Below are positions 1 through 64,000 of a stretch of 64,000 nucleotides of DNA, in pieces. Below the pieces are notes generated by a model, which worked only from the letters and a program-made list of their open reading frames with translations, was not told the DNA's origin and ran no database searches. Both the position numbers and the translations under genes were made by a program. The stretch's first letter is position 1. Every line of letters begins with the position of its first letter. This stretch comes from a virus (lineage: Duplodnaviria > Caudoviricetes), in the IMG/VR virus record IMGVR_UViG_3300028048_003175, positions 1-64,000 of that record. One strand, given 5' to 3'.

Positions 1-23
1 ATCTTTGAGCGGCCTGAAGGCCT

Positions 24-177
24 AGTGAATAGTGAATAGTGAATAGTGAATAGTGAATAGTGAATAGTGAATAGTGAATAGTGAATAGTGAATAGTGAAT
101 AGTGATAAGTGAATAGTGAATAGTGATAAGTGAATAGTGAATAGTGAATAGTGAATAGTGATGAGTGATAAGTGATG
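24..177. repeat. Heptamer tandem repeat (AGTGANN)x22
   Basis: Period-7 array, mostly AGTGAAT with AGTGATA and AGTGATG variants. Confidence 0.95.
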
Positions 178-412
178 AGGGAGGAAAGAATTTGAGAGCG
201 ACCAATCGGCCGCTCTCAACCAACACAAAAACTAAACTAGACTTATATTGTGAAAACAGGCGTTTGTCTCTGACTTTCAGAAGCTTGGGTCTGCATCAGA
301 AATATGCTCCGACAATAATTCAGTCCTGTCAGTGTCTTTTTGGGGATCGAAAGCAGTCTCTCCGGAGGCTACGTTCATAGAGCCAGCGAAGTGGAAAGAA
401 CAGCCGACAAAC

Positions 413-1009
413 TTAGTCGCTCTTGTTATCAGCCCCTTCTTTTTTTAATTGTTCCTTCTCCAGATATTGCTCACGCTGGAGAAGATTCATTTCACGATTC
501 ATGATTGAATGCTCCAGATGTAGAAGCTGCTCCTCCTTGGCACGCAGCAGCTTTTCTCGATCAATGATGTCCGTCATCTGCTTCGACACCGTTTCTTGAA
601 GCGACGACAGGCGTTCCTCACGCTTCAACACATTCTGTTCGCGCTCGGTGACGTTGAGGATGCGCTGCTTGTATTCCTCCGTCCCCATGATGCGCTCAAC
701 GGCTTCGTCCACCATGTCTCGGACGTTCTCGGTCTGAGGACGTGGCTGCTGTCCTGGTTCCAGAGTGATGGGGAACTCGTAGGTAAACAGGAAATTCGGG
801 TTCACGCGCGGGTACCTCTCTCTAATCTTACGGGCGACGGCCTCATTGATTTTCTTCACTCGTCCGCTCTGAATGTCGTAGATGCGCTGATAGTTCAGCC
901 CGATTTCCTTGGCGAACGTCGGGGCGTTAAGTCCCACTTCCTTCAGCAGTGCCTCGATTGCTTCTGAGGCAGTTGCCAGCTTTCTTTTGTTCTGTTCCAT
1001 AATCCGCAA
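413..1009 (-). CDS. Phage repressor: N-terminal XRE-type HTH with coiled-coil C-terminus
   Basis: HTH-like segment APTFAKEIGLNYQRIYDIQSGR; divergent from the early operon; no S24 peptidase motif visible. Confidence 0.75.
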   Translation of the reverse strand: MRIMEQNKRKLATASEAIEALLKEVGLNAPTFAKEIGLNYQRIYDIQSGRVKKINEAVARKIRERYPRVNPNFLFTYEFPITLEPGQQPRPQTENVRDMVDEAVERIMGTEEYKQRILNVTEREQNVLKREERLSSLQETVSKQMTDIIDREKLLRAKEEQLLHLEHSIMNREMNLLQREQYLEKEQLKKEGADNKSD

Positions 1010-1088
1010 AAATTTTTATTTAGTTGAAAACTGCTAATTCGCATATTTGATAATTTACGTTAAAATTACGATATTTGATTATATTTTA

Positions 1089-1120
1089 CTTGCAGGAGTC
1101 CGCAAAAATGATTAACTTTG
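1089..1120 (+). promoter_or_regulatory. Rightward (lytic) Bacteroidetes-type promoter
   Basis: CTTG (1089-1092), 20 nt, TAACTTTG (1113-1120). Confidence 0.7.
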
Positions 1121-1146
1121 CACCATAACAACAACGATTACAACCG

Positions 1147-1178
1147 CAAAGGTAATCAATTTAGTTGAAAATTGCAAA
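1147..1178 (-). promoter_or_regulatory. Leftward promoter for the repressor
   Basis: Minus strand TTTG (1178-1175), 20 nt, TACCTTTG (1154-1147). Confidence 0.7.
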
Positions 1179-1262
1179 TAAGTAATATAGCAAAAAGTAA
1201 CAAATTTGCTGATACGTCTCGGCTCTCTCCCGTGACGTTGAGGCGGAACAAAAAGGAAGACT

Positions 1263-1472
1263 ATGGAGAATTTAGGAGTTAAGAAGCTGCCGATTATGCC
1301 AACTCTTCGCAAGCTGGAGGTCGGCGAAAAATGCGAGTTCCCCATCGAGCAGCGTTCCAGCGTTGTCGTTCTCCTTCAGAGAATGAGGACGGAAGGGATG
1401 CGTGTCGGGTGGGATGCTGAGCTGGACACTGACAAGGAAGCCTTTATGGTTTATGTGACCAGAACAAAATGA
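1263..1472 (+). CDS. Small Cro-like DNA-binding protein
   Basis: 69 aa, first gene divergent from the repressor. Confidence 0.5.
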   Translation: MENLGVKKLPIMPTLRKLEVGEKCEFPIEQRSSVVVLLQRMRTEGMRVGWDAELDTDKEAFMVYVTRTK

Positions 1473-1747
1473 GGTTGTCGCTCAGTCCGACGGAGTTCCA
1501 GATTGCGGAGCTGTACTGCCACGGGCTGATCGACAAGGAAATATCAGAAGAAGTAAGGAAGCCGATATGGACTGTCAGAAATCACAAGCGCCACATCTAT
1601 CAGAAGTTAGGCATTTCGACTACCCACGAGCTGGTGTTGTATATGGTATGCAAGGCTCTCGGGAAGAACTGGAGTGTGCCGGAGCTGAGGGAGAAGGGTT
1701 TGGGAATACTGTTGTCTGTATCGCTGACGATAACAGGGATTCTGTAG
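1469..1747 (+). CDS. LuxR-type HTH transcriptional regulator
   Basis: LSPTEFQIAELYCHGLIDKEIS...TVRNHKRHIYQKLGI matches the LuxR/GerE HTH pattern. Confidence 0.8.
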   Translation: MRLSLSPTEFQIAELYCHGLIDKEISEEVRKPIWTVRNHKRHIYQKLGISTTHELVLYMVCKALGKNWSVPELREKGLGILLSVSLTITGIL

Positions 1748-1770
1748 CTGACGCAGATTGCTTCGGGCGA

Positions 1771-1995
1771 CTGGAGGGCGATATCCGCTTTAGAAGTCTG
1801 CTTGGAAGACTGCGAGGCGTAGAGTTTTCCTGGTCTCTGTCGGTAAAGTTGCTTGGTGGAGAGAAGAGGCTGAGGAACCTGCTGACTAAAGGTAAGATTC
1901 ATGCGACCAAAAAATCTGGTGCGCCAAACACCATGTGGCGCTTCAATGCAGTAGAGGTCGTGGCGTACGTCAAACCTGATAAAAAATTTCTCTAA
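1771..1995 (+). CDS. Small excisionase-like DNA-binding protein (start uncertain)
   Basis: C-terminal part of ORF 1567-1995 (GGEKRLRNLL...WRFNAVEV); no clean ATG after the LuxR stop. Confidence 0.4.
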   Translation: MEGDIRFRSLLGRLRGVEFSWSLSVKLLGGEKRLRNLLTKGKIHATKKSGAPNTMWRFNAVEVVAYVKPDKKFL

Positions 1996-2184
1996 GGAAA
2001 AGTGAAAAAATCTCAAAATCCACGATTGAACCATAAGAATAATCGGAAATTCCGATTTTTATGTTGCCGTAATATTTACGATATAAAATAGTAAAATATA
2101 CGAGTTTTTGCAATCGTATATCGGGATATATCACTACCTTTGCAATGCGAATAGGAATTGTATTACATCTTAATTCATTTTATT

Positions 2185-3150
2185 ATGGGATTATTTAAGA
2201 AAGCCTCTGAGCTGACGGAGAAGAAAACTATCAGCATCCTCGTGTACGGACAGCCTGGTGCAGGTAAGTCCAGTCTTGCAGTCAGTGCCCCCGGGCCTGT
2301 CGCAGTGTTTGATTTCGATGGTGGTATTCAGCGTGTGAACGCCGCCCACTTGGCAGAGACGGAAATCCTCGTCGTTTCTGACTGGACGGAGGTAGGACAA
2401 GCTCTCGCAAGTGAGGAAATCGCAGCTTTCCAGACCATCGTCATCGATACAGCAGGCAAGATGCTGTCTTTCATGGACAAGTACATCATTGCAGGAAGCC
2501 GTGACCGCAACCCGACACGTTCCCTGACACTTAATGAGTACGGTGTCCGTAAGACGATGTTCAACAACTTCGTCCAGCAAGTTCTCACGATGGGTAAGAA
2601 TCTCGTGTTTATCGCCCATGACCGTGAGGAAAAGGATGGTGAGATCAAGAAGATACGTCCAGAGATTGGCGGTTCTTCTGCAGGTGACCTCATCAAGGAG
2701 CTGGACCTCGTAGGCTATCTGGAGATTATCGGCAACGACCGTGTCATCAGCTTCACCCCTAACGAGCGTTATTATGCGAAGAACGCCTGCAACCTGCCCC
2801 CGAAGCTCAAGATCCCCGTCATCCTCGATGATAAGGGTAACATGGCTAAGGATGCCAAGGGTCATGTCATCCGTAACACTTTCCTCGCTGACATCATCCG
2901 TATGTACACGATGTCACAGTCCGAGCGCAACAACCAGCTTGCGCAGTATGACACCCTCAAGGAGGTCATCGACGACAAGGTTGGTACCATCAAGGATGCC
3001 GACTCTGCCAACGCTATGTTCGAGGAACTATCCAAGCTGGAGGTTATCTTCGACAGCGAGCTTTACTGGAAGCAAGTGCTCCACGAGAAGTGCACCTCAC
3101 TGGGATTGAAGTATGACAAGCTGACTTCTAAATACGTTTCTGCTGCATGA
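2185..3150 (+). CDS. P-loop ATPase, Sak4/AAA_24-like phage recombination protein
   Basis: Walker A GQPGAGKS, FDFDGG, Walker B IVIDT, FIAH. Confidence 0.8.
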   Translation: MGLFKKASELTEKKTISILVYGQPGAGKSSLAVSAPGPVAVFDFDGGIQRVNAAHLAETEILVVSDWTEVGQALASEEIAAFQTIVIDTAGKMLSFMDKYIIAGSRDRNPTRSLTLNEYGVRKTMFNNFVQQVLTMGKNLVFIAHDREEKDGEIKKIRPEIGGSSAGDLIKELDLVGYLEIIGNDRVISFTPNERYYAKNACNLPPKLKIPVILDDKGNMAKDAKGHVIRNTFLADIIRMYTMSQSERNNQLAQYDTLKEVIDDKVGTIKDADSANAMFEELSKLEVIFDSELYWKQVLHEKCTSLGLKYDKLTSKYVSAA

Positions 3151-4118
3151 ACGACCAGAGGATAGCATACAGGATATATCCTTCTCTGCTTGATAAGTAT
3201 CAGACCTTACTCAACGCAGAGAAGGACTTGGAAGCTCCTTGGAACATCGACCGTGAGACTGGCGAGTACAAGAAGACACTCGCGCAGATCGAGGACGAGG
3301 CACGGCAAAGCCTGTTAAACAGCATCAACCGTGTCCCGTTCCACTCACTGGCTGCTGACAATGGCACGGTGTTCAACGAGCTTGTGGACTGTCTGCACCG
3401 AGGCCGTAAATCATTCCGTGACGATATCACTTTCAAGACCTTCAAGGAGTACGGGCTCATAGCTGCTCGTTTCCAGCAGGAGGGCTTGCCTGATGAATAT
3501 TTCTATTACGACCTCGCCAGTGCGAGGAATATCGCTGACTTCTTCAAAGGTAGCTGTTGCCAGCTCTTTGTAAAGGGCATCCTGCCTACCGTTTTTGGTA
3601 ATGTCGAGCTGTATGGCTACATCGACGAGCTGAAGCGTGACGTGGTGTATGACCTCAAGACGACAGGCAGCTACTACACCTTCGGCAAGTTCGAGGACCA
3701 CTGGCAGCGGTACGTCTATCCCTACTGCCTCATCGAGTCCAGACAGATGAAGGACGTGCTGGCATTTGAGTATTCCGTGCTGAAATGGACGAAGCGCAAG
3801 TCTGCCGCCATCATGCAGGACAGCGACCTGTGGGACTGGGTGGAAGTGCAGCCAGTGTTCTTCGACCCTGCCACAAAGCGCCCCGTTGATATCGACAAGA
3901 TGATAGCTGCTGGACGGAAGAAAGAAGAATTCATTGAGCAAATGCCTCAGTTCACCTCTGTGGACGTGTACGGCTTCGACTACTTCCCGGAGTTCTACAA
4001 CTACGATCATGCTGAATGCGTGGAGAAACTCACCTATATGGTGGAAGGCTTCATCGAGTGGATTGAGGACAACAGGGAGTTTATCACTGACAAGAAGATC
4101 TTTAATCAACAAACTTAA
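3147..4118 (+). CDS. PD-(D/E)XK exonuclease-like protein
   Basis: LYGYIDE...VYDLKTT motif; follows the recombinase. Confidence 0.65.
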   Translation: MNDQRIAYRIYPSLLDKYQTLLNAEKDLEAPWNIDRETGEYKKTLAQIEDEARQSLLNSINRVPFHSLAADNGTVFNELVDCLHRGRKSFRDDITFKTFKEYGLIAARFQQEGLPDEYFYYDLASARNIADFFKGSCCQLFVKGILPTVFGNVELYGYIDELKRDVVYDLKTTGSYYTFGKFEDHWQRYVYPYCLIESRQMKDVLAFEYSVLKWTKRKSAAIMQDSDLWDWVEVQPVFFDPATKRPVDIDKMIAAGRKKEEFIEQMPQFTSVDVYGFDYFPEFYNYDHAECVEKLTYMVEGFIEWIEDNREFITDKKIFNQQT

Positions 4119-4131
4119 ATTCAATACGCTT

Positions 4132-4467
4132 ATGGTAAAAATGGTAAATGGAATCCCCATTTTTGAAAGGCCCAAGATTAAGAATGAGCCGTTCATGCTC
4201 TGTGTAGCAAGATGTATCAAGGAAATCGCTTCAAGAGTGACTAAAAAGAGTCCCAACTCTTTCCTCTTCGTTGCCAGTGATGGCAAGGACATCCGTGTCG
4301 GTGCCGGTGGCAATGAGGAAAACATCATCAAGGGACTTGTTTCACTGCTTGACTCTAACGAACCCGTGCGAAAATTACTTTTAACCCATTATACAATTAA
4401 ACAACAGAAAGAAAATGGAAGAACAGAAGAACAACCAGGAGCAGGAGCAGAACAACCTGCAGAATGA
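4132..4467 (+). CDS. Hypothetical protein
   Basis: ORF with AT-rich leader, within the operon. Confidence 0.55.
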   Translation: MVKMVNGIPIFERPKIKNEPFMLCVARCIKEIASRVTKKSPNSFLFVASDGKDIRVGAGGNEENIIKGLVSLLDSNEPVRKLLLTHYTIKQQKENGRTEEQPGAGAEQPAE

Positions 4468-5311
4468 AGAGGCTGCAGAGCAGCAGGTAGAGAACCAGGA
4501 ACAGCAGCAGGAGGAGATTGACTTCTTCCCTGAAATGCTGGAGGACATGACCGAAGAGGAACGTTTGAACTTCTTCGAGGACCATGGCAAGGGCGTAATG
4601 AACCGCTACTTCGACCGTGCCTTGACAGAGGACGAAGAGAACTCGCTGAAGAACGACCTCTATGAGCTGAATCTCGACCTGATGGCTAAGACGCAGGAGA
4701 AGGCAGACATCGTGAAGTCTCTCGGCGACCAGATTAAGTCCCTGCAGACGCAGATGAATGCCGTCACCAACGACATCAAGAAGGGTACCAAGGAAGTGTA
4801 TGAGCCTTGCGTGAAGGTGCTCGACATCAAAGGTCATAAGGTCTATTTCTTCGCCCAGAACGACGGACGCTGCGTGTTCCAGCGTAACATCACTGGCGAC
4901 GATCTGGAGCAGTCGTTCCCCTTTGAGACTGTCTATAATGTTGTCGATGAAGAAGGCGGCAAGGTTGAGCTTATCGTCTCTCGTCACGGTGGCTTCCCGG
5001 AGGTCGGTGACGACACCACCAATGAGGATGGCGAGTACACCATGGACGAAGAATCAATTGTTGTCGTTAAGAACGGCAAGATTACCGAGGTTGACCGCAG
5101 CGCATCTATGAAGTGGGAACCACAGGTTGGTGACAAGTTCAAGAAGGATGGCCACCACACCCTGCCTACTGACTTCATCATCGATGTAGAGGACGGTGTC
5201 ATCACCGAGGTACACAAGAAGGGCGAAGAACAGGAGGAGGCTGCACCTGCAGAGGAACAGTCCCTGGAGTTTGAAGAAGCCCAACAGGAGCAAGAGGCCG
5301 CTACAGAGTAA
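4415..5311 (+). CDS. Acidic hypothetical protein with two repeats resembling the head protease/scaffold domain
   Basis: 298-aa ORF; PEVGD and PQVGD repeats. Confidence 0.7.
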   Translation: MEEQKNNQEQEQNNLQNEEAAEQQVENQEQQQEEIDFFPEMLEDMTEEERLNFFEDHGKGVMNRYFDRALTEDEENSLKNDLYELNLDLMAKTQEKADIVKSLGDQIKSLQTQMNAVTNDIKKGTKEVYEPCVKVLDIKGHKVYFFAQNDGRCVFQRNITGDDLEQSFPFETVYNVVDEEGGKVELIVSRHGGFPEVGDDTTNEDGEYTMDEESIVVVKNGKITEVDRSASMKWEPQVGDKFKKDGHHTLPTDFIIDVEDGVITEVHKKGEEQEEAAPAEEQSLEFEEAQQEQEAATE

Positions 5312-5330
5312 CGACCTTGTATGTTGTGAC

Positions 5331-5360
5331 TGGCGGAGCTTTCATCGGCTCCGCCACTTT
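5331..5360 (+). terminator. Hairpin, putative intrinsic terminator
   Basis: TGGCGGAGC...GCTCCGCCA followed by CTTT. Confidence 0.55.
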
Positions 5361-5380
5361 ACCTGTTTATTCAAATCAGT

Positions 5381-6610
5381 ATGGCATTTACATTACGACC
5401 CTATCAACAGCAAGCCTCTGATGCCGGAGTCCGCTTCTTTTCTACGAAGTCGGGCTACCATGCCTTGGAGGTGCTACCTACTGGTAGTGGCAAATCGCTT
5501 GTCGTGGCAGATATCGCCAACAGGCTCGATGGCGACACGTTGATTTTGCAGCCGTCAAAAGAGATACTGCAGCAGAATTATGACAAGATGTGCTCGTATG
5601 GTGCAGAGTGCAGCATCTTCTCGGCATCGATGAACAAGAAGGAAATCAGCAAGATTACCTTCGCCACTATCCAGAGCGTGATGAACGAGCTGTCGTCCTT
5701 CGACCACTTCCGGAATGTCATCGTCGATGAGTGCCACAGAGTAAACCCACAGGGTGGCCAGTATGTGGACTTCATCAAGCATACCAAGCGCAAGGTACTC
5801 GGGCTTACGGCAACACCGTATATCCTTGCATCGACGAGGGTACCAATCAAAGGTCCTGACGGCAAGGTCATGAAAGACTTGTACGGCAATGTGGAAATGG
5901 AGCGTGGAGCAATCCTGCGCTTCCTTACGCGCATGAAGCCCAAGGTATTCAAGGACGTGCTCTATTACTGCCAGGTGTGGGACTTACTGCAGCAAGGCTT
6001 TCTCGCTGAGGTAAAATACTATGATGTCACCCCACAGTCGTTTCTCGATGCAAGGGCTAATCTCCAGCGTAACACGACTGGAATGGACTACGATGTGGAG
6101 AGCGTACAGCGCAGCTTCCGCTATGTAGGTATGTACTCCTACCTTGTCAGCATCATACGCCGTCTGTTGAACGCCGGACGGTATCATATCCTCGTGTTCT
6201 GTCATACACTGGCTGAAGCTGAGGCTCTGACGGGTGCATTTCCCGGATGCGCCTTTGTGTCTGGTGAGACTAACCAGAACGAGCGCGACCGCATCCTGCA
6301 GGAGTTCAAGGCAGGCAAGATACGCATTGTCGCAAACGTGGGAGTGCTGACTACTGGCTTTGACTTCCCTGCCCTTGATACTGTCGTCATGGCTCGTCCA
6401 ACGATGTCACTTGCGATGTACTACCAGATTGTAGGACGCCTGCTACGACCGTACCCTAACAAGGTTCCCTGGTTCATTGACTTGTGTGGCAACGTGCGCC
6501 GCTTCGGTCACGTGGAGCACCTATGGCTCGATTGCCCGTCCGCTGGAGAATGGATCGTCAAGGGCTATGTAGGTGGAGTATGGACTCAACTAACAAACAT
6601 TTTCTTCTGA
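5381..6610 (+). CDS. SF2 DEAD/DEAH-box helicase
   Basis: LRPYQ, PTGSGKS, DECH, GLTATP, TTGFD, QIVGRLLR. Confidence 0.92.
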   Translation: MAFTLRPYQQQASDAGVRFFSTKSGYHALEVLPTGSGKSLVVADIANRLDGDTLILQPSKEILQQNYDKMCSYGAECSIFSASMNKKEISKITFATIQSVMNELSSFDHFRNVIVDECHRVNPQGGQYVDFIKHTKRKVLGLTATPYILASTRVPIKGPDGKVMKDLYGNVEMERGAILRFLTRMKPKVFKDVLYYCQVWDLLQQGFLAEVKYYDVTPQSFLDARANLQRNTTGMDYDVESVQRSFRYVGMYSYLVSIIRRLLNAGRYHILVFCHTLAEAEALTGAFPGCAFVSGETNQNERDRILQEFKAGKIRIVANVGVLTTGFDFPALDTVVMARPTMSLAMYYQIVGRLLRPYPNKVPWFIDLCGNVRRFGHVEHLWLDCPSAGEWIVKGYVGGVWTQLTNIFF

Positions 6611-7062
6611 TGGATAAGAAACCAAGCAGGCCTGAGCGTAAGCCCATTCCGAAAGATATTCATAAGATGCTGAGAGGTGACACCGTGCGTGTGGGAGACC
6701 TCAAGCACCTCCCAATAAGTGAGAAGCAGCTACAGATGGTCTGTGTTGCTGAGTTCCGTCGGCTCTATCCAGAACTGGCGAACCAAGGGCTGTTGTTCCA
6801 TGTTCCCAACGAGACCGCAGGCATATCGCTGTCTAAGCCTCAACTGAAGGCTAATGGCGTATGTAATGGCGTGGCTGACCTCATCCTCCTTGTACCACGT
6901 CATGGCTATGGCTGTCTGTGCATTGAGCTGAAGACTCCCATCGGAGTGCAGAGACCGTCACAGAAGGCGTGGATGAAGGCTGTCATGGCTGTCGGCCAGA
7001 AGTATGTCATCTGCCGTACCGTAGATGACTTTGTCCGTGAGATAAACACCTACCTCAGATGA
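6610..7062 (+). CDS. VRR-NUC domain nuclease
   Basis: EKQLQ...FHVPN...GVADL...IELK...Q. Confidence 0.8.
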   Translation: MDKKPSRPERKPIPKDIHKMLRGDTVRVGDLKHLPISEKQLQMVCVAEFRRLYPELANQGLLFHVPNETAGISLSKPQLKANGVCNGVADLILLVPRHGYGCLCIELKTPIGVQRPSQKAWMKAVMAVGQKYVICRTVDDFVREINTYLR

Positions 7063-8039
7063 ACATTCAGATAAACATAAAAGTCCTCGATGGGACGTGG
7101 TGGTTCAAGGGGTGTGCCATCAAGCTCTTGTTCTACCTTGTCGATAAGGCAAGGCTTCTCCACAAGTCAACGGTGGAGTACAACAGGCGTGAGGCTGCTG
7201 CCGACCTTGGAGAGACGGAGTGGTCTATCAGAACGGCATACGAACAGCTCAAGCAGAAAGGAATCGTCCTCCCAATTACCGCCCAAAGGAAAGTGGGTAC
7301 AACTGTCGGATTTACAGGCGATTACGTGTGTGTGACTGATGACGTCCGCCCAAATACCGCCCAAAGCAAGGGTAAGAAGAAGGCTTCCTCTCCCAAATAC
7401 CGCCCAAATACCGCCCAATTAAATGATGGCGTAACTGCCGATAAATCAGATAGTTCAGAGCAAGTGGATGGTGCTGTCTCTCCTAATAACCGCCCAAATA
7501 CCGCCCAGAAAAAAGATAAAGAAACAAACAAAGAAATTTCCCCCCTTACCCCCTATATAGAAAATAACAAAGAAACAGAATGTCCTAACGGACGGTTGCC
7601 GGCAGCGCCTGGTGGCGCACCGGCGTTGAACCAGAGGGCGCGTCTTTGCTTTGAGGAGGTTTACAGGAACTTGTATCATGCGGAGTATTACTGGACGGCT
7701 AAGGACGCAGGTCAGATGACCCAGCTTCTGAACAAGATCCGCTTCTCACGGGAGAAAAGAGCTACCCCACTTCCTGTTGATGACGAGTCACTGGTGGAGG
7801 CTTTGAAGAAATTCCTCCTATCCATCAACAAAGACTGGATAAGCAACAACTTCTCCGTTTCAATGATAGCATCACATTACAACGAAATAATTTCCGAAAT
7901 CAAGAATAGAACCAATGGACGAAAGACATCAACTGATACAGCCACTCTCGCAAGACGGGCTGAAATCGCTGCTAACATCACTTCCTACGACGAGCAATGG
8001 CAACGGGAACACGGCACTGGCGACGGCACTGGCTCGTAG
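7059..8039 (+). CDS. Phage replication initiator (lambda O-like)
   Basis: N-terminal wHTH-like region; internal RPNTAQ repeats that correspond to DNA iterons. Confidence 0.7.
   Translation: MNIQINIKVLDGTWWFKGCAIKLLFYLVDKARLLHKSTVEYNRREAAADLGETEWSIRTAYEQLKQKGIVLPITAQRKVGTTVGFTGDYVCVTDDVRPNTAQSKGKKKASSPKYRPNTAQLNDGVTADKSDSSEQVDGAVSPNNRPNTAQKKDKETNKEISPLTPYIENNKETECPNGRLPAAPGGAPALNQRARLCFEEVYRNLYHAEYYWTAKDAGQMTQLLNKIRFSREKRATPLPVDDESLVEALKKFLLSINKDWISNNFSVSMIASHYNEIISEIKNRTNGRKTSTDTATLARRAEIAANITSYDEQWQREHGTGDGTGS
7277..7580. repeat. Putative replication origin: CCGCCCAAATA iterons plus A-rich tract
   Basis: CCGCCCAA(ATA) units near 7279, 7346-7365, 7392-7420 and 7489-7508, then A-rich 7508-7580. 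Confidence 0.7.
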
Positions 8040-8628
8040 TACACCACCGTCCCAGCTCTATAAGCAGTATTCTCCGGACCTGCAGGGAGTCCTCGACGGA
8101 AGGGTGCGCGATATCTCCGTCATTGCCGAGCGTCCTGACGTACCCACTCTCAGCGAGATAGCATCCGCCTATAAGAATACTGGTGTCGCCGTTGACTGGA
8201 TAAAGGTACAACTGGAGGTGGTCAATGCTTTCACTAATGTTCAACAGCGCCTCACAACGGAGCAGCTCATAGCCATCGGTGAGCAGATTTTTTCTCTCTA
8301 CCCAGATATCAATCTCCTGGAGTTCACGCTCTTCTGTGGAAGACTCCGCAGGGGCAAGTACGAAAAGTGGTATGGTGCCGTTGACGGGCAGAAAATCCTC
8401 ATCAGCCTCGACTCGTTCATGGAAGACAGGCGTGACGATCTGGTGCGGAAGCAGGAGGAAGAGCATAAAAGACTGATGGTACAGGATGCCGATACACCAG
8501 GTGTTGACCCAAGGGAGCTGATACGTCAGAACCCCGGCAAGTACCCTAATCTCGAAAAGATATTCGCCAATGGTGGTATCTATGAAAACATCACAATTCC
8601 AGTAACCCCTAAGAAAAAGAAGAAATGA
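7915..8628 (+). CDS. Replication-associated protein (possible helicase loader)
   Basis: Directly follows the initiator; LLEFTLFCGRLRRGKY. Confidence 0.5.
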   Translation: MDERHQLIQPLSQDGLKSLLTSLPTTSNGNGNTALATALARSTPPSQLYKQYSPDLQGVLDGRVRDISVIAERPDVPTLSEIASAYKNTGVAVDWIKVQLEVVNAFTNVQQRLTTEQLIAIGEQIFSLYPDINLLEFTLFCGRLRRGKYEKWYGAVDGQKILISLDSFMEDRRDDLVRKQEEEHKRLMVQDADTPGVDPRELIRQNPGKYPNLEKIFANGGIYENITIPVTPKKKKK

Positions 8629-9233
8629 AAAAGCTGACTTCAACAACGGACATCGAGCAGGACCTTAGCGTTATGCTCTATAACTATTCTGATGGCACCC
8701 TCTGGCTCCATGAGCGCTGTCTGATAACCAGAGAAAAGGAAAATGTGTTCTTCCCCATACAGGGCGTGAAGGCGCGTGAAGGTGTTGTAACATGTATCTG
8801 CAGCACTCGTGACCTGTTGCCTTCCACTTCACGCAAGCCGGAGTGGTCTGAGTTTACTCTCAGCGAACAGTTGAAAATCCATGAAGCTGTGAAGCAAGAA
8901 TACTACCAACGGCTGTATGGTGACTTTGCCTACTTGCTGGATAGCATGGGAAAGGATATGCGGAAGGCTATCCTCAAGATGGGACGGCACAATGAGAACT
9001 ACAAGTTTACGGAAAGCGAGGCTCCACGTTTCTACCATGATGGGGCATGGCGTGTGGTGACGGAGCTTCAGTTCCCTCCTGATGACAACCTTGCGATCAT
9101 GGCTGGCTGGCATGACGACCGCTGCCGCAACAGAGGTGTCAATGCGCGTATGGCTCTAAGCTGCTTGCCACTGGAATGTCAGCGCGACTTCTTTTTGCTG
9201 ATGGCTCGACGCCGTGCCGCATCGCATATTTGA
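8625..9233 (+). CDS. Hypothetical protein
   Basis: ATGA overlap with the upstream gene. Confidence 0.6.
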   Translation: MKKLTSTTDIEQDLSVMLYNYSDGTLWLHERCLITREKENVFFPIQGVKAREGVVTCICSTRDLLPSTSRKPEWSEFTLSEQLKIHEAVKQEYYQRLYGDFAYLLDSMGKDMRKAILKMGRHNENYKFTESEAPRFYHDGAWRVVTELQFPPDDNLAIMAGWHDDRCRNRGVNARMALSCLPLECQRDFFLLMARRRAASHI

Positions 9234-9324
9234 TTAACACTATTTAATAAAACTTTCTCCGTAAAAACTTGCATATTTGATTATTTCTTTGTATCTTTGT
9301 ATTGCAAATAAGATAATAATCAAT
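9224..9324 (+). promoter_or_regulatory. Repeated early promoter/operator cassette, copy 1
   Basis: CTTG-N20-TATCTTTG (9292-9299) with three (T)GCA-N5-GATWA boxes. Confidence 0.85.
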
Positions 9325-9341
9325 TTAAAAACGGAACAATT

Positions 9342-9602
9342 ATGGAAACTCAAAATTATCAAAACATCGTAGCTGAAATCAAGCAGCTGGTTAATGACAA
9401 TAACCTCGCCAACGAATACGGCGTAGTTTACCTCACTGAGCCGGTCAATCTCAACGGAGGTGATGAAAAGGTGGACGCTTTCAATGTCGAGAGTGACGAT
9501 GTGTATCTCGATTATCCCTGCGACCTTTGGTTCGGCATCAACGTTGATATTGAGACCGTTAAGGGTATTCTCAATTCCCTTCGCAAGCAAGTAACGAAGT
9601 AG
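9342..9602 (+). CDS. Hypothetical protein
   Basis: First ORF after the promoter cassette. Confidence 0.65.
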   Translation: METQNYQNIVAEIKQLVNDNNLANEYGVVYLTEPVNLNGGDEKVDAFNVESDDVYLDYPCDLWFGINVDIETVKGILNSLRKQVTK

Positions 9603-9613
9603 ATTGTTCCGTT

Positions 9614-9645
9614 GTCCCTCAGCCCCTTCGGGGGCAGGGACTTTT
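9614..9645 (+). terminator. Hairpin with cUUCGg tetraloop and T tract
   Basis: GTCCCT..CCCC TTCG GGGG..AGGGAC TTTT. Confidence 0.6.
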
Positions 9646-9685
9646 AAAGAACTCAAGTAATAACAATCAAAAAAGCAGAAAAGTC

Positions 9686-10090
9686 ATGAAGGAAATCATA
9701 TTATTTGAAGAGATTATCGCCAGTGCAAAGAAGAACGACACGGAAATAGACGAGCATCTGGCAGAGTTTGGAGTGTTAGATTACATCGGTCTTGTTTTTG
9801 ATGCTTACAGAGACGCTAAAGAATGTGATTGTAACTACATCACTATAGCATGCCATTTACGTGATGACGAAATGGATCCGTTCCTCAATGCCTTAGATAA
9901 GGTTCAGCTTACAGAATTTGCTGTGACAAACACAAGTACTGCGCTGATGGATATGCTAATGGAGTTTCAGAAACGAGGCTGGAAAGTTCGAGGACTGGAA
10001 GAGGTTCCGACTAACCATTACAGTTTGTTTTCCAAAGGTAAAAGGGTATACCGTAGGAAACCAGCTATCATCGTAGAGAAAAGCAAATAG
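9686..10090 (+). CDS. Hypothetical protein
   Basis: 134-aa ORF. Confidence 0.6.
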   Translation: MKEIILFEEIIASAKKNDTEIDEHLAEFGVLDYIGLVFDAYRDAKECDCNYITIACHLRDDEMDPFLNALDKVQLTEFAVTNTSTALMDMLMEFQKRGWKVRGLEEVPTNHYSLFSKGKRVYRRKPAIIVEKSK

Positions 10091-10120
10091 TTATAACCCC
10101 TTTTTAAATAATTATTTATT

Positions 10121-10735
10121 ATGGAATTTTTTAATTTAATCGCATCGAAGATGCAGGACGGTCAGCAGTTGAACATGACCATCCGCAAGAACGGTGAAAA
10201 GCTCGTTCTTAGCATGATGCCCGATATGTCGGGTGTGAAAGACAAGGCGGTTTCCAGTCTGGAACCGTTAGTGATGAACGGCACTCCCCAGGAGTTCGAA
10301 GAGCAGTTTGAGCAGGCTGTCGCTCCCATTGAGAAAGCCTTCTCCCTCATGGACGAGGTCAATGCTTACGAGAAGACTGTTGAAGAGGCTCGTAAGAAAA
10401 CCGAAATGGAGTCCAAGAAAAAGAAGGAAGAGGCTGACCAGAAGCAGTCGTTCCTCGATCATCTTGCCCTTGCCAAGGAGTTGCTCGGAGAGCAGAAGTT
10501 CAAGGATGCCAAGACGGTCATTGCCAAGGCTGAGACCCTGCCTGGTGCCGACAAGGCTGCTTGCGACAAGCTCAAGAAAGAGGTTGACGAGAAGAGTGGC
10601 GAGGGTGGTATCTTCGGTGGTCCCGAGGACAAGAGTGACGGTAAGAAGCTGAGCCCTTCCAAGGGCAAGCCAGCTCCAGCACCTGACAAGAGTGATAGCG
10701 AACAGGAAGTCGAACAAACCGATGAGGAGGAGTAA
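10121..10735 (+). CDS. PRTRC system protein E
   Basis: N-terminal MEFF...LNMTIRK...PLVMNGTPQEFEEQF; position in the cassette. Confidence 0.75.
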   Translation: MEFFNLIASKMQDGQQLNMTIRKNGEKLVLSMMPDMSGVKDKAVSSLEPLVMNGTPQEFEEQFEQAVAPIEKAFSLMDEVNAYEKTVEEARKKTEMESKKKKEEADQKQSFLDHLALAKELLGEQKFKDAKTVIAKAETLPGADKAACDKLKKEVDEKSGEGGIFGGPEDKSDGKKLSPSKGKPAPAPDKSDSEQEVEQTDEEE

Positions 10736-10738
10736 GCT

Positions 10739-10951
10739 ATGTCAGCATTGAATGTAACTGGTCTGCAGCGTGTGTTCAAGCACGGCTCCAAGACCTTGAA
10801 AGACCCCGACAAGTCAATGTCCCCTGATGAGGTAATGCAGTTCTATGCTGGCACCTATCCGGAGTTGACTACAAGTAATGTTCATGGTCCTAAGATTGAC
10901 GGCGACAAAGCCGTCTATGAGTTCAAGACAACAGTAGGAACAAAGGGATGA
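10739..10951 (+). CDS. PRTRC system protein C (ubiquitin-like)
   Basis: RVF...LKDPD...PDEVMQFYAGTYPELTT...YEFKTTVGTKG; ends in Gly. Confidence 0.85.
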   Translation: MSALNVTGLQRVFKHGSKTLKDPDKSMSPDEVMQFYAGTYPELTTSNVHGPKIDGDKAVYEFKTTVGTKG

Positions 10952-10958
10952 AGAAGAA

Positions 10959-12167
10959 ATGCGAACCCAAGGAACTAAACGACTTCCACCACTCGCTGTG
11001 CTGCGTCATCAACGAGATAAGGAAGGATTTCCGACGCAGAATGGAGGACGAGGACGACGACAACAGTCGTCCCGTTCTTCTTCCAAGGGAAGCAACACCT
11101 TTGCTTTTTTAGGAGAAGAGCTGCAGGATATCCCCATCAAAGGTCATCTTGATAAGTATGAGATTGACTTTACTGGAAGTTATAAGAAGATAAGAGCAGC
11201 TATGGAACGGTTTCTTTCCGCCCATGACCTCAAGCTGAACTACAGGCCCAAGAGAGACGATGATGATGTCAAGAAGCTCAGCGACCTTACAGACCATTTT
11301 GAAAAGCTGCTGGAGCCTATGGACTACCATTGTATGCTTCACAAGGACGAGTACAACCCCATCCTTGACTGCGGTGTCTATGCTTATGGGGACGGAATGG
11401 ACTATACCATTGGAGAGCTGTATGTCCGTCCTGCTCACACGTTGCCAGACGAAGAGGCTATGCTGTTCAAGCGTTTCATGTCGTATTTCTCCAAGCAGAC
11501 GAATATCGGCTTAGGACTTGACGGCGACAGTTTCTTTCTCGAAACACAAGCCGACTGGTTTGCTGGCGAATATGACGACATCGATAGTATTGATGATGAT
11601 GATGAGAAAGAAGAATACCTGTTCCGGCAGCGTGTCATCAATGACTACAAGACTGGCGAATACAAGCAGTTGTTCGACGAGATAACTGCTCTCAATGTTG
11701 ACGGAGGCGAGTTAGCCAGAGACCTGCAGGCGTATCTGAAGCGCTATAAAGGCGTAGCGGAAAAGTTTGACGAGTGGAGGCTGATGGGCGTTCTTCTCGA
11801 TGGCATAGAGATAGCGAGTTTTATCAATATCTACGACTGGACCTGGGATCCTGAAAGTGACGGTGTTGACGAAAATCACGATGACAACTACTACACGGCA
11901 ACGAGTCTCTTGAATTTTATTTTGTATAGTGAGCACGACACCTTTGGGGAGTCAGTGCTTGATGCAGTCAATAATGGAGCTGATGAAATGCTGGGATGGT
12001 GCAACGTCCTTGTCATTACGAGGGATAATAACTTCGACGAGCGCAGAGAACACTTCGAGCAGTCGATATCCTACGTTCCCAAGTTCCGCCAATGGCTGCA
12101 GGATTTTTATCAAACAGCAGAAAAGTTCGATACAAATGAGTACACTAAAAGAACTAATGAGGGCTAA
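10959..12167 (+). CDS. PRTRC protein F-like acidic protein
   Basis: Lies between the C and B genes; assigned by synteny. Confidence 0.5.
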   Translation: MRTQGTKRLPPLAVLRHQRDKEGFPTQNGGRGRRQQSSRSSSKGSNTFAFLGEELQDIPIKGHLDKYEIDFTGSYKKIRAAMERFLSAHDLKLNYRPKRDDDDVKKLSDLTDHFEKLLEPMDYHCMLHKDEYNPILDCGVYAYGDGMDYTIGELYVRPAHTLPDEEAMLFKRFMSYFSKQTNIGLGLDGDSFFLETQADWFAGEYDDIDSIDDDDEKEEYLFRQRVINDYKTGEYKQLFDEITALNVDGGELARDLQAYLKRYKGVAEKFDEWRLMGVLLDGIEIASFINIYDWTWDPESDGVDENHDDNYYTATSLLNFILYSEHDTFGESVLDAVNNGADEMLGWCNVLVITRDNNFDERREHFEQSISYVPKFRQWLQDFYQTAEKFDTNEYTKRTNEG

Positions 12168-12849
12168 CATCAAGCCCACCGACGTCCTGATATTCTACAA
12201 GCCGGACGTTAACCTTGGCGGTGACGGCAACTACGTCGAGCATCGCAAAATCAAGAACGGGAAAATGGAGGCAGCGCATCCGCTGACCATCGAAGATTTC
12301 TCCAAGTTGGTGGCCACTATCAGCAAGTATGCGAAAAAAGACAGTGGTAGGACGGCATTGTCTGGAGTCATACCGTCAAACCTGCTCTATGCTGCCAGTG
12401 ACCTCACAAATATGCGTCTTGTATGGTGGACGCCACCCCATAAGCAGAAGCTCTATTTCACGAAGTCTGCAGGCATACCAGACGGAGATATGTGGGTTCC
12501 TGGGCTGGTGTTCTGTACCAACGGTCACGGTCTTAGCGTCTATGCCTTCAAAGGTTTCAAGCCCCGAAACGTTCTCTATAATGCCCCATTCTACAATGTC
12601 AACAACAGCGTCTGTCTCGGCTCTGCAAAGATACGGAAGCCAAAGGAAGACACCTACGGAGCGTGGATTGAGTACTGGGAGAATATGTTCTGGAGGTCTG
12701 AGTTCTCCCATATCCTCGGTGGCAATCCAATTAACGGTAACCTTGCCGTCATCACAAAGAAATGTATCAAAGAGGGTTGTCCGTTCCCTGCAGAAGTGAT
12801 GATACGTTCCAAGACAACACTTTCCAGTCTAATTAAAAACCAGAAATGA
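12136..12849 (+). CDS. PRTRC system protein B (prokaryotic E2-like)
   Basis: LVWWTPP, VPGLVF, LYNAPFYNV, VCLGS, FWRSEFSH. Confidence 0.8.
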   Translation: MSTLKELMRANIKPTDVLIFYKPDVNLGGDGNYVEHRKIKNGKMEAAHPLTIEDFSKLVATISKYAKKDSGRTALSGVIPSNLLYAASDLTNMRLVWWTPPHKQKLYFTKSAGIPDGDMWVPGLVFCTNGHGLSVYAFKGFKPRNVLYNAPFYNVNNSVCLGSAKIRKPKEDTYGAWIEYWENMFWRSEFSHILGGNPINGNLAVITKKCIKEGCPFPAEVMIRSKTTLSSLIKNQK

Positions 12850-13652
12850 TGAAAAAGAAAAAGCAGGACGCTCCACGCTTCATGAAGCACTACGTCCACA
12901 ACTACATACTTGACCCGTACCATGAGCTGACCGTCAACGTCATCGGTTGCGGTGGTACTGGTTCGCAGGTGCTGACCGCCCTTGGCAGGATGAGCTATGC
13001 GCTGAGGAAGCTGGGACACCCAGGGTTATTCGTCACGGCTTATGACGGCGATATCGTGACCGATGCCAACTGCGGTCGCCAGTTATTCTCTGAGCAGGAG
13101 ATCGGTTGCAACAAGGCTGAGGTTCTTATTTCAAAACTCAACTTCTTCTTCGGGACGAAGTGGGATAGCGTGAGCGACTTCTACAAGGAGGACAGCCCAC
13201 GTGCCAACATCACGATTTCCTGTGTTGACACCGCCAAGGCAAGGCTCCTCATCCGTAGTAATCTTGACTGTAAGACGAATAGCTATGGAGGGGACGAGGG
13301 ACAGCCTTACTACTGGCTGGATATGGGTAACCTCGCTGACAGAGGTCAGGTCGTATTGGGAACGGTTTCGTCCATCCAGCAGCCAAAGAAACGCAACGAT
13401 TGTGTTTCTGTATTGCCAGATGTGACAAAGCTATTCGACCTCAAGGCTGTCAAAGAGAAAGACCAGGGACCAAGCTGCTCACTGGCTGAGGCTCTGTCAA
13501 AGCAGGACTTGTTTATCAATTCCACTATTGCCAATGCCGGCATGGCGATCCTCTGGAAGATGTTCTCCGTCGGCTGTCTCGATATGCAGGGAGCGTTTCT
13601 AAATCTCACCACCATGCAGATGAACCCCATCAGAATAAGCAAAGGAAAATAA
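12846..13652 (+). CDS. PRTRC ThiF family (E1-like) enzyme
   Basis: IGCGGTGS, DGDIV..ANCGRQLF, NKAEVL, SCVD, GPSCSLAEAL..QDLFIN. Confidence 0.9.
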   Translation: MMKKKKQDAPRFMKHYVHNYILDPYHELTVNVIGCGGTGSQVLTALGRMSYALRKLGHPGLFVTAYDGDIVTDANCGRQLFSEQEIGCNKAEVLISKLNFFFGTKWDSVSDFYKEDSPRANITISCVDTAKARLLIRSNLDCKTNSYGGDEGQPYYWLDMGNLADRGQVVLGTVSSIQQPKKRNDCVSVLPDVTKLFDLKAVKEKDQGPSCSLAEALSKQDLFINSTIANAGMAILWKMFSVGCLDMQGAFLNLTTMQMNPIRISKGK

Positions 13653-13687
13653 TGTTTGTCCTTCTTTGTGGCAAACTTTTCTGCTGT

Positions 13688-13727
13688 GGCTGCGCCACCC
13701 GTGAGGGCCGTGCAGCCCTTTTTTATT
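13688..13727 (+). terminator. Intrinsic terminator
   Basis: GGCTGC..CC GTGA GG..GCAGCC followed by T tract. Confidence 0.65.
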
Positions 13728-13733
13728 GCTGGC

Positions 13734-13846
13734 TTGCAAATATGATTAACTATAATTAACGCTAAGGATTTTAAAATAATATCGTAAAAAGTTGCAAGAT
13801 TGATTATTTCTTTGTATCTTTGCCTATGCAAATAAGATAATAATCA
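13734..13846 (+). promoter_or_regulatory. Repeated early promoter/operator cassette, copy 2
   Basis: TATCTTTG at 13815-13822; three TGCA-N5-GATWA boxes. Confidence 0.85.
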
Positions 13847-13865
13847 CTCTTAACATTCAGAACAA

Positions 13866-14111
13866 ATGGAAAAATCAATGAACAGCAGCTCACTCGGAGC
13901 GCAAAAAAATCAGCAGGAAACTCAGTTCCAGCCAGTATCAAGCCGTTTTACTTTCAAGCTCATTAGAGCTTTCTTTGCCGTGTTTATCATCACATCGCTT
14001 GTTGTCGGTCTTTGGACCCATACCTGGCACAACATCATGTTTGCCGGCATGTTCTACTGTCTTTACAAGGCTATCAAATACGAGGACTACAACAATGGCA
14101 GAAAAGAGTAA
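13866..14111 (+). CDS. Small membrane protein
   Basis: Two hydrophobic segments. Confidence 0.6.
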   Translation: MEKSMNSSSLGAQKNQQETQFQPVSSRFTFKLIRAFFAVFIITSLVVGLWTHTWHNIMFAGMFYCLYKAIKYEDYNNGRKE

Positions 14112-14415
14112 TATCAAGATAATCGGGCAAGCTGCTCCACAATACGTCGCCGAGTGGGAGTTCTACGACTTCTACGAGCGCAAGAAGGTTGTTGAGCATG
14201 GCTGGCCAACAAACAGTGAGGAGGTGCAAAAGTTCCGCGAGCAGATGAAGAATATCGACTGGAACAACCTCAATAAGACCAAGGCAGGCAGCAAGATTCT
14301 CACGGGTGTCCGCATCTACAAGGGTGACGAGATCATCTACGACTGCTATTGCCCGTTGCGTGAGCTGTCAATGCTCAACACCCTATCCACGAAAATAGTT
14401 TCATTCAAAAAATAA
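14095..14415 (+). CDS. Hypothetical protein
   Basis: ATG at 14095 overlaps the upstream gene. Confidence 0.6.
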   Translation: MAEKSNIKIIGQAAPQYVAEWEFYDFYERKKVVEHGWPTNSEEVQKFREQMKNIDWNNLNKTKAGSKILTGVRIYKGDEIIYDCYCPLRELSMLNTLSTKIVSFKK

Positions 14416-14423
14416 TCAAGATT

Positions 14424-15020
14424 ATGGAAGAAAGAATTGACATTTCCAAGAGAGACCTCTTAGCGGCTTATGATGAAGCGAATAGCGACGGTAAGGCACT
14501 GCTGGAGAAATTGTATGGCAAAGCCATCTTTACGAAAGACATCACAGAACGTGTAAAGACATTCGAGGATGCCTTAGAAGTGCTTGGGGAAGTCCACTGT
14601 TTTGTTAGCGAGTATAATACGCTGGTAAACTCCGGACTTATCCACTCCTTATCTCCAGACCTCGTAGCTTACCTGAAGCTCCGTATTATTACTGCAGCCC
14701 TCAATGAAGGCTGGGAGCCTCAGTTTACTGTTGACGAGTACCGCTACTATCCCTGGTTCGATTTCTACACACAGAAAGAGATTGACGAAATGGATGAGGA
14801 AGACAGAAGCCGTGTCGTTAGTCGTGCGTCCTGCAATGCGAATGCGAATGGCGGTTGCGTTTGTGCGAACGCGAGCAACGCTTCTTCGTACTCGTATGCG
14901 GGCAGCGGTGCGCGTCTCGCCTTCAAGACACGTGAACTCGCCATTTATGCTGGCAAGCAGTTTATTGAAATTTGGGCTGACTTTGTGTTCCGTCCAGAAA
15001 CAAAGGAAACAGAAGAATGA
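14424..15020 (+). CDS. DGR remote target protein (198 aa, C-terminal variable region)
   Basis: Contains VR2; the VR ends GARLAF, as in the giant tail protein. Confidence 0.9.
   Translation: MEERIDISKRDLLAAYDEANSDGKALLEKLYGKAIFTKDITERVKTFEDALEVLGEVHCFVSEYNTLVNSGLIHSLSPDLVAYLKLRIITAALNEGWEPQFTVDEYRYYPWFDFYTQKEIDEMDEEDRSRVVSRASCNANANGGCVCANASNASSYSYAGSGARLAFKTRELAIYAGKQFIEIWADFVFRPETKETEE
14821..14920 (+). repeat. DGR variable repeat VR2
   Basis: 100 nt colinear with TR 62886-62985; 12 mismatches, all at TR adenines. Confidence 0.93.
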
Positions 15021-15439
15021 ACACACGAAAGCCCTTCAACTTCGATGAGCTTCTTGCCAAGGAAAGAGCCACGAAACCCAAGAAAGTGCAAGGTCACCAT
15101 GAGAGTGACCTCCAGATTTCTTGTGTGAAGTGGTTCAAGATGCAGTACAAAAGGTACATCATCTTTGCTGTTCCTAACGGTGGTACCAGGGATAAGAAAG
15201 AAATGATATGGATGCTCCGTGAGGGCATCCTCCCTGGCGTTGCCGATCTGGTCATCTTGGGTGACAGAGGGAAAATCCTCTTCGTTGAAATGAAGACACC
15301 TAAAGGAACCCAGAGCCAGCACCAGAAGGATTTTGAAGAGAAAGTAACCCAACTCGGTTTCCAGTATATCGTCTGCCGTTCTCTGGAGAGCTTCATGAAA
15401 GCCGTCCGTGAGTGGGTGGAAAAGATACGCTGGGAGTAA
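15017..15439 (+). CDS. VRR-NUC domain nuclease (second copy)
   Basis: ESDLQ...FAVPNGG...GVADL...FVEMK...Q. Confidence 0.85.
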   Translation: MNTRKPFNFDELLAKERATKPKKVQGHHESDLQISCVKWFKMQYKRYIIFAVPNGGTRDKKEMIWMLREGILPGVADLVILGDRGKILFVEMKTPKGTQSQHQKDFEEKVTQLGFQYIVCRSLESFMKAVREWVEKIRWE

Positions 15440-15453
15440 AAAGGAATAGAGAA

Positions 15454-15750
15454 ATGGATTTATCACTGATGTCTATCCTGTTCAGCAGCGAAGTGAAGAA
15501 CGCTGGCTTCATTGGGGTGCAACTGATTTTCGACCCCAAGACAGCGAGTGGCGTGGCAATGGTCGAGTCGCTTAATGGGGATTTGGATGGCCTTGCCAAA
15601 GCTGTCAGTGCCAGCATCGGTAAGAGGGGCAATGGAAACAGGGAGGAAATGTTCGACCTGTTCGCCAAGATTGTCCTCGAAAGCTGCAAGGGAAGACCAG
15701 ACAGATTATTGAAATTATCATCATTTATCAAACAGACTTATGAATTCTAA
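15454..15750 (+). CDS. Hypothetical protein
   Basis: ORF within the operon. Confidence 0.5.
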   Translation: MDLSLMSILFSSEVKNAGFIGVQLIFDPKTASGVAMVESLNGDLDGLAKAVSASIGKRGNGNREEMFDLFAKIVLESCKGRPDRLLKLSSFIKQTYEF

Positions 15751-16375
15751 GAAAGTTATCAATATCGGCATTGACCTTGAAACGCTCTCAACGTTTCCGA
15801 CAGCAGCTATCGTAGCGATTGCTGCCAAGGTCTTTACAATAGATCCTGATGAGAAATGTGACGGAGAGCAGTTCCGTGCGAATATAAACCCCATGTCTTG
15901 CATCGTCAACGGTTTCCATGTGGAGGAAGAGACCTGCAAATGGTGGAGTGAGCGCGAAGACACTGTGAAGAAGAATATGCTCAACCCGTCCTTCCCGTCC
16001 ATGAATATCGCATCAGCCCTCGACAGTTTCACAGACTGGATAGAACTTGTGAAATCGAACTACGAATGTGACGACGTGGTGATATGGATGGAAGGCACTG
16101 ACTTTGACGGTGCCATCCTCCGCAATGCCCTTCGCCGTACGTTCCCAGAGAAGGGGCGCAAGGCTGTGCCCTGGCATTATCGCCAGCTCCGTGACGCGAG
16201 GACATTCATCCTCGAAGGTATCAGACTGTTCCATGGTAACGTAGAAACCCCTTTTGAGCTGATACCAAAGCCAGAGACGCCTTTCCTGCATCATGACCCG
16301 ATGGGTGACGTGGAGCAGATGATTTGGAATATCCGCTATGTAAACAAATTATTCACCAATTCAATACAAAAGTAA
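15740..16375 (+). CDS. DEDDh 3'-5' exo(ribo)nuclease
   Basis: IDLETL, WW, FDGAIL, RDART, HHDPMGD. Confidence 0.8.
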   Translation: MNSKKVINIGIDLETLSTFPTAAIVAIAAKVFTIDPDEKCDGEQFRANINPMSCIVNGFHVEEETCKWWSEREDTVKKNMLNPSFPSMNIASALDSFTDWIELVKSNYECDDVVIWMEGTDFDGAILRNALRRTFPEKGRKAVPWHYRQLRDARTFILEGIRLFHGNVETPFELIPKPETPFLHHDPMGDVEQMIWNIRYVNKLFTNSIQK

Positions 16376-16377
16376 CA

Positions 16378-16938
16378 ATGGTAAGCGTAAAGATTCAACT
16401 TTGTGGTGGCATCATGCCAGCCAAGGCCCATGAGGACGATGCTTGTTTCGACCTCTACGTTCCTAAAGAGACCGTCATCAAGACAGGACGGCAGATTATT
16501 CCGCTGGACTTCAAAATCCAGCTTCCCAAGCAGTACTGCGCACATGTGCGCTCTCGCAGTGGATTCTCTTCAAAGGGCTTGATAGCCTATTTCTCATGCG
16601 ACAAGAACTATGAGCATCCCGTCAGAGTTGATGCAGACGTCATCACCGGCATCGTTGATTGCGGTTTTACTGGTATCGTCGGTGTTATCCTCAAATGCGC
16701 TGGACGCCTCACACAGATGGACGAGTGGAGTATTAAGCTTCTTGATGCTTACAGCAAGAAAATAGATATCGGCATCGAATGGGATGGTGAAATGGTCATC
16801 AAAGCTAAGGAGCGTATCGCCCAGCTTGCAATTGTTCCTGTTCCTGAGACGGTGTTTGAGGTCGTCGATAAGATTGATGACAGCGAACGAGGTGAGGGAG
16901 GCTTCGGCAGCACTAACGAGAAAGGAGGTGCGTCATGA
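16378..16938 (+). CDS. dut: dUTPase (trimeric type)
   Basis: ACFDL, RSRSG, GIVDCGFTG, ERIAQL, RGEGGFGST. Confidence 0.92.
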   Translation: MVSVKIQLCGGIMPAKAHEDDACFDLYVPKETVIKTGRQIIPLDFKIQLPKQYCAHVRSRSGFSSKGLIAYFSCDKNYEHPVRVDADVITGIVDCGFTGIVGVILKCAGRLTQMDEWSIKLLDAYSKKIDIGIEWDGEMVIKAKERIAQLAIVPVPETVFEVVDKIDDSERGEGGFGSTNEKGGAS

Positions 16939-17186
16939 GGACCAGAAGAACGCTCGGCATGATGGCAGCGATGATGGCTGTTGCTGCAGCAGGAGGTGGA
17001 AGCCACTTTATGCTCCGCCGTCCTGCAGAAGTAAAGCCCCGTGACAATACGAGAGCAAGAAAGCTGTACCATGTGGACGTGCAGGAGCATGAGTTCATCG
17101 TCCACGGTGAGGCTATCATGGCCAAGAACCGAAAGACGGCTCTCAAGATTTATGCAAACAGACACAAGAGTGATTTTCGTAAATAA
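16935..17186 (+). CDS. Hypothetical protein
   Basis: ATGA overlap. Confidence 0.55.
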   Translation: MRTRRTLGMMAAMMAVAAAGGGSHFMLRRPAEVKPRDNTRARKLYHVDVQEHEFIVHGEAIMAKNRKTALKIYANRHKSDFRK

Positions 17187-17261
17187 CGCATTTGTTCATG
17201 CCGCCCGTTGACCGGGAGGTTAGCAGGCGGTTTCTTAAAGATTCACCAAAAACAAGAAAAT

Positions 17262-18383
17262 ATGAAATTCAACGTATCAAGTTCCTCCCTTGCCGCGAAA
17301 CTCGTCGCATTAGGGAAAGTCATTAACAGCAAGAACTCGTTACCCATTCTGGGTGACATAGTGTTTGACATTCAAGGCACCCAGCTCAACCTCATGGCAT
17401 CCGACAGTGAGGTGTGGATGCAGACGGGCTTGGAGCTGACGGAAGCAGATGGCGACTGCTCTTTTGCCATCGGCTCCCATGATATCATCGAGGCAGTCAA
17501 AGGACTGTCCGAACAACCTCTCACGTTTGATGTGGACCTGCAGAAGAACCTCGTCAAGATCATCTACAACAACGGTAACTTCTCCATGCCAGTGGAGGAC
17601 CACAAGGATTTCCCCAAGCCAGTAGAGATAAAGGGTGACGTCCACAAGCAGATAGACAAGGCAATCTTCAACGAGTGTATATCCCGTGCGCTGTTCGGCT
17701 GTGGTGACAGTGACTTGCGTCCTGTCATGAACGGTGAGTATTTCGACTTCACAGATAAGTACCTGGCCATCGTTGCCAGTGACGGTCACAAGCTCGTCCG
17801 CAACATGCTCACGGAGTACAAGAGCGAGACCATCGGCTCGTTCATCATGCCGAAGAAAGTAGTTGCCGTTCTTCGTAGCACATTCAACAAAGAAGCCGGA
17901 GAGGTGCATCTGCACTTTGACGACCGTAATGCCAAGCTGGAGTTCGACACGACAACCATCACGTTCCGACTCATCGAAGGACGTTACCCGAACTACAACT
18001 CCGTCATTCCGCAGAACAACCCCAACGAGGCACGTGTTGACCGTGCCTGCCTGCTGGCAGCTCTGAAACGTGTGCAGAACTTCTCCAACAGCTCCAGCTA
18101 CCTTGTCTGCTTCCGCTTCGAGGGCGACAAGCTACAGTTGGATGCTGAGGACTACGACTTCTCGAAGACAGCCACCGAGGACGTTGCCTGCGAGTATAAT
18201 GGCAGTCCGCTGAGCATCGGCTTCAAGTCCTCCACATTCGTGGATATCCTCGCCAACATGACGAGCAAGGAAGTCATTATCCAGCTCAGCGATCCGTCAC
18301 GTGCAGCGCTTGTTGTCCCTGCAGAGCAAAAAGAGGGTATGGAAGTGCTCATGCTCATCATGCCGATGTTGTTAAACAATTAA
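17262..18383 (+). CDS. dnaN: DNA polymerase III beta sliding clamp
   Basis: LPIL, RPVMNG, VASDGHKL, RLIEGRYPNYNSVIP, LIMPM; full length. Confidence 0.95.
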   Translation: MKFNVSSSSLAAKLVALGKVINSKNSLPILGDIVFDIQGTQLNLMASDSEVWMQTGLELTEADGDCSFAIGSHDIIEAVKGLSEQPLTFDVDLQKNLVKIIYNNGNFSMPVEDHKDFPKPVEIKGDVHKQIDKAIFNECISRALFGCGDSDLRPVMNGEYFDFTDKYLAIVASDGHKLVRNMLTEYKSETIGSFIMPKKVVAVLRSTFNKEAGEVHLHFDDRNAKLEFDTTTITFRLIEGRYPNYNSVIPQNNPNEARVDRACLLAALKRVQNFSNSSSYLVCFRFEGDKLQLDAEDYDFSKTATEDVACEYNGSPLSIGFKSSTFVDILANMTSKEVIIQLSDPSRAALVVPAEQKEGMEVLMLIMPMLLNN

Positions 18384-18395
18384 ATATTCGCAATT

Positions 18396-18893
18396 ATGGA
18401 AAATCAGAATGTATTACAGCCGATATTCGGCAATGAGGTGGTCATCACCAAGCAGAAACAGAAGGAAGTAGCCGAGGACCTTGTCAAGAAAGTCCTCGAC
18501 GGTAACGTGTCGCCCATCAATGCCTACGTGCAGCTCAAGGGTATCGCTGACGCACTGACAGCAGCCATCAAGGATCCTGCCCTGGTGGAGAGCGTTCTCA
18601 CCGAGCGCATGAAGTGGGGCAAGGAAACGCCCGTGTTCCATGGTGCCATCGTCGCCATCAGTGAGGGTGGCGTGAAGTACGACTTCGAGGTATGTGGCGA
18701 CTCAGTGTATAACGACCTCGCCAAGCAGAAGGAAGAGCTGGAGAAGAAGATTAAGGAGCGCCAGAAGTTCCTCATGGGTCTGCCAGAGGAAGGCGCAACT
18801 ATCGCCGACCAGAGCACAGGGGAAATGTGTAGCGTCAAGCGTCCTGCCAAGACCTCTACCACCGTTGTCCGAGTAACCTTCCCGAAAGAGTAA
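18396..18893 (+). CDS. Hypothetical phage protein
   Basis: 165-aa ORF. Confidence 0.65.
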   Translation: MENQNVLQPIFGNEVVITKQKQKEVAEDLVKKVLDGNVSPINAYVQLKGIADALTAAIKDPALVESVLTERMKWGKETPVFHGAIVAISEGGVKYDFEVCGDSVYNDLAKQKEELEKKIKERQKFLMGLPEEGATIADQSTGEMCSVKRPAKTSTTVVRVTFPKE

Positions 18894-19192
18894 TGCCGAA
18901 GACCATTATCTTTGAACCAGACGCATGGAAGCACAGTCAACTGAGCCTTGCTGCCAGATACGGAGGAATCCGCATCAACGGACAGGAGTATTATGTTGAC
19001 TGTCCTTCCGAGTGTCTTATCCGTAAAGACTGGGAGAAGGTGGTAAAAGCTGTCGGAGTGGAGAAAGCAAAATGCCTCATCCGGAACGGCTATACCACGG
19101 CAACCAGCGCAATGGCTTTCATCCGTAAGGAGAGAGCTGAGGCTAAGGCACAGCGCGAGGTTCAAGAAGACAACCAACCAACGTTATTCTGA
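18893..19192 (+). CDS. Hypothetical protein
   Basis: TAATG coupling; ends QPTLF. Confidence 0.6.
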   Translation: MPKTIIFEPDAWKHSQLSLAARYGGIRINGQEYYVDCPSECLIRKDWEKVVKAVGVEKAKCLIRNGYTTATSAMAFIRKERAEAKAQREVQEDNQPTLF

Positions 19193-19194
19193 CT

Positions 19195-20076
19195 ATGGCA
19201 AAAGGTAGAGCATTATATCAGCCAGAAGGGAAAGCCCAGAAGTATAACCGATGGGCTGCAAACTTTTACACGGGATGCCGGCATAACTGTGGGTACTGCT
19301 ACCTCAAGCGTGGCAGTCTCGCACATGTGTGGGACACAGAGCCGCACCTGAAGAAATGCTTCAAGGATGAGGCCGATGCTCTTGCGATATTCAAGAAAGA
19401 GCTTCTTGACAACCGTCTGCGCGTCCGTGCGGAAGGCGGTGTGTTCTTCTCCTTCAGCACCGACCCGTGTGACCGTGACACCTTCTGGCTTACACGCCGT
19501 GCCGCCCTGTTCTGTCTTGACTGCGACGTTCCCGTGACGATCCTCACCAAAAGCGCATGCTGGCTTTCCGGCAGATATGGAGGTGAGGTAGAGCAGGAAT
19601 TGTTCGGTGAAAAGGACGACAGGGATATCTTCAGCCCAGCAGTAAATCGTGGCATATTGGCTGTTGGGTTTACTCTGACAGGACGTGACGATATGGAGCC
19701 AGGAGCATCAAGCAACGATGCCCGTATCGGAGCAATGGCTTTCCTCAAGGAGCAAGGTGTTAAGACCTTTGCATCGGTGGAACCCATCGTCGACACAAAA
19801 TCATCATTGAAGGTAATTGAGAAAGCAGCACCATATTGCGACCTCTTCAAGATTGGTCTGCGTTCCGGAGTCCCTAAGGACTACTATGCCAAGAAGCTCG
19901 ATGATGGCGATGACTTCATCAGCTTAGAAAAGTTCATGACCATAGCCTCCAATATCATTCTCGACGCGAAGAAGAAGGTGTACTGGAAAGAGAGCATCCG
20001 TTGTAAGAAGTTCGCCAAGCCCTATCTCGCTTCGCCTATTTCCGTAAGTTCGACTTATAATCTATTCAACAGGTAA
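19195..20076 (+). CDS. Radical SAM protein
   Basis: CxxxCxxC (CRHNCGYC), STDP, ILTK, SVEP. Confidence 0.85.
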   Translation: MAKGRALYQPEGKAQKYNRWAANFYTGCRHNCGYCYLKRGSLAHVWDTEPHLKKCFKDEADALAIFKKELLDNRLRVRAEGGVFFSFSTDPCDRDTFWLTRRAALFCLDCDVPVTILTKSACWLSGRYGGEVEQELFGEKDDRDIFSPAVNRGILAVGFTLTGRDDMEPGASSNDARIGAMAFLKEQGVKTFASVEPIVDTKSSLKVIEKAAPYCDLFKIGLRSGVPKDYYAKKLDDGDDFISLEKFMTIASNIILDAKKKVYWKESIRCKKFAKPYLASPISVSSTYNLFNR

Positions 20077-20097
20077 TAATCTAAATTCAAAATCATT

Positions 20098-20211
20098 ATG
20101 TGGTACTTTTTATCATTCGTCGGTGGCGTAGTAGCCACCTTGTTAGCAGAGTTCTTTATCTTGTGGCGTTGTTGTAAAGAAGATAGCATGACAGATGAAG
20201 GGATTTATTAA
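20098..20211 (+). CDS. Small hydrophobic peptide (37 aa)
   Basis: MWYFLSFVGGVVATLLAEFFILW...; translated by hand. Confidence 0.4.
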   Translation: MWYFLSFVGGVVATLLAEFFILWRCCKEDSMTDEGIY

Positions 20212-20386
20212 ACGTATCATCGCCTTTCTGTTGGCTATCCTGCAGGCAACAGTTATTCCACCCAGTGTCATCCAAATGGTGACGACGAAGCTGGAGCGTA
20301 AATACAAGAAAGAAAAGGATTTCGAGCAGCAGGAGCAAGACAGGCTCCAGCGAAAGCTCGATAAACACAGGAGAAAGAACAAATGA
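20195..20386 (+). CDS. Hypothetical protein
   Basis: 63-aa ORF coupled to the next gene. Confidence 0.5.
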   Translation: MKGFIKRIIAFLLAILQATVIPPSVIQMVTTKLERKYKKEKDFEQQEQDRLQRKLDKHRRKNK

Positions 20387-20850
20387 AAGCGCTAAGTATT
20401 ATTCAGCCGTGGGCGAGTCTTATCGCCACCGGCATCAAGGACATCGAGAACAGGACGTGGCGCACGAACTACCGTGGCGAGTTCCTGATCCATGCTTCTG
20501 CAAAGCATTTGAAGGAGGGATGGAACGCGCTCACCATGGAGCAATGCAAAGCCGCCAAGAGGCTCATCTGTCCGTTCGGGAATGTCAATGATGTCAAGCT
20601 GCTTCCCGTGTCAGCCATCATCGGCAAGGCCACACTTGTGGACTGCGTACAGAACCATCCTTCTGTATGGGCTGAGAAAGGAGTTTGGAACTGGGTGTTG
20701 AAAGACGTCGTTCTTTTCAACAACCCCATCACTAATGTCAAGGGCAAGCTCGGGTTCTGGGAGTTTGACGACGCTCTTTTGGAAGGCGTGACACCATGTG
20801 TCGCCTCTTCTCTGTATTCACGAGTGTATTTTCAAGAAAAGCAAAAATGA
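20383..20850 (+). CDS. ASCH domain protein
   Basis: ALSIIQPWASLI..GIKDIENRTW...LIHAS...KGKLGFW. Confidence 0.9.
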   Translation: MKALSIIQPWASLIATGIKDIENRTWRTNYRGEFLIHASAKHLKEGWNALTMEQCKAAKRLICPFGNVNDVKLLPVSAIIGKATLVDCVQNHPSVWAEKGVWNWVLKDVVLFNNPITNVKGKLGFWEFDDALLEGVTPCVASSLYSRVYFQEKQK

Positions 20851-20854
20851 GACT

Positions 20855-21424
20855 ATGAAACTGTTTTTATTCGACTTAGAGACAACTGGCACGGATGCCG
20901 TCAAGAATGGCATCCACCAGATTAGTGGTAAGATTATCATCGACGGCACGGTCCGTCAGACTTTCGATTTCAAGGTACGTCCCAAGGATGGTGCCGAGTA
21001 CGACCCTGACGCATTGGCCGTCGGCAAGGTGACGGAAGAGCAGCTAAAGGCATATCCTTCAATGCAGGAGGTGTTCCCACAGGTGGTTGCCATGCTCGAC
21101 CAATATGTCAACAAGTTCAACAAGAGCGATAAGTTCTACCTTCTGGGATTTAACAACTCTCATTTCGACAATGGCATGTTCCGCCAGTGGTTCCCCGACA
21201 ACGGCTTCAAGTATTTCGGCTCTTACTTCTGGAGTAATAGCTTCGACTGTATGGTACTGGCCACGCCGTTGCTCTGTGACCGCCGTGCTGCCATGAAGGA
21301 CTTCAAGCAGTCCACCGTTGCTGAGGCTCTGGGCGTTTATGTGGATCCTGCCAAGCTGCACGATGCATCCTACGACATCGAACTGTGCCAGGCTATCTAT
21401 GACAAGGTCTGTGGTAAATACTAA
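20855..21424 (+). CDS. DnaQ-like 3'-5' exonuclease
   Basis: FDLETTG, FNNSHFD, LHDASYDI. Confidence 0.88.
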   Translation: MKLFLFDLETTGTDAVKNGIHQISGKIIIDGTVRQTFDFKVRPKDGAEYDPDALAVGKVTEEQLKAYPSMQEVFPQVVAMLDQYVNKFNKSDKFYLLGFNNSHFDNGMFRQWFPDNGFKYFGSYFWSNSFDCMVLATPLLCDRRAAMKDFKQSTVAEALGVYVDPAKLHDASYDIELCQAIYDKVCGKY

Positions 21425-21636
21425 AGTCAAGGTTAGCGAGGTGTCGGTCCTCTGCCAGAACTGTACGAAGATGAGGGACTGTCTCAAAGACAGGCTTACC
21501 GCCCTCTTTATGGCTCATACGACTTATTGTACACGGTTCGACAATAAGGACAAGACACCTCGCCTTTTCCCCTTCCTCCAGCCTTACGAGGCAGAGTACA
21601 AGGATGCGGAATATATGTATCACAACAGCAAGAGAT

Positions 21637-21897
21637 ATGAAAAAGGCAAGAACGCTGGCTCAGTTGGTAGCTACACTTCATCCAGCCATCAAGGACACGG
21701 ATGACGACACCGTGTATAGCCTCCGTGCCGGCATGTGGCCCAACAGTGAGAGTGAAGGGCATGTCTGGCTTGTTGGCTATTTCTCCAAAGAGGTCGATGC
21801 CTGGTGGTGCGTCGGTCGTGGGAAGACGATGTACAAGGCTGTCAAGCACCTCAAAAGGCAACTTACAGTCAGAGAACCTAACGAAAAAAGACTATAA
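21637..21897 (+). CDS. Hypothetical protein
   Basis: ORF within the operon. Confidence 0.5.
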   Translation: MKKARTLAQLVATLHPAIKDTDDDTVYSLRAGMWPNSESEGHVWLVGYFSKEVDAWWCVGRGKTMYKAVKHLKRQLTVREPNEKRL

Positions 21898-21900
21898 ATT

Positions 21901-22062
21901 ATGGATGACACAGGAAACGTGAGAATACATATTGTGGTGTTCCTTACCATGATTTCACTCTATGCACTGAACTTTGTCAGTACCGAGAAATACGAGGCAG
22001 CACTGCAGACCTATATGGCCATCATGGTAGGTGCCATCTATTTTAAAATCAAGAGACGATGA
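21901..22062 (+). CDS. Small two-TM protein (53 aa)
   Basis: Translated by hand; ATGA overlap with the next gene. Confidence 0.45.
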   Translation: MDDTGNVRIHIVVFLTMISLYALNFVSTEKYEAALQTYMAIMVGAIYFKIKRR

Positions 22063-22292
22063 AGGAACGATTGCCAAGAAAGCTGAAAAAGGAAATGCCG
22101 AAGCTCCGCAAGGTAGGACTGATGCAAATACAATTTGGCACAAGAAAAGGCTTTGGCTTCAACAAATGGACGTGGAAACTCTATGCCAGAGTTTGTGGAT
22201 TTCTGATGAAGAGCTACAAGGAATCTTTTCCACCGATTGGACCACAGCCAACAGAAGGAAATAAGAACATTCTATATAGAGGATATGAATAG
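22059..22292 (+). CDS. Basic hypothetical protein
   Basis: MKERLPRKLKKE... Confidence 0.5.
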   Translation: MKERLPRKLKKEMPKLRKVGLMQIQFGTRKGFGFNKWTWKLYARVCGFLMKSYKESFPPIGPQPTEGNKNILYRGYE

Positions 22293-23148
22293 GAAAAAGG
22301 ACATCTTTGGTAATGAGATAAGCAAGAAAGACTCCCTGCGCGAACAGTTTGGTGCGAACCCTTTTACGGTGTTCGATACGAAGGAGCAGCACTGGCGTGA
22401 GCGTAAGCAGTGGTGGAACAACAAAGGCATCCTGCCGCCGTTGGAGCCTATGGAGTCGAAGAGTATGGTCAACATGCCAGATGACAAGTTCATCAAGGCG
22501 GCATCAACCTTTGACCCGGTATTGTGCGAGCTGATGTATCGCTGGTATTGCCCGGAGGGTGGTGCTATCCTCGACCCGTTTGCAGGAGGCTCCGTTCGTG
22601 GCATCGTAGCCGGCTACCTTGGCTACAAGTACACAGGTATCGACATTCGTCCTGAGCAGGTGGCCAGTAACATCGATCAGGCTTCACGCATTCTTGGTCC
22701 GAGCAAGCAACCAGAGTGGCTGACAGGCAGCAGCAACGTGCTACTCTTTGATCAGTTCCTTACTGACCGTCGCTTTGACATGATGCTTACTTGTCCGCCG
22801 TATTTTAACCTGGAGGTTTATTCTGATATTGAGGGTGACCTCTCCAATATGGACTGGCCATCGTTCGTCGGCACCTACAGGAGCATTATCCGCAAGGCGT
22901 GTGCGCTGCTGAAGAAGGATGCTATGGCAGTCATCGTAGTTGGAGAGATTAGAGCCAGAAACGGTTATCTGTATGGCTTAGTTCCTGCTACCATCAAAGC
23001 ATTCGAGGACTGTGGGATGAAGTATTACAATGAAGCCGTGCTGGAAACTCCAGTGGTTTCGGCACAGAAACGGGCATCGAGCACCATGCGTCACGGCAAG
23101 CTGGTTAAGGTACATCAGAACGTGCTCATGTTCAAGAAACCTTATTAA
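22285..23148 (+). CDS. DNA amino-methyltransferase (N4-C/N6-A type)
   Basis: ILDPFAGG SAM-binding motif; TCPPY catalytic motif. Confidence 0.85.
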   Translation: MNRKKDIFGNEISKKDSLREQFGANPFTVFDTKEQHWRERKQWWNNKGILPPLEPMESKSMVNMPDDKFIKAASTFDPVLCELMYRWYCPEGGAILDPFAGGSVRGIVAGYLGYKYTGIDIRPEQVASNIDQASRILGPSKQPEWLTGSSNVLLFDQFLTDRRFDMMLTCPPYFNLEVYSDIEGDLSNMDWPSFVGTYRSIIRKACALLKKDAMAVIVVGEIRARNGYLYGLVPATIKAFEDCGMKYYNEAVLETPVVSAQKRASSTMRHGKLVKVHQNVLMFKKPY

Positions 23149-23177
23149 GTAGTAACTCATTTTATTCAACAGAAATT

Positions 23178-23453
23178 ATGAAAGAAATCAAGAAAATAAG
23201 AGAAGAGATCGAAGGGCTGCAGGATAGCCTTCATAGTGATGGAATCCATCAGTTTACCATTGATTGGGTGGAATTGTTTATCGAAGAGCTTGTGGAGCAA
23301 GAGACTGGAGAGTCCAGACTGAGTGACGAGACGCTTTTAGGCTCTATGGCTTATCGGTTAGATACTCTGTTAGAGATTGCCAAGGCAGATACCGAGGACT
23401 ATCTCATCTTTAAGCGCATGCAGGAAATCATCGAAGAAGGAAGAAAGCAATGA
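23178..23453 (+). CDS. Hypothetical protein
   Basis: 91-aa ORF. Confidence 0.55.
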   Translation: MKEIKKIREEIEGLQDSLHSDGIHQFTIDWVELFIEELVEQETGESRLSDETLLGSMAYRLDTLLEIAKADTEDYLIFKRMQEIIEEGRKQ

Positions 23454-23887
23454 GTCTGGAAGAACTGATGCGGAACGACTGGGTGCAAATCGCCAAGCTC
23501 CACATATACTGCAAGGTAAAAGGCTACACTGAGGATGGTATGGTCGTAGGAACTACAGCCAGCGGTGGCACTTTCGTAAAGCATGTGGACGATTTGAGTC
23601 CTATCGAGCTGGTGCAAGACACAATCCTCTGCACGCCGTTCTGGCTTGTCCGCAAGGGAGTGTTCAAGAAAGTCATCCGCAACGTCGTTTCTTTCGTCTA
23701 TGAGACAGGTAGCAGACGGCTCGTTGTGGAGGTGGCTGACATGGGTATTGTGAACGTCCACTATATCGGCTTCATGCACGAGCTGCAGCACCTCTACCGC
23801 CATTACACAGGCAAGGCCCTGGAGGTGGATATGATGCACAGCAAGCGTAAGGAATATAGCAAACGTTACTATCACAAGGAGGGGTGA
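23450..23887 (+). CDS. Hypothetical phage protein
   Basis: C-terminal MHELQHLYRHYTG; ATGA overlap. Confidence 0.6.
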   Translation: MSLEELMRNDWVQIAKLHIYCKVKGYTEDGMVVGTTASGGTFVKHVDDLSPIELVQDTILCTPFWLVRKGVFKKVIRNVVSFVYETGSRRLVVEVADMGIVNVHYIGFMHELQHLYRHYTGKALEVDMMHSKRKEYSKRYYHKEG

Positions 23888-24327
23888 CTATGTATTTCGA
23901 CCTGACAAATAACGCCCAGCGTCAGCAGTTCCGTGAGATAGTGGAGCGTATGCTGCAGCGTGGTACCATCGTGCGTCTGACTGATGAACAGCCGAGGACG
24001 CTGGATCAGAACTCCTTCTACCAGTTGCTCATTGCTTACTTCTCCAGCAAGACAGGCATCAAGCAAAGCTCCATCCGTGACACGCTCATCAAGTGGACCA
24101 TCTGCCCCGATATCTTCATGAGGAACGGCAGGGCTCGTTCTTCTGCTGACCTCACTCGCGACGAAATGCGGACGGTCATCAGCCGCTTCCAGTTCTGGGC
24201 TTCTACGGAGGCAGGTGTCGAGCTGCCGGACTCTGACGACTACCGCCTGGTTATCAACTCGCTAAGGCAGGTAGAGGAGGACAGGGAGTTTATCGAGCAG
24301 CCGGGTATCAAGTGGTTACCAAAGTAA
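23884..24327 (+). CDS. NinB-like recombination protein
   Basis: RTLDQNSFY...SSADLTRDEM...GVELP. Confidence 0.6.
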   Translation: MTMYFDLTNNAQRQQFREIVERMLQRGTIVRLTDEQPRTLDQNSFYQLLIAYFSSKTGIKQSSIRDTLIKWTICPDIFMRNGRARSSADLTRDEMRTVISRFQFWASTEAGVELPDSDDYRLVINSLRQVEEDREFIEQPGIKWLPK

Positions 24328-24397
24328 AGTGTATTATTATATAAGTGTTTTTCAATTGCGGACTGCCGTGAGGCATGCTGCAGTTTGGCATAAGCAG

Positions 24398-24430
24398 AGA
24401 GCCATCCAGCCGTGAGGTCGGGTGGCTTTT
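24398..24430 (+). terminator. Intrinsic terminator
   Basis: AGCCATCC..CC GTGA GG..GGGTGGCT followed by TTT. Confidence 0.6.
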
Positions 24431-24444
24431 ATGATGCGCCAGCG

Positions 24445-24556
24445 TTGCAAATATGATTAACAACGTTTAACGATTTAGATTAAATTTTTCCCTTGAAAAG
24501 TTTGCATATTTGATTATTTCTTTGTATCTTTGTATTGCAAATAAGATAATAATCAA
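24445..24556 (+). promoter_or_regulatory. Repeated early promoter/operator cassette, copy 3
   Basis: TTTG (24501)-N20-TATCTTTG (24525-24532); three boxes. Confidence 0.85.
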
Positions 24557-24574
24557 TTCTAAAAAGGAACAGTT

Positions 24575-24946
24575 ATGAATACTCAGAACATCAACAACAG
24601 CGAGACTCAGAACCGAGTAAACAACAGCAAGCCCAGCTTCTACAGCAAGAAGCTCTTCTTCGCTCGTATTAGTGCCATGATGAAAGACGGCATGTCACGC
24701 AGTGATGCATTCAAAAAGGCGTGGGCGATCGTCAAGCTCTACCACCGCCTGCTGACTGAGGACACCGTATCGTTCATCTACATCATGAAGGACGGACGTT
24801 ACTGCAAGGCAACCGCCCGTATGACCGACAAGCTCCGCACGGAGAACCCCAACTGGAAAGCCAACGAGCTTACGTTCCCTTACTTCGACGTGAATTGCAA
24901 CGGCATCCGCTCGTTCATCTGCGCCAACTTCGTGAAGTGCTGCTAA
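24575..24946 (+). CDS. SH3 beta-barrel (DUF2693/WYL_2-like) protein
   Basis: SDAFKKAW...VSFIYIMKDG...YFDVNCNGIRSF. Confidence 0.65.
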   Translation: MNTQNINNSETQNRVNNSKPSFYSKKLFFARISAMMKDGMSRSDAFKKAWAIVKLYHRLLTEDTVSFIYIMKDGRYCKATARMTDKLRTENPNWKANELTFPYFDVNCNGIRSFICANFVKCC

Positions 24947-24977
24947 GCAAATTGTAATAACTTCAAATCCAGCGACT

Positions 24978-25424
24978 ATGCAGGCAATCTCATTCCCCAC
25001 CTTTTGCCAGAGAGTTTCACAGCTTATGGACCTCGACATTGCTCCAGTCAAAGACGGAGAGCATAAGGCAAACACGATGCTGGCTACCCAGCGAGTCCCC
25101 AAGCCCAAGATACAGATATGCTTCTCGGACTTCACCTATGGAGAGACTGGCAAGCCGGACTTCATCGCTGAGTTCTTCGATACTGAGACGCGGTTCTATC
25201 TCGGAGCCGTTGGTACCAGCTACGATGACAAGCAAGAGAAAGTCCTCTTTGAGCACTTTGAAATAGGTGTCAGCCCATCGGGACAGTACAACCAGCATAA
25301 TGAACCCGTTGAGGCTAACGGTGAGCTGTGGCAGTTCTATGAGGGCAAGAGCCTTGCCTGGGCTGTCAAGTCATTCCAGATGGGTGGCGCAAGGAAAGGG
25401 CGCAAGCCTATCCGCAAGTGGTAG
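24978..25424 (+). CDS. Hypothetical protein
   Basis: 148-aa ORF. Confidence 0.6.
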   Translation: MQAISFPTFCQRVSQLMDLDIAPVKDGEHKANTMLATQRVPKPKIQICFSDFTYGETGKPDFIAEFFDTETRFYLGAVGTSYDDKQEKVLFEHFEIGVSPSGQYNQHNEPVEANGELWQFYEGKSLAWAVKSFQMGGARKGRKPIRKW

Positions 25425-25533
25425 TAAAGATTGATTTCACCATAAGTTTCTGTTGAAAGTAGTGGGTGTGTTCCTTCGTGAGCGCATCCACTATTTCGTT
25501 GATGCTGATGATGCTGTTCTGTCGCCTGCTGGA

Positions 25534-25636
25534 TTGCATATTTGATTAACTTTATTTAATAAAACTTTCTCCGTAAAAACTTGCATATTTGATTATTTCT
25601 TTGTATCTTTGCTTATGCAAATAAGATAATAATCAA
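25534..25636 (+). promoter_or_regulatory. Repeated early promoter/operator cassette, copy 4
   Basis: Near-identical to copy 1 over about 100 nt; TATCTTTG at 25604-25611. Confidence 0.85.
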
Positions 25637-25657
25637 ACCCATTTAACGGAACAAGTT

Positions 25658-25843
25658 ATGAATTACTGCTCAAATTACAACCCAGACAAGATCGAAATCC
25701 TCGTCAGCGATTTCGTGTATTACTCCAACAGTGTTGACCCCAGCGAGGCAGAACTTGCAAAGGTCGTCCACGACCAGTTGATGGAGCTCGTTTCAGAGCA
25801 AGAGCTGGCAGTGTTAGTCAAGGAATACGAAGTGTTCAACTAA
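25658..25843 (+). CDS. Hypothetical protein
   Basis: First ORF after the cassette. Confidence 0.6.
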   Translation: MNYCSNYNPDKIEILVSDFVYYSNSVDPSEAELAKVVHDQLMELVSEQELAVLVKEYEVFN

Positions 25844-25861
25844 TCATTAGGAGGAGTTATC

Positions 25862-26281
25862 ATGGAAGCTATCGACTATCAGAACGATATCTGCATCTGG
25901 TTCATCGAGGGCCAGGAGATAGGACACCGCGAACATCACTTCGACTGGAAAGAAGGTGACGTCATCACTACCGACGGCAAGAAGACAGAGATTTATGCTA
26001 TCGTCAAGAATACCCCTGACAACGTGGAGCTGCTGACTGACATGTTCAGCCGTTGTTCTGGAATCTTCCGTGGAGCCAAGCAGCAGAAGGTGTTCTTCCG
26101 GAAAGAGCTCACCAGCCTACTGCTGAACCCATCACAGCCCAACAAGTGGTTCAAGGGCATCCGTCTTGACATGCAGGACGCGAAGGCCATCCTCAGACAG
26201 AAGTACAAGGAAGTGAACGAGCAGACCTTTGAGAAAGTCTTTGATGTCATCGATGAGTATCTGGACGAAATGGAGAACTAA
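25862..26281 (+). CDS. Hypothetical protein
   Basis: 139-aa ORF. Confidence 0.6.
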   Translation: MEAIDYQNDICIWFIEGQEIGHREHHFDWKEGDVITTDGKKTEIYAIVKNTPDNVELLTDMFSRCSGIFRGAKQQKVFFRKELTSLLLNPSQPNKWFKGIRLDMQDAKAILRQKYKEVNEQTFEKVFDVIDEYLDEMEN

Positions 26282-26298
26282 TCAAAATAAATACGACT

Positions 26299-27108
26299 AT
26301 GAGTGAAATGGCTATAAGAATTGCCGACGGCAAGGAAATTAAGATCGGCACCTGCAACGAAATGTTCTATTGTCGCTATGACCAGTGGAACCAAATACAC
26401 TACGATTACATGCAGAATGGTTTGCTATGGCGCATACCTCTTCCTGAAGAAGATGATATCAAGCCTGGCGACTTCCCATACCCTCTCATCCGCACGGACT
26501 ACAAGCCGTGGCATGTGATTATCGACGAGTCTAAGCTGGAGCTGGAGGACAAGTCACTGATGATGCGCAACCCTGGAAGCCTCCAGATGGTCGAAAAGTA
26601 CATGGGGCTGATAGCAAGCGTCAAGTGTTATCACGGACTGAAACTGCCAGAGAGCAGCGAGGAAACAATGTTCTTCTGGAACGGGAAGAGCAGTCCGCTG
26701 TATCTCTCTTTCCTGGAGAATGGCAAAGACCAGATGTTTGTTTGTGTGTCATGCCGCTGCTGCAGAAAGACGTGGGGCTTCAGTTTCAACGAGATAGCAC
26801 CGGCCATCAGTTCCCTTTGGATGAAGCTCCGCCTTTGGCATGCCTGCACCGACTATTGGTTCTCCCTTCCCTCGAAGAAGTCCGAAGACAAGCCCTACGA
26901 CCTCATGCTCATTGGAGCGAAGAACCGTGCCTACAGGCTCACGACCACCATGGAGGGCGAATACATGCTGATCCTTGTCAAGGAGAACAATGAGAAGATT
27001 ACCGAGGTCAGTGGCACGTGGGAAGTGGTTCGCAACAAGCTCCTGACTTTGCTGGAAAACAAGGGTGAGGTATTTGAAATGAGGTGTCGTTATCTGAATG
27101 AGGAATGA
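26299..27108 (+). CDS. Hypothetical protein
   Basis: 269-aa ORF. Confidence 0.65.
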   Translation: MSEMAIRIADGKEIKIGTCNEMFYCRYDQWNQIHYDYMQNGLLWRIPLPEEDDIKPGDFPYPLIRTDYKPWHVIIDESKLELEDKSLMMRNPGSLQMVEKYMGLIASVKCYHGLKLPESSEETMFFWNGKSSPLYLSFLENGKDQMFVCVSCRCCRKTWGFSFNEIAPAISSLWMKLRLWHACTDYWFSLPSKKSEDKPYDLMLIGAKNRAYRLTTTMEGEYMLILVKENNEKITEVSGTWEVVRNKLLTLLENKGEVFEMRCRYLNEE

Positions 27109-27112
27109 GCGT

Positions 27113-27309
27113 ATGAAGAAGCTGCTTATTGACGTAATGCTGATGGGGGGGGTAAATTCTACTGTCAACTGACGTACAAGTATAACCCATTGTTCAAGCT
27201 GGACCTCAAAGACGTTGAAAGGTTCACCTATGAAAAATGCCCTTCATTAAAGAACCGCAAGGACGTGGTACTGGTAATGGGCGAGAATAACAAGAAAGTA
27301 TTTACTTAA
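27113..27309 (+). pseudogene. Small phage gene frameshifted at a G8 tract
   Basis: MKKLLIDVMLM-(G8)-GKFYCQLTYKYNPLFK...; in frame with G9 or G6. Confidence 0.6.
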
Positions 27310-27319
27310 CAAGAATAAT

Positions 27320-27673
27320 ATGGCTAAGAAAGTAGAAAGCAAGTTCCTCATCATCGAGGCAACGGCTCAAGAATTTATGGACGCTGGCTTTGGTGCCGGT
27401 CCTGTCACCGACTGTGGTGTGCTGACTGGTGGCATCTTCGCTGGCTTCAGCATGATATCCGTCGGCGGTGGTGAGCGTATGATATGTGACTACTGCAACG
27501 ACGAGATCAAAGCTGAGGACACCTGCTACTATGTGGCGGTGCTCAACCAGGTTATGTGTAAGGAATGCTTCGAGCGTTGGCACAAGTCAGCGAAATACTA
27601 TCCGGAAGATGTGGACTTTGAAAAGCAGAATTTCCAGCGCACACAAGACATGCTGGAAGCTGCAAGGCTTTAA
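27320..27673 (+). CDS. Zn-finger-like hypothetical protein
   Basis: CDYC...CKEC. Confidence 0.65.
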   Translation: MAKKVESKFLIIEATAQEFMDAGFGAGPVTDCGVLTGGIFAGFSMISVGGGERMICDYCNDEIKAEDTCYYVAVLNQVMCKECFERWHKSAKYYPEDVDFEKQNFQRTQDMLEAARL

Positions 27674-28131
27674 TGTTAAATCAAAAGGGGAAGAGAATTA
27701 TGAATACAAGTATAGCAAACAAGGCCATGCTCCGCTTTGCTAAGGAGTACGCCAAAGAGAACTGGTACCTGGAGGGATGGCAGAAGCCCGATGACTTCTG
27801 GGGCAACGCTTTCGACAAGCAGCTACACCCTGACAAGCCGCAGGTGGTTCGTGTCTGTTACGTCGCTCCCATCTTAGAGGAAGACAAGGAGGACCTGTAT
27901 CACTGGAAGATGCCACGCATAGAGATTGACAGCCACTTCGGACAGCCTCGCCTTAACGTCGTTGACCGTGAGCAGAACTTCTGCTGCCTGTCCTACGACC
28001 GGGACACCAACGAGTTCAAGGAAGCGCAGGCTTGGGGAAGCAAGGGACTGGAGCTGGCCGCGAGTGTTAAGAGCCAACTGGATCTGTTTATCCAGATGAT
28101 GAAGGACGGCTATGACGTCCAGTTTGAATGA
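27673..28131 (+). CDS. Hypothetical protein
   Basis: 152-aa ORF. Confidence 0.6.
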   Translation: MLNQKGKRIMNTSIANKAMLRFAKEYAKENWYLEGWQKPDDFWGNAFDKQLHPDKPQVVRVCYVAPILEEDKEDLYHWKMPRIEIDSHFGQPRLNVVDREQNFCCLSYDRDTNEFKEAQAWGSKGLELAASVKSQLDLFIQMMKDGYDVQFE

Positions 28132-28191
28132 CCTCTGACGGGGCTGGGTTATTATCTATTTGCAAAAGAATCTGTTCCGTAGCCCCGTCTC

Positions 28192-28230
28192 GGGCAGGCT
28201 GTCACACCGACGGTCTGCCCTTTTTCTTTT
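28192..28230 (+). terminator. Intrinsic terminator of the early operon
   Basis: GGGCAG...CTGCCC followed by TTTTTCTTTT. Confidence 0.75.
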
Positions 28231-28243
28231 GCCGTGCAGACAT

Positions 28244-28367
28244 AAAAAGAATGGACGAGCTTCACAGCCAGTCCATTTCAAATGCAAATAAGATAATATC
28301 AATCACAAAAAGTAACCTCCCGTCAAAAGACGCCGAGGCAGAACAATTTGGAATTGTATTAATCTCA
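28244..28367 (-). ncRNA. Putative trans-acting antisense sRNA (about 125 nt)
   Basis: Minus-strand CTTG-N20-TAATTTTG promoter (28403-28372); GTGA-loop terminator with U tract (28277-28244); complementary to 1173-1251. Confidence 0.6.
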
Positions 28368-28523
28368 TTTGCAAAATTAGCCTTTTTTCATCGAAATCAC
28401 AAGGATTTAGCCAAATTTTTAAAAAAAATAATCATTTTATATCGTAAAAAGTCGTAAAAGTTACAATAAATGATTATATTTGCAGCGTTTTTATAATCAC
28501 ATTCAAATTTTACCGACAGAAAA

Positions 28524-29297
28524 ATGGATAAGTTAGTTAACGTTAGGGAGTTAGTCATTAACCCGATGAACCCTCGGACCATCACGGAGTTCATGCAGGA
28601 GAAGCTGACCCAGAGCCTCTTGCTCTCTCCCTGGATGATGGCCATCAACCCCATCAAGATTGATAGCGAAGGTGTTATATGGAGTGGTAACGCCCGCTGT
28701 AAGTCCCTCCGCTCCATTCTTGAAATGGATGAGGATTCCATAGAGGACATGCTGACCCAGCAGACCATCTACAGGAACATGACCGACGAGCAGCAGCGTA
28801 ACCTTATCCTGTACTGGAAGAACTGGCAGGAGAACCCGGAGGTGCCATGCCGTGACGTGAGCAGCTTTACTGAGGATGAGAAGCGCGAGCTGCTGGTGAA
28901 GGAAAACCTGCATGCCGGTGAGGACGATCCGGAAATGCTGCGTAAGTTCTTTGACCGTGACCTTATCAGCGACTTCTTCGGCACCGTAAGCTGGGACCTC
29001 TATGACTATGCCGACAAGATAAATGATGTTGAGGCTGGTAAGAACAAGATTACGATGAAGACCTTCAAGTGTGGCTACGTCGAGTTCTTCCTGACCGATG
29101 CAGAGTATGAGAGCCTGGAGGAGCTTGTGGAGGAATACAAGAGCAAGCACGGTGACAAGACCGACGGTTTCCTTGCCTGGCTGCTGGGTGATGAAGAGCT
29201 TCAGAACGCCATCCTCTACGGTGAGAAGGAAGACAGTGGCGATGGGGAGGAAGAGACGAGTGAACAGGAAGTAGAACCAACAGGAGAGGAGGAATAA
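28524..29297 (+). CDS. ParB-like domain protein 1
   Basis: NPMNPRTI...PIKID...SGNAR...LLVKEN. Confidence 0.75.
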   Translation: MDKLVNVRELVINPMNPRTITEFMQEKLTQSLLLSPWMMAINPIKIDSEGVIWSGNARCKSLRSILEMDEDSIEDMLTQQTIYRNMTDEQQRNLILYWKNWQENPEVPCRDVSSFTEDEKRELLVKENLHAGEDDPEMLRKFFDRDLISDFFGTVSWDLYDYADKINDVEAGKNKITMKTFKCGYVEFFLTDAEYESLEELVEEYKSKHGDKTDGFLAWLLGDEELQNAILYGEKEDSGDGEEETSEQEVEPTGEEE

Positions 29298-29300
29298 ACC

Positions 29301-29990
29301 ATGATACAGCAAATCAATGTCAGCGAGCTACAGCTCAACCCCATCAACCCCAGAAAGATCAAGGCTGCTAACCTCAAGAAGCTCCAGCAGAGCATCATGC
29401 TCTTCCCCAAGATGCTCAACGAGGCAAAGCTCATCGTTATTGACGAGGGCAATGTTGTCCTTGAGGGCAACCAGCGTGTTAAAGTGCTGCAGGAAGAGAT
29501 TCTTGCCAAGGAGCCTTTCGCATGGAAGGTGGTACTGCAGGACAACGACCGCTACCAGACCATGAGCGAAAACGAGAAGGAGGCAGTCATCAGCTTCTGG
29601 GAGAAGTGGAAGGAGAACCCCATTGTCATCGTTGACAGACACGAGGGTCTCACCGATGAGCAGAAGAAAGAAGTCATCATCAAAGGTAACAAGGAGTTCG
29701 GAGAGTTCGACTACGGCAAGGCTGAAATCCTCTTCGACGAGGTGACGCTGGTGAACTTCGGTGTTGACGAGGGTGTGTTCTACGACCCCGACAAAGACCC
29801 CACCGTTGTAACGTCCATCAAGGGCAGTCGCGTGAAGAAGATTGACATGCTCATCTTCGGCAAGTACTCGGTGCCTGTCACCCGTGAGGAGTATGACCTG
29901 CTTCGTGAGAAGTACGAGGAGTATGTTGACACAGCATGTGTGGACTTCGGCTTCGTCAAGGATATTGTCAGCAAACTTAACGCAAGATAA
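29301..29990 (+). CDS. ParB-like domain protein 2 (paralog of the upstream gene)
   Basis: NPINPRKI...IVID...EGNQR...IIKGN. Confidence 0.75.
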   Translation: MIQQINVSELQLNPINPRKIKAANLKKLQQSIMLFPKMLNEAKLIVIDEGNVVLEGNQRVKVLQEEILAKEPFAWKVVLQDNDRYQTMSENEKEAVISFWEKWKENPIVIVDRHEGLTDEQKKEVIIKGNKEFGEFDYGKAEILFDEVTLVNFGVDEGVFYDPDKDPTVVTSIKGSRVKKIDMLIFGKYSVPVTREEYDLLREKYEEYVDTACVDFGFVKDIVSKLNAR

Positions 29991-29993
29991 ACT

Positions 29994-31394
29994 ATGGATT
30001 ACGTAAAAATCACAGACATTCACCCTGCGGAATACAACCCCAGAAAGCTGAGTGATGCAGCCTTCGTGGAGTTGCAGGGCAGTCTCAAGACCCTCGGCTT
30101 TATCCTGCCGATCATCATCAACAAGGATAACATGACCATCATCGCCGGCCACCAGCGTACGAAGGCAGCGACGAAGGTAGGCATCGAAGAGGTTCCCTGC
30201 TTCTACGTCCATGGCGTGGAGCTGCAGGATGAAATGCTCTTTAACCTCATCCACAATGGTGTGGAGCATGAGCCTGAGACACTCGGCACTTTCAAGGGTA
30301 GCCTTGCACCTGCTCAGTTCTACACGGAGATTCCAAACAAGGACTTTGACCTGCCTCAGTGTCAGCCGACATTGGTGAAGGACATGTGCGGTCTTATCAT
30401 GCGCTACCAGGATGCACTCTGCGCCATCATCTGCGGAAACGAGGTGGTGTTCGGCAACAACTACGTGTATGCCTGCCAGCGTCTTGACATTCCCGTTCAT
30501 GCCTACGTGCTGGAGGAAGAGAAGCGCGGCATCTTCGACTATTACTTCAAGCAGGACTATGGCGTGTTCTGCTATGACGCTCTCGACTGCCCGGAGTTCC
30601 AGCAGGGACTCGCCCAGCCGCCACGTCATGCAGCCATCGACTGGTCCATCCTCTACCGTCAGGTGGTGAAGTGGCTGTTGGAGGAGGATAAGGGTATCAA
30701 CATTCTCGACTTCGGCTGTGGCAAGGCGATGTGTATCGACAAGGTGCGCATGCAGCATAACTACCGAAACGCCATCGGTCTGGAGTTCTTCAACCACAAC
30801 CGTGTAGGTATCTCTGTGGAGAAGGGTCACCAGATGATTGACAGGTTCTTCGAGCATTACCAGAAGCACGGCAAGTTCGACTATGTCATCTGCGATGCCG
30901 TCATCAACTCTGTGGTGAGCCAGTTCGCTGAGGATAACGTGCTGACGTGCCTCAACCTGTTCTGTAAGATGGGTGGCAAGGTGTTCTTCTCCGGTCGCAT
31001 GAGAGCCAACGTGGAGAAGTTGATCGATGCCAAGCGATGCACTACCGACGGTGGTCTGTCCGTCCGCTTCCTCGATGACAACGGTCTCACGGCGTATATC
31101 CTGCAGGGACAGTGGTTCTTCCAGAAGTTCCTACGCAAGGAGCAGTATGAGGCGCTGCCGGAGAAGTTCGGTCTGGAGCCTTTCGTCACCTATGAGAAGT
31201 CCGGCTATTTCGGCTTCGGCTGTACCAAGGTGCGTGAGCTTCCCGTGGAGCGTTACCGTGAGGCCCTTATCTATGAGTTCAACATGCAGCTTCCCAACAA
31301 GGTACGCTATGGTCGCCACCAAGACGCACTGAAGGTCTTTGGCTTCGACCCTGCCACCGATGAGGAGGTTGCCGATATCTCAAAGCGTAAGTAG
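29994..31394 (+). CDS. ParB-like domain fused to a SAM-dependent methyltransferase
   Basis: YNPRK...IIAGHQR; ILDFGCG; YVICDAVINSV. Confidence 0.8.
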   Translation: MDYVKITDIHPAEYNPRKLSDAAFVELQGSLKTLGFILPIIINKDNMTIIAGHQRTKAATKVGIEEVPCFYVHGVELQDEMLFNLIHNGVEHEPETLGTFKGSLAPAQFYTEIPNKDFDLPQCQPTLVKDMCGLIMRYQDALCAIICGNEVVFGNNYVYACQRLDIPVHAYVLEEEKRGIFDYYFKQDYGVFCYDALDCPEFQQGLAQPPRHAAIDWSILYRQVVKWLLEEDKGINILDFGCGKAMCIDKVRMQHNYRNAIGLEFFNHNRVGISVEKGHQMIDRFFEHYQKHGKFDYVICDAVINSVVSQFAEDNVLTCLNLFCKMGGKVFFSGRMRANVEKLIDAKRCTTDGGLSVRFLDDNGLTAYILQGQWFFQKFLRKEQYEALPEKFGLEPFVTYEKSGYFGFGCTKVRELPVERYREALIYEFNMQLPNKVRYGRHQDALKVFGFDPATDEEVADISKRK

Positions 31395-31421
31395 TTAACG
31401 TTCCGTGACTGGGGAAAAAAG

Positions 31422-31512
31422 TTGCACGAGGGATTAAAAATAAAAGCCTAAAAAGTTGCAAGATTGATTATTTTTTTGTATCTTTGTCTATGCAAGTAAG
31501 ATTATTTATCAA
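31422..31512 (+). promoter_or_regulatory. Repeated promoter/operator cassette, copy 5 (diverged)
   Basis: TATCTTTG at 31479-31486; three TGCA-N5-GATTA boxes. Confidence 0.75.
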
Positions 31513-31535
31513 TCCAGAAAACGAGCAAAAGAACA

Positions 31536-31997
31536 ATGATTACAATTGAATACGCCGAGCTGAAAGGCACCTACAAGATACTGTGGCTCCGATATGTTAG
31601 CGGAGTGGACTTGAGTAACCACTGCATGAAGTCACTGCTGGGTCACAATGACCGTCGCGTCCGTGGTTTTATGCGTAAGCTGCCCGAGAACCTCCAGCTT
31701 GAGGAGTCACGCTATTACTATCTCTGTGGCGTGGATGCAAACTTTGTGTGGGAGAAGAACCTCCACCTGGCCTTCACATACAGTTGTGGTGAGGTGCTGG
31801 AGGTCGATGATCAATTCATCCACTGCCGCATCCTGAATGCCCGTAGGCTCGAAATCAGCAACAGATTTATTGACTGGTCCCTTCCTCAGTCACGGAACAA
31901 GTTTTTCAACACCTGCCGCAATTGGTGGTTTGCGAATATGATAGCCCGTAATCCGGGCACGCGCCATCTGCCGCAGCAGGGAAACTTGTTCGGTTAG
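31536..31997 (+). CDS. Hypothetical protein
   Basis: 153-aa ORF; ends QGNLFG. Confidence 0.65.
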   Translation: MITIEYAELKGTYKILWLRYVSGVDLSNHCMKSLLGHNDRRVRGFMRKLPENLQLEESRYYYLCGVDANFVWEKNLHLAFTYSCGEVLEVDDQFIHCRILNARRLEISNRFIDWSLPQSRNKFFNTCRNWWFANMIARNPGTRHLPQQGNLFG

Positions 31998-32000
31998 AAG

Positions 32001-32423
32001 ATGAAGAAGCCAGATTTTGAGCAATTCAAAGAAGTAGCTGATGCCTGCCAGGGAAATCTCACGAAGATTGCGCAGGCCTTTAACGTGGTGCGCCAGACCG
32101 TCTATAACTGGCTCGCTGAAGAAAAGAAGTTCAGAGAGGTCGTCAACGACTATAAGATGCGCCTCTATGACGATGCCCTCACTGCTGCCCGTGCCCTTAC
32201 TGTAGGCGTTCCCAAGGTCAACGAGAAGGGTCAGTTCGTAGGCTGGATAGAGCGTCCCGATCCGAACATGGTACGCTATATCCTCTCAACGCTCGGCAAG
32301 GATGACGGCTTTACTGAGCGCCGTGATATCACGTCCAATGGCGAGTCAATCTTCCCCAAGGTCATCAGTATCGGTCTTGAAGGTGCTGATGAGGAAGACA
32401 AGGAAGTAAAGGTCGAACTTTAA
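32001..32423 (+). CDS. Putative terminase small subunit (HTH)
   Basis: GNLTKIAQAFNVVRQTVYNW HTH; LGKDDGFTERRDIT tail. Confidence 0.6.
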   Translation: MKKPDFEQFKEVADACQGNLTKIAQAFNVVRQTVYNWLAEEKKFREVVNDYKMRLYDDALTAARALTVGVPKVNEKGQFVGWIERPDPNMVRYILSTLGKDDGFTERRDITSNGESIFPKVISIGLEGADEEDKEVKVEL

Positions 32424-32436
32424 ATACCCTTGTGCC

Positions 32437-34104
32437 GTGAGTCCTATCTACGTCATAGAGAAGCCGGAGTCCGTATCGGTCTGCATGGAGGCATCACCAC
32501 TACTGGCGCACTACGCCCGTATGATACCTGGTATGGAGTTCTCGCAGGACAGCAACCTGTGGACGGCTCCCAAGGAGCAGAGGTCCTTCGTTATGGACTT
32601 CTGTCGTTTTGCCGTAAAGCGCTCTCTGGCTTCAGACATCGTAGATATCGACGGCAAGGTGGACGTCCATCAGCTCTTTGCTGACCGTATGCCGACCATG
32701 ACGCTGCCGGAAGACCTGCCTTTCAAGCCCTACGACTACCAGACGAAGGGTATGCGCTATGCCCTGGAGCACAAGCGCACGTTCTTTGGTGATGACATGG
32801 GACTCGGCAAGACCCTGCAGGCTGTCGGTACCTGCTGGCTGGCAAAGTCCTATCCTGTCCTTGTGGTGTCGCCACTGGCCATGAAGGAAACATGGAAGCG
32901 AGAGTTCGAGAAATGGACGCAGAAGCGCTGTCTTATCATCGACGACGACCACCGCTATGACTGGTGGAAGTACGTCCAGACAGGCAGTTACAGCGTCGTC
33001 ATCGTCAACTACGAGTCCATCCGTAAATACTTCATCGACCGTGTGAGAGGCGACAACTACGCTGTCAAGAACATCATCCCAGAGAAACATGTGGCGATGT
33101 TCAAGACCGTCATCATCGACGAGTGCCACCACGTCAAGGAGCGTTCCTCACAGTCCAGCAAGTTCCTCGAAAAGATCTGCCAGACGCCAGAGTATATCTT
33201 CATGCTCTCCGGCACTCCCATCGTCCTCGGCAATGCTGACCTCATCCAGCAGCTCAAGATTATGCGCCGCATGGATGACTTCGGAGGCGTCCGTAAGTTC
33301 AAGCAACGCTACTGCCGTGACGGTGCAAGCAATATGGCAGAGCTGAACATGCGCCTGTGGCAGACGTGTTTCTTCCGCCGTGACAAGTCCCTGGTACTGA
33401 AAGACCTGCCGGAGAAAACCCGTCAGCATCTTACCGTGGAAATCTCGAACCGTGGCGAGTACGAGATTGCTGAGCAGGACCTCGTCCGCTATCTGAAGCA
33501 ATATGTCCGCATGTCGAACAAGCGCATCCGCAAGTCCATGCGTGGCGAGGTCATGGTACGCATCAGCCATCTGCGCCAGATTGCCGCCAAAGGGAAGATG
33601 CACGTGGCCATCCCCTTCATCCATGACGTCATCGACGGAGGGCAGAAGCTCATCGTCTTTGTGTTCCACAAGACCGTCACGGAGGAAATCAGAAAGCACT
33701 TTCCTGATATCGTCACCATCACCGGCTCCGATACCGCAGAGCAGAAGCAGAAGGCAATAGACACTTTCCAGTCAGACCCCAACTGCCGCCTTATCGTCGT
33801 GAATTATCGCTCCGGAGGCTGTGGCGTGACACTGACAGCAGCTACTCGCCAGCTTTTCATTGAACTGCCGTGGACTTGTGCCGACTGCGAACAGTCTGAG
33901 GCAAGAGCTCATCGCAACGGTCAGAAGAATGCGGTCAACTGTTACTATCTCATCGGCAAGAACACCATCGACGTGCAGATAAATGACGTCATCGAACAGG
34001 AACGTCTCGTGGCCATGAACGTCATCGGTGCCAGAGACGATGCCAGAAAGATATCAGAAATAGACAGAGCAATCAAAATCCTAAATATACAAGACAATGA
34101 ATGA
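32437..34104 (+). CDS. SNF2-family helicase
   Basis: GDDMGLGKT, DECH, LSGTP, QSEARAHRNGQ. Confidence 0.92.
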   Translation: MSPIYVIEKPESVSVCMEASPLLAHYARMIPGMEFSQDSNLWTAPKEQRSFVMDFCRFAVKRSLASDIVDIDGKVDVHQLFADRMPTMTLPEDLPFKPYDYQTKGMRYALEHKRTFFGDDMGLGKTLQAVGTCWLAKSYPVLVVSPLAMKETWKREFEKWTQKRCLIIDDDHRYDWWKYVQTGSYSVVIVNYESIRKYFIDRVRGDNYAVKNIIPEKHVAMFKTVIIDECHHVKERSSQSSKFLEKICQTPEYIFMLSGTPIVLGNADLIQQLKIMRRMDDFGGVRKFKQRYCRDGASNMAELNMRLWQTCFFRRDKSLVLKDLPEKTRQHLTVEISNRGEYEIAEQDLVRYLKQYVRMSNKRIRKSMRGEVMVRISHLRQIAAKGKMHVAIPFIHDVIDGGQKLIVFVFHKTVTEEIRKHFPDIVTITGSDTAEQKQKAIDTFQSDPNCRLIVVNYRSGGCGVTLTAATRQLFIELPWTCADCEQSEARAHRNGQKNAVNCYYLIGKNTIDVQINDVIEQERLVAMNVIGARDDARKISEIDRAIKILNIQDNE

Positions 34105-34606
34105 AATGACACCAATCAGAGAGAAGATCGCCCTGCGCATCAAGCAACTGGGCATCACCAAGAAATCTGTATGCGAGGACCTGGGGCTTACACTCCAGAA
34201 CTTCTCGTCGTTCCTAACAGGAAAGCGCTGCTTCCCCATCGACGACCTCGAAATGGTGCTGATGTACCTCGGCCTCACCGTGAAGTCGAAGGACTACAAG
34301 CCCAACCCTGTCGTCACCGAGCAGCCTCCCGTAACCACTGAGGCAATCCGCAACAGCCAGCATGCACTCATCAGACAGAAGGTCAAGCTGCGCATTGGAG
34401 AGCTGAACCTGCCGTACAACAGCGTCGCCGCTTCAGCAGAACTCAATGCCAACAGCCTGTCGTCATTCCTCAATGGTAAGCGAGGGCTCAACATCAGACA
34501 CATCGAGAAGCTGTTCGCGGTACTCGACCTCGCGCTGGTTGACAAGGAGGGCTTCACCTTCGGGGGAGTCACCAAAGCGGACACCGTGGAGGGTGGCGGG
34601 CAGTAA
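34097..34606 (+). CDS. Tandem XRE-HTH regulator
   Basis: Two repeats: NFSSFLTGKR and SLSSFLNGKR. Confidence 0.75.
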   Translation: MNEMTPIREKIALRIKQLGITKKSVCEDLGLTLQNFSSFLTGKRCFPIDDLEMVLMYLGLTVKSKDYKPNPVVTEQPPVTTEAIRNSQHALIRQKVKLRIGELNLPYNSVAASAELNANSLSSFLNGKRGLNIRHIEKLFAVLDLALVDKEGFTFGGVTKADTVEGGGQ

Positions 34607-34727
34607 GCCGCAATAAGTGGACTTTTTAGACAGTCCACTATAGGCTGGGGGCCTGCCGAGGTGTAATTTGCCTCATGCGCGTGGGCGCGTCGCCAGTCCC
34701 CTGTTCAACAAAAAAAGTAACAAGAGA

Positions 34728-36092
34728 ATGGCAACTGGAGAGGTAAAGATAAAACTATTCAAGAAGCAGGCGCAAGCGTGGAACTACCTGTCATCCTCCG
34801 ACACCACCGTTAATGAGGTGCTGTATGGCGGAGGTGCCCGTGGTGGTAAGACGTGGTTCGGCTGTCTGTGGATGATACTCCGGAGAATCCAGTTGCCGGG
34901 AAGCGTAGGCCTCATCTGTCGTGAGCAGTCCGTCACGATGAAGAAGACCACGCTGATAACGTTCTTTGAAATACTGTCTAAGCTGGGGCTGACGGAACTG
35001 GTACAGTACAATGCCACGACGATGATTGCGGAGTTCAAGAACGGCTCCAAGATATTCTTCGTTGACCTGCAGTACCGTCCTTCCGATCCTGAGTACGACC
35101 GTCTGGGTTCGCTGGGTATCACCGACCTGTTCATCGATGAGGCTCAGCAGGTGAGCGAGAAAGCCGTGAGCGTCCTCAAGGGACGTTTCTCTGTGCTGAC
35201 GGGCTTTATGGAGGACGGCACACCGTGGCGCACCATCCCCAAGGCGCTTTATACCTGTAACCCAAGGCGTAACTGGATATACAACGACTTCGTGAAGCCA
35301 GCCAAGGAAGGCAAGCTGCCACCGACGCGCAAGTTTGTCAAGTCGCTGCCGACGGATAACCCACACCTCGATCCGGCTTATATCGAGAACCTGCTGAGGG
35401 CTGACAAGATTACCGTCCAGCGTCTGTACTTCGGTAACTTCGAGTACGATGACGACCCTGCAACGCTGTGTGACTACGATGCCATCAACGACCTCTTCAC
35501 TAACGACCATATCCAGCCAGTGGGTGCACACAGTGGAGCTGCCGATATCGCCGGTAAGGGTCACGACCGCTTCGTGGCAGGCTCATGGGTAGGCAATGTA
35601 TGCACCATCGCCATCGACATGAACTACTCGCCTGGTGCTGAGGTGGAGAAGCAGCTAAAGAACCTCATGATACGGGATTCCATACCTCGTAGCCTCTGTA
35701 TCGTGGATGCTGACGGTATCGGCTCTTTCCTGGAGTCGTACCTCAATGGTATCAAGGAGTTCCATGCCAACGCCAGACCCACCGACCCACGATATGCCAA
35801 CCTCAAGGCTGAGTGTGCCTTCAAGCTGGCAGACCTCATCAACCGCCGTGCCATCAAGATTATATGTTCTGCGGAACAGAGGGAGCGCATCACCGACGAG
35901 CTGGGAGCATTGAAGCAGGCGTACATCGACAAGGACACGGTGAAGTTCGACATCATCAAGAAAGAGACGATGAAGGTCATCCTCGGCCATTCGCCTGACT
36001 ATCTGGATATGCTCATCATGTCGATGTTCTTCCGTCTGTCGAAGGCTACAACAGGTCCGAAGGTCACCGTCAAGGTTCGTGAAACTGAATAG
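34728..36092 (+). CDS. Terminase large subunit
   Basis: YGGGARGGKT, FIDEA, TCNP, DIAGKGHD, DADGIG, SPDYLD. Confidence 0.92.
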   Translation: MATGEVKIKLFKKQAQAWNYLSSSDTTVNEVLYGGGARGGKTWFGCLWMILRRIQLPGSVGLICREQSVTMKKTTLITFFEILSKLGLTELVQYNATTMIAEFKNGSKIFFVDLQYRPSDPEYDRLGSLGITDLFIDEAQQVSEKAVSVLKGRFSVLTGFMEDGTPWRTIPKALYTCNPRRNWIYNDFVKPAKEGKLPPTRKFVKSLPTDNPHLDPAYIENLLRADKITVQRLYFGNFEYDDDPATLCDYDAINDLFTNDHIQPVGAHSGAADIAGKGHDRFVAGSWVGNVCTIAIDMNYSPGAEVEKQLKNLMIRDSIPRSLCIVDADGIGSFLESYLNGIKEFHANARPTDPRYANLKAECAFKLADLINRRAIKIICSAEQRERITDELGALKQAYIDKDTVKFDIIKKETMKVILGHSPDYLDMLIMSMFFRLSKATTGPKVTVKVRETE

Positions 36093-36157
36093 CACTGTTC
36101 AGTGGATATGAAGGCGCATAACAGACAAACAACGTAATTAAAGATGTAATTTTGAAC

Positions 36158-36754
36158 ATGAAAAAGAAGAAGAGAAAATCACAGAAGGCGAAAGACTGTC
36201 CCTATAAGGACTTTCTGATGCTGTTCCCTTTTGCCGCCAAGGAGGTGCAGCAAGACCTTCTGGCACGGCTGAAAAAGCAGCCTCGCCCCAACACCCTCTG
36301 TGGCAAGGACGTGCCGGAGAGCCTCAACGGCATCAGCTATGGAGCGCTCGATGACCTGCACTCTTCATCTGAGGACAAGGATCCTGTCGGCTCATGCGCC
36401 AAGGTGCTGTTGGGTATTGACCCTTACCAGTTGCTGGAGGAAGACGTGAACGACGTCTTTGGCTTTACGAACTTCGTCACCAGGGAGCTGCAGCGCATCA
36501 ACAAGCTCTTCAAGGATATCAAGGTCAACTACTCCCCAGAGGAGATTGCCGCCGGCATCCGTGACCTCGACTTCGGCAGCTTCGGTGTCCTCGACTGGTA
36601 TGCCAAGCGCATGGGTATCACCAACCAGAACGAGGTGCGTGACGTGGCGTGGGTGCGCATCTATCAATGTATGAAGAACGACTGCCAGAAGAATAACTTC
36701 GAGCGCAAGCTCAGTCAACAATACAGGTCCAAACTAAAGAATAAGAGCAAATGA
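36158..36754 (+). CDS. Phage morphogenesis protein (unassigned)
   Basis: Follows the terminase. Confidence 0.55.
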   Translation: MKKKKRKSQKAKDCPYKDFLMLFPFAAKEVQQDLLARLKKQPRPNTLCGKDVPESLNGISYGALDDLHSSSEDKDPVGSCAKVLLGIDPYQLLEEDVNDVFGFTNFVTRELQRINKLFKDIKVNYSPEEIAAGIRDLDFGSFGVLDWYAKRMGITNQNEVRDVAWVRIYQCMKNDCQKNNFERKLSQQYRSKLKNKSK

Positions 36755-37332
36755 GCAACTATAGCCTGAAGAATATAGAGAGTCACGGAACTGTGGAGAA
36801 GAAAATCCACGGTATCGTTGACGGTATGGGTGCCGACGTGGAGTATTTCTTCATGAACTGGGCGCAAGCCAACGTAGCCATCGATGATGTGGAGAAGCCC
36901 ACCATCGTCTATGTGCTTCCACCGTCTGGAGAGTTCAACGTGGGATGGGCGCAGGTCAAGGACAAGCCAGATGCTCAGATAGCGTTCATCGCTCCCACAG
37001 ACTTCGACTTTGAGGGTGAGGGCAACGATGACATCATCGAGCAGATGAAGCGCCTCTGTGTGAGATTCATCAAGGCTTTCAACGAGAGCGGACTCTTTGA
37101 GGCCATCGAAGGAAAGCTGCCGTACCGTGTGCTGTATGACTACCTCGACCGTAACGTCACAGGTATCGTCATCACTCCCAAAATCAAGGAGGAGGAAGGC
37201 ATTATCATCTGTGGCAGTGATGAGGCGAGGGCTGAGGACGTGCTGGAGGAAAAGCCAGCAGAACCAGCAGAGCCGGAGGAACCAGTAGTTGAAGAACCGA
37301 ATGAAGAACCAGTAGATAATGGAGGCGATTAA
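36751..37332 (+). CDS. Putative tail terminator/completion protein
   Basis: Position and size only. Confidence 0.4.
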   Translation: MSNYSLKNIESHGTVEKKIHGIVDGMGADVEYFFMNWAQANVAIDDVEKPTIVYVLPPSGEFNVGWAQVKDKPDAQIAFIAPTDFDFEGEGNDDIIEQMKRLCVRFIKAFNESGLFEAIEGKLPYRVLYDYLDRNVTGIVITPKIKEEEGIIICGSDEARAEDVLEEKPAEPAEPEEPVVEEPNEEPVDNGGD

Positions 37333-37825
37333 AGACATAGTAATCCAGCACCTGCAGGCTGTGCAGAAGGGCATCGCGGACAACATGACGAAGATGCACC
37401 GCACAGCGTCTGGTCGTACTCTCGCCTCGCTGTTGATCGAGGATGAGAGCACCAACGACAGCATCCGCATGCTGCTCACTGGTAGCAAGCAGTGGGAGGT
37501 GCTGGAGCGTGGTAGAGGTCCTGGCAAGGTGCCGTACAAGTTCGCCGACATCATCAAGGAGTGGATTCTGAAGAAGGGCATCAGCTATTCACAGTTCGCC
37601 CCCAAGGGCGCTCCTGCCGAGCGAGGGCTTAACAACCTCTCCTGGATGATATCGCAGAGCATCATGAAGAAAGGCACGAAGCTCCACCGCGACCACGGCT
37701 ACAATGACATCTATGACACCCTGCTCAACGAAGAGATTGAGAAGATGGCCACCACGGCACAGGGAATTATTGAAACAGAAATAGAAACGATAAACAACGA
37801 AGACGATGCGGACAATAACAATTGA
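37319..37825 (+). CDS. Putative tail completion/neck protein
   Basis: ASGRTLASL...ERGRGPGKVP motif. Confidence 0.5.
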   Translation: MEAIKDIVIQHLQAVQKGIADNMTKMHRTASGRTLASLLIEDESTNDSIRMLLTGSKQWEVLERGRGPGKVPYKFADIIKEWILKKGISYSQFAPKGAPAERGLNNLSWMISQSIMKKGTKLHRDHGYNDIYDTLLNEEIEKMATTAQGIIETEIETINNEDDADNNN

Positions 37826-39200
37826 CAACCAGACATTAGGAATAACAGGTACAATCGTCGTGCCTGACTACACCGTTTTTGTGTTCAACCCGAATTATGT
37901 GGAGCTGGACCTGGGAGGCTATACAGGTAGCCTTACCTTGTCAGTGAACAGCGGAGTAAAGACATATGGCATTACCGTGAACCTCTACCAGGGGAAGGCG
38001 AAGTGCTATGTGTCACGACTCCTGCAGATACTCTTCGACGACTATATCTCAACTCGGTCGAAGCTGGTATCGATAGAAATCAAGGACGCACAGAACGAGG
38101 CTATCATGTCTGAGACATTCATGGCCTTCTGGGCTTCCATCGAGCCGGGACGGAAATTCGGCTACTACCATCCCTTCGTCTATGACAGGAACAAGTACCC
38201 GAAATATATTCGCGAGGTCATCTGGTTCAAGAACTTCCCCTTCCGCCTGTCCGTTTACAGGATTGCTCAGTTTTCTCCAGCTTACGCCCAGTGTGACGGA
38301 GGTGCAGCGAAGATGATCTATGAAGACGGTGAGTTCGTCTGGACTGTGAGTTCAAGAACACCAAGACGTCGAGCTCCGTCCGCAACATCGCTGGTGCTGC
38401 CTGCATCCCAGACACTGGACTTTAACCAGCTTCGTGAGGCTGGCCTTGCCGTTGATTTTGAACGCTCCGGCATCACGAATATCTCTGAGCTTAGCAGCAT
38501 CACACTGGAAGATGTCGTGCTGAGAGACATTTACACTGGTGGCGAGACCCAGATAGACTGGGACGACTACGCCGACAGGGGACTGGATATTGTTACCTAC
38601 AATAACCTCTCCAACTTCAAGACGGGCATCACAGAGCTCTCCCCGATATACATGTTCCCCAATGCTCAGCGGAAGGTGGTCTTTACCTTCATGCACAAGA
38701 GCGCGGACACGGCGAAGTTCAATGCGAACTTCAATATCACCTTCGGGGAAATGACGGAGCTTGCCTACATCGTCAAGCTGACAGTCTGCGAGGACACCGA
38801 CGGTATCTACCTCCGCTGGATCGATAACTATGGATTCTGGCAGTATTTCCTCTTCGTAGCTGGAGAGAGAGAAAGCAAGCACAAGCAGAGCAAGGTGTCC
38901 GTGCCTGCCGAGTTTGAGGAGAACGGAGTACACCATAGTGCCACCCGTTGCAACTACGTGGAGAATGTCGACACAGTGAAATGCTGTGCCGTTGACTTGC
39001 GCAAGGAGATACTGTCCTACGTGCAGACCATCTACAACTCTCCGCATGTGGAAATGTATATCGGTGACAACTTTAACGAGGATGAAATGTGGAAGCCCGT
39101 CAACCTCGTCGATGCCTCTGTAAAGCTTAGCTCACAGAAGCAGCTCTTCGACTACGAGATATCCTTCACCATGTCCGACTCAGTATCACAAACACTTTAG
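37806..39200 (+). CDS. Tail/baseplate structural protein
   Basis: YLRWIDNYGFWQYFLF; precedes the large tail protein. Confidence 0.55.
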   Translation: MRTITIDNQTLGITGTIVVPDYTVFVFNPNYVELDLGGYTGSLTLSVNSGVKTYGITVNLYQGKAKCYVSRLLQILFDDYISTRSKLVSIEIKDAQNEAIMSETFMAFWASIEPGRKFGYYHPFVYDRNKYPKYIREVIWFKNFPFRLSVYRIAQFSPAYAQCDGGAAKMIYEDGEFVWTVSSRTPRRRAPSATSLVLPASQTLDFNQLREAGLAVDFERSGITNISELSSITLEDVVLRDIYTGGETQIDWDDYADRGLDIVTYNNLSNFKTGITELSPIYMFPNAQRKVVFTFMHKSADTAKFNANFNITFGEMTELAYIVKLTVCEDTDGIYLRWIDNYGFWQYFLFVAGERESKHKQSKVSVPAEFEENGVHHSATRCNYVENVDTVKCCAVDLRKEILSYVQTIYNSPHVEMYIGDNFNEDEMWKPVNLVDASVKLSSQKQLFDYEISFTMSDSVSQTL

Positions 39201-39203
39201 GCT

Positions 39204-39386
39204 ATGACATACGACGAATACAGAAGCCTGCGGAACGGTAACCGCTGCGTCATCATCAAGACAGGAGAGCCGGGAACGGTGCTTGCCATCAACAGAGAGA
39301 CGGATGATGTCCTCGTAGAGGCAAAGCGCGTGGCGAGAGGCAGGGTAAAGGAATGGTTTAACTACACATATATCGCAAAGCTATGA
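39204..39386 (+). CDS. Small hypothetical protein
   Basis: 60-aa ORF. Confidence 0.45.
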   Translation: MTYDEYRSLRNGNRCVIIKTGEPGTVLAINRETDDVLVEAKRVARGRVKEWFNYTYIAKL

Positions 39387-39514
39387 ATACTACAACAGCA
39401 ATTATCATCGGAGTGGTCCTGCTGGCCATCCTCTATATCGCGGTAAGACTGGTGCTTGCCGCCATCATCATCTATGCTGACATGTTGAAATACAAAAAGA
39501 TGACGAAGAAATGA
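39383..39514 (+). CDS. Small single-TM protein (43 aa)
   Basis: Translated by hand; ATGA overlaps on both sides. Confidence 0.45.
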   Translation: MNTTTAIIIGVVLLAILYIAVRLVLAAIIIYADMLKYKKMTKK

Positions 39515-42500
39515 AAGAGGAACTATATGTATATACGGACAACGGTCGCTGGAAGCTCGACCTGCCAGTGCCAAGCGGCATCACCATGAAATGGGTCAAC
39601 AACCTGTTTAGTGACCTGAGCAAGCTGACGTGTTCCTACACCTACACCTTCAAGCTGCCGATGACACGCAACAACAGCGAGGCTCTGGATCAGGCTGAGG
39701 ATATTCGCCATCCGAGTAATGTCATCCGCAAGAAGATTAATGCTGAATACATCTTGAATGGTGTGCCTTTCTGCAAGAATGCCAACCTCTATATCTCCGA
39801 GATAAGCAAGGACAGCTATTCGTGCGTCATGACGTGGGGAGTGCTGAAGGCCTTCCAGACCCTCAAGGAGAGTTCCCTCAAGCTGAACGAGCTGGGAAGT
39901 GTCGGATTCTTCGACTGGAAGGATGACGATGCCAACTTCTCCTATGGTTACCCGTCGTCAGCGTACAAGAACACAGAGAACCTTATCTATCCTGACTACG
40001 ATGCCGGCTGTCCTCATTATGCAGGAACGCCGCCCCGTCCCGTCATGCCTATCTACCGTATCATCCAGCTCATTAACCAGAAGTTCGGGACGAAGTTTGA
40101 AATCGGACAGGAGATAACGAAGGGTATGGGTGCCATGCCACTGGCTGACTTCAACAACTTCCGCTATCATGGCAGGAGAGTGTATGACGACTATATCTCC
40201 CATGGTGTGCTGCCGTTGACGACAGCCTATCTGGATAACTCCAACAAGATTGTCCGTGACCTGACCCAAATCGGAGTTTTTAATATGAGAGACTATAGCG
40301 AAACAGGAACAGCACGATATCTTGTAGCTTATCAAGATGTAAGAGATCAATTTGGTCAAGTAGCAACAATGAGAATATTTGCTGGTTTCCTTGATTACAC
40401 TCCTCCTTCTGAAGATTCTATCCCATTTGATGTTATCGGTGTACCTGTTTTTGACGATTTTAAGTCGAATGATAAGATACTACCTTTATCAGCATATCAA
40501 GCAGGTGGAATTTTCAGAATACCGTACGGTTTATATCCTAAAGATATTTATGATGACTTGATAGCTCAAGGTCACGATCCGTGGCTGGAAGAAAAAAGTA
40601 CTAGTTACAGTAATTCATTTTGGGTAGTTTTTCAACAAAGTGGTAGTATTTACTATGGAATTAGACGTAATGTAATAGGTTATAAATGTGTTTTACAACA
40701 TGAAGTAACAGGTTCTCTAAAACTACATATTGCCAAAAGTGCAGTTGATGCCGGTCGTACCCAACTAACAGCATACAGGTGGATATCTATTGCAAAAGCC
40801 AAAGGCCCCATGAATCCTGGTGAAGGCTATTCATGGGAAGTAGAGTCAGACAAAGACACCAGCAAATGGATTGGCTTGCAGTCGTCAGCAACGTACACCT
40901 ATGACCAAGCTACAGATTCATACGTTTATCCGTTCGATTTCGGAGAGGAAATACCTGCTAGAAAGCTGAAGATGGATGCCACTGACGACAACTTTACAGG
41001 GTATTTCTTTATTCCATACTTCCCTGAAGATGAGACGGTGAACGATGTGCTGCAGCTTCACGAAGGCGACATATGGACTTCCGACTTCCATATCGCCACT
41101 ATATCGCCAAACGTTGTTATCGAGAGTCTGCCCGTAAAACTTGATGCCGTGTCGAACCTTCCTGATATCTCCTGCTTCGACTTCATGAAGGCGGTGTTCT
41201 ATATGAATGGTGCCGTTCCCACTGTTGGTAAGGATGGTGAGACAATCATCCCGATGTACTATAATAAGATACGCGACTCTATCGTGGATGGTGTTACGAT
41301 TGACTGGTCAAAGAAACTGGTTGGTAGCCCTAACGCTCAGTGTGACAAGATCAAGTTCTCCTCCTCGTCATTCGGTCAACATAACTATTTTGAGCTCAAT
41401 AACTCAGACAGGGAGAAAAACGCAATGGATGACGATGAGGAAACGGATGTCTTTGATACTGCCTATGGCGATATCACCATTGAAGACAAGAGCCTCGACG
41501 ACAGAAAGAGTCTTTATAAGGCTCCTTTCTATTCAGCATTTGTCAGAGACCTGCAGTATCCGAGTGTCAAAGTAGGCAGGACAACCAAAGTATGGAATGG
41601 CGTCAGGGAGCTGTCGGAGGAGTCAAAGCCAATCTACGGCATTCTCGTCTATCGCAGTCTTGACGGAACCTTTGAGGATATCTCCAATATCAGCCAGAGG
41701 CACACGCAGTCCACTCATGGCATGGATTTCAAGCAGATAAGGATGAACACCTTCAATCCTTTTACAGACATGGAGGAGTTCTTCGGTTACCTGCGCGAAA
41801 TAATGCAGAACTACAAACTGGTTAAGGAGCAGCTAAACCTCAATGAGTTCGATATTGCCGACCTCGACATGACGGTGCCTATCTACCTCGACAAGTACAA
41901 CTCCTATTTTGCCATCAGCACCCTGCAGAGGGATAAGGACGGAAAGTTCACGGCAGAGCTTATTCAACTGCCAATGGTCGTTGCCGAATATCCTGAGCCG
42001 GAAACTGATCTATTCGGTGACGATACTGGTGGCGGCGGTGGTGACGAACCTGCTACAGAATATGAGGAACGCTTCAAGTATTCGATATCGGCTTATCCTG
42101 GCCAGTATGGTAGCCCGACACCTTTGTACTGGAGGCGGACGGCACAAGACGAGTGGACGAAGCAAGATGAATCTTTCTATTATCTGAGCAGTACCGAGTT
42201 TAACAATGACACGGTGTTCATTAAGTCTGACGAAAAGCTTCATCATATACGTGTAAATACTGACGCTTACTATGCTAAGTTTGATCATTATGGAAACAAG
42301 AGTGTGGCAAAGTCCTCGCGCTTGATTCTTACCATCAATGGCGTAGAGGTAGGCAGAAGAAATAGTGGAACCGACAACCCCGATGTGTATGGACTTACAA
42401 ATAGCCTGGAGTACGTGTTCCCAACAGATGGAAGTGTGCAAGACTTCCTTGTGGAGCTGACTCTGGAAATATTCATGGGTGGCGTTGTCGTGAGAACCTT

Positions 42501-43479
42501 CATGGCTGAGTTCACCATTGACCCGCTTATTCCTTATGTCAATCCTGACGTGCAGATTTCCAACCTCTCCACGAGCGGATATGTACTGTCGTCGCTTTCC
42601 GAGGATATGTTTGTCATCAAGGACTCGGATGAGGCTATAGTAAAGAACAACGGCAGGTTTACCATCATGGAGGATGGTGCCTTCATCAAGGAGGCTGCAA
42701 TGCTGGAGGCAGATACTCAGTACACGCTCAACTTCGACAACCTCATCGGCCAGACTGCTTCTTACAACTACGTCGATCCGGAGGTGAGTTCAGTAGTCCA
42801 GCAGCTCACGTCATCACCTATCACGGTGAAGTTCGACAATGTCGCTGTCACCACTGGCCAGACGGTGACGATTGCAGCAAACGACAATAGCTCACATACC
42901 ATCAAGGTCGAGTTCGACATCTTAGACCCCAACGGCAACGTTTACGAACACTGTGTCGAGGAGATTACCTATAAGAGGACAGCACCGATTGACTTGGTGT
43001 ATGAGTCGTTTGGCTCTTCCCTGTATTTCTCCTTCAATTTCCAGTACCGCATACCTAATACGTCAGTGGTGTATAACTGTCGGTTCAAGTATTACAAGCA
43101 AGACGGCACAACGGAAATCAAGAATCAAGACGGTCACAGCTATCCGCCTGCCAACTACGGTGATCTGGTCAATAATCTGGGTGGTGGTCCTCTCATTTAC
43201 GGAGATTGGGAAACGAATCCTTACACGGTCACTCTTGTCCTTGGTAACAACCAGCATACCTACCACAAACGCTACATGTACAATGGCAGGCAGCTCAAAG
43301 TAAGGTCTGTCAGTGTTCAACAGCAGGTTTACTGGGACAATGTTCTGGTGACGAGTGACAAGCAGATGACGTTCTCGAAGTCACAGGTCAACGAGACCCA
43401 CGTCTTGAAGGTTTTGGACGAGATAAACGGTCAGCAGAAAGAGTACAATTTCACATATTACGTGCTATTAAATTCATAA
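39511..43479 (+). CDS. Large tail tip/baseplate protein
   Basis: 1322 aa; N-terminal SYTYTFKLPMTRNN; adjacent to the tape measure gene. Confidence 0.65.
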   Translation: MKEELYVYTDNGRWKLDLPVPSGITMKWVNNLFSDLSKLTCSYTYTFKLPMTRNNSEALDQAEDIRHPSNVIRKKINAEYILNGVPFCKNANLYISEISKDSYSCVMTWGVLKAFQTLKESSLKLNELGSVGFFDWKDDDANFSYGYPSSAYKNTENLIYPDYDAGCPHYAGTPPRPVMPIYRIIQLINQKFGTKFEIGQEITKGMGAMPLADFNNFRYHGRRVYDDYISHGVLPLTTAYLDNSNKIVRDLTQIGVFNMRDYSETGTARYLVAYQDVRDQFGQVATMRIFAGFLDYTPPSEDSIPFDVIGVPVFDDFKSNDKILPLSAYQAGGIFRIPYGLYPKDIYDDLIAQGHDPWLEEKSTSYSNSFWVVFQQSGSIYYGIRRNVIGYKCVLQHEVTGSLKLHIAKSAVDAGRTQLTAYRWISIAKAKGPMNPGEGYSWEVESDKDTSKWIGLQSSATYTYDQATDSYVYPFDFGEEIPARKLKMDATDDNFTGYFFIPYFPEDETVNDVLQLHEGDIWTSDFHIATISPNVVIESLPVKLDAVSNLPDISCFDFMKAVFYMNGAVPTVGKDGETIIPMYYNKIRDSIVDGVTIDWSKKLVGSPNAQCDKIKFSSSSFGQHNYFELNNSDREKNAMDDDEETDVFDTAYGDITIEDKSLDDRKSLYKAPFYSAFVRDLQYPSVKVGRTTKVWNGVRELSEESKPIYGILVYRSLDGTFEDISNISQRHTQSTHGMDFKQIRMNTFNPFTDMEEFFGYLREIMQNYKLVKEQLNLNEFDIADLDMTVPIYLDKYNSYFAISTLQRDKDGKFTAELIQLPMVVAEYPEPETDLFGDDTGGGGGDEPATEYEERFKYSISAYPGQYGSPTPLYWRRTAQDEWTKQDESFYYLSSTEFNNDTVFIKSDEKLHHIRVNTDAYYAKFDHYGNKSVAKSSRLILTINGVEVGRRNSGTDNPDVYGLTNSLEYVFPTDGSVQDFLVELTLEIFMGGVVVRTFMAEFTIDPLIPYVNPDVQISNLSTSGYVLSSLSEDMFVIKDSDEAIVKNNGRFTIMEDGAFIKEAAMLEADTQYTLNFDNLIGQTASYNYVDPEVSSVVQQLTSSPITVKFDNVAVTTGQTVTIAANDNSSHTIKVEFDILDPNGNVYEHCVEEITYKRTAPIDLVYESFGSSLYFSFNFQYRIPNTSVVYNCRFKYYKQDGTTEIKNQDGHSYPPANYGDLVNNLGGGPLIYGDWETNPYTVTLVLGNNQHTYHKRYMYNGRQLKVRSVSVQQQVYWDNVLVTSDKQMTFSKSQVNETHVLKVLDEINGQQKEYNFTYYVLLNS

Positions 43480-43482
43480 GTT

Positions 43483-46400
43483 ATGGCAGACGAGAGAGTA
43501 AAGATTATCGATATCCAGGTGAAGTATCAGCAAGCCGTTGATGCTCTCGCCAAGTTCCGTTCCTCATTGGCTGAGGCTAAGAAGTACCAGGCAGACTTGA
43601 AGAAAGAACTCAAGGATGGTACCATCACACAGGAGCAGTACGACCGTAGCATGGAGGCCAGCAACGTGTATATCCGCCAGCAGAGTGAGCAGATGCGCAC
43701 GTTGGCTAAGCAGGTGAACAACCAGATAAAGGTCACCCAAGAGCAAGAGGGTAGCCTCAAGCAGCTACGTGCTGAGCTGTCTAACGCCACTGCCAAGTGG
43801 GATGCGATGAGCCGTGCCGAGCGTGAGTCAGCCAAAGGTAAGGACCTCAAAGACCACATCAACCAGATAACGACGGAGCTGAAAGCCGCAGAGGAAGAAA
43901 CCCAGCGGTTCTACCGTAACGTCGGCAACTACAAGAGTGCCACTGAGGGTCTGGAGAATATTCGTGTTAAGCTGGTGGATTTAAGAAACCAGATAGTAGC
44001 AGCTTTTGGTGCTGCCCAGATGCTTGCCTTTGGAAAAGATGCGCTACAGGTGACGCGAGACTTCCAAGACGGTATGGCTCGTGTTAAGGCTGTCACCAAT
44101 GCTACTGCAGAGGACATGCAGAAGATGACCGATGAGGCTCGAAAGATGGGACGTGAGACAATATTCCATGCAACAGACGCCGCCAACGCTATGGAGAACC
44201 TTGCACGAGGCGGCTTCGATGCTGATGAGTCAACGACGGCTTTGTCGAAGACGCTGCAGCTTGCACAGGCTAACACAATCGACCTGAAAGAAGCCAGCGA
44301 CCTTATGATACGCACCATGCGTGGCTTTGAGCTTCCCATCACTGAGGAGGAAATGGAACATGCCAACGACGTGCTTTCCAAGACTGCCGCCAGTTCCACG
44401 ACAAACATTTCAGAGCTGGGTGAAGCACTGAAAAATGCCGCGCCATTCGGACACTCTTTGAACCAGTCTATCGAGGAAGTAAATGCTGCCCTCGGTGTTC
44501 TCGCTGACGTGGGTATTCGTGGTGCCGATGCTGGTACTGCCCTTCGTATGGTCATTCTCGGTCTTTCATCACCCACTGCCAAGCAGCAGAAAGTGTTCAA
44601 GGACTATGGTATAGAGATAAGCCAAGCGTCGCTTCAGTCAGAAGGTCTTACAAAGACGCTCCAACGACTCAAAGAGAGCGGCATCATGGAAGCCAGCAAT
44701 TCTGCAGAGCTGTTAGGTGATGTCTTTGGTCGCCGTGCCACTCCACAAGTGATGGCACTTGTAGGTAATATCGGTCGCCTGCAAGAAAAACTGGAAACAC
44801 TGCAAGATGCACAGGGTACTACTGAGCGAATGTTCAAGGACTCATATAGTAATGTGTCACAGGAAATCTTTGGTCTGTCATCAGCCTGGGAGTCTTTCAA
44901 AATATCCATTGGAGAAAGCAACAACCAAGCGTTAATAGAACCTATCAAGGCACTTCGTGAAGGCGTACATTGGTTGGAGGATCATTTGCCAGAGTTGGGA
45001 CATTTCATCATTTCACTTATCGCATCCATTAGCTTCCTGAAGCTGGTGAGTGAAGCTAAGGCTGCGTTTACTACGATTCGCAATTCTGCCGTCTCAAATG
45101 CAGAGGAGGCTTCTAATACCGTTCGCACTCTGCAGAACCAGGAGGTGCAGCTTCGCAAGACCACAGCCATTCAAGAGCAGCAGATTATCAATGCATCTGG
45201 TAATGAGAGGATGATGCTCGAAGCTAAGATACTCGCTAACAAGAGAGAAATTGCCGAAACTGAAAAGGCTCTCGTCAAGGCTAAGACCAACGAGATAAAG
45301 ATGTGGGAACAGGCTGCAGCTGTCAATTCCGGCAACTCCTGGAAGGCAGCTATGGCAGCAGCCACGATGGCAACACAGGCATTCTTTACAGCCGCCAAGA
45401 CAGCCGCCAAGACCTTTATCCTTACCGCTTTGTTCCAGCTTGCCTTCGAGGCATTATATGGCCTGATAAACCTCATGAGCAGCGCTTCTGAGGGTGACGG
45501 TGCCTTTGCCAGACTGACAAGGTCCGTGACAGGATTCATCAAGCAGGGCCTCAACTGGCTTATTACCCAATTCAAGATAGTATCTAACTGGATCAAGGAC
45601 TTCATCGAGAACAGCCGACTGATGCAGGTGGCTTTGGTAGGTATCAAGACAAACCTTTCCGTTGTAGGTGCTGTTTTCAAGTCTGTCTGGGCAGTGCTCA
45701 AATTGGGGCTCAAGCAAATATGGGAGGCCTTCAAGCTCCTGGCAGGTATCATCGGTGCCGTTGGAACTGCTCTTGAAGGACTTCTAACCTTCAACTGGAC
45801 GCAGTTTAAGCGAGGACTGTCACAGGTGGCCAACTCCGTCACAGACTTCTTCAAGAACACGGTGAATAACGCCAAGGATATGGGAACAGAAATCGCAGAC
45901 AATGTGGTTGACGCATATAATTCGACTGTAGATGCCTTTAAGAGTGCTGCCAACAGCAAGGCTTTTGGTGGTCCTGGTACGGACTCTAACAGCGGTGGTG
46001 GTAAAACAACTACTCCGAAAAAGAAGCCAACAAAGCCTGCACCCACGAATCCAGAGCCAGTCGCAGACGATGATAGTGGAAATGGAGGAAGTGGAGGAAG
46101 TGGCGGAAGTTCCACCAAAGGTGACAAGGGAAGAGAAAATAGTATCAAGAAGCGGGCTGAACTGGAGCGAAAGGCCTTAGAGGAGGCAGAGCAGGCATTG
46201 CTCGACTTGATGAAAGACACCGCTTCCAAGAGACGTGCGCAACTGGAGAAGCGTTACAATGACGAGATACGCAAGTTAAAAGTCCGGCTCGAAACAGAGA
46301 AGAACCTCACAGAGACGGCTAAAGAAGCCATCCAAAAAACCATCCTTCTCAAGGAAAAGAAGCTGGCAGAGGAACTTGCTAAGCTCGATGATGAAGAGCT

Positions 46401-47658
46401 GAAGCGTGAAATCCAAGACCGCCAGAAGCTCATTGAGAGCCGACTGTCTGTTGCACGTAAGGGATCTGAGGAAGAGCTGAACCTCAAGCGTCGTCAGAAC
46501 CAAGAGAAGGCAAACCTCGATGTTCTTGCCCTCAAGGAAGAGGAGGAGAATAGGATTGCCGATGCCGAAGAGAAGTTGCGTATCGCTGAGGAAACCTACG
46601 GTAAGGAGTCTGTAATGGCTCTTGCAGCGCAGGAGGACTTGACGAATATCGAGGCAGAGTTTGAGGAACGTCGAAATAATATCCGCGAAGCTGCCCGTCA
46701 AAGAAATCTGGAGCTTGAGCAGCAATACCAGCAGCAACTCATCAGCTTGCGCCAGCAGGCTTTCCAGAACCAGATTACGGAGCTGCAGATACAGATGGAG
46801 GAACAGCACCTCTTGGAGCAGGAGGATGCAGAAATATACCTCAACCAGCAGGAAGGCTTCCAGATGCTTAACCTGCAGGTCGTAGAGCAAGGCGAGCTGG
46901 ATATCCTGGAGATCAAACGGCAGGCTGCAGAGGAAAAATATAATGACCTTGTCGCTGCCGGACAGTTGGAAGGCGAGACCGTTGAGCAGTTCAATGCCCG
47001 TATTCTCGCTGCAGAGCAGAACATGGTCAATACCAAGGCAGCATTAAGACAGGCGGAACTCAAGAACGAGAAAGCCTACCTTAACTCATCGAAGTCCATC
47101 ACCAACAGCCTTATCTCCCTGACAGCAGCTATTGGTGAGAGCGACGAGGACTTCGCCAAGCTGAGCAAGATGCTGACCCTTGTGCAGATTACGATAGACA
47201 CGGGTAAGGCCATTTCAGCAGGTGTGGCAAGTGCATCGTCATTACCTTATCCTGCCAACCTTGCAGCCATCGCTTCCACCGTGGCTACCGTGCTTGCGAA
47301 TATAGCGACTGCTGTCAGCACCGTCAATAGCGCGAAGTTCGCTGAAGGTGGTAAGGTGACTGGTCCTGGCACTGGCACCTCCGACAGTATTCCTGCCTAC
47401 CTCTCCAATGGCGAATATGTGATGACCGCCAGAGCTACGAGAATGTTCGAGCCGCTGTTAGCCGCTATGAACGATGTCGGTGTAGGAGTCATCCCCATGC
47501 AGGCTACCAACTCCTACCGTGACTACAATATGCCGACGGAGGAACTGACGGAGAGCTTTAGGGAAGCCGCCCGGGAGATCCGTCCTGTGGTGTCCGTAAC
47601 TGACATCAATGAAGGACAGCAGCGAGTAGAAGTAATAGAAAGTCTTGACACACTATAA
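43483..47658 (+). CDS. Tail tape measure protein
   Basis: 1391 aa; RNVGNY, TP901-type core (GIRGADAGTALR), FAEGGKVTGPGTGTSDSIPA. Confidence 0.93.
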   Translation: MADERVKIIDIQVKYQQAVDALAKFRSSLAEAKKYQADLKKELKDGTITQEQYDRSMEASNVYIRQQSEQMRTLAKQVNNQIKVTQEQEGSLKQLRAELSNATAKWDAMSRAERESAKGKDLKDHINQITTELKAAEEETQRFYRNVGNYKSATEGLENIRVKLVDLRNQIVAAFGAAQMLAFGKDALQVTRDFQDGMARVKAVTNATAEDMQKMTDEARKMGRETIFHATDAANAMENLARGGFDADESTTALSKTLQLAQANTIDLKEASDLMIRTMRGFELPITEEEMEHANDVLSKTAASSTTNISELGEALKNAAPFGHSLNQSIEEVNAALGVLADVGIRGADAGTALRMVILGLSSPTAKQQKVFKDYGIEISQASLQSEGLTKTLQRLKESGIMEASNSAELLGDVFGRRATPQVMALVGNIGRLQEKLETLQDAQGTTERMFKDSYSNVSQEIFGLSSAWESFKISIGESNNQALIEPIKALREGVHWLEDHLPELGHFIISLIASISFLKLVSEAKAAFTTIRNSAVSNAEEASNTVRTLQNQEVQLRKTTAIQEQQIINASGNERMMLEAKILANKREIAETEKALVKAKTNEIKMWEQAAAVNSGNSWKAAMAAATMATQAFFTAAKTAAKTFILTALFQLAFEALYGLINLMSSASEGDGAFARLTRSVTGFIKQGLNWLITQFKIVSNWIKDFIENSRLMQVALVGIKTNLSVVGAVFKSVWAVLKLGLKQIWEAFKLLAGIIGAVGTALEGLLTFNWTQFKRGLSQVANSVTDFFKNTVNNAKDMGTEIADNVVDAYNSTVDAFKSAANSKAFGGPGTDSNSGGGKTTTPKKKPTKPAPTNPEPVADDDSGNGGSGGSGGSSTKGDKGRENSIKKRAELERKALEEAEQALLDLMKDTASKRRAQLEKRYNDEIRKLKVRLETEKNLTETAKEAIQKTILLKEKKLAEELAKLDDEELKREIQDRQKLIESRLSVARKGSEEELNLKRRQNQEKANLDVLALKEEEENRIADAEEKLRIAEETYGKESVMALAAQEDLTNIEAEFEERRNNIREAARQRNLELEQQYQQQLISLRQQAFQNQITELQIQMEEQHLLEQEDAEIYLNQQEGFQMLNLQVVEQGELDILEIKRQAAEEKYNDLVAAGQLEGETVEQFNARILAAEQNMVNTKAALRQAELKNEKAYLNSSKSITNSLISLTAAIGESDEDFAKLSKMLTLVQITIDTGKAISAGVASASSLPYPANLAAIASTVATVLANIATAVSTVNSAKFAEGGKVTGPGTGTSDSIPAYLSNGEYVMTARATRMFEPLLAAMNDVGVGVIPMQATNSYRDYNMPTEELTESFREAAREIRPVVSVTDINEGQQRVEVIESLDTL

Positions 47659-47673
47659 TCAAATGCAAATAAT

Positions 47674-47907
47674 ATGACACGATTCGAAATGCTAAAAATG
47701 AACAGGACGCTCATTGAGACAATGGTGGCGAACTCGGTAGATATCCGGGATATCGAATACCTCCAGCTCATTGAGGAATACGAGAGCCTGAAAGCGAAGA
47801 AGTTCAAGGTGAGCTATATCGTCAGCCTCCTTGGAGAGAAATACCAAAAGTCAGAACGGGCAATCTACAAGATTATCGATCGAATGGCGAAACAGGTAGT
47901 CCAGTAA
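47674..47907 (+). CDS. Small HTH protein (Mor-like)
   Basis: LGEKYQKSERAIYKII. Confidence 0.55.
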   Translation: MTRFEMLKMNRTLIETMVANSVDIRDIEYLQLIEEYESLKAKKFKVSYIVSLLGEKYQKSERAIYKIIDRMAKQVVQ

Positions 47908-47955
47908 AAAAGAAGCGAGTGACCATCAGCAAACAGGTGGCCACTCGTTTCTTTA
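47906..47955. terminator. Bidirectional terminator
   Basis: A tract, CGAGTG..CACTCG stem, T tract between convergent genes. Confidence 0.65.
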
Positions 47956-47965
47956 TGTGTCGATG

Positions 47966-48439
47966 CTATTCCGCATCCCTTCGCACAGGATTGGCGAACA
48001 ATTCATCCAGCTCCTTTCTCTTGCTCTTGGTGAAGTCCGTTTCCTCACACTTTGATTCCACATACTCCATTCCCAGCATTTCGATATCGCCTGGTACCAT
48101 GCCGTAGGCACGCATAAGCCTCTGGCCCTCTTCCGGAGTGAAGTCCTTTACCTTCTTCAGCCAGTCTTTGTGCGGACTCGCTTCAGAGAAACCATACTGT
48201 TTGAAAGTGTTGCTTTCTTTTATTACCATCAGCTCATCATACAGTGCCTTACAGCGCATAAGCAGCAGAGAATCACCTTGTACGTCAACCACTTCTTCCA
48301 CTTGCTCCTGCACTTGCTGAGGCTCAGCGGAACTCTCTCTCATGTTGTCAAACAATACAGATAGCATACCGAAGAAAAACATCGATGCGAACCAGATGCC
48401 GGCAACCCAAAGGATAATCTTTTTCGTTTTCTTTGTCAT
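47966..48439 (-). CDS. Membrane-anchored moron-like protein
   Basis: N-terminal TM helix; opposite strand; own TACCTTTG box at 48472-48465. Confidence 0.7.
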   Translation of the reverse strand: MTKKTKKIILWVAGIWFASMFFFGMLSVLFDNMRESSAEPQQVQEQVEEVVDVQGDSLLLMRCKALYDELMVIKESNTFKQYGFSEASPHKDWLKKVKDFTPEEGQRLMRAYGMVPGDIEMLGMEYVESKCEETDFTKSKRKELDELFANPVRRDAE

Positions 48440-48659
48440 AATCGTATTAGTTGAAAATTTGCTGCAAAGGTACGAAAAATAATCAATAAAGCCTCAACGA
48501 CAGCGATAATTTCTTGTGTTTTACGGGAATAATGCCCCGTATTCCCTTTGATTGCTGAACTCATGCGTTCACTTGTTTAATCAAACAAAAAAATCTTTGC
48601 GCCTTGTTTGTTCAGTAATTTTGCGGTGTAATCAAAAATAATCGCAATCACAAACAAGA

Positions 48660-49973
48660 ATGGCAAAACTTTGTATTTATAACGAAATCGTTGATGAAGA
48701 GACCAAGGTGATGTACCAAGACTGGTGCGGCACTGACGGTGTCTGCTACAAGGACATTCACAGCTTCCTCGAAGCAATGAAGGATGATGACGATGTCATC
48801 GATATCCGCCTGCATTGTCCGGGTGGTGACTGCATTGAGGGCTGGGCTATCTATGATGCGCTCCGCAACTCGGGCAAGACAATCTCGGCAACCATCGAGG
48901 GAGAGTGTTCATCCATGGCCACCATCGTCTTGCTGGCAGCACCGAAGGAGCGTCGCTTCGGCTTCGCCAACTCACGGCTTTGCATCCACAATCCTGCCGT
49001 TGCGTGGCTTGACATCTGCACCATGGAGCGTCTGACCGCTGACGAGCTGGATAACCTGAAGGGCAAGCTGGACGTTCAGAAGCAGGCTCTCATCGAGGAA
49101 CAGACAAAGATTCTGAACCTCTACGTTGAGCGCACGGGAGCAGATCGTGGCGACCTCCAGGCGCTGATGAACGAAGACAAGTATGTCGATATGGATAAGG
49201 CTATCGAGCTTGGCTTCATTTCCTCTACTGTTGCCCCCAACACGGCATCTAAGAAAACCCATCATAAAACCTCAAGTAAAATGAAAGAAACAAAAGTGAA
49301 GGACAATGTCCTGAAGAAGCTGCTTGCATTGGCAGGCTTCGGAAAGATTGAGGACGCCGAGGCGGCTATCCTCTGTCAGAAGATTACCGCAGCTGACGGT
49401 AGTGAGTTCACCGTGGAACGTGAGGATGGCGACCCACAGGTAGGCGACAAGGCCTATCCTAACGGCACCTACACACTGGACGACGGTACAGTGATTGTTG
49501 TGACCGACGAGGTCATCGAGAGCATTACCCCTGCTGGTGGTGGCGAAGATGACGACGACGAGGATCTCAAGGCCCTGCAGGAGCAGGTGAATACGCTGAC
49601 CACACAGGTCGAGACGCTGACTTCTGAGAAGCAGGCTCTCGCCGACGAGAAGGCTACCTTGGAGAGTGAGAAGGCTACGCTGGAGCAGCAGGTCACCGAC
49701 CTCACCAACGAGAAGACCACTCTGGAGGCTGAGAAGCAGACTCTCACCGAGGCTCAGAAGACCGAGGAAGAGACCGCAATCCTTGACATCGTGGCTAAGG
49801 CTGGTGGCAAGAATTGGCTGGAGAATGTATGCAAGATGCAGTCCACTTTCCATCCTGGCAACCGTTCCTTTGTCGAGAAGCAGGGTGGTGGTCACGAGGG
49901 AGAGACCAAGACCCAGAAGATGCTCCGTGAGCAGCGTGAGGCACAGGAGGCTAAACGTAAGGCTCGTAAGTAA
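48660..49973 (+). CDS. ClpP-type prohead protease/scaffold fusion
   Basis: HCPGG, CSSMAT (catalytic Ser), CIHNP, AIELGF; coiled-coil C-terminus. Confidence 0.88.
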   Translation: MAKLCIYNEIVDEETKVMYQDWCGTDGVCYKDIHSFLEAMKDDDDVIDIRLHCPGGDCIEGWAIYDALRNSGKTISATIEGECSSMATIVLLAAPKERRFGFANSRLCIHNPAVAWLDICTMERLTADELDNLKGKLDVQKQALIEEQTKILNLYVERTGADRGDLQALMNEDKYVDMDKAIELGFISSTVAPNTASKKTHHKTSSKMKETKVKDNVLKKLLALAGFGKIEDAEAAILCQKITAADGSEFTVEREDGDPQVGDKAYPNGTYTLDDGTVIVVTDEVIESITPAGGGEDDDDEDLKALQEQVNTLTTQVETLTSEKQALADEKATLESEKATLEQQVTDLTNEKTTLEAEKQTLTEAQKTEEETAILDIVAKAGGKNWLENVCKMQSTFHPGNRSFVEKQGGGHEGETKTQKMLREQREAQEAKRKARK

Positions 49974-50013
49974 CCATTAAAAGAATTAAGAATCATTTTA
50001 AACCAAGCACATT

Positions 50014-51099
50014 ATGATTGATTTTGAACAGTTTACAGTAGACAATGGTGCGATAAGAGACCTCAACGAGCTCTTGTTCACCTCCGTGTTCAACGACCCC
50101 GATCTGGAGCGCGTCATCACTCCGATGACCAATGTTGAGAACGGCAAGAAGCTGGGCTACGTTGACCGCATGGGCGACGTCGGTACTCCTGGCACTGGTT
50201 GTAACCCCACCTACACCGATGTGGAAATCACAGGCTTCGAGAAGACCTGGGACCTCGGTGACTGGGAGATTCCTAAGAGCATCTGCTATAAGGACCTGGA
50301 GGACACTCTGGCCCGCTATGGCATGAAGACTGGCACCGAGCGTGCTGACCTGCAGGACACCCCGTACTGGGACAAGATCCTTATCCCTCTGCTCAAGAGC
50401 GCCATCAACGACATGTTCTGGCGTCTGGTATGGTTCGGCGACAAGAACGCCCAGCATGCTGCTGACGGTGGTGTCATCACCGATGACGTCAACCTCAACC
50501 TCCTCAAGGTCTGCGACGGCCTGTGGAAGCGCCTGCAGGCAATCATCGCCCAGAACCCTGGTCAGCAGGTTACCATCGCTGCCAACAGCGAGGACACCTA
50601 CGCTGGTCAGAAGACTGCCATCCGCACGTCGGGTGTTGCCACTGGCATCGTCGACGAGCTGCTCACCGAGGCAGACGGTCGTATCTTCGACAAGCCTGAC
50701 CACGCCATCTTCATGACGAACTCTCTCTTCAAGGCCCTGCGCACTGACGTGAAGAACCTTCACAACATTCAGATGCCAGTCGAGACCATCATGTCCGGCA
50801 TCCAGCTCTCTGAGTACGACGGCCACAAGGTTATCGTTCTCGACATCTGGGACCGCATGATCAAGAAGTACGAGACCATCGTCACGGGTACTGGCAACGC
50901 TGCCAAGACAACCCTGAACTGCCCTCACCGTGCCATCCTGGCTTCTCCTCAGAACCTGTTCTGTGGTACATCGGACAAGGACCGCATGGCTTCTCTCACC
51001 GTGAAGTTCGACGACCGCAAGCGCGACAACTTCATCTATGCAGCTTCCAACATCGGTACTCTCGTAGGAGAGGACGAGTTGGTACAGGTAGCACTCTAA
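50014..51099 (+). CDS. Major capsid protein
   Basis: 361 aa, directly after the protease; strongly biased codons. Confidence 0.75.
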   Translation: MIDFEQFTVDNGAIRDLNELLFTSVFNDPDLERVITPMTNVENGKKLGYVDRMGDVGTPGTGCNPTYTDVEITGFEKTWDLGDWEIPKSICYKDLEDTLARYGMKTGTERADLQDTPYWDKILIPLLKSAINDMFWRLVWFGDKNAQHAADGGVITDDVNLNLLKVCDGLWKRLQAIIAQNPGQQVTIAANSEDTYAGQKTAIRTSGVATGIVDELLTEADGRIFDKPDHAIFMTNSLFKALRTDVKNLHNIQMPVETIMSGIQLSEYDGHKVIVLDIWDRMIKKYETIVTGTGNAAKTTLNCPHRAILASPQNLFCGTSDKDRMASLTVKFDDRKRDNFIYAASNIGTLVGEDELVQVAL

Positions 51100-51118
51100 C
51101 CCTAAAAAGTAAGATACT

Positions 51119-51718
51119 ATGCCTGCAGAAATATGTGATTTTAAACTGGCGAAGGACATTGCGGGCTCTTGCGAGAGCCCACAAGTCGCCGGTCTCAAGA
51201 ATACCGGTTATCTCATCAACTTTGATGATATCGACTGGGATGCCCTTACAAAGGACCAGACTAATGCCAAGATTGTGGCTTCCCTTAACTTGCTGAGCGG
51301 CAAGCGTGCCTATAAGGTCATCGTGCCTGGCAACACTCCGTTCACTGGTACCAACGCCGCCCTTGCTGCCGGAACCTATCGCAACAAGTTTACGAAGACC
51401 GCCAACATCGTGGTTCTTGACAGTGGTCCTGATGTGTCTAAGAACGTTATCGACCAGCTTGCCAACGGCCGTTTCGTGTTCATCTTCGAGAATAAGTACG
51501 CTGGTGCTGACAAGAAGAACACCTTCGAGATTTACGGTCTGGAAACAGGTCTCGTCGCTACCGAAATGACCAATGAGAAGTACTCTGAGGAAACTGACGG
51601 TGGCTGGGCTGTCACTCTGGTCGAGACAGGCGCACCTTCCAGCGGACTGTTCTTCTTCAACGAGAGCATCACCGCGACACGTGCCGCCCTTACCTCCCTC
51701 TCAACTGGCAACAGCTAA
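51119..51718 (+). CDS. Putative major tail protein
   Basis: 199 aa, beta-rich, after the capsid gene. Confidence 0.55.
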   Translation: MPAEICDFKLAKDIAGSCESPQVAGLKNTGYLINFDDIDWDALTKDQTNAKIVASLNLLSGKRAYKVIVPGNTPFTGTNAALAAGTYRNKFTKTANIVVLDSGPDVSKNVIDQLANGRFVFIFENKYAGADKKNTFEIYGLETGLVATEMTNEKYSEETDGGWAVTLVETGAPSSGLFFFNESITATRAALTSLSTGNS

Positions 51719-51728
51719 TTAGTTAGTC

Positions 51729-52511
51729 ATGGCAAGTTACGAGGAAACTCTGGAGAAACTTGAGGAAATGAGAAGTCGGTTTGACACTGGCTTCTCATCT
51801 TCCGACAAGGAGATTATAGAATACCTGTATCTCCGCATTTGCGGAAAGAGGGTTCGTAACACAGGTTGTAAGGATTGCTGGCGCGATGCTTACATCGAGA
51901 CAAGAACGAAATTAAAAACCAAAAAAGTTATGAAAAGTACAAATTACACTTTGAAGGCTGGTGCTATTATCCACCCTCAAGGAACGAGCAAGTTCTATTC
52001 GCTCAACAACATTCCTGATGACGTTGCCGAGAATTGGCTGGGTCAGTTCCCCAAGGACATCATCAAGTTCGAGACATTCCCCACAGACTGGGAGTCACGC
52101 GTTGCCGCCCGTAAGGAAGGTCGTGTTGCCGAGCCCACAGTCGAGGAGCTGAAGGCTGAGGTGGAGCGCCTCACCGAGGTCGTAGAGCAGAAGGAGGTCG
52201 AGATCGAGACCCTGAAGACCGAGGCAGGTGACAAGTCTGCTGAGGAAGTGGAAGCCTTGAAGGCTGAGGTTGCCGCCAAGGAGGCTGAGCTGGCTGCTGC
52301 CAAGGAAGCTTCGGAGAAGGCTGCTGCAGAGCTGCAGATTGCCAAGGAGGCTACCGAGAAAGCTAAGGCAGAAGCTGAGACAGAGGTTGCAGACCTCAAC
52401 AAGACCAACGAGGAGCTGAAGGCTGAGGTGGAGAAGCTAAAGGCTGAGAACGAAGCCCTTCAGAAGAAGGTCGCTACTAAGCCTGCCCCCGCCGCCAAGA
52501 CCGATAAGTAA
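51729..52511 (+). CDS. Hypothetical protein with CxxC and coiled coil
   Basis: GCKDC; E/A/K-rich C-terminus. Confidence 0.6.
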   Translation: MASYEETLEKLEEMRSRFDTGFSSSDKEIIEYLYLRICGKRVRNTGCKDCWRDAYIETRTKLKTKKVMKSTNYTLKAGAIIHPQGTSKFYSLNNIPDDVAENWLGQFPKDIIKFETFPTDWESRVAARKEGRVAEPTVEELKAEVERLTEVVEQKEVEIETLKTEAGDKSAEEVEALKAEVAAKEAELAAAKEASEKAAAELQIAKEATEKAKAEAETEVADLNKTNEELKAEVEKLKAENEALQKKVATKPAPAAKTDK

Positions 52512-52532
52512 ATAATTTAGCCCATTGCCATC

Positions 52533-53699
52533 ATGAACATCAACAACATCAAGCGCTCAAAGAAACGTATTGAGACTGCGTATCTGAGTAACCTCGGAAT
52601 ACAGACATTCGGTAGGGACAACCTCTATCCGCAGCGAATGTATGACCTTATCAGAAGCAGCTCAAATGGCGGAACATGCTGTGAGCGCTATCAGACGTTC
52701 ATTGAAGGCAATGGGCTGAATAATACTGATTTTGCCGAATACGAGTGCAACAGGTCGGGGCAGACTGTCGATGATATCTACCGCCTATTGGCACAGGATA
52801 TGGCACTGCATCATGGCTTTGCGCTGCACGTGAACTATAATATGATGTGTGAGATAGTTGAGCTTAACCATATTCCGTTCATGCAGTGTCGCCTCGAAGA
52901 AGAGACTCCAGACGGCAAGGTCGTACATATTAAGATTCATCCAGATTGGACGGGTCACAAGACACGTAAAGGAAAGACTATCAGAGTCAATAACGAGAAT
53001 ATCAAGAGCATCTACACCTTCAACCCACGCAAGGAGGTTGTGATGTCGCAGATTATCGCATCTGGTGGCATTGAAAGTTATCGCGGACAGATACTATGGT
53101 TCTCCATGGACGGAAAGTGGGATTACCCTGTATCTGTCTACGATAAGGTGCTGACGAGTCTTTCCACTGATGAAGGACTTGCCAATGTGATGTATCGCAA
53201 CGTCCGCAACAATTTCCTTGTAGCCGGTATGCTCATCCACAAGAAAGGTGCTGCCCTCGGTATTGACGAGAACGGCAATCCTATCAAGGGTGACAGCAAG
53301 GACATGGATATTACGGAAAGCCTCAACATCTTCCAAGGTGATGAGAATGCTTGTGCTATCATGGACGTTACGCTGGAGCAGGATGATGACAAGCCGGAGT
53401 TCGTGAAGTTCGAAGCACAGAACTTTGACAAGAAATATGAGATTACAGAGGATAGTGTGACGAGCCGTATTTATTCTGCCTTCGGACAAGAGCCGTGGTT
53501 CCGCATCCGCAATGGTTCACTGGGTTTCAGCAGCGAGGTCCTATCAGAAGCCTACGAATACTACAACTCATATGTCAGCAAGGAGCGCCGCGCCATTAGC
53601 CGTGCCCTAAAGCGCATCTTTGATAACTGGTATGAGGACGCCAATCCTTCTGGCGACTACGAAGTTCAGCCACTTGTATATGTCAAAAACAAAGAGTAA
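52533..53699 (+). CDS. Portal protein
   Basis: FGRDNLYPQ N-terminus; 388 aa; in the head module. Confidence 0.7.
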   Translation: MNINNIKRSKKRIETAYLSNLGIQTFGRDNLYPQRMYDLIRSSSNGGTCCERYQTFIEGNGLNNTDFAEYECNRSGQTVDDIYRLLAQDMALHHGFALHVNYNMMCEIVELNHIPFMQCRLEEETPDGKVVHIKIHPDWTGHKTRKGKTIRVNNENIKSIYTFNPRKEVVMSQIIASGGIESYRGQILWFSMDGKWDYPVSVYDKVLTSLSTDEGLANVMYRNVRNNFLVAGMLIHKKGAALGIDENGNPIKGDSKDMDITESLNIFQGDENACAIMDVTLEQDDDKPEFVKFEAQNFDKKYEITEDSVTSRIYSAFGQEPWFRIRNGSLGFSSEVLSEAYEYYNSYVSKERRAISRALKRIFDNWYEDANPSGDYEVQPLVYVKNKE

Positions 53700-54238
53700 T
53701 GACACATCTTATAACAACCAACGAGCTTAGAACGCTCGGGCGACCTATCGGCAAGATCGCCGACGATAAACTTAACGCATTCATCTCCGAGGCCGAGCAG
53801 TTACATATCAAGCCCATCCTCGGAGATGAATTGTTTTTAAAGCTGATAGCTGAGGTCGAGAAAGCCAACAATGAGAATGTCAATGCCGACCTGCAGATGC
53901 TTCTCTCTGGAGGCACCTACTATTCTAATCAAGGAACGGAGAGGGCAAGGACGCACAGCTTCACGGGTCTCAAAACCGCCATCGCGTATTTCGTCTATGC
54001 TCAGAACCTTATGGTTGGAGATATCGAGAGTACACGTTACGGGTCAGTCATCAAGAATAGTGACTATTCCACACACGTGTCCTCAAAGGAGCGCTCTGAT
54101 GCTTACAATAACACGATAGATGTTGCCAACGCATATCTCCAGGAGTGCGTGGACTACTGTAAGGTGAAGGGACTTATCAAGGTCGTCGGGAAGCCTGCGG
54201 CATCCATCGGAGGAATAACCATCAAACGAATCGGATAA
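53699..54238 (+). CDS. Head-tail connector-like protein
   Basis: EAEQLHIKPILGDELF; follows the portal. Confidence 0.55.
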   Translation: MTHLITTNELRTLGRPIGKIADDKLNAFISEAEQLHIKPILGDELFLKLIAEVEKANNENVNADLQMLLSGGTYYSNQGTERARTHSFTGLKTAIAYFVYAQNLMVGDIESTRYGSVIKNSDYSTHVSSKERSDAYNNTIDVANAYLQECVDYCKVKGLIKVVGKPAASIGGITIKRIG

Positions 54239-54250
54239 AATTAACAGCAT

Positions 54251-57200
54251 ATGATAAACGTTCAAGAATTATTAGGCAAAGTCGCCAACAACGGCGCAAC
54301 ATTAGCCGGCATTCTTGCCTACGGTGAGTGGAATACTCTCGTGCAGGCAGTCCGTGAACTTCAAGGTCTTGTCGCTTCTGACGAGAGGTTGAATAACATC
54401 AATACTCAGCTTACCGCCCTTAGCGACCGCATTACAGCGTTGAAGAATGAGAAGGACGGTGAAATAGCCCAGGTGCTCCAGCAGATTAACCAGACGCTGC
54501 AGGCCATTCTTACCGAGCAGGGCGCACGACAGCAGGGCGATGCTGCCTTGCAGACAGCCATCGACAATATGTCGGATGCTTTCAGTGACACCATCGATGC
54601 CCTCAGAGACATCGTTGACGGCAAGGCGACCATTGTGGAGCTGTCGAGCTACATGACCAACAATGCTCAACTGCCAAAGAACGGCCTTTACGTGTGGCAC
54701 GGCAATCCTGTGGACTCGCGTATGTTCACTAAATCAGAAGGTGATACGCTATGGCTTGTCTTCTGTCTGCGTAAGGGTGATGACTCTGACAGTAATTTCG
54801 GTGCTGGCATTCGTGACTGTCTGGTATATTCGACTGACGGTGACTCCGATCCGTTCTACTATGTCGGTCGCTATCTGAATGCCAATATTCCAGCGGACGT
54901 GCAGAAGGCCTTCGGCTATGACGATATGGCGAAGATAGTCACCATTAACTTGTCAGACTACTATCCTTCTCTGGAGGAAAGTCAAAACGGTTACATTGCT
55001 CTTGACGAAGAAGAGCTGGCGGATATCTTTGAAACACCGTCAAAAGCGTATGCGCTCCATGACAGACGGCTTCGCGTCATCACGGATGAGAGTGAGTACT
55101 ACGGATATCCTGCAACCATGCAGTATAGCGGCGGAAACTTTCACCGCTTGACCGTAGATATGGGGACTGAGATTTTGATAATCAGCATACCCGACGAAGG
55201 TGCATCAGCATTAGCATTCTCTGGCAATGGCGCCATGCGCCTTATCAGCCTGACGGAGATTCCTGCTGGTACAGTTACTGAGGATAATCTCGCTGCTGGT
55301 GTGAAGACGAAACTGAACAAGAGAGACGTCATCGATGTGGAATGGTGGTTCGACCCAGTACCACGTCGTATGTATACGCCGACGAAAGCAGGCCTCTATT
55401 GGTATGTGCCGACAGAAAAGCAATTGCTTGTCTCTGTTGAAACAGAGAATAGCGGTGTTTACGAGTTCGTTGAGGTGACACCACAAGGCAATACCATCTA
55501 TATCGATGTCGATGAGAATATTCCGTATATCTGGAAGGATGATGACATGTCATCCATTGCGCCAAAGAAGGCTCCTGCCAGCATCTTCAACGCCACGAAC
55601 GAGGTTCCCATCAGTGGCTACTATGTTCTGTGTGATGACGAGAACGAGTCCACCAGTGCCGTCCATGCCGCATGGAACGCGGAGAAGGCGGTGAGCGGTC
55701 TTATTATCTCCTTCGAGATAGGTGCAGGTATCTGGAAGACCTACCAGTATGTCGGCAGAACCGTGACGGAGGTGAACTGGATGAACTCGGATAACTGGAA
55801 GGACTTCGGCTCCCTCGCTGCTGGCAGTGAATCGTACATCGTGATAGACGGACTCATCGGTGCGCCAGTGGCTGGAGAGTTCTATACCTTAGAGACTGCA
55901 GTCGCTCGCCTGGTAGCCTATCAGCAGGAAACAGGTGTCACTTATGCCAAGAAAGGACTTGTCATCAGTTATCGCACGGCTGAGAACGTGATGGAGACCA
56001 AACAGTTCCAAGGTGAGATAAGTGGCTTTGGCGAAGTCGGACTTTGGAAAGATTTTGGCGGTGGCTCGGAGGTCGAGACGTCAGATGAGCCGGAAGAGGG
56101 TGGCACAGACGCACTGTCAACTGGTGGCGCATACACTCATACCCCTGCTGGTATCAGCGTCGATACAGAAACAGAGGGAGTCGTGAAGCTGAAACTCGTC
56201 AATGCAGGAGGCGAAGATGTAGGTGATGAGATACAGTTCCCCGTCGGCTCCGGCAGCGGTGGTGGTAGTGGTACGACCATTGCCGTGGCTTTCAGAGACA
56301 ATCCGTTCTACGGAAAGGCTGGAGGTTCATTCCTCGTGAAAGCAGCTATCATGTCTGTAACGAAGGCAGGTAGCCAGGAAACATCTAACACTATCACCAG
56401 TGTCGTATTCGTCAATCGCACCACAAAGAACACGGTTGCCAGCTTCAATCCTCGTAAGGCTTCGAGTGCTACGATGTCCGACTATTCCTTCGAGTTTGAC
56501 CTGAGCAATCTTGGACAGAGTGCCGGAGAAATACCTCTGCAGGCAATCATCACTGATGATGGTGGCAACACAGCAACTAAGAATCTTAGCATGGTCGCTA
56601 TTGATGTGACGTGTGTTAGCGTTCAGACGCTCAACTACACGCGAGAGACATCATTACAGGTTGGTGGTCCGAGAACGTCCATCCCTATGTACCGTTTCCC
56701 GAACAATGCTTCCGATCGAGGCATACGCACCAAGATTGAGATATATAAGAACAATGCGTGGGAAACACTGCAGGAGATAGTCATTACAGATACCTATCCT
56801 CACAATGTCAGCATCGACCCGACAGGCATGGGGCATGGCGCATATCCTATCCGCATACAGGGTACCGATGTTGCAAGTGGCACAAGGGGTAATATCCTGC
56901 ATACCGCAGTCATGGTGATTGAGCAGCGTGAGGACGTTGCGGACTACGACAAGCCTATTGTTGTCGCTCGTTGGAGTGATGACACAGACGGAGAGGTGAA
57001 GCTGTTTGAGACGCTGCAGATAGACATTGCCTGCTATCAGCGCAGCACCAACCCGACTACCGTGCAGGTGAAGATAACTGACGAGACAACAGGAGTCAGC
57101 GAGACCATTTCCGAAAGTGCAATGTATCGCAACAAATACTACACTATCGAGAAGCGTATCGTTGGCTACAACAACGGTGACACGCTGGTATTCGATGCTG

Positions 57201-60200
57201 TGTGTGGATTGGTTTCGCTGCCAGAGACAAGAGAAGTGCATGTGAACGGTTCCTTGCTCGACATCGCAGAGACCGAGGGAGCACTCTACAAAATCAGTCT
57301 TGCAGGGCGCAGCAATACCGACACCGATAAGACGATCAAGACAACGGCAACTGACGGGACAGAATTGGAACTGGAGGTAATCGGTTCCAACTATTCAACC
57401 AACGGCTTTGTACCTGACACGTTTGGAACAGAGAAGAGCGGTGGTCGCATGTCGTTGCGTGTGGCAGAGAATGTGAAAGCCGTATTTAACGACCAGCCAT
57501 TCAAGAGTACGTCAATTCCTACAAATGGTTTGGCTCTCTCTATGACCTTCAAGGTTAAGAATATTGCAGACCGCAAGGCTCGCATCATCCGTTGTATGGG
57601 TGAGCGTCTCGGCTTCGTGCTGACGGGAGAGAAATTCTATGTCACGACGAACGGAGATACTGACGAGGCATTGGCTTCTGTATTCACTACCGCTGCCACA
57701 TCGTATCTTGATGACGTGGTATATCGCTTTGACATCGTGATAGAGCCGCAGTCAAGAGCACCATACAGTGGTGTCATGCTCTGCAAGGTGTTCCAGAATG
57801 GTGACATGGCTGCTTGTGTTCCTATCGATACGACCAGTGCTTTCCCGAACTTCGACGACTTCATTCACTTTGACGGTACTGATGCAGACCTGTATCTGTA
57901 CGAGATTGTCCGTTGGAACACTTACTACGACTTCATTCAAGCGTTCAACAACTATATCGTGAACCTCACGGACACGCAGGCTATGCTTAAAGAGTATGAG
58001 CAGAACCGCGTTATGATAGACGTAACGGCTGAGGGTACCACAAAACCGCGTCCAGATATGCAGCGACTGATTGACCGTGGCGTGATGGTTTGTGTCGAGA
58101 CAAGAACTTCAGACGCTAACTTGAGCAAAGATGGCTCTGCAGTAAGCGATAGCGAGATATATTATCCAGACTATATCGAGAATATCAAGGATAAAAAGAC
58201 TACCGTCATAATGGACTGGTATCTGTACTTCCCCGACCGTCCTTGGGCAGACTGCAAGATAGAGGCTATTCCTGTGACCAACCAAGGAACTTCGACCCTT
58301 GCTTATGCCATCAAGAACAAGAAGGGCAAGGCGAAGAAAGCCAAGCGTATTGTCATGTTGCACACACGCGAAGAGGTGAGCCGCATGTACAATGGTGATG
58401 AGAACATTCTTGCGAAGTATGACGATGCAGTACGACTGGCTTCAAAGAAGAAGATTCGTATCAAGGACGGCAGCACCCCTATCAACACCATTACTATCAA
58501 GGTGGACTATTCTGACAGTGCAGGTGCCAACAACTGTGCGCTGATGGAGCAAATGAACGATGTACAGATTGCTTTGGGCAGGAACTACATGACACCTGCA
58601 CAGATATTCAACACTGACAGTAGCGAGGAGCTGCACACCTCAATTGATGGTATTACCTGCGCATTGTTCCGTACTGACTACCGTATCGGTCAAGACAAAG
58701 GCTCTGAGGCAGCAACACTTCCTGAGAACGCTTATTTCCACAGCAAGGCTAACTTCAATGCCGACAAGGGCAATCCCCATTTTTTCGGCTTTGAGGATGT
58801 GCCCGGCTACAACAAAGGCTGTGTGAACTATGGCGATTTCAAAGAGATTGTTACACCGCGAGGAACCAACATCGATGATTACAAGGCTACGGTGCTGGCT
58901 GGTTCCGCAACACTTATTCCTGGCACTCTTTACATGATAAGTGAGTTCTGTGGTCCAGAAACGCGCTTCATAGAGAATGACGGAACAGGTGCCATGACAG
59001 AGACCGATGCCGTAGCAGAGTTCGAGGAGGTTGATAAGACAGGCGCTGAGATTGCTGCAGACGATGTAAGCGGTTACGACTGGGCAACAGTCTATCGCAG
59101 CACCGATAATAAGTACTACAAGTACGCAGGTGGTGTATGGCGCGATACTACGGGCAGCATGACATACGACAGCAGCACCGGGAAGTGGGTGATTGTCGGA
59201 AGGGTGCTTAACCCAGTTGAGTGCTACGAGTACCGACAGTACCAGGAGTTCTGTTGGCAGCAGGGCGTGAACAGCGTTGATGATATGCTTGAAACGCTGC
59301 ATACCGATGATGGCGATGTGCCTATCTGGTCAACATATTACGAGAGCCGTTATCCGGATGATGATGACTTGAACGACTTGTATGCACAGGGCAAGAAAGT
59401 ACCTTACCAGTTGTTCCGTGAGCTGTTGTTCTGTCAGCAGTGTAATCAGAACCTCACCGACAATCAAGAGGAGAATGCCGCACTGAACCCCGATGGCAGC
59501 GAGAAAATCTTCAACGGTGCTGGTGCCAGTACTACGATAACCCTTGATGGAAACACTGTAGCAGGAACTAAGGCTAACCGTCTGTTGAAGTGGCAGCACG
59601 AAATGCACAAGTATTACAATCCGTATTCCACAAACTGCTACATCGTAGGATCCGACTACAAGGCAACTGTTGACCAGCGAGCCAAGAATATGATGAAAGC
59701 AGTCTATAAGGAGACTGATGGCAGCATGCGTTTTTACTTCAACCACTGGTATGACGGTGATAGCGTTGACGAAGCAGACAATGACTGTTACCTGACCATT
59801 CCTTGGGACATGGACGCACGTTCAAGCCATCTCTATCAAGGGTGGGACGGTGTGATGTTCCAGCAGACTTATGCGCTCTTTGAGCAGGGGAAGGGTGTCT
59901 GGATTGACAATGCCGGCACGCAGCTCACTCTCCATGATACGGCAGCAGCTATGCGAAATACAAAGACCAATGCAGGACTGGAGATTTTCAGTGCTGACGG
60001 TTGCTATCGCTACTGGATGACATACCGCATCTTGAAGTGGCCAAAGGTGGTGAGCAGTTTTGATGGAGAGCGTAAGTATATCGAAACAGCTACTGCAGCA
60101 GACAATCACTATCCGGCATTGCACGGATTGCGTCTTGAGAGTCTGCCAGCTTTCCAACGCAAGCGTTTCGCATATCGTGACGGTTACTTCCAGACAGGTG

Positions 60201-62761
60201 ACCTGTTCAAGCACTTCTTCCAGGCGCGTGTGATGGGACCGATTACGGTTAAGATAACGGCAGCACAGGACGGTTACTTTGGTATGGGTGTTGATAGCAC
60301 CAGCAGCGCAAAGTATTCGTGCTATCTGCAAGCAGGCGAGAGCCACACCTTCACGGAAGCAGCAACCGGTGTCGGTGGTAAGCTGATTTACATCTTTGGT
60401 GCAGACAAGCTGAGCGAACTTGATTTGAGCGGCTGTACTCCGAAGAACTCAAACTGGATGATTGCCGACTGCACCCTGTTAAGGAAACTGATCATCGGTG
60501 GCGCAAGCTATACTCCTGCTTATACTGATGATATTTTGTCAGCATTGAGCCTCGGACAGATGCCATTCCTGGAGGAGATAGACATAAGAAGTACACGAAT
60601 TATGACGCTGAACGCAAGCGGTTGTCCTCGATTGAAGAAAGTGCTTGCAAGCGGCAGTCAGCTTCGCACGTTCACTCCTGCACAATCGTCACCGTTGCAG
60701 ACAATCTCTCTTCCTGCAACCATGACGGACCTTATCTTTGTCAACCTCCCCAATATCGGCTATCCTAACGGTGGATTGACAATAGAGGGCTTGGCAAACG
60801 TGACACGTGTACAAGTGGCAGGTTGTCCGAAACTGGATGCCGTACAGTTGCTGTCTGATATTGTTTCAGCAAACGGAAGCATCAGCGAAATATCGCTGGA
60901 GGAGAAGAAGGTAACTGGCGACGTGGCTATTCTGCGTGCGTTGATTGCCAGCGGAGCAAAAGGATTCTCTTCAGACCTCACTACCGGCTGCGATGGTCTT
61001 AGCGGAAAGTGGATTCTGAACACGTTGATAGAGGACAGCGAGCTTGCGACGATACGGGCTTACTTCCCACTTCTGACCGTCAGCAACTCATTGTATAGCG
61101 ATTACAAGGAGTATGACCTCGAAAGCGACACTGAGAACGTTACGAACTTGGATAACCAGACTGGTTATGATTATAATAACGAGTACGTGCCAAGCGGCCA
61201 TATCCTCAAGATACGCGCCAAAAGTGTTCCTGTGAAAGGTCAGTTCGACAAGGTGACAAAAGCCATGACACTCACCAAATTGTCAGAGGAAAACTATAAG
61301 CAGTTCCCAGACGGTTCCGCTTTTGACAATACCGATGCTCTTGGTGAAGGCTATGACTGTTTCATCTACATTCCTAACTTCTACTACAAAGGTATCAACG
61401 ACTTCAAGAGACAGGAGAAGCACACACTTTTGTCTGCCTTTGTCACTGAGCCGGAAGCCACATGGACGCAGAAGAAGGAGGGTGTCTTGTCTGAGCTCCT
61501 TTATGCTGACGCTTCTGGAATACCCATTGGCAGCATAAACGTGGGCGATACATTCTCTGATGAGACGCATATTGCTATTCTGTCATCGTGTGCCGTGTAT
61601 CGTCTCGATGTCGAGGGAATGAAGCAGGTTCGTTACATCGGTCTGAATAATGCCACCTACGGCAGCATCTTCGTTGATAGTGAGGGAAAGGTGCTTCAGA
61701 AAGATGCTCTCTCGATAACAGGAACAACGGCATGTCCGCTGGACTTCAAGAACGAGAATGGTGACTATATCTATAGAGACGTGCCGACAGGTGCCAAGTG
61801 GATATACTTCACCTGCATCCGTGCGCTGTCTGATGAGGGTCATCCTGTCTTTGCCGTTGACAGTAGCGATATTGAGGCTATTGAGCCGGGCTGGGAGAAG
61901 CACTACTCTGAGGTGATAGGTATCTATGGCGCAAGTATAGATGACCTCGGCTTCATCCGTTCACTTTCCGGCAAGGTGACAAAGCGAGGCACTGGAACGA
62001 GCACCACATCATCGGAATGGACCTACGATGCCGACGGAATGCCGACCAATCAGCCAGTTGGAGCCTTGAACTACACTGGACAGGACTTCTATAATCTCTG
62101 TTATCTGCGTGGAGAGGGTTATCATGATGTCAGCTACGACCAGAACAAGACCATTGCTATCCTCTCGAAGTGCTGGATAGGCGACCGAGACGACCAGGCG
62201 AAACACGGTATGGGTGTTTCCGCAGGCTATACCACTGGCCAACTTGACAGTTATGGTAGCCATGATACCGCTTCCGGAATGAACAAGATCTGGAAGCTTG
62301 AGGCATGGGTGGCTTGTAACTGGGAGTTCATGGACTACGTCGGTGTGAACATCAGCAGCTTCATCGAATGGAGAAGAAACAAACGTCCGCAGTCGGGTAC
62401 GGTCGATGCTGTATGGCATATCTATGACCCACATACTAATACGGAGCGCACTGTGCAGGGTATAACTAATTCGGGTGTTTGTATCGCCCGTCTGAAGCAT
62501 GGTCGTCACTGCGACATCATTGCGAGCAGTTGTAACTCTGACAGTAGCAGGTGGAATACCTGTTATGCAGCAGGTAATTACTATACAGCCACTGGTGGGC
62601 GCGTGGTTGGTCGTGCGCTCTACAATGCGGGTGCGTATGGCGGTTGCGTTTGTGCGGACGCGAGCTACGCTTCTTCGGGCTCGTATGCGTTCGTCGGTGC
62701 GCGTCTCGCCTTCAGCGGAAGATTCGCAAACGAAAGCGAAATAGACCCGGAGCTGCAGTAA
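54251..62761 (+). CDS. Giant tail fibre/adhesin (2836 aa), DGR target with LRR region and C-terminal variable domain
   Basis: VR1 at the C-terminus; LRR-like units at about 60400-60900. Confidence 0.85.
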   Translation: MINVQELLGKVANNGATLAGILAYGEWNTLVQAVRELQGLVASDERLNNINTQLTALSDRITALKNEKDGEIAQVLQQINQTLQAILTEQGARQQGDAALQTAIDNMSDAFSDTIDALRDIVDGKATIVELSSYMTNNAQLPKNGLYVWHGNPVDSRMFTKSEGDTLWLVFCLRKGDDSDSNFGAGIRDCLVYSTDGDSDPFYYVGRYLNANIPADVQKAFGYDDMAKIVTINLSDYYPSLEESQNGYIALDEEELADIFETPSKAYALHDRRLRVITDESEYYGYPATMQYSGGNFHRLTVDMGTEILIISIPDEGASALAFSGNGAMRLISLTEIPAGTVTEDNLAAGVKTKLNKRDVIDVEWWFDPVPRRMYTPTKAGLYWYVPTEKQLLVSVETENSGVYEFVEVTPQGNTIYIDVDENIPYIWKDDDMSSIAPKKAPASIFNATNEVPISGYYVLCDDENESTSAVHAAWNAEKAVSGLIISFEIGAGIWKTYQYVGRTVTEVNWMNSDNWKDFGSLAAGSESYIVIDGLIGAPVAGEFYTLETAVARLVAYQQETGVTYAKKGLVISYRTAENVMETKQFQGEISGFGEVGLWKDFGGGSEVETSDEPEEGGTDALSTGGAYTHTPAGISVDTETEGVVKLKLVNAGGEDVGDEIQFPVGSGSGGGSGTTIAVAFRDNPFYGKAGGSFLVKAAIMSVTKAGSQETSNTITSVVFVNRTTKNTVASFNPRKASSATMSDYSFEFDLSNLGQSAGEIPLQAIITDDGGNTATKNLSMVAIDVTCVSVQTLNYTRETSLQVGGPRTSIPMYRFPNNASDRGIRTKIEIYKNNAWETLQEIVITDTYPHNVSIDPTGMGHGAYPIRIQGTDVASGTRGNILHTAVMVIEQREDVADYDKPIVVARWSDDTDGEVKLFETLQIDIACYQRSTNPTTVQVKITDETTGVSETISESAMYRNKYYTIEKRIVGYNNGDTLVFDAVCGLVSLPETREVHVNGSLLDIAETEGALYKISLAGRSNTDTDKTIKTTATDGTELELEVIGSNYSTNGFVPDTFGTEKSGGRMSLRVAENVKAVFNDQPFKSTSIPTNGLALSMTFKVKNIADRKARIIRCMGERLGFVLTGEKFYVTTNGDTDEALASVFTTAATSYLDDVVYRFDIVIEPQSRAPYSGVMLCKVFQNGDMAACVPIDTTSAFPNFDDFIHFDGTDADLYLYEIVRWNTYYDFIQAFNNYIVNLTDTQAMLKEYEQNRVMIDVTAEGTTKPRPDMQRLIDRGVMVCVETRTSDANLSKDGSAVSDSEIYYPDYIENIKDKKTTVIMDWYLYFPDRPWADCKIEAIPVTNQGTSTLAYAIKNKKGKAKKAKRIVMLHTREEVSRMYNGDENILAKYDDAVRLASKKKIRIKDGSTPINTITIKVDYSDSAGANNCALMEQMNDVQIALGRNYMTPAQIFNTDSSEELHTSIDGITCALFRTDYRIGQDKGSEAATLPENAYFHSKANFNADKGNPHFFGFEDVPGYNKGCVNYGDFKEIVTPRGTNIDDYKATVLAGSATLIPGTLYMISEFCGPETRFIENDGTGAMTETDAVAEFEEVDKTGAEIAADDVSGYDWATVYRSTDNKYYKYAGGVWRDTTGSMTYDSSTGKWVIVGRVLNPVECYEYRQYQEFCWQQGVNSVDDMLETLHTDDGDVPIWSTYYESRYPDDDDLNDLYAQGKKVPYQLFRELLFCQQCNQNLTDNQEENAALNPDGSEKIFNGAGASTTITLDGNTVAGTKANRLLKWQHEMHKYYNPYSTNCYIVGSDYKATVDQRAKNMMKAVYKETDGSMRFYFNHWYDGDSVDEADNDCYLTIPWDMDARSSHLYQGWDGVMFQQTYALFEQGKGVWIDNAGTQLTLHDTAAAMRNTKTNAGLEIFSADGCYRYWMTYRILKWPKVVSSFDGERKYIETATAADNHYPALHGLRLESLPAFQRKRFAYRDGYFQTGDLFKHFFQARVMGPITVKITAAQDGYFGMGVDSTSSAKYSCYLQAGESHTFTEAATGVGGKLIYIFGADKLSELDLSGCTPKNSNWMIADCTLLRKLIIGGASYTPAYTDDILSALSLGQMPFLEEIDIRSTRIMTLNASGCPRLKKVLASGSQLRTFTPAQSSPLQTISLPATMTDLIFVNLPNIGYPNGGLTIEGLANVTRVQVAGCPKLDAVQLLSDIVSANGSISEISLEEKKVTGDVAILRALIASGAKGFSSDLTTGCDGLSGKWILNTLIEDSELATIRAYFPLLTVSNSLYSDYKEYDLESDTENVTNLDNQTGYDYNNEYVPSGHILKIRAKSVPVKGQFDKVTKAMTLTKLSEENYKQFPDGSAFDNTDALGEGYDCFIYIPNFYYKGINDFKRQEKHTLLSAFVTEPEATWTQKKEGVLSELLYADASGIPIGSINVGDTFSDETHIAILSSCAVYRLDVEGMKQVRYIGLNNATYGSIFVDSEGKVLQKDALSITGTTACPLDFKNENGDYIYRDVPTGAKWIYFTCIRALSDEGHPVFAVDSSDIEAIEPGWEKHYSEVIGIYGASIDDLGFIRSLSGKVTKRGTGTSTTSSEWTYDADGMPTNQPVGALNYTGQDFYNLCYLRGEGYHDVSYDQNKTIAILSKCWIGDRDDQAKHGMGVSAGYTTGQLDSYGSHDTASGMNKIWKLEAWVACNWEFMDYVGVNISSFIEWRRNKRPQSGTVDAVWHIYDPHTNTERTVQGITNSGVCIARLKHGRHCDIIASSCNSDSSRWNTCYAAGNYYTATGGRVVGRALYNAGAYGGCVCADASYASSGSYAFVGARLAFSGRFANESEIDPELQ
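62598..62709 (+). repeat. DGR variable repeat VR1
   Basis: 112 nt colinear with TR; 18 mismatches, all at TR adenines. Confidence 0.95.
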
Positions 62762-62770
62762 GCAGCGCAA

Positions 62771-62814
62771 AACGTGGCACGTTGGGCAGGGGGAAAGAAA
62801 AAAGCCCCCTGCCC
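62771..62814. other. Hairpins downstream of VR1 (possible DGR target-recognition element)
   Basis: AACGTG-G-CACGTT and GGGCAGGGGG-N11-CCCCCTGCCC. Confidence 0.55.
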
Positions 62815-62873
62815 CCGAGCCCCAAAAAACGTCCCCAAGTGTGAGGATGAAAAAAGGTAGAGGACTTCCTCAT

Positions 62874-62985
62874 GGCGCGTGGTTGGTCGTGCGAACAACA
62901 ATGCGAATGCGAATGGCGGTTGCGTTTATGCGAACGCGAACAACGCTTCTTCGAACTCGAATACGAACAACGGTGCGCGTCTCGC
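62874..62985 (+). repeat. DGR template repeat (TR)
   Basis: AAY-rich copy of both VRs (12 AAC/AAT codons, 26 A), upstream of the RT. Confidence 0.95.
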
Positions 62986-63198
62986 AAACAAGTTAATCAG
63001 CTCTATGGTGTATGCTTGCGTGACAGGCAATGACAATGGCTGACAAGTCCGAGCCTCGGCAACAGCAATTTCTCTCCAGTCTGCAAAGAAATGGAAAGAA
63101 TTGGAAAGCGGAAAAACCAAAGGTGCAACCTATGATAGGTGAGTAAACAAGGAATTGGCTGAAAGTCTTAACGGTTGCGGAATGAAGGATTATTCAGA

Positions 63199-64000
63199 AT
63201 GAGTAAAAGATACGGTCATATATTACCGCAAATCATCGATAGGCGAAACATGGACGATGCCTTTGATGAGGTTGTAGGTGGCCTTGAGTCGAAAGAGCGT
63301 CGTGAGCACTATGAGGCACAAAGAGAGGATATTATATCACGGCTGACTGCCAAGATAGGCTCCGGCACCTTTCGAATCACTCATTACGAACAGTTCTGGG
63401 TACAAGACGGACCTAAGCGTAGGTTGATACAGTCGCCCAGTGTGAAAGACAGAATAGGTTGCAATGCCGTGATGAGAGTGGTGGAGAAGTATATCTACCC
63501 GACTATCATCAAGACTTCTGCTGCAAGCATCAAAGGACGTGGCATGCACAGACTATACCGTAAGATGCGGACGGACGTGCGCCATGACCGAGAGGGAACG
63601 AAGTACTTCTATATGTGCGACATCAGAAAGTTCTATGAGAGCGTAGATCAAGACCTGACGTTTGAAATATTGAAGGGCTATATCAAAGACCCTGTGGTGC
63701 TGCCGATGCTGGAGAGTTTTATAAGACTCATGCCGAAAGGACTTTCCATCGGATTGCGTTCTTCGCAGTGCTTCGGCAATATGCTCCTGTCAAAGATGGG
63801 TCACAGGCTAAAGGAGAAAGAGGGTGTTCGCTACCTTTATATCTACTGTGATGACATACGAGTGTATGGTGCAACGAAGAAGTGGCTTTGGCATATCCGA
63901 GACATCATTCACGAAGAGATAGAGGGTCTTGGACTGGAGATAAAGCCCAGTGAGGCAGTCAAGCCTACGACAGAGGGAAATGATTTCCTTGGGTATATCG
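63199..64000 (+). CDS. DGR reverse transcriptase (truncated by the window edge)
   Basis: Translated by hand: MSKRYG...KRRLI...DIRKFYESVD...GLSIGLRSSQ...YCDD...DFLGY; absent from the ORF track because it has no stop in the window. Confidence 0.95.
   Translation, partial: MSKRYGHILPQIIDRRNMDDAFDEVVGGLESKERREHYEAQREDIISRLTAKIGSGTFRITHYEQFWVQDGPKRRLIQSPSVKDRIGCNAVMRVVEKYIYPTIIKTSAASIKGRGMHRLYRKMRTDVRHDREGTKYFYMCDIRKFYESVDQDLTFEILKGYIKDPVVLPMLESFIRLMPKGLSIGLRSSQCFGNMLLSKMGHRLKEKEGVRYLYIYCDDIRVYGATKKWLWHIRDIIHEEIEGLGLEIKPSEAVKPTTEGNDFLGYI

Follow-up and report, generated by a model that had tools for sequence, protein, structure and literature searches.

Evidence for a remote second target of a single DGR in the replication region of a ruminant-gut phage

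The closest described systems are phages in which a single DGR serves two variable repeats (VRs). In Quimbyvirus, whose reverse transcriptase (RT) is encoded in three overlapping frames, the second VR belongs to a gene that is remote from the structural module and is surrounded by nuclease and methyltransferase genes, and the product of this gene, a homologue of the protein described below, was named a C-type lectin domain protein and read as non-structural and related to phage–host conflict (Benler et al., 2021, Microbiome, PMC8008677). Double-VR DGRs have also been described in four inducible Bacteroidota prophage species in a 2025 Nature paper, which cites LoVEphage beside the phage of Benler et al. 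(PMC12629997). Similarly, one DGR has two targets, one of them distant, in the Bacuni phages F1–F4 of Bacteroides uniformis, near-identical isolates of which differ almost solely in their VRs (Hedzet et al., 2021, PMC8143477). Two targets of unlike function served by one phage DGR are known from the tentaclins of small gut myoviruses as well, in which both targets are internal to the cassette and target 1, with an N-terminal C-lectin followed by Ig domains, is thought to be anchored in the virion (PMC10743442). According to its authors, the largest metagenomic DGR survey used a method that was unable to detect remote targets (PMC8144416).

The window analyzed here, a 64-kb stretch of DNA, is the first part of a 97,848-bp (97.8-kb) virus record. 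The original prediction held that one DGR in this phage feeds two genes, one of them remote and outside the structural module, and the genome, the population variation and 18 other phages all agree with it. The novelty that it implied for a remote second target was not borne out, since such an arrangement had already been published (PMC8008677, PMC12629997, PMC8143477), and in this respect the window is mainly confirmatory. As in Quimbyvirus and LoVEphage (MW660583, QVQ57199), one VR is found in a large tail-module protein by the RT and the other in a distant small protein of a DNA-metabolism or modification region, and the distal target of LoVEphage is a full-length homologue of the protein found here, approximately 42% identical by tblastn (44% in a MAFFT alignment). 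The present phage differs from both in its larger size (97.8 kb) and its origin in ruminant gut samples, in its RT, which is a single ORF rather than split over three frames, and in the position of the remote target gene, which is on the same strand as the DGR, with VR2 48 kb from the TR; its neighbors are nucleases, a dUTPase, a beta clamp and a PRTRC cassette instead of methyltransferases. The Bacteroidota prophages resemble it in that their double-VR systems are near counter-defence-type genes and were read as part of a phage–host arms race, and differ in being cultured and from the human gut; the available sections of that paper analyze neither the protein family nor its structure (PMC12629997). 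The Bacuni phages are set apart by an Avd gene, by genomes of 40 kb and by two fimbrial-tip-like targets, each with the VR in its last 35 residues (PMC8143477). With the DGR of phage BPP-1, which diversifies the Mtd tail fibre, the present system shares adenine-specific transfer from TR to VR, a GC-rich 3′ element that is unlike in VR and TR, and a receptor-binding target in the tail, whereas BPP-1 has a single adjacent target, Avd and a hairpin after the VR, none of which was found at VR2.

DGR-bearing phages usually diversify receptor-binding tail proteins, and the mechanism is one in which the RT copies TR RNA to cDNA and misreads template adenines, the cDNA then replacing the matching stretch of a VR. 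The RT gene of this phage (63199..64000, on to 64491 of the record, + strand) was recognized by RVT_1 at 7.9e-11, and its ORF starts 210 nt past the non-coding TR (62874..62990, + strand), which lies between the RT gene and the stop codon (62761) of a 2836-aa ORF. This ORF (54251..62761, + strand; from the ORF list), downstream of a tape-measure-like protein, encodes the tail-region protein that forms the adjacent, first target of the DGR, and VR1 (62598..62714, + strand) is its C-terminal variable repeat. No Avd/HRDC-type accessory gene was found in the cassette, where no ORF lies between target, TR and RT; not all DGRs have such a gene. Past the RT, two ORFs were observed (window 62762–64000 together with L007:1805–2778), the first with a match to DUF4376 (2.3e-5) and the second without a Pfam match. 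The remote target gene (14424..15020, + strand) encodes a protein of 198 aa that is a member of PHROG 11581 by its translation and its phrog_11581 match, and the remote variable repeat, VR2 (14821..14925, + strand), encodes residues 133–167 of this protein. The evidence for VR2 consists of its adenine-only mismatches, the variation among relatives and a 3′ end in common with VR1.

The core of VR2 (14821–14920) aligns to TR 62886–62985 over 100 nt without gaps, and 12 of 12 mismatches fall at TR adenines. With 26 A among the 100 nt of this TR span, the probability that 12 random mismatches would all strike adenines is 9e-9 (hypergeometric), so the adenine-only match from which the original prediction started holds on recounting. 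The recount also agrees with the figure of 18 adenine-only mismatches given earlier for VR1: 18/18 mismatches are at adenines over the span of the VR2 core, and 21/21 over 62880–62990, with a substitution pattern that differs from that of VR2. Both VRs are read in a common frame and end in ...GARLAF, as had been stated and as is seen in the translations. The repeat occurs in exactly three copies in the full 97,848-bp record, namely TR, VR1 and VR2. At each of the 74 non-adenine positions in the VR2 core (74/74), synonymous sites included, the sequence is identical to TR, which is what recent copying from TR predicts and what an old duplication would not produce. This identity weighs heavily against the possibility that VR2 is a relic, either an old duplication or gene conversion of the VR cassette into an unrelated early gene or a former target that is no longer diversified, a reading that we consider very unlikely. 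Two features of the repeat do fit a relic, namely the drift of the 5′ flank of VR2 away from TR at non-adenine positions and the absence of a hairpin after VR2. A separate observation concerns codon 147 (14862–14864; TR TAT at 62927–62929), which is TGT in both VR1 and VR2. The TAT of the template could yield Tyr, Cys, Ser or Phe, and Tyr and Cys only were observed among 21 relatives, which suggests selection at a scaffold position within the GGCVC motif.

The boundaries of VR2 are informative in themselves. On the 5′ side of TR 62886, VR2 carries non-adenine mismatches and, relative to VR1, it starts 12 nt further in. On the 3′ side, its likeness to TR reaches 14925, where both VRs read GC-CTTCA, whereas TR reads GC-AAACA, an IMH*-like end. 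The terminal 19 nt of VR2 (14907–14925, + strand), GGTGCGCGTCTCGCCTTCA, form a GC-rich, IMH-like 3′ end that is also present in VR1. The codon of Phe167 in this stretch is AAC in TR and an invariant TTC in all relatives; as it is templated as AAC and yet fixed as TTC, it marks the 3′ boundary of VR2. The IMH is the site at which mutagenic homing starts, and in Bordetella phage BPP-1 the direction of DGR homing is set by IMH/IMH* elements. By analogy, the shared 3′ end of the two VRs probably acts as the IMH, and the TR version as the IMH*. In all phages that could be compared three ways (18/18, the present one included), VR1 and VR2 have a common 3′ end that is unlike that of TR, the most frequent forms being GC-CTTCA for the VRs and GC-AAACA for TR. 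A hairpin or cruciform after the VR enhances homing in BPP-1, and no strong one was found after VR2 (DNA fold z = +1.4).

Variation among close relatives provides a second line of evidence. A set of approximately 20–21 proteins of 198 aa, 81–94% identical to the present one, was drawn from a large protein collection; nearly all of them come from separate assemblies, and most are alone in their own 90%-identity cluster. In their alignment, residues 1–132 and 167–198 are near-invariant, while residues 136–161 vary at discrete positions. Mean column entropy, which here describes variation between samples, is 2.47 bits at the 14 VR codons that have a TR adenine in position 1 or 2, versus 0.42 bits at the remaining 20 VR codons; beyond the VR it is close to 0.1 bit. 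The variation at TR-adenine sites of VR2 that had been put forward as a check on the prediction is therefore present in these 21 close relatives (2.47 vs 0.42 bits). A relic would be expected to change everywhere, whereas near-identical genomes from many samples differ almost solely at TR-adenine codons. Two scaffold types were observed among the close relatives, GGCVYA...GARLAF and GGVAYA...GSRLAF. Public sequencing runs that contain the phage come from bovine, sheep and other gut metagenomes of 13 studies, and their Logan contigs, which drop minority variants, differ between samples at TR-adenine positions.

The metagenomic origin of the record raises the question of whether the VR2 match might be an assembly artefact, that is, a chimeric join or a misplaced repeat. 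Apart from metagenomic assembly as such, the point in favor of an artefact is that contigs of one public run break inside VR2. In this bovine-gut run (X4), contigs end or begin inside VR2 (14834–14925), and several short contigs that continue in TR-like or VR1-like sequence accumulate at this place, which is expected of a hypervariable repeat that breaks assembly. On the other side, the same gene with the same neighbors occurs in independent assemblies from several studies, the gene is also found in genomes of cultured phages, the reading frame is intact, and conserved family sequence flanks VR2 on both sides. We regard an artefact as having almost no chance of being the explanation. In the closest syntenic relative (record L018, 101,963 bp), compared over window positions 11929–16375, ThiF and VRR_NUC are 80% identical to those of the present phage, while the DGR target is just 51% identical and the RT 56%, which indicates that the target diverges with the DGR rather than with its neighbors.

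A third line of evidence is the co-variation of the remote target with the TR of its own phage. At least 219 loci in IMG/VR encode relatives of the 198-aa protein; 28 of the larger records were searched, and an RT was recognizable in 14. In each of these 14 records (14/14), the VR-like stretch of the homologue matches two places beside the RT. In the 14 records and in one more (G021), which has TR and VR1 and an RT too diverged to detect, one of the two RT-side matches differs from the homologue mostly or solely at its own adenines (15/15, 17/17, 14/14, 16/16 and 21/21, for example), which identifies it as the TR and the second match as the adjacent VR1. The named Bacteroides phages behave in the same way, with VR2 mismatches at adenines of their own TR in 19/19 cases for LoVEphage, 10/10 for BT-TP2 and 15/16 for Versailles. 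In total, the homologue of the small protein matches its own TR in 18 other Bacteroidales phages, so the co-variation of VR2 with TR that the prediction would lead one to look for is seen across related phages. As the RTs of the related records are just 27–65% identical to that of the present phage, the TR sequences vary from record to record, and each small protein follows the TR of its own genome. The target gene was also observed without a DGR: two records that are rated complete (G012 and G010, one of which has terminal repeats) retain it and have no RT, TR or VR1. Their VR-like stretch has the scaffold of a DGR-bearing sister (G011) and differs from it at the variable positions, as if the DGR had been lost and one variant frozen in place. 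These fixed variants count in favor of the relic explanation discussed above, in so far as they imply that a target can persist without a DGR; they also imply that the protein is retained where diversification has become impossible. Taking the genome, the population variation and the co-variation together, VR2 is best regarded as a real and recently active DGR target.

As originally predicted, the remote target is located among early nuclease and replication genes. Upstream of the target gene lie, in this order, a PRTRC-type cassette, a promoter-like repeat near 13.8 kb and two small ORFs; downstream come the nuclease and replication genes, which encode a VRR_NUC nuclease, an Rv2179c-like exonuclease, a dUTPase and a DNA polymerase III beta clamp. 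It is 20 kb downstream of the target gene that the terminase and tail genes start. The cassette (10121–13652) is of the PRTRC-type ubiquitin-like conjugation kind, with matches to PRTRC_E (3.4e-29), Prok-E2_D (8.9e-30) and ThiF (1.2e-8). A similar setting was found across the family: at 80 related loci, the neighbors include a YqaJ-type exonuclease (25 loci, usually downstream), a metallo-beta-lactamase-fold hydrolase (17), RecT (15) and VRR_NUC (12), and further common neighbors are an HTH protein and a Lin1244-type replication protein, nearly all on the same strand. These counts indicate that the target gene is a regular resident of a recombination and replication module, a placement that argues for a non-structural role, although it is no proof of one.

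The claim that a repeated promoter-like motif stands upstream of the target was likewise supported. The motif TTGTATCTTTG has 5 copies on the + strand versus 0.06 expected, and one copy (13812–13822) lies approximately 600 nt upstream of the target gene, with two small ORFs between them. This copy belongs to the nearest upstream Bacteroidetes-type promoter cassette, TTG...TATCTTTG (13783..13822, + strand; repeat families D4–D6), whose putative function is that of a promoter, and the TTGTATCTTTG repeat may drive early transcription. RNA-library contigs overlap the target gene at 14475–14735 and 14916–15074, where DNA carry-over is possible and the gap at VR2 is uninformative. At the start of the record (window 9–211), approximately 25–30 tandem copies of the 7-nt unit TAGTGAA were observed, with the variants TAAGTGA and TGAGTGA.

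The protein itself belongs to a large family. Its match to phrog_11581 (9.5e-65) extends over residues 4–195 of 198, and this PHROG carries no assigned function; the named members matched by tblastn are LoVEphage, BI-TP1, PV4-TP1, BT-TP2 and Versailles. The family comprises 7597 clusters at 90% identity, nearly all of 190–205 aa, and 1917 representatives at 50%. The protein is acidic (35 Asp + Glu versus 22 Lys + Arg), with a highly charged N-terminus, and, in agreement with what had been claimed, hydropathy reveals no hydrophobic segment that could serve as a TM segment or signal peptide (maximum 19-residue Kyte–Doolittle window 1.08). A Pfam scan of the protein gave no match, and a scan of 94 diverse family members at E ≤ 1 gave scattered chance matches and no lectin, FGE or DUF1566 family; Tad2/DUF2829 was likewise absent from these members. 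Rare longer relatives (P0274 and P0276, 387 aa), one cluster of which has 12 sequences, cover 98% of the small protein and carry DUF285 (PF03382) in addition, either as a genuine fusion or through a chimeric assembly. Seven fused forms of 382–794 aa (with DUF285, DUF1566 or PBP) were considered as a clue to function and set aside, being mostly singletons on 2–4-kb contigs and possibly chimeric joins made at the shared repeat during assembly. Ten representatives of 245–340 aa with N-terminal extensions contain no credible Pfam domain.

The structure prediction, which had been proposed as a way to look for a C-type lectin fold, as expected of DGR variable proteins of the Mtd, TvpA and TaqVP type, did not recover one. 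The AlphaFold2 model of the 198-aa protein, built on a 94-sequence alignment, has a mean pLDDT of 79 and a confident helical N-terminal domain at residues 9–93 (pLDDT > 90 for much of it), followed by a confident but mostly irregular stretch (residues 94–131) and, toward the C-terminus, by confident helices at residues 170–188. The VR (residues 132–162) has a pLDDT below 50, so the N-terminal part of the model is firm while the part in which a lectin fold was sought is not, and the model as a whole matched no known fold. Foldseek against the PDB gave no match at E ≤ 0.001, the best of 48,161 chains in VIA-align had a Z of 3.7, which is not convincing, and a search of the ESM Atlas returned unnamed viral clusters only; sequence and profile searches of the PDB with both DGR targets found nothing credible. 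The absence of matches to a predicted model would not make the fold a new one. The VR peptide RVV.R...G.RLAF may resemble the C-terminal strands of FGE-type domains. Membership in the tentaclins was considered for the 198-aa protein and rejected, as it has a helical N-terminal domain and no Ig or Fn3 domain, where the tentaclins have a conserved C-terminal Ig anchor.

A rival reading is that the small protein is a component of the virion or of adsorption, such as a minor tail protein, a decoration protein or a binder of cell-surface glycans released at lysis, and is diversified for host range like VR1. In its favor, the small protein and the tail protein have a templated binding segment in common, the homologue in Versailles is labelled “tail protein”, and a fimbrial-tip-like annotation and a link to host range were given to both targets of the Bacuni phages, the distant one among them (PMC8143477). 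However, the likeness of the small-protein family to the tail protein is limited to 41–42 TR-templated residues in both pairwise BLASTP and profile–profile comparison, and the end of phrog_14959, a tail profile of 2494 positions, is matched by the C-terminal VR part of the 198-aa protein alone. The Versailles label most likely reflects this shared segment and nothing else, and no likeness to structural PHROGs was found outside the VR. In addition, a secretion signal is absent, 20 kb separate the gene from the downstream terminase, and its relatives at the 80 loci keep company with RecT, YqaJ, the metallo-beta-lactamase-fold hydrolase and VRR_NUC. A role in the virion is therefore unlikely in our estimate. 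A model of the tail-protein C-terminus (AlphaFold2, last 249 aa, 12-sequence alignment) had a mean pLDDT of 40.5 and was not usable for comparison.

We are thus highly confident that the 198-aa gene is a genuine second target of a single DGR acting in trans, and that its product is most likely a binding protein outside the virion. In the mechanism that we propose, the RT would copy TR RNA (62874–62990) into cDNA while misreading template adenines, and the cDNA would replace the matching stretch in any DNA that bears the cognate 3′ recognition end. VR1 in the tail protein and VR2 48 kb away both carry this putative end, GGTGCGCGTCTCGC-CTTCA, while TR has ...GC-AAACA. As the recognition end is on both VRs and not on TR, information would flow one way, from TR to both genes, each of which would be diversified independently. 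The expected outcome is a set of approximately 14 randomizable residues (136–161) carried by a soluble protein whose N-terminal domain is helical, by which the phage could re-roll the specificity of a binder, for example against a variable host factor or a defence protein. We infer that retrohoming at VR2 takes place in this phage today, that the gene is expressed early, and that the protein is located inside the cell, where it would bind a ligand. An intracellular counter-defence or host-takeover role is suggested by the genomic context, and the same speculation is already in print.

A more specific version of this role is possible, though we think it rather doubtful. PHROG 11581 might be a non-lectin helical scaffold onto which the 42-residue, TR-templated binding segment of the tail protein has been grafted, and which would serve within the infected cell to inhibit a variable host nuclease or defence protein in a re-programmable way. 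If this were true, the protein would occupy a Gam-like position in a RecT/YqaJ recombination module, and would represent a viral counter-defence protein that works inside the cell and that a DGR diversifies on a non-lectin display scaffold.

The present analysis adds to the known two-target systems a member from the ruminant gut with a TR-to-VR distance of 48 kb. It also provides the size of the target-protein family, its usual setting in a recombination module and the finding that the templated segment is all that it shares with the tail target, together with the conserved 3′ end common to both VRs, the DGR-less sister genomes with a frozen variant, and a model without a recognizable lectin fold. 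The family occurs in cultured and genetically tractable Bacteroides phages (LoVEphage, BT-TP2 and Versailles), in which its role is directly testable. A hypervariable soluble protein encoded in the replication module suggests that targeted hypermutation in these phages also serves something inside the cell.

Follow-up and report, generated by a model that had tools for sequence, protein, structure and literature searches.

A predicted minus-strand RNA gene complementary to the cro-like leader and to repeated early leaders in a rumen/gut Prevotellaceae prophage

Main finding and setting

The intergenic region that precedes the first ParB-like gene of this prophage very probably encodes, judged from its sequence and that of its relatives, a non-coding RNA gene on the minus strand, with a length of 123-133 nt across the relatives. 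The predicted RNA is complementary, in a chain of short blocks, to the leader of the phage's own cro-like gene and to a family of short early leaders, and from sequence and modelling it would act by pairing with these leaders, a reading to which a rough probability of 0.55 is given. Comparison of the sequences of three deep lineages supports co-evolution of the complementarity to the cro-like leader with that leader.

The window, which is the whole stretch of 64,000 nucleotides analysed, corresponds to the first 64 kb of an IMG/VR provirus record of 97.8 kb, and nearly all of its genes lie on the plus strand. The RNA locus occupies a 393-nt intergenic region between the end of a 152-aa gene (28131) and the start of the first ParB-like gene (28524). 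Three ParB-like genes lie downstream of the locus and are followed by a helicase and a terminase, the latter seen in relatives. In all lineages the RNA gene is positioned where the early region gives way to the block leading to the terminase. The features of the switch region and of the RNA locus are as follows.

413-1009, minus strand: repressor-like gene, divergent from the gene in the cro position
1263-1472, plus strand: cro-like gene (69 aa), followed by a LuxR/GerE-type regulator (1469-1747) and then by the AAA_24 replication block
28192-28230, plus strand: terminator of the upstream operon, from a terminator scan, kept in close relatives and facing the terminator of the RNA
28244-28368, minus strand: predicted non-coding RNA of about 125 nt, with the putative 5' end at about 28364-28368
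28244-28277, minus strand: intrinsic terminator, with a hairpin at 28250-28277 (GUGA loop) and a T-run at 28244-28249
28278-28300, minus strand: module A, formed by the single-stranded linker UUUGCAUUUGA together with the 3' arm of the long stem
28306-28316, minus strand: module B, complementary to CAAAAAGUAAC in the cro leader at 1191-1201 (11/11 identity)
28316-28338, minus strand: apical hairpin, with an inner 4-bp stem and an outer stem of the CCUC/GAGG type
28329-28346, minus strand: module C, 18 nt with complementarity to positions 1234-1251 of the cro leader
28350-28365, minus strand: 5' module AGAUUAAUACAAUUCC, invariant, forming the 5' arm of the long stem
28372-28402, minus strand: promoter of the RNA gene, with the -33 TTG at 28400-28402, a 20-nt spacer and the -7 box TAATTTTG at 28372-28379
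28475-28482, plus strand: -7 box of the next plus-strand promoter downstream of the RNA gene

At the far end of the window, an Rfam RT-3 RNA was found at 62995-63178 (56 bits, E 1.7e-10), just ahead of a reverse-transcriptase gene (63175-64000); the two, located behind a 2836-aa gene, constitute a diversity-generating retroelement.

Promoter, terminator and predicted fold

A first-pass annotation of the window had described a minus-strand promoter and a minus-strand terminator bracketing about 125 nt, and both elements were recovered here, the promoter pattern at 28372-28402 and the hairpin at 28250-28277 with its T-run. The pattern TTG-N19-20-TAnnTTTG was present 12 times on the plus strand of the 97.8-kb genome (11 of these at intergenic promoter positions) and three times on the minus strand, the promoter of the RNA gene being one of these three, which gives 15 occurrences on both strands against 1.8 expected from shuffled sequences. 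This consensus fits the -7 and -33 motifs obtained by dRNA-seq of Segatella copri, and the -33 regions of the RNA gene in the relatives resemble the AAAnnTTTGG box, also from Segatella copri dRNA-seq.

The T-run of the terminator is present on the minus strand only, and when the hairpin is read on the plus strand it contains two adjacent mismatches and lacks a T-run. The simple terminator scan overlooks the minus-strand hairpin because of an internal mismatch. The fold energy of the minus-strand RNA was -41.5 kcal/mol (z -6.1), versus -31.1 for the plus strand, and the predicted shape is a long hairpin with imperfect pairing, joined by about 10 single-stranded nucleotides to the terminator hairpin. 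In the ensemble, a linker of 10-13 nt (UUUGCAU...) was fully unpaired in all three lineages, and internal loops leave part of the segment complementary to CAGAACA exposed.

An Rfam search of the window at gathering thresholds gave no match for the RNA locus, C4 included; C4 was also absent among the matches up to E=10 in 28100-28560, and all the matches listed there were far under their cut-offs. Parts of a 2.1-kb stretch were present in sequencing runs from sheep, bovine and other animal gut samples, six of them metatranscriptome runs. The assembled metatranscriptome contigs of relatives (four runs aligned) stop at about 28095-28109 and resume at about 28555, leaving the intergenic region without coverage.

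Complementarity to the cro-like leader

The principal target region predicted for the RNA is the following.

1173-1251, plus strand: target blocks within the leader ahead of the cro-like gene 1263-1472, with the -7 box TAACTTTG at 1113-1120 and an estimated message start at about 1127

Four colinear blocks of similarity between the locus and this leader had been proposed in the first-pass annotation, and they were confirmed with identities of 15/18, 7/7, 11/11 and 10/10. The three differences in the 18-nt block, read from the plus strand of the locus to the cro leader, are C>T, C>T and A>G, and all three give G.U pairs for a minus-strand RNA on a plus-strand mRNA, as had also been claimed. Module C forms a predicted helix of 18 contiguous pairs, including the three G.U pairs, with an energy of -30.1 kcal/mol, and this helix covers positions -29 to -12 relative to the ATG. 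The part of the cro leader that is complementary to module A is 1173-1182.

Gapped local alignment of the locus was performed against 4862 windows on both strands, and the cro leader was ranked first, with a score of 61.5 versus a mean of 18.4 and a standard deviation of 4.6 (z of about 9-9.4). The next sixteen matches were all on the plus strand and were mostly cassette leaders, which are described below. The cofold gain, computed with both partners allowed to unfold, was -30.6 kcal/mol for the cro leader, while random plus-strand windows gave a mean of -3.4, a standard deviation of 2.0 and a minimum of -10.1 kcal/mol. When 139 translation-start windows were ranked, the leader of gene 73296 came first, followed by the cro leader and then by the cassettes. 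The original proposal of an antisense RNA to the cro leader held as far as this leader is the top window genome-wide in the alignment, and had to be widened, as cro is not the sole match and about ten cassette leaders match as well.

The single blocks were not significant genome-wide, and eleven-mers were common. One site in a coding region (49350-49365, plus strand) presents a 16-bp complement, containing G.U pairs, to the GC-rich segment of the RNA, with a predicted energy of -30.2 kcal/mol; it equals the cro helix in stability and is taken as the chance level for single helices in this model. As the 18-bp helix is not unique, the argument rests on the chain of blocks, on its position and on its evolution. 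A full-length duplexfold scan of the genome did not discriminate the cro leader (-74.7) from random windows (up to -73.5). The duplex in the opposite orientation was predicted to be about equally stable, so thermodynamics alone does not fix the strand.

The cro leader also contains a hairpin (1216-1240) that covaries, with G.U pairs on the plus strand. On its minus strand, at 1147-1177, lies a full Bacteroidota promoter pattern (TTGCAA-N-TACCTTTG) aimed at the repressor-like gene 413-1009; with this promoter inside the cro leader, the two divergent messages would overlap. The -33 region of this predicted repressor promoter coincides with block A of the cro leader.

The cassette leaders and other candidate targets

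A motif of 16-17 nt, TGCAAATAAGATAATA, which includes the 10-nt block of the locus, stands at the front of short leaders belonging to a repeated promoter cassette. Of these promoter-leader cassettes, about eleven near-identical examples were observed, each with CTTG-N20-TATCTTTG, then TGCAAATAAGATAATAATCAA..., then [AG]GAACA-ATG. Their positions are listed below.

9224-9341, plus strand: cassette in the window
13734-13865, plus strand: cassette in the window
24445-24574, plus strand: cassette in the window
25534-25657, plus strand: cassette in the window
31422-31535, plus strand: cassette in the window
72241, 79617, 88948, 92608 and 94754, plus strand: cassettes beyond the window
9303-9341, plus strand: example of a cassette leader, preceded by TATCTTTG and ending at the ATG
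13826, 24536, 25615 and 31491, plus strand: starts of the other cassette leaders in the window
72241, 73268, 79615, 88946, 90420, 92608 and 94752, plus strand: starts of cassette leaders beyond the window

Exact copies of TGCAAATAAGATAATA were found in the window at 9303, 13827, 24536 and 25616, with five more beyond it (the copy at 72241 has A for the first T). Each copy is located 3-4 nt past a TATCTTTG -7 box, and the leader ends with [AG]GAACA, a few bases and the ATG. In three related genomes, all copies of the cassette motif were on the gene strand and none was on the other strand.

In about ten short cassette leaders, the first 17-26 nt are matched by the linker and the 3' arm of the RNA. 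Module A is complementary to AUGCAAAUAAGAUAAUA of these leaders, with perfect matches of 17 nt at 13826, 25615, 79615, 88946 and 94752. Module C is also complementary to the CAGAACA/GGAACA element just upstream of the ATGs of the cassette genes, and the [AG]GAACA-ATG element was present at 11 cassette-led starts. The cofold gain for nine cassette leaders was between -15 and -25 kcal/mol. The leader of gene 73296 (73268-73295, ATGCAAATAGGAAATAATCAATCACATT-ATG) gave the best short-leader match to the RNA, with a cofold gain of -19.8, and the cassette promoter is absent directly upstream of this gene.

A further similarity was observed in the leader of the AAA_24 (replication) operon, which at 2154-2170 carries GGAATTGTATTA.., identical over a 12-mer to the plus strand of the locus at 28350-28365. 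The identity to this leader extends over 12-14 nt, with lineage-specific ends, in the lineages of H. timonensis and L136 (see below). The predicted gain for this leader in the present genome was weak (-6 to -9 kcal/mol), and the matching core is palindromic. The match of the 5' module may thus mark a fourth target or a palindromic operator.

Relatives of the locus and co-evolution with the leaders

Relatives were collected through the ParB-like protein and through DNA patterns, and the locus was recovered in eight distinct versions, which fall into three deep lineages. The window group comprises the window, L004, L005, L006, L013 and L114. The second lineage (L108/L120) is that of a prophage inside the genome of Hoylesella (Prevotella) timonensis (isolate assembly GCA_002894165.1, with the locus at about 144.9 kb of NBAX01000001.1), a distant relative in which the flanking protein is 65% identical, and the third is represented by L124, with a flanking protein 64% identical. 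No match to 27300-29400 was found in the INPHARED phage collection, two scans of genome contigs, one with a DNA pattern and one with a ParB-like protein alignment, gave no relatives, and the cro-leader pattern had no match in viral contigs. A looser DNA pattern in viral contigs retrieved 47 loci, all of them unrelated, and three of the six 21-mer matches in metagenomes were unrelated coding DNA.

At the left ends of related prophages (L044, L045, L051-L055, L131 and L136), the repressor end adjoins different host genes in different assemblies, namely those for a dihydroorotate dehydrogenase, a threonine synthase/SBF or an fn3-PATR protein, or an integrase gene, which indicates several integration sites or variable left arms. 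In L005 and L006, about 440 extra bases (at about 2160-2600, corresponding to window position 28131) separate the upstream gene from the conserved intergenic region, and the RNA gene thus stays on the ParB-like side of the junction.

The cro leaders of the relatives were reached via exact-protein look-ups. The 18-nt block in the locus and in the leader reads as follows.

Window: locus plus strand GACGCCGAGGCAGAACAA, cro leader GACGTTGAGGCGGAACAA
G001: locus plus strand GGCATCGAGGCAGAACAG, cro leader GGTGTTGAGGTGGAACAA
L114 / L122: locus plus strand GGCGCCGAGGCAGAACAA, cro leader GGCGTTGAGGCGGAACAA

Within the window group, position 2 of this block changed from A to G in both the RNA gene and the cro leader. 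Eight of the nine window-group differences listed were C>T or A>G, some of them common by descent between relatives, and such differences give G.U pairs only if the RNA is transcribed from the minus strand. In the H. timonensis prophage, the RNA gene and its own cro leader both carry CGAAA(C)GGCAGAAC.GAAAGGA and AAAATGCAAATAAG.TTTA. For the third lineage, the matching blocks were predicted before its cro leader (L136) was reached, and this leader contained GCAAATAAGAATT, CCAAAAAGTAA and GCAG..GGCAGAACAA, the same variants as the RNA gene of L124. Covariation of RNA and target, which the first-pass annotation had named as a check on its proposal, was thus observed as lineage-specific blocks common to the RNA gene and its own cro leader in all three deep lineages. 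The block of module B was invariant in all the RNA loci and in the cro leaders of the three lineages.

When RNA loci and leaders were aligned in a 5x5 matrix, each of the three deep lineages had its highest score, along both row and column, with the cognate partner (61.5, 65.2 and 51.5). By energy, the cognate pairs (-30.6, -36.1 and -23.4) were the best in two of the three deep lineages and were otherwise tied. The cassette leaders also share with module A an extension that is specific to the lineage, reading TAATA(A)TCAAT in the window group and TTAATAACCAATC in the lineage of L124. Of six block differences in the two distant lineages, only about two were compatible with wobble pairing. Concerted evolution through recombination among the repeats could mimic this co-evolution or add to it.

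Conservation of the RNA gene and alternative explanations

The minus-strand TTG, the spacer of 19-20 nt and TAnnTTTG were present in all eight versions of the locus, with changes at n or non-consensus positions only; the -7 boxes of the RNA gene across the relatives were TAATTTTG, TACTTTTG, TATCTTTG and TAACTTTG. In the terminator, both sides changed in 8 of 11 pairs and 93% of the cells remained paired, compared with 37-50% in slid controls, and in two distant lineages the outer stem was wholly replaced with the hairpin retained. Two pairs of the apical hairpin also had changes on both sides (CGUC/GACG, CGCC/GGCG, CUGC/GCAG), and its U.G pairs, as read from the minus strand, would become C.A if the plus strand were read. 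Over the whole consensus structure, 32 cells were G.U versus 2 that were C.A, which indicates that the structure is better on the minus strand. The long stem behaved differently in its lower two helices, in which no pair had changes on both sides and the sequence was conserved; in helix 2, 8 of 15 pairs departed through unpaired cells only.

This lack of covariation in the lower stem is what would be expected if the locus were mainly a DNA element, in which a phage regulator, the one that also binds the cassettes and the switch region, would recognize a TATTAATA-type palindrome and a pair of inverted operator boxes (one resembling TGCAWATWWGATWA at 28283, the other in inverted orientation at about 28360-28373), and the transcript would be incidental. 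Block A does recur as a DNA box outside the transcribed part of the cassettes, where it overlies each -33 element (TGCATATTTGATTA), a similar box is present at the start site of the RNA itself, and the palindromic core of the AAA_24 match agrees with such an origin. However, blocks B and C are not boxes and yet are specific to the cro leader and vary with it in each lineage, the promoter consensus and the strongly covarying minus-strand terminator are conserved, and the G.U asymmetry favours a minus-strand RNA. A locus that is mainly a DNA element is accordingly considered unlikely. Part of the similarity between locus and leaders may nevertheless reflect a protein operator, and the box at the start site could mean that the RNA is switched together with the early promoters.

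The position of the gene suggests another explanation, in which the RNA is real and its effect is local: convergent transcription and back-to-back terminators would insulate the ParB-like/methylase/helicase/terminase block from read-through of the upstream early operon, and the sequence of the RNA itself would be of little importance. In all lineages the gene lies exactly between the plus-strand terminator (28192-28230) and the plus-strand promoter with its -7 box at 28475-28482. The best-conserved part of the intergenic region is, however, the transcribed part, and the invariant stretches of the RNA, GUUCUGCCU, ACUUUUUG and UCUUAUUUGC, are exact complements of leader blocks, which an insulator would not need. 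This explanation is judged improbable.

Many prophage sRNAs act on host mRNAs (PMC12197685), and the RNA could likewise have mainly host messages as targets, its matches to phage leaders being a relic of an origin from a duplicated leader. The hosts differ, however (rumen Prevotellaceae and H. timonensis), and the segments that are conserved are the leader complements; lineage-specific covariation with the phage's own cro and cassette leaders would, moreover, need selection on those very pairings. There is accordingly little to recommend an RNA directed mainly at the host.

A decaying, functionless copy of a leader cassette or a coding function was the least probable of the explanations, with very small odds: the locus does resemble a cassette leader without the plus-strand promoter and the ATG, and an ATG-started frame of 21 codons is present in the window, but the locus is kept at full length where the flanking protein is only 64-65% identical, and the 21-aa frame has lost its start codon in five of the eight versions (L004, L013, L114, L120 and L124), is frame-shifted in one relative and has its ATG at or before the predicted 5' end of the RNA. 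The peptide, which the first-pass annotation had named as the product that would count against an RNA, was rejected on these grounds. No conserved open frame was found on either strand among the relatives in the small-protein test. A plus-strand ORF of 109 aa (28128-28457) is open in the window only, with stops in all frames of seven relatives, and was considered spurious; it begins at an ATGA overlap with the upstream stop and crosses two terminators and the RNA gene.

Proposed mechanism and role

The RNA gene would be transcribed leftwards, against every neighbouring gene, from its own Bacteroidota -33/-7 promoter to its own terminator. If the preferred reading of an RNA that pairs with early leaders is correct, first contact would be made between the open linker and the AUGCAAA of the leaders, and pairing would then invade the 3' arm of the stem. 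On the cro leader, pairing of modules B and C would reach position -12 of the ATG, and pairing would take up almost all of the 5' UTR of the short cassette leaders. The ribosome-loading region would thereby be covered and ribosome loading blocked, the long duplexes could be cut by RNase III, and the messages of the cro-like operon and of the early regulon would be expected to become less stable and less translated. Transcription, pairing in vivo and repression are what we infer from sequence and modelling. With regard to timing, the RNA might work either in the lysogen, as a second lock beside the repressor, or after induction, in the shut-off of early genes.

It is doubtful whether the RNA is an immunity factor in the strict sense. 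A broader and equally tentative proposal is that this single RNA, built from concatenated complements of leader modules, might be a master antisense lock of the whole early regulon of the phage. Such a scheme would tag about a dozen early messages, namely those of the cro-like operon and of about ten operons driven by cassettes, and probably that of the replication operon as well. If the RNA were such a master lock, the RNA and its tags would co-evolve and provide RNA-based immunity specificity in Prevotellaceae/Bacteroidales prophages; it would constitute a compact, sequence-programmable second layer of control over the early regulon in hosts without classical sRNA chaperones. The control of lysis and lysogeny is almost unexplored in phages of the Bacteroidota, and the cultured carrier, Hoylesella timonensis, would offer a directly testable model if the RNA works as proposed. 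The code between RNA and leaders could also help to predict the heteroimmunity of gut and rumen prophages from sequence alone.

Comparison with known systems

The c4 (immI) RNAs of P1 and P7, the CI RNA of P4 and the CA RNA of N15 are small phage RNAs in which short blocks pair with a leader or ribosome-binding region on the lytic side. The P1 immI and P4 RNAs are processed from a leader transcript that has the same sense as the operon controlled. The RNA described here is like c4, CI and CA in that it is not cis-antisense, in that it is predicted to pair through short blocks with a lytic leader of the same phage, and in that its blocks vary with the target. It is unlike them in that it lies on the opposite strand as a predicted unit with a promoter and a terminator of its own, at a distance of 19-27 kb from the cro-like leader, and in that it matches about ten further leaders; unlike the processed C4-type RNAs, it is also not preceded by a plus-strand promoter. 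The analogy to P1 C4-type RNAs drawn in the first-pass annotation is thus sound with respect to the predicted pairing with a leader, and does not extend to family membership or gene organization, as the locus has no Rfam match to C4 and is a predicted transcription unit of its own on the opposite strand.

The sar RNA of P22 and the OOP RNA of lambda are short antisense RNAs of temperate phages that run from promoter to terminator and reduce the expression of a switch gene through pairing at or near its translation start (PMC12197685), and the duplexes of OOP are substrates for RNase III (PMC12197685). Whereas sar and OOP are cis-encoded and perfectly complementary to the targets they overlap, the present RNA owes its complementarity to dispersed direct repeats, and its predicted pairing is imperfect, with bulges and G.U pairs. 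The Bacteroidota are not mentioned in a 2025 review of phage-derived sRNAs, which includes no sRNA from this phylum (PMC12197685). DicF is a prophage-encoded, trans-acting sRNA with multiple targets, which acts on host genes with Hfq (PMC12197685). The host phylum of the present phage, the Bacteroidota, is without Hfq and ProQ. The RNA is like DicF in being prophage-encoded, in its predicted action in trans and in reaching several messages through short seeds, and is unlike DicF in that its predicted regulon consists of the phage's own early transcripts, which bear a common tag. The new features of this candidate regulator are its distance of 19-27 kb from the target, its modular complementarity to multiple leaders and the phylum of its host.
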